Position numbers and translations under genes: made by a program
Shown: one piece after another, positions 1 to 11,180 of the stretch
Position numbering within the stretch: the stretch's first letter is position 1
Layout of the letters: each line of letters opens with the position of its first letter
Notes under the pieces: model-generated
Database searches by the model: none
Seen by the model: only the letters and a program-made list of their open reading frames with translations
Told to the model about the DNA's origin: nothing
From: a virus
Lineage: Duplodnaviria; Heunggongvirae; Uroviricota; Caudoviricetes
Length of the DNA: 11,180 nt
Strand: one strand, 5' to 3'
IMG/VR virus record: IMGVR_UViG_2859783438_000004

Positions 1-5024: not shown

Positions 5025-6089
5025 ATGGCTAACGCCTGGCTCAGATTATGGCATGACATGCCAAATGACCCTAAGTGGCGAACAATTGCCAGGGTGTCAG
5101 GGCAGCCAATTGCAACAGTGATGGCAGTGTATATCCACCTCCTGGTGAGCGCGTCACGAAATGTCACGCGAGGTCACATTGATGTCACGACAGAAGATTT
5201 GGCAAGTGCGCTCGACGTGACAGAAGAGGTAATTGATTCAATTTTGCAGACGATGCAGGGGCGGGTACTTGATGGTGATTTAATCACTGGATGGGAAAAA
5301 CGCCAGGTGCTTAAAGAGGACAACGGCAATATTTCGCAAACCGCAAAATCTCCTGCAGAGCGCAAGAGGGCGCAGCGAGAGAGGGAAAGAAAGCGGGAAC
5401 AAAATGGCGATTGTCACGGCGCGTCACGAAATGTCACGCACATGTCACGACGAGTCACGACAGATACAGATAAAGATACAGATAAAGAAGATCAAAACAC
5501 TATGGTCCATGGCGTAAAAAACGCCACGAACCAGGCAGGGGATGTTCAGACCGTCAATCCTGGTCAGCCAGCAGGCTCGACACCGGAAGCCGATTCAGCG
5601 TATGCGCTGAAAGCCGATTCGGGCGCTGTGCAGCAGGTGATGACCGCAAGGCCGGAGCAATCACTCCAACTGCAGCAGCCTGAAGCCGATTCCGCCATTC
5701 AGCGGGAAGCCGATCGGGTAGCCCCGGAAAACACCGGGCAGCCTGTGGGACGAGTGGATTATCCGGATGTGTTCGAACAGGTCTGGCGGGAATACCCGTT
5801 GCGTGCCGGGGCAAACCCGAAGAAATCCGCATTCAGTGCCTGGAAGGCCAGATTGCGCGAGGGGGTGCCACCAGAGACCATGCTGGATGGTGTGAGGCGT
5901 TACGCGAGATACCTGGCGGCGACCGGGAAAGCGGGAACGGAATTTGTTCAGCGAGCGACGACGTTTTTTGGGCCGGACCGGAATTTTGAAAACCCCTGGT
6001 TGCTCCCGGTAAGCGGCACGAACAACCAGCGTTGTGTGAATCATATTTCTGAACCGGATACCGAAATTCCGCCGGGATTCAGGGGGTGA
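5025..6089 (+). CDS. Replication initiation protein (lambda O-like role) with the replication origin iterons embedded in the coding sequence
   Basis: ATG at 5025 after GAGG (ORF track begins at GTG 5019); two clusters of GTCACG repeats inside the gene; immediately upstream of, and overlapping the RBS of, the DnaC-like loader. Confidence 0.7.
   Translation: MANAWLRLWHDMPNDPKWRTIARVSGQPIATVMAVYIHLLVSASRNVTRGHIDVTTEDLASALDVTEEVIDSILQTMQGRVLDGDLITGWEKRQVLKEDNGNISQTAKSPAERKRAQRERERKREQNGDCHGASRNVTHMSRRVTTDTDKDTDKEDQNTMVHGVKNATNQAGDVQTVNPGQPAGSTPEADSAYALKADSGAVQQVMTARPEQSLQLQQPEADSAIQREADRVAPENTGQPVGRVDYPDVFEQVWREYPLRAGANPKKSAFSAWKARLREGVPPETMLDGVRRYARYLAATGKAGTEFVQRATTFFGPDRNFENPWLLPVSGTNNQRCVNHISEPDTEIPPGFRG
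5151..5193. repeat. Iteron cluster 1: four GTCACR cores at 10-11 bp spacing
   Basis: GTCACG at 5153, 5163 and 5184, GTCACA at 5173; an inverted copy GTGAC at 5216-5220; the 19-mer GCGTCACGAAATGTCACGC (5151-5169) recurs exactly at 5421-5439. Confidence 0.6.
5411..5486. repeat. Iteron cluster 2 (five GTCACG cores at 10-11 bp spacing) followed by a 12-bp tandem duplication GATACAGATAAA x2; putative ori core
   Basis: GTCACG at 5413, 5423, 5433, 5444, 5454; GATACAGATAAA at 5463-5474 and 5475-5486, A-rich. Confidence 0.6.
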
Positions 6090-6095
6090 TGTGGC

Positions 6096-6842
6096 ATGAA
6101 AAACATTGCGGCAGCCGGGGTTCTTGAACGTATTCACAGACTTGCACCACAGGGGGCGGTTCCACCGTACCGGACGGTGGAGGAGTGGCGGGAATGGCAA
6201 CTTGCTGAAGGACGAAAACGCAGCGAGGAGATTAACCGCCAGAATCGCCAGTTGCGGGTGGAAAAAATCCTGAATCGTTCGGGCATCCAGCCTCTGCACA
6301 GCAAATGCTCGTTTGCGAATTATCAGGTGCAGAACGACGGGCAAAAATACGCGCTGAGCCAGGCCAAATCCATAGCTGACGAACTGATGACCGGGTGCAC
6401 GAATTTTGTGTTCAGCGGTAAAACCGGCACCGGGAAAAATCACCTTGCAGCGGCGATGGGTAACCGGCTGATGGCGAAGGGGCGCAGCGTGATTATCGTC
6501 ACCGAGTCTGATGTCATGAGCGTGTTGCATGACAGCTACGACAACGGCAAATCCGGTGAAAAATTTTTACAGGAGCTTTGCGGGGTTGATTTGCTGGTCC
6601 TGGATGAAATAGGCATTCAGCGGGAGACGAAAAACGAGCAGGTGGTATTGCACCAGATAATTGATCGCCGGACAGCATCACTGTGCAGTGTCGGGATGTT
6701 AACAAACCTGAATCATGCCGCAATGAGCACGCTTCTTGGTGAGAGGATTATGGACCGCATGACCATGAACGGTTGTCGGTGGGTGACGTTTAACTGGGAT
6801 AGCTGGCGTTCAAATGTCAGCTTTCCGGGAGTTGTGAAGTAA
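6096..6842 (+). CDS. DnaC-like replicative helicase loader (AAA+ ATPase, IstB/DnaC family)
   Basis: Walker A GKTGTGKNHLAAA and Walker B LLVLDEIG; GGGGGTGA RBS overlapping the stop of the initiator gene. Confidence 0.85.
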   Translation: MKNIAAAGVLERIHRLAPQGAVPPYRTVEEWREWQLAEGRKRSEEINRQNRQLRVEKILNRSGIQPLHSKCSFANYQVQNDGQKYALSQAKSIADELMTGCTNFVFSGKTGTGKNHLAAAMGNRLMAKGRSVIIVTESDVMSVLHDSYDNGKSGEKFLQELCGVDLLVLDEIGIQRETKNEQVVLHQIIDRRTASLCSVGMLTNLNHAAMSTLLGERIMDRMTMNGCRWVTFNWDSWRSNVSFPGVVK

Positions 6843-6863
6843 TTTTTGTTGGAGGATGTTTTA

Positions 6864-7589
6864 ATGGAAACTGTATTTGACGCACTGAAAGCACTGAAAA
6901 GAGCCTCTTCACATGTGGTGGCGTCCCGCCTTGGAATCAGCCGTGAAGATGCGGTCAACGAACTGTGGAAACTGAAGCGCCGTGGTGAAGCGGATAACAA
7001 GGGTTCGATGTGGTGGCTGATTCAGGCTGGTGAAAGTGAACCAGTGTCACCGGTACCGAAAGTGACAGCGCAAATGCTGACTGAGGCGATTGAACAACAT
7101 GGCCCACAAACGGCGGATGAGCTGGCACTGATGTTCGGGATTACCTCCCGCCGGGCGAATTCATCGCTGGCCATGGCAATCAGCAAAGGGCGTCTGATTC
7201 GCGTGAATCAGGGCGGTAAATTTCGGTACTGCATACCGGGCGCTGATTTACCGGCAGAGCCGAAAGCCGCATCCATAGCGGAAACGGATGGTAAAGTCTT
7301 TCCTCAGCCAGCAGGTGTTGCGTTACCGGTACAGGAAGCTGCAACACAGGAAGAAATTAAAACAGAAACTGTGGCGGACATTGTGCAGTCGTTGCCATCG
7401 TTCACCGAAACGCAAGCGGATGACCTGGTTTTACCATCGCTGCATATGGCAAACCGCGAACTGCGTCGGGCGAAAAGTCATGTCCAGAAGTGGGAGCGTG
7501 TCTGCGCCGCGTTGCGGGAGCTGAACAAGCACCGGGATATTGTTCGACAGATTGTCGATTCCTCCGGTCGTATTGTGTCGGAAAAGTGA
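6864..7589 (+). CDS. Hypothetical protein (241 aa) with two winged-helix-like modules and a charged C-terminal helical region
   Basis: GGAGG then 8 nt then ATG at 6864 (ORF track begins at a TTG at 6846); internal repeats [23 protein letters not shown] and [25 protein letters not shown]. Confidence 0.6.
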
Positions 7590-7604
7590 TTGCCGGGGGC
7601 GCTT

Positions 7605-8027
7605 ATGGCAAAAGTATTTACACAGGAAGAGCGGGAAAAAATTAAGGGGCAGGTTGTTGAACTCGTACGCCAGAGTGGGCGCGAGACGTTACGACAACTG
7701 GAAGCTAAAACCGGGGCGACAAGATATTTAATAAGCGTTCTCGCCAGAGAGCTGGTTGCCAGTGGGGATGTATACAACTCTGGCTACGGGTTATTCCCGT
7801 CTGAACAGGCTCGTAAGGACTGGCAAAACGCCCGCAAAAAACTCTCGAGGGCAAAGCTGAAGAAACCATCTGTGGTTGATCCGGACCTTATCTGGTCATT
7901 ACCAGACGGAGAAATACGCCGCTACGACAGACATCAGAACATAATCTGTCGCGAGTGCCGGAAGAGTGAAGTTATGCAGCGTGTACCGGCTTTCTATCAG
8001 GGTGATTTTCAGGAGGCGGTACTGTGA
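7605..8027 (+). CDS. Hypothetical protein (140 aa) with one winged-helix-like module and a CxxC element
   Basis: ATG at 7605 (ORF track begins at a TTG at 7590 directly after the upstream stop); segment RETLRQLEAKTGATRYLISVLARELVASGDVYN resembles the modules in the preceding gene. Confidence 0.55.
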   Translation: MAKVFTQEEREKIKGQVVELVRQSGRETLRQLEAKTGATRYLISVLARELVASGDVYNSGYGLFPSEQARKDWQNARKKLSRAKLKKPSVVDPDLIWSLPDGEIRRYDRHQNIICRECRKSEVMQRVPAFYQGDFQEAVL

Positions 8028-8084
8028 GTGAAATTAGCTATCAGGCTTCAATTACCGCTGGCATTCGCATCAAAGGAGAGGAGC

Positions 8085-8441
8085 ATGGAAATAAAACCAG
8101 AAGATGAGTTAAGCAATATTGTTTTATTTCCGGTAAAAGAGGATAACCCTCGTAATCAGGTTAATTTTCTTTATGAGCCATCGGAAAGACCATATTGCCA
8201 TCACGCTTCTGTCCGGGTTGACGAAAAAGAGCGTCAGGTCCGCTGTAAAATTTGCGGTGCAGTTGTGGAGCCATTTGACTGGATGCTCTCTGTGGCGAAA
8301 AGAGAAACCAGACTGGCAGATGATGTAAGGCTCTTGCGCCAGGAGGAGCGGGAAAGGCGAAAAAATATAGAAAAGCTAATCCAGATTGAGCGTAATGCGA
8401 AAGCGCGGATACGCAGGGTGACAAAATATAGCCCCGAATAA
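8085..8441 (+). CDS. Hypothetical zinc-ribbon protein (118 aa) with a basic helical C-terminus
   Basis: AGGAGAGGAG directly upstream of ATG 8085 (ORF track begins at GTG 8028 with no RBS); cysteine/histidine pattern PYCHH..x14..CKIC. Confidence 0.55.
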   Translation: MEIKPEDELSNIVLFPVKEDNPRNQVNFLYEPSERPYCHHASVRVDEKERQVRCKICGAVVEPFDWMLSVAKRETRLADDVRLLRQEERERRKNIEKLIQIERNAKARIRRVTKYSPE

Positions 8442-8655
8442 TCAAGGTTATTTCTGGAAGTCAAGTCGTGAGTGATGAGGACTAACAAATACGGTGAACT
8501 CGATAAAGAGATTCAGGACGAACTGGAGGCCAGGAATGATTGACAAATCACCAAGTGAGTTCAGCTACAAAGATTTATTGTCATAACGGGTTATGAGATC
8601 GACTTGGTGCGTGATATTCTTCGGGCCAGTTTGCTATGCGCCACCATGAGATGTT

Positions 8656-10488
8656 ATGGCCCGCATGTTTGATACATTAGGATTTTACATTATGAATGTG
8701 CAACATTTTGATTTTTTTACAGATAATGAGTTTTCTAATCTGGAAAGATATCAAACTTGTAAAGCCATGGCCAAAGGTTATGCGGGCAATTACAAAACCG
8801 GGCAGTCAAGGTTGATGCATGCCCGCTCATACTGCTTCAGCATCGTAGCTGCATATTGGGATACCCTTGCAAAAAAGCAAAAAAGCAGCATTAAAATGAG
8901 GGCAGTACCGCACACTGTTTACATAGAAGACATTCCATGTGATGCACGCGAGCTCGCTGAACGAACAGGTGAGCTTATTGCTCAATTTCCGGCGGAGGAC
9001 GCTGGATATCTGATTGGGTCAATTTATACGGTAATGCTGCCATCCGCTTACCGTTCGGAATTGGGGGCTTACTATACCCCCCCACCTTTGGTAGCGCGTC
9101 TCTTGGACCTGGCTGAAAAGTCTGGTGTTGATTTTTCTCATGCATCGGTTATTGATCCTGCGTGTGGTGGCGGTGCATTTTTGGCACCAGTAGCCATTCG
9201 AATGTTAAAAAAAGACAAGGGGTCTTCCCCTGAATGGATGTTGAGGAGAATCAGTCGTCGTTTAAAGGGGATAGAAATCGATCCATTTGCGGCTTGGATG
9301 AGTTTGGTATTGCTCGAATCTGTACTAATGCCACTATGTGTAAAGGTAAAACGTAGATTGCCTGAAGATACAATTATTGTTGCTGATGCGCTTCAGCAAG
9401 ATAAATTTTCTGGTTATGATCTTGTGGTAGGGAATCCGCCTTACGGACGTGTCACTCTCGATATTAAAACGAGAGAAAAATATTCTCGTTCGTTATTTGG
9501 TCATGCAAATCTATATGGATTGTTCACCGACTTAGCTGTTCGCATGGTTAAAGAGAAAACAGGAGTTATTGCATTTCTTACGCCAACTTCTTTTCTTGGT
9601 GGGCAGTATTTCACCGCGCTGCGAACCCTTTTGACCGAAAAAACTACTCCGTATGCCCTTGATTTCGTCACTGACAGGGATGGGGTCTTTGACGATGTTC
9701 TCCAGGAAACAATGTTGACAGCATTCAAGGCGGGAGAACATAAAGTTCGGGCCCAGGTATCCTCACTTGTCCCTAAGGGGTTGAACAAAGCAAAAATTGA
9801 GAAAATAGGTAATGTTGATATAGAAAAAGGTGGAGCAACGTGGCTTTTGCCACGCGTTAAAGATGATGCCTGTTTTCTTAATGTATTAAAACAGATGTCT
9901 ACGCGTTTAGCTGATCTGGGATACTCAGTCTCTACAGGTCAGTTAGTCTGGAATCGATTTAAGTCGCAGTTGCGTACGACGAAAGGAAAAAATAGCTACC
10001 CATTAGTCTGGGCGGAATCAATAACTTCAGCTGGTTTTCGTTTTAGTGCAGACAGAAAAAATCATGTTCCCTATATCGATATAACCCCACAACAGGGTTT
10101 CCTTGTGACAAAATCTGAATGTGTGCTTGTTCAGCGGACAACATCGAAGGAACAGGACAGAAGGATTTTAGCGGCAATTTTACCTCAGGGATTTATAGAT
10201 GAAACTGGTGGCGTAGTAGTTGAAAACCATATTAATATTGTATATTCAAACGGATTGTTCTCTGCGGTTCGCCCTGATGTTATTGATATGCTACTTAATT
10301 CGCATGTTGTCGATCGGGCGTTCAGGTGTATAAGCGGAAGTGTTGCTGTTTCGGCCTATGAATTGAATTCAATCCCGTTGCCTTCTCTGGAGCAGGTGAT
10401 GGAGATTCAATCGTTAATTGATGCTGGCGTCCACAGACGGATTATTGAGAGAACTATCGCTGGTTTCTATGGAGTGATGATTGCATGA
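8656..10488 (+). CDS. Gamma-class N6-adenine DNA methyltransferase (Eco57I/TaqI-like motif order), 610 aa
   Basis: Motif X GAYYTPPPLVARLL, motif I VIDPACGGGAFL, motif IV VVGNPPYG in that order; about 300 aa C-terminal region as a candidate target-recognition domain. Start uncertain (ATG 8656 has no clear RBS; in-frame ATG at 8692 follows AGGA). Confidence 0.85.
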   Translation: MARMFDTLGFYIMNVQHFDFFTDNEFSNLERYQTCKAMAKGYAGNYKTGQSRLMHARSYCFSIVAAYWDTLAKKQKSSIKMRAVPHTVYIEDIPCDARELAERTGELIAQFPAEDAGYLIGSIYTVMLPSAYRSELGAYYTPPPLVARLLDLAEKSGVDFSHASVIDPACGGGAFLAPVAIRMLKKDKGSSPEWMLRRISRRLKGIEIDPFAAWMSLVLLESVLMPLCVKVKRRLPEDTIIVADALQQDKFSGYDLVVGNPPYGRVTLDIKTREKYSRSLFGHANLYGLFTDLAVRMVKEKTGVIAFLTPTSFLGGQYFTALRTLLTEKTTPYALDFVTDRDGVFDDVLQETMLTAFKAGEHKVRAQVSSLVPKGLNKAKIEKIGNVDIEKGGATWLLPRVKDDACFLNVLKQMSTRLADLGYSVSTGQLVWNRFKSQLRTTKGKNSYPLVWAESITSAGFRFSADRKNHVPYIDITPQQGFLVTKSECVLVQRTTSKEQDRRILAAILPQGFIDETGGVVVENHINIVYSNGLFSAVRPDVIDMLLNSHVVDRAFRCISGSVAVSAYELNSIPLPSLEQVMEIQSLIDAGVHRRIIERTIAGFYGVMIA

Positions 10489-11180
10489 ATCTGCCTGTTG
10501 TTCCCCCATTGAATGTTATCCGGGAAAGATTACAATTAATTTTCCCTGAAGGGACTGAGAATCGTGGATATTTAATTCGGGAAATAGCTGCAAAAACAAT
10601 TTTTGTCATGTTTTATGCTGGTGCGGTTGAGGGGCTGGGGCGATGGATAAGGCCCAGCCAGGTTGTAAGTATGGGAGATTCGCAGGCTGCTCTTACTGAT
10701 GATGCGTCCAGAGAAAGCTGGGTAAAGATGACTTTCTCTAAACAAAAGATAAGGCCTGCTGATGCATGGTATGCGGAAAATACGCGTGAGCCAATACGTG
10801 ATGAAACTATAAAAAATGGCCTAATACCTTGCAATGCAATTGTTGAGCGTAAAGGTATACCCACCACATCCTCTCGTCCTCGTTACAGTTTGAATCGCTC
10901 TTTTGCAGCACTCTTTGATGCCGGGCTTGAAGGAGATTCGCTGCTGAGTGCAATAAGTTCCTGGCAAGAAAATCATTTGAACAAAGCCGCTCTTGCTAGG
11001 TTGCGTTTATTGAAATCAGGGGCAGTGATTGCTGCTGATGCCGTAGTCGTCACTTTCCCAAATGGAGAGAAGAGAACTTTAGCTCCGGGCCCGTCAAGTA
11101 CAATAGCTAAGGCCGTCATCGAAGTTTTTGCTCCTAATTTTCTTAAGAATCCAACTGTGCTCTGTGAAGTGGCACACTGA
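10485..11180 (+). CDS. Hypothetical protein (231 aa) translationally coupled to the methyltransferase; candidate PD-(D/E)xK nuclease / restriction endonuclease
   Basis: ATG overlaps the MTase stop (ATGA at 10485-10488); possible nuclease core IRDETIK..15 aa..AIVERKG (D..ExK); stop TGA is the last three bases of the window. Confidence 0.6.
   Translation: MNLPVVPPLNVIRERLQLIFPEGTENRGYLIREIAAKTIFVMFYAGAVEGLGRWIRPSQVVSMGDSQAALTDDASRESWVKMTFSKQKIRPADAWYAENTREPIRDETIKNGLIPCNAIVERKGIPTTSSRPRYSLNRSFAALFDAGLEGDSLLSAISSWQENHLNKAALARLRLLKSGAVIAADAVVVTFPNGEKRTLAPGPSSTIAKAVIEVFAPNFLKNPTVLCEVAH

Follow-up and report, generated by a model that had tools for sequence, protein, structure and literature searches.

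Origins of replication that lie inside the gene for their own initiator are textbook material. In phage lambda, the origin consists of iterons and an AT-rich tract and is located in the middle of gene O; the two iterons beside the AT-rich region suffice for unwinding and for replication in vitro (PMC7466680). In Stx phages, extra iterons add amino acids to the initiator protein, and the distal ones, although weakly bound, are still required (PMC7466680). Comparable arrangements have been described in phages of Gram-positive bacteria. In SPP1, the direct repeats bound by gp38 lie inside gene 38, beside an AT-rich unwinding element (PMC6316719), and the origins of TP901-1 and Tuc2009 consist of repeats located in the genes of ORF13 and Rep2009, the proteins that bind them (PMC8965321).

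Here, we examined a gene for a putative replication initiator in an 11,180-nt stretch of DNA from a tailed phage (IMG/VR record IMGVR_UViG_2859783438_000004; the window hereafter), in which short repeats are clustered in two arrays (Table 1). These repeats very probably form the origin from which a lambdoid E. coli prophage replicates, inside its own initiator gene, and their arrangement is best read as an iteron-type origin in two parts, accompanied by an unwinding element. The region matches several isolated E. coli phages at 96 to 97.5% identity (Tritos, at 97%, Evi, and others), and at least 80% of the initiator gene was found in 1647 of 5426 complete E. coli genomes (~30%). We found no experimental description of the origin of this initiator family in the literature (binding, unwinding, or replication assays), and a paper on the "non-lambdoid replication region" of Stx phages mentions neither repeats nor DnaC. 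A previous sequence-only reading of this DNA had proposed that the repeats mark the prophage origin, a proposal that the comparative evidence presented below strongly supports.

Table 1 Coordinates of the putative origin, the initiator gene that contains it, and the adjoining loader gene (positions in the window)
Feature	Position	Strand	Basis or description
Replication initiator gene ("phage replisome organizer", 354 aa)	5025-6089	+	ORF list, PHROG, RefSeq name
N-terminal winged-helix domain coding region (aa 1-97)	5025-5315	+	Presumed repeat-binding domain
Upstream array	5153-5189	+	Four direct GTCAC(G/A) repeats at 5153, 5163, 5173, 5184
Single inverted repeat copy	5216-5221	-	CGTGAC on + strand; pattern search
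Downstream array	5413-5459	+	Five direct GTCACG at 5413, 5423, 5433, 5444, 5454
Presumed DNA unwinding element	5460-5503	+	A+T-rich, purine-rich; holds GATACAGATAAA x2
Imperfect palindrome	5503-5533		13-bp stem, 5-nt loop: TGGTCCATGGCGT AAAAA ACGCCACGAACCA
C-terminal tail coding region (...EPDTEIPPGFRG)	6015-6086	+	Resembles C-terminus of host DnaT
DnaC-like helicase loader gene (248 aa)	6096-6842	+	NCBIfam, Pfam, PHROG

Direct reading and a pattern search reproduced every coordinate and spacing that the sequence-only reading had listed for the GTCACR hexamers, with the copy at 5173 being GTCACA. Successive repeats are 10, 10, and 11 bp apart in the upstream array and 10, 10, 11, and 10 bp apart in the downstream array. 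The two arrays are ~260 bp apart, both within the initiator gene, and the downstream array sits in a linker, 3′ of a basic stretch (ERKRAQRERERKR). As had also been noted, they have in common an exact 19-mer, GCGTCACGAAATGTCACGC, found at 5151-5169 and 5421-5439. The single inverted copy, which had been missed, lies 32 bp 3′ of the fourth upstream repeat and, taken with its flanks, is complementary at 11 of 12 positions to the repeat at 5443-5454.

GTCACR as such is not enriched in the window, with 12 matches on both strands versus 9.46 expected from shuffles. The matches are nevertheless clustered: 10 of the 12 fall within 307 bp, where ~0.26 would be expected (P ~1e-13, Poisson estimate). 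Elsewhere in the window, not even two GTCAC lie at helical spacing, and the whole 46-kb genome of the near-identical phage Tritos likewise contains no further helically spaced run and no distant array of the SPP1 oriR kind. The hexamers fall in all three reading frames (TGT CAC G, G TCA CGA, and GTC ACG), and the 10- to 11-bp period is therefore a property of the DNA, not of a peptide repeat. Searches for other signals gave little. DnaA boxes (TTWTNCACA, at most one mismatch) were not enriched (28 versus 23.9 expected) and none was located at the arrays; promoters and terminators between 4100 and 6200 were not above shuffles; and no known RNA family matched in the origin region. The sole promoter-like match in the origin is weak, lies on the - strand, and is formed by the repeats themselves.

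The downstream array is followed by the gene's least stable 40-mer, 5464-5503, which begins five bases past the last repeat, is 75% A+T, and has a dG of -43.2 versus a window mean of -54.6 (sd 4.1), placing it ~2.8 sd below the mean in stability. It holds most of the tandem GATACAGATAAA pair, whose position at 5463-5486 was as previously reported. The extent of 5151-5486 given earlier for the putative origin does contain the repeats; low stability continues to ~5503, and the stretch is flanked there by the palindrome at 5503-5533, which is terminator-like on the - strand, so that both run past the earlier boundary.

Among relatives of the gene, the least stable 40-mer starts between -10 and +40 nt from the last downstream repeat in 51 of 68. 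Most exceptions to that placement are artefacts of stray k-mer matches. In these relatives, the low-stability stretch is nearly always built from GATAAA/GATACA or from different purine-rich repeats, irrespective of the core in the neighboring array. It encodes a hydrophilic linker of D, K, T, and E residues. Aspartate codons in the stretch are GAT:GAC 193:12, versus 325:349 elsewhere in the genes, a difference that is partly circular because the stretch was selected for low stability; the A/T codon bias of the stretch is strong even in high-GC3 hosts, with the same circularity. Near-identical E. coli copies differ in how many GATAMA hexamers they carry. Hairpins at the position of the palindrome are weakly enriched in relatives (score 6.1 versus 5.1).

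The initiator gene starts with the ATG at 5025, preceded by GAGG at 5016-5019, and the proteins of relatives begin MANAW or MANSW. Its product was assigned to PHROG 3729, "replication initiation protein" (E 3e-250), and carries the RefSeq name "phage replisome organizer." In a structure model, the N-terminal domain is a winged helix, with a shape closest to the N-terminal domain of DnaD. The match of this domain to Phage_rep_org_N (PF09681) has 12.8 bits (E 0.12), below the cut-off of 23.3, and still the sub-threshold alignment spans profile positions 1-118 of 121. Pfam scans of the initiator gave no match to Phage_rep_O at E values up to 5, and this, together with the DnaD-like fold, led us to reject the protein as a lambda O homologue. 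The sequence-only reading had cited lambdoid phages, in which ori iterons and an A/T-rich segment lie inside the O gene. The parallel holds for the layout, with repeats and an AT-rich segment inside the gene; it does not hold for the protein, a DnaD-like organizer, or for the sites, which are 6-bp cores and not iterons of ~19 bp.

The C-terminal end of the initiator resembles a different protein. Residues 331-354 align with positions 156-179 of the 179-position NCBIfam DnaT model (NF002770; 18.1 bits, cut-off 201), and the PDB DnaT chains 6aep, 2ru8, and 9zbt match these residues only; the sequence search of solved structures returned no match outside this tail. As the last 24 residues alone match the model, the initiator was rejected as a full DnaT. 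The label "Primosomal protein I," used in some phage records, overstates the kinship to DnaT. The tail is presumed to be the contact for helicase-loading machinery of the DnaB/DnaC type. In formal terms, the initiator falls below the Pfam thresholds for Phage_rep_O and Phage_rep_org_N and is a relative of DnaT in its tail alone; by its likely mode of action, it would belong with the replisome-organizer and lambda-type origins.

The loader gene that follows matches NCBIfam PRK12377 with 499 bits, and also Pfam IstB_IS21 and PHROG 50; its score against DnaC PRK07952, 296 bits, is below that model's own 357-bit cut-off. On the 5′ side of the initiator lie a divergent cI-like repressor gene, a cro-like gene, and a cII/YdaT-like gene. 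The partner of the N-terminal domain and repeats differs among phages. They are paired with a DnaC-like loader in the window and in an Aeromonas phage, with a primase-helicase fusion in a Pseudomonas phage, and with DnaB in Ralstonia phage Hennie and a cyanophage, and they occur without a phage-encoded partner in phage Tritos. These modular partners support a division of labor, in which the N-terminal domain and the repeats would form one unit and helicase recruitment would fall to the C-terminal domain.

One genome per species was scanned with an alignment of the N-terminal domain, yielding 74 loci from Gamma-, Beta-, Alpha-, and Deltaproteobacteria and some other lineages. To test the layout without bias, the core 5-mer was defined from the downstream zone alone and then sought in the upstream zone (gene nt 100-260). 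The downstream-defined core was present at least three times in the upstream zone of 48 of 67 loci, versus 2 of 402 control zones. Across the host range, from Enterobacteria to Desulfovibrio, both arrays are found within the initiator gene. Judging from these counts, the two-array layout is the norm for the family. The duplicated cluster had been regarded as unusual, a view that we revise, as an upstream array occupies the same codon positions in those 48 diverse relatives. Comparison with related phages had been suggested as a check on the origin proposal, and it found the repeats present, not absent, in homologous initiator genes. An exact-word search found no upstream array in 12 of the 67 relatives (mostly at ≤55% identity), and the upstream array is thus not essential to the origin of the family.

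The layout persists where much of the protein does not. Pseudomonas and Aeromonas phages that have the N-terminal domain alone in common with the window (~70% amino acid identity), their C-terminal domains being unrelated, carry GTCAC at gene positions 129/139/149/160 and ~389-420, as well as the inverted copy at gene position 193. Overall, the inverted copy was located at gene positions 192-194 in 16 of 24 GTCAC-type loci and was displaced or absent in the others. Different cores have the same layout, such as CGAACGC in a spring-water podovirus and GCAACG in Ralstonia phage Hennie. The core types observed (GTCACG, (C)GAACGC, GCAACG, GTGACG, GTAACG, and GGAACGC) are all of the form G-N-N-A-C-G and occupy matching gene positions, ~129-167 and ~350-440. 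Core type tracks the similarity, or subfamily, of the N-terminal domain, and some variant cores are found on N-terminal domains that are 66-71% identical to that of the window; inspection of recognition-helix residues across core types revealed no clear specificity pattern.

Repeat number and spacing vary within narrow bounds. The main downstream run in relatives has 2-8 copies, mostly 3-6, at 10- to 11-bp spacing, and within-array spacing is 10 bp in 242 cases and 11 bp in 55. The distance from the first repeat of one array to the first of the other ranges from 157 to 309 bp, with a helical phase concentration that is no more than moderate (R 0.39-0.56) and is confounded by common ancestry and by the addition or removal of complete repeats. 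An IMG/VR scan identified nearly identical E. coli copies, and the 4+5 repeat count is stable in 70 of 80 of these.

Selection on the DNA itself was examined at synonymous sites in 23 GTCAC-type lineages with 65-78% amino acid identity. At the eight third-codon positions within the upstream hexamers, entropy averages 0.13 bit, versus 1.38 bit, near saturation, at the other 43 synonymous sites of the domain (Mann-Whitney p 5.6e-6). The codons Val47 GTC, Thr48 ACG, Gly50 GGT, and Val54 GTC are each frozen in 23 of 23 sequences, and the Val65 codon, within the inverted copy, is GTG in 19 of 19. The sequences were selected for having at least three of the four hexamers, which introduces some bias, mitigated by the fact that 23 of 25 loci at 65-90% identity qualified (after locus L113 was dropped as a near-duplicate of L111). 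The two that did not qualify, L118 and L120, carry AACGC-type cores.

In the structure model, the upstream array encodes aa 43-55, which close helix 29-45 and form the loop leading to helix 56-63, and the inverted copy encodes the turn between helices 56-63 and 67-77. The loop is indel-prone in the alignment of relatives. In E. albertii, an additional 21 nt in the loop provide two extra repeats and seven extra residues, and some Pseudomonas loci have up to ten copies, with long insertions of V-T, C-D, and C-H dipeptides. Because such expansions are tolerated in relatives, the repeat-encoded peptides appear to be a by-product of the DNA sites. It had been pointed out from the sequence that the repeats impose SRNVT-type peptides on the protein, which is correct, and the extra repeats of relatives likewise add loop residues.

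From the combination of conserved sites, domain fold, and gene neighbors, we infer the following route of initiation. The N-terminal winged-helix domain would recognize GTCACG as its 6-bp core; since the copies are one helical turn apart, with one core bound in each turn, the proteins would line up on one face of the DNA. The initiator would occupy both arrays, that is, the four direct copies and one inverted copy at 5153-5221 and the five direct copies at 5413-5459, and the complex at the downstream array would open the adjoining A+T- and purine-rich stretch (5460-5503). The C-terminal domain, with its DnaT-like tail, could then bring in host DnaB via the phage DnaC-like loader. Under this model, the universal core of the origin would be the downstream array plus the low-stability stretch, and the upstream array would provide accessory sites for the initiator, being either looped to the core to reinforce the complex or used for control. 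That 12 of 67 relatives lack an upstream array, and that the proximal iterons suffice in lambda, argues that it may well be accessory; its strict conservation where present argues that it probably matters.

How the upstream array acts is the part of this model with the most serious competitor. The array and its inverted copy (5153-5221) could be a control element that stands outside the initiating complex, a plausible reading that we hold to be somewhat less than probable and that is compatible with an origin at the downstream array. Control might be exerted by initiator bound in its own gene, which would block transcription from the early promoter and so limit both initiator and loader. Alternatively, the upstream array might switch the origin off by pairing with the downstream one or with that of a sister copy, like the "handcuffing" of plasmid iterons. 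Plasmid Rep proteins autorepress through inverted half-sites, and the inverted copy of the upstream array, an extra element at a largely conserved position, is reminiscent of these. The relatives in which the downstream array stands alone (12 of 67) fit a regulatory role as well, as does the observation that two AT-adjacent iterons are enough for unwinding and in vitro replication in lambda (PMC7466680). On the other hand, no promoter was found at or just 3′ of the upstream array, which lies ~130 bp inside the gene and not at an operator, and the weakly bound distal extra iterons of Stx phages are nonetheless required for replication (PMC7466680).

A stronger version of the two-part origin gives the upstream array an obligatory role. 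As this array is written in the codons of a permissive loop of the DNA-binding domain, any change or expansion of the site automatically changes the protein. If the repeat-encoded loop aided recognition or oligomerization, or if looping between the arrays were obligatory, the locus would be a device for the co-evolution of site and protein and an obligatorily two-part intragenic origin; we consider this unlikely.

We judge it very unlikely that the repeats are bound by another protein, such as the cII/YdaT-like regulator or a host factor, for a function other than replication. The upstream neighbor is indeed a DNA-binding regulator. However, the core changes with the subfamily of the N-terminal domain, whereas upstream neighbors, C-terminal domains, and hosts vary independently; both arrays remain within the initiator gene from Enterobacteria to Desulfovibrio; and repeats followed by a low-stability stretch are the classical layout of an origin. 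Least credible of all is that the repeats are a by-product without function at the DNA level, either a peptide repeat or a neutral internal duplication: the shared 19-mer does yield the SRNVT peptide twice, but all three frames are used with a 10- to 11-bp period that is not a multiple of 3, synonymous sites within the hexamers are frozen, the architecture persists across the family while the sequence changes, and the upstream array lies in an indel-prone loop that tolerates long repeat-encoded insertions.

An initiator-binding, intragenic origin of this kind is well supported but fairly ordinary, and it overturns nothing. What goes beyond the ordinary is the family-wide two-array layout, the location of one array within the codons of the DNA-binding domain, and the natural series of specificity variants. 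The initiator gene is widespread, in E. coli and in phages of many Proteobacteria, yet remains below the Pfam threshold. For experiments, the comparison offers a map of the core site, the two arrays, the presumed unwinding stretch, the modular C-terminal domain, and the specificity variants. The variant series could reveal how a DnaD-like winged helix reads DNA and could yield mutually compatible phage-derived replicons.

Compared with described systems, the locus combines features of several. The replisome organizers of Gram-positive phages (SPP1 gp38/oriL, TP901-1 ORF13, Tuc2009 Rep2009, and r1t ORF11) likewise have intragenic repeats and an AT-rich element, and a helicase loader or helicase gene follows, as it does here (PMC6316719; PMC8965321). 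Like these organizers, the initiator has a DnaD-like N-terminal domain that aligns end to end with Phage_rep_org_N; unlike them, it is found in Proteobacteria hosts, has a DnaT-like C-terminal tail, and has a Pfam match far below threshold. SPP1 also has a second origin, oriR, far off in its genome (PMC6316719), whereas the two arrays here are a few hundred base pairs from each other in one gene. The Rac prophage of E. coli K-12, reported with an active origin, oriJ (PMC3945230), has the same gene order (racR, ydaS, ydaT, ydaU, ydaV, and ydaW). Its ydaU contains internal repeated words of the ATGTTCAA type, followed by GATACAGATAAAGATCT, and YdaU has the C-terminal IPPGFRG tail in common with the initiator, with the DnaC-like YdaV next to it. 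The N-terminal domain of YdaU, in contrast, is DUF1376, and its repeat word differs, at spacings of 33 and 12 bp.

The likeness to lambda lies in the position of the origin in the middle of the initiator gene, with repeats and then an AT-rich tract, in the separate domains for N-terminal binding (presumptive here) and C-terminal partner recruitment, and in the gene order (cI-like, cro-like, cII-like, initiator, loader). It differs from lambda in having 6-bp cores one helical turn apart, in two separated arrays, in place of ~19-bp iterons, and in having a DnaC-like partner that is not lambda P; the initiator has no sequence relationship to lambda O. Split origins offer a further parallel. In phage P4 (ori/crr) and in iteron plasmids that have a control array besides the origin, such as P1 (incC/incA), the short site of one initiator occurs in two separate arrays, one of them adjoining the unwinding region, and two separated arrays of the same core were likewise found in 48 of the 67 loci. 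In those systems, the arrays are found on either side of the rep gene or at a distance of kilobases from it, whereas here both arrays are inside the coding sequence, one of them within the codons of the DNA-binding domain.

Among near-identical prophages (IMG/VR E. coli copies L007-L086), the arrangement of four upstream and five downstream GTCAC(G/A) repeats within the initiator gene was retained in 70 of the 80 copies. In the presumed unwinding element, the low-stability stretch, these copies differed in how many GATAMA hexamers they had, through 6-nt indels (~gene nt 435-500). The upstream array was expanded in frame at L092 (Escherichia albertii, nt 1501-1900), L161, L163, and L124; the E. 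albertii array had gained 21 nt (10+11 bp), that is, two repeats and seven residues. In some Pseudomonas loci the upstream array reached as many as 10 repeat copies, so that the loop of the winged helix contains long inserts of V-T/C-D/C-H encoded by the repeats.

Repeat sequence also varied. L118 and L120, from gammaproteobacterial and Pseudomonas MAGs, carried (C)GAACGC repeats rather than GTCACG, with DnaD-like winged-helix N-terminal domains 66-71% identical to that of the window initiator. These loci are the closest natural specificity switch and a good pair for mapping site-reading residues.

The isolated E. coli phage Tritos (L003/L166, record 33216-33638) possessed the initiator and both arrays; no DnaC-like gene followed its initiator, the directly adjacent gene being a DUF977 gene. 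A phage-encoded loader therefore appears dispensable, and the initiator may use host DnaC.

Outside the replication module, the 300-nt direct repeat duplicated small ORFs (134-522 / 1808-2196). The C4 and isrK RNAs, together with the Ash/Rha-family gene, constitute a P1/P7-type antirepressor control module within a lambdoid prophage.

Other elements of the window
Feature	Position	Strand	Remarks
Direct repeat, 300 nt, 99% identical	98-397 and 1772-2071		Copies 1674 bp apart; upstream of immunity region
Ash/Rha-family gene	516-1304	-	C4 and isrK matches within or adjoining
C4 antisense RNA	1065-1152	-	Rfam match, 76.7 bits
isrK	1177-1253	-	Rfam match, 61.2 bits
Eco57I/N6_Mtase-type DNA methyltransferase gene, 610 aa	8656-10488		Downstream of replication module

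The final 24 residues of the initiator (...NHISEPDTEIPPGFRG; window 6015-6086) resembled the extreme C-terminus of host DnaT, and this is probably why some phage records are labelled "Primosomal protein I". YdaU of the Rac prophage ended in the same tail, which in both proteins may be a common docking peptide for the DnaB/DnaC machinery. The N-terminal domain encoded by Rac ydaU (L165, E. coli K-12, 3760-4160) is a DUF1376 domain, unlike that of the window initiator; the layout of the gene is analogous, with ATGTTCAA-type repeats followed by GATACAGATAAAGATCT and a C7...G5 palindrome. As in the initiator-loader order of the window, a DnaC-like gene, ydaV, comes next, and the ydaU repeat region may be the location of the reported Rac origin, oriJ.

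Follow-up and report, generated by a model that had tools for sequence, protein, structure and literature searches.

A BsuBI/PstI-family restriction-modification cassette in a lambdoid prophage, with an endonuclease gene probably interrupted by IS911

We conclude, at a probability of about 0.9, that the two genes at the end of the prophage DNA analysed here (one stretch of 11,180 nucleotides, hereafter the window) form a restriction-modification (R-M) cassette of the BsuBI/PstI family, with an endonuclease of the SdaI fold, and that the endonuclease gene (R) has been broken by IS911, leaving the methyltransferase gene (M) as a solitary one. The initial annotation of this DNA had proposed either a type II R-M system carried by the prophage or an undescribed methyltransferase-associated defence system. 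The first proposal was correct as far as the identity of the genes is concerned, as judged by PADLOC, Pfam and the likeness to SdaI, but it does not hold for a working pair, R being interrupted by IS911. The second must be abandoned, as both genes match type II R-M families. The pair is an ordinary, already catalogued R-M system carried as a prophage moron and not an undescribed defence system; the NCBI name of the intact partner protein is already 'BsuBI/PstI family type II restriction endonuclease'.

The methyltransferase gene and its coupled partner

The M gene encodes a gamma-class N6-adenine DNA methyltransferase (MTase) and occupies positions 8656-10488 on the plus strand, with 610 aa as the longest open reading frame. 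Its true start is probably the ATG at 8692, which is preceded by AGGA 11 nt upstream and would give a protein of 598 aa; annotations of this length are present in the same protein cluster as the 610-aa form. The catalytic core (9070-9444, plus strand) was read from the sequence, from its translation and from an alignment with the MTase of phage ArgO145. All the gamma-class motifs first noticed in this frame were located on the plus strand, namely YYTP (aa 139-142, nt 9070-9081), the SAM-binding motif I DPACGGGAF (aa 167-175, nt 9154-9180) and motif IV NPPY (aa 260-263, nt 9433-9444), and they follow the gamma order, with motif I ahead of motif IV and the target-recognition region at the C terminus. 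The protein matched the Pfam families Eco57I (E=1.7e-13) and N6_Mtase (E=2.1e-9), and the PADLOC model MTase_II PDLC03338 aligned with it from end to end (residues 7-608 on positions 2-602 of 604, E=1.8e-300). The TaqI MTase was its top PDB match, and its C-terminal 350 aa could be aligned with the PstI-like MTase of phage ArgO145. Among the NCBIfam models, only those of the 'exception' type matched M, with scores far under their cut-offs. A promoter scan found no sigma-70 consensus promoter upstream of M, a result that is uninformative as to expression.

The partner gene overlaps M. The M stop and the R start share an ATGA at 10485-10488 on the plus strand, the mark of translational coupling that had drawn attention to the pair, and the downstream open reading frame runs from 10485 to 11180. 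The initial annotation described this frame as a 231-aa partner that it could assign to no recognised family. A profile and structure check against Pfam, PADLOC, PDB and Foldseek placed it in the BsuBI/PstI family with the SdaI fold; as a native gene it is incomplete, since only codons 1-226 of a 360-codon type II restriction endonuclease gene are present (10485-11164, plus strand) and the last 16 nt are the terminus of IS911. The fragment comprises the whole HTH recognition domain at the N terminus, the linker and, of the catalytic domain, the initial ~40 residues. Accordingly, the N-terminal HTH/winged-helix recognition family PF17728 is present with 108 bits (cut-off 27; E=3.9e-31), residues 10-172 being aligned with positions 2-136 of 140, and the catalytic family PF06616 is incomplete, with residues 188-226 covering only profile positions 2-40 of 154; the intact R allele covers positions 2-152 of the same 154 (E=9.3e-45). 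The window protein also matched the PADLOC model REase_II PDLC03589 over positions 3-226 of 364 (E=2.3e-77), and no NCBIfam model matched R. As these family matches are very strong for both open reading frames, neither can be a chance one.

The only significant PDB match of the intact 360-aa protein was SdaI (2IXS), by sequence (E=1.8e-16, residues 96-349) as well as by a Foldseek comparison of its AlphaFold model (E=1.5e-9). The global TM-score of the latter comparison was low (0.29-0.33), partly because the confidence of the model is moderate, with a mean pLDDT of 66.9 and values mostly of 84-93 in the N-terminal domain. A published listing of PD-(D/E)XK nucleases includes a group 'SdaI, BsuBI' under PF06616 (PMC3424549). 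Intact R combines N-terminal winged-helix recognition with a C-terminal PD-(D/E)XK nuclease domain and, we suggest, would cut unmethylated incoming DNA. The intact system would be of type IIP, M being expected to N6-methylate an adenine within a short recognition site. With M translated first through the ATGA overlap, the host would be protected before the 360-aa endonuclease is made.

The one observation that might speak for an undescribed MTase-associated defence system, whether BREX-like, MADS-like or other, in place of a classical R-M pair is that M weakly and partially matches the models for PglX and MAD2. These matches, of 21-37 bits where the curated cut-offs are 400-900, cover the shared MTase core only, whereas M is a type II MTase over its whole length and its partner matches both a type II endonuclease model and SdaI. 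Moreover, neither the window nor the intact loci contain accessory genes of such a system. We therefore give this explanation practically no credence, and retain that of a classical BsuBI/PstI-family cassette.

The organization of the pair is conserved among its homologues. At E<=1e-5, R has more than 3,700 homologues, and the best 120 of them are 344-382 aa long with both domains present. We surveyed the neighbourhoods of 80 related loci from species-representative genomes. A homologue of M, 590-603 aa long and with 40-67% identity, occurs in 78 of these; in 75 of the 80 it lies directly upstream of R on the same strand, adjacent to it or overlapping, as the cognate adenine MTase gene does in the window. 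With simple ORF calling, the exact 4-nt overlap was recovered in 54 of the 78 M-bearing loci. These loci belong to Gamma-, Beta- and Alphaproteobacteria and to other groups, and the genomes with the pair include Paraburkholderia, Erwinia, Pseudomonas, Sphingomonas and Caulobacter; this subclade with a 360-aa R and a 600-aa M is widespread. The survey of gene neighbourhoods, which had been suggested as a check, shows that the M-then-R order is kept and that the pair is no core phage gene: it behaves as a mobile type II R-M cassette.

The catalytic residues of the endonuclease were located in an alignment of 36 full-length homologues together with SdaI. Residues P257, D258 and E279 of intact R are invariant in the 36 homologues and align with P232, D233 and E248 of SdaI. 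The acidic residues D258 and E279 are both absent from the window fragment, as they lie past residue 226. The active site of SdaI is reportedly formed by D233, E248 and K251. In the alignment, A282 stands in this R subclade at the position of SdaI K251, and an invariant D284 at that of SdaI K253. Because A282 replaces K251, the active site appears to depart from the SdaI pattern even in intact R.

A possible D..ExK signature had been pointed out within the fragment (IRDETIK, aa 104-110, and AIVERKG, aa 118-124). This stretch sits in the N-terminal HTH/recognition domain. It was rejected as a catalytic motif: among the 36 homologues E121 is conserved in 75% and K123 in 33%, and SdaI has D and L at these positions.

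Genomic context and the intact state

The window carries a lambdoid immunity and replication region, with genes for Rha/Ash, DUF1391, PaaA2/ParE, a CI-like repressor, a Cro-like protein and YdaT, together with those for a replisome organiser, a DnaC-like ATPase, DUF1627 and DUF977. The impression that the pair is richer in AT than the adjacent replication genes was borne out by calculation, with a GC content of 0.436 for 8656-11164 and of 0.532 for the replication block at 5019-8027. We propose that a lambdoid, Rac/Qin-like prophage took up the cassette as an AT-rich moron, immediately past its replication genes.

The intact state of the cassette is common. The exact 610-aa M and the intact 360-aa R are each found on at least 1000 contigs, under the name Shigella sonnei in the sources, with 5,032,769 bp as the longest contig for either; the 231-aa form is found on one contig only. 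Six complete chromosomes of 4.8-5.03 Mb, the proteins of which are likewise named Shigella sonnei in the sources, carry the identical M allele and the same 4-nt overlap, followed by an intact 360-aa R, and the window is 99.94-99.98% identical to them over 1990-11164. At residue 339 of M the window allele has T and the E. coli copies have A. The window allele is probably functional, since it co-occurs with intact R in the complete chromosomes, and a cell would not survive an intact R if M did not work.

Only a remnant of the prophage is left in these S. sonnei-type chromosomes. A copy of IS1 stands about 150 nt past R, and beyond it come genes for mannitol dehydrogenase, YdfZ, a GntR-family regulator, a short-chain dehydrogenase and an M3 peptidase, which we take to be the ydfI–dcp region of the chromosome. 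In the two E. coli strains the prophage that carries the cassette is a full one, with ParDE, DUF968, RusA and Q after the cassette. By megablast the cassette matched none of the sequenced phages, and tblastn found among them only the EcoGIII-like genes of Stx phages, at 27-28% identity.

As an observation apart, the window holds two oddly deleted IS1 copies at places where the complete genomes carry full-length IS1. When the deletion junction of the mini-IS1 was searched for in E. coli genomes, the matches were in two pieces, to full-length IS1, and are uninformative.

The IS911 junction in the endonuclease gene

The last 16 nt of the window (11165-11180, plus strand; TGAAGTGGCACACTGA) are the beginning of the terminal inverted repeat of IS911, a member of the IS3 family. 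This IS911-type terminus starts with TG, and its 16 nt are identical (16/16) to the end of the annotated IS911 in locus L002 (19874-19889). Codons 227-231 (C-E-V-A-H) of the 231-aa frame, and its TGA stop, belong to this IS911 end. A base by base comparison with intact R gave identity up to 11164 and complete divergence after it. Megablast located the cassette in the complete genomes of two E. coli strains (99.3-99.9% identity), with the match ending at 11164; in both, an intact R of 1083 nt (360 aa) follows M. Beyond 11164, intact R reads GTTGTCTGAATCC in place of the IS911 sequence TGAAGTGGCACACTGA. One public contig, in the Logan assembly of SRR5192198 (3292 bp), codes for exactly this 231-aa protein; it may come from the same isolate as the window. 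It reaches 12 nt further, so that 28 of 28 nt match the IS911 terminus. Both sequences end inside the IS, the window after 16 nt and the Logan contig after 28. Past the far end of the element, expected to read GTTGACCACTTCA, a 3-bp duplicate (CTG expected) and then GTTGTCTGAATCC should follow. The exact R/IS911 junction gave 0 matches in genome_contigs, a collection of GTDB species representatives from which this isolate is apparently absent.

Such a junction could be an artefact of assembly or a chimera, in which case R would really be of 360 aa and the system intact and active here. Nearly all records of R are indeed intact, the 360-aa protein being present on at least 1000 contigs and in 6/6 complete chromosomes, and the two deleted IS1 copies suggest that the assembly of the window is imperfect around IS elements. 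However, the junction is exact, with R matched at 100% as far as 11164 and IS911 at 16/16 nt after it; it recurs with 28/28 nt of IS911 in the independently built Logan contig, and De Bruijn assemblers need spanning reads to yield junctions of this kind. We consider an artefact very unlikely and favour a true insertion of IS911 into R.

On the reading of a true insertion, IS911 entered after codon 226 and would have taken away the whole catalytic beta-sheet, including P257-D258 and E279. In the AlphaFold model the break lies within residues 223-230, which form the first core strand; D258 and E279 are on later strands. Judged from its sequence, R in the window is a truncated member of the BsuBI/PstI family, a pseudogene whose product is predicted to be non-functional. 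Restriction would be lost because IS911 removed the nuclease core, and with it any post-segregational killing, while M would stay as a solitary enzyme. The lesion looks recent. Besides the IS insertion, a single synonymous base separates the R fragment from the copy in FDAARGOS_943; because nothing else distinguishes it from intact alleles, the event would be very recent, and it is possibly confined to one isolate.

Alternatively, the truncated protein might have a function of its own, for instance as a site-specific DNA-binding modulator of methylation or of transcription. The fragment does retain the complete HTH recognition domain (residues 10-172) and its coupling to M, and no other part of the model is predicted as well as this domain, whose pLDDT is 84-93 over much of its length. 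On the other hand, the allele is known from a single 3.3-kb contig, the lesion is very recent and bears no sign of selection, the cognate sites, being methylated, would probably make poor targets, and a fragment ending within a core beta-strand is likely to be unstable. A function of this sort seems to us extremely unlikely, and we keep to the view that R is a pseudogene beside a solitary M.

One may also ask whether the loss of R is recurrent in Shigella sonnei. The R protein cluster contains many 'partial' S. sonnei fragments broken at contig ends. Those from the N terminus run to aa 197, 201, 254, 324, 337, 347 and 355, and those from the C terminus begin at aa 179, 216 and 296, each of these on 2-7 contigs. 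A variant with a frameshift after K324 belongs to the same cluster. If these fragments were independent IS insertions or mutations, restriction would have been discarded repeatedly and the MTase kept; a possible reason would then be an easier uptake of resistance plasmids, with methylation retained as an epigenetic mark. We consider it rather unlikely that the loss is recurrent and not a one-off event. The importance of the present case is mainly for annotation: the correct label is a BsuBI/PstI-family type II R-M cassette with R as an IS911-disrupted pseudogene, and the locus would be one more prophage R-M moron decaying to a solitary methyltransferase.

Comparison with known restriction-modification systems

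The cassette shares with the BsuBI/PstI family the same two-domain endonuclease (PF17728 + PF06616) and a gamma-class N6-adenine MTase as partner. In the PstI and BsuBI systems R is of ~320 aa and M of ~500 aa; the proteins described here are longer, with 360 aa for intact R and ~598-610 aa for M, and in the window the catalytic domain of R is missing. With SdaI (PDB 2IXS), which recognises CCTGCAGG, the catalytic PD and E positions are kept (D258/D233 and E279/E248), whereas identity is only ~16-25%.

PstI and BsuBI cleave CTGCAG. Given the membership of this family and the alignable C-terminal region of M, our guess is that the recognition sequence may be CTGCAG or another palindrome with a TGCA core. 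CTGCAG occurs about as often as expected, 4 times in the window for 2.7 expected, and 5 and 2 times in two prophages for 5.0 expected in each, but these counts say nothing on specificity because a resident prophage is self-protected. Nothing usable was found in the literature on S. sonnei methylomes or on this R-M subclade.

A well-documented precedent in a prophage is EcoGIII, the PstI-like R-M system of Stx2 phages. Its enzymes act on CTGCAG, M by methylation and R by cleavage; the host genome is methylated, host transcription is changed, and other lambdoid phages are restricted (PMC6602927, PMC3893438). Its hosts are the Stx2-converting lambdoid phages of E. coli O104:H4, O145 and O111. EcoGIII too is a lambdoid-prophage moron in which, in phage ArgO145, M comes before R with a 4-nt overlap, and there too R shows decay, being annotated as frameshifted in that phage. 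In contrast, EcoGIII adjoins cI whereas the present pair follows the replication genes, its M is of 489 aa, and its proteins are only 26-28% identical to the present M and R. Because identity is that low, the present pair is, by sequence comparison, placed in a different subclade of the same family.

Solitary MTases arise in R-M systems by decay of the R gene. The present locus resembles them in having an intact M beside an IS-inactivated R, and here the inactivation would be very recent.

Loss of the toxic genes

The gene of the ParE toxin (3152-3442, minus strand) lies in the window downstream of an intact PaaA2 antitoxin gene (3442-3636). A base-level comparison with L086, a locus from one of the complete S. 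sonnei-type chromosomes, revealed that the window copy of parE lacks one base pair (GG to G at 3386/3387), and this deletion alters the reading frame after codon 19. ParE was called intact, with 96 aa, in all six of these chromosomes. Because this frameshift adds to the disruption of R, the BsuBI/PstI-family restriction endonuclease, the two "addictive" toxic genes of the window are both inactivated.

The R protein cluster (P0002 and P0125-P0134) contains numerous S. sonnei entries annotated as partial, in which the breaks fall within the gene, at contig ends. The N-terminal fragments stop at residue 197, 201, 254, 324, 337, 347 or 355, the C-terminal ones start at residue 179, 216 or 296, and the cluster also holds one variant that is frameshifted after K324. 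These fragments may be a sign of recurrent R disruption. The sizes of the contigs that bear them are consistent with breaks between the flanking IS1 copies.

IS1 elements and the end of the prophage

The window carries two internally deleted IS1 copies of 430 bp (108-537 and 1782-2211), each with a separate 9-bp target duplication (AACCGGAAA and AAACGGTTG). Both lack the same internal segment, about 338 bp long, and this loss joins in frame the N-terminus of InsA to the C-terminus of InsB, leaving in each copy an ORF of 119 aa. Full-length IS1 elements occupy precisely both sites in two of the complete S. sonnei-type chromosomes (L088 and L089). The shortened pair reflects either an assembly collapse in the source of the window or a mini-IS1 conversion.

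In the complete S. sonnei-type chromosomes (L085-L090, at about 12912-13880 in locus coordinates), the prophage stops abruptly about 150 nt past R. It is followed there by an IS1 and then by genes for mannitol dehydrogenase, YdfZ, a GntR-family regulator, a short-chain dehydrogenase and an M3 peptidase, which we take to be the ydfI–dcp region of the chromosome. The prophages of E. coli FDAARGOS_943 and VL7S7 continue beyond the same cassette with ParDE, DUF968, RusA, Q and the late genes. The S. sonnei copy is a prophage remnant truncated by IS1.

R compared with SdaI and EcoGIII

The subclade of the intact 360-aa R carries the motif PD…E-V-V-A-T-D-G, in which E-V-V-A-T-D-G spans residues 279-285 (11820-11840 of L001, a locus with intact R). 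In the alignment, the position of K251, the catalytic lysine of SdaI, is occupied by A282 in 78% of the homologues, and where SdaI has K253 the subclade has an invariant D284 instead. Judging from this alignment, the predicted active site must either receive its lysine from elsewhere or be a variant one.

In the Stx2a phage ArgO145, the EcoGIII-like endonuclease gene (L004 4824-5778) is annotated with a frameshift and in-frame stops, and the adjoining methyltransferase is intact. ArgO145 is a further case of R decay beside a kept M: like the window pair, its EcoGIII-like pair combines a decayed endonuclease with a retained methyltransferase.
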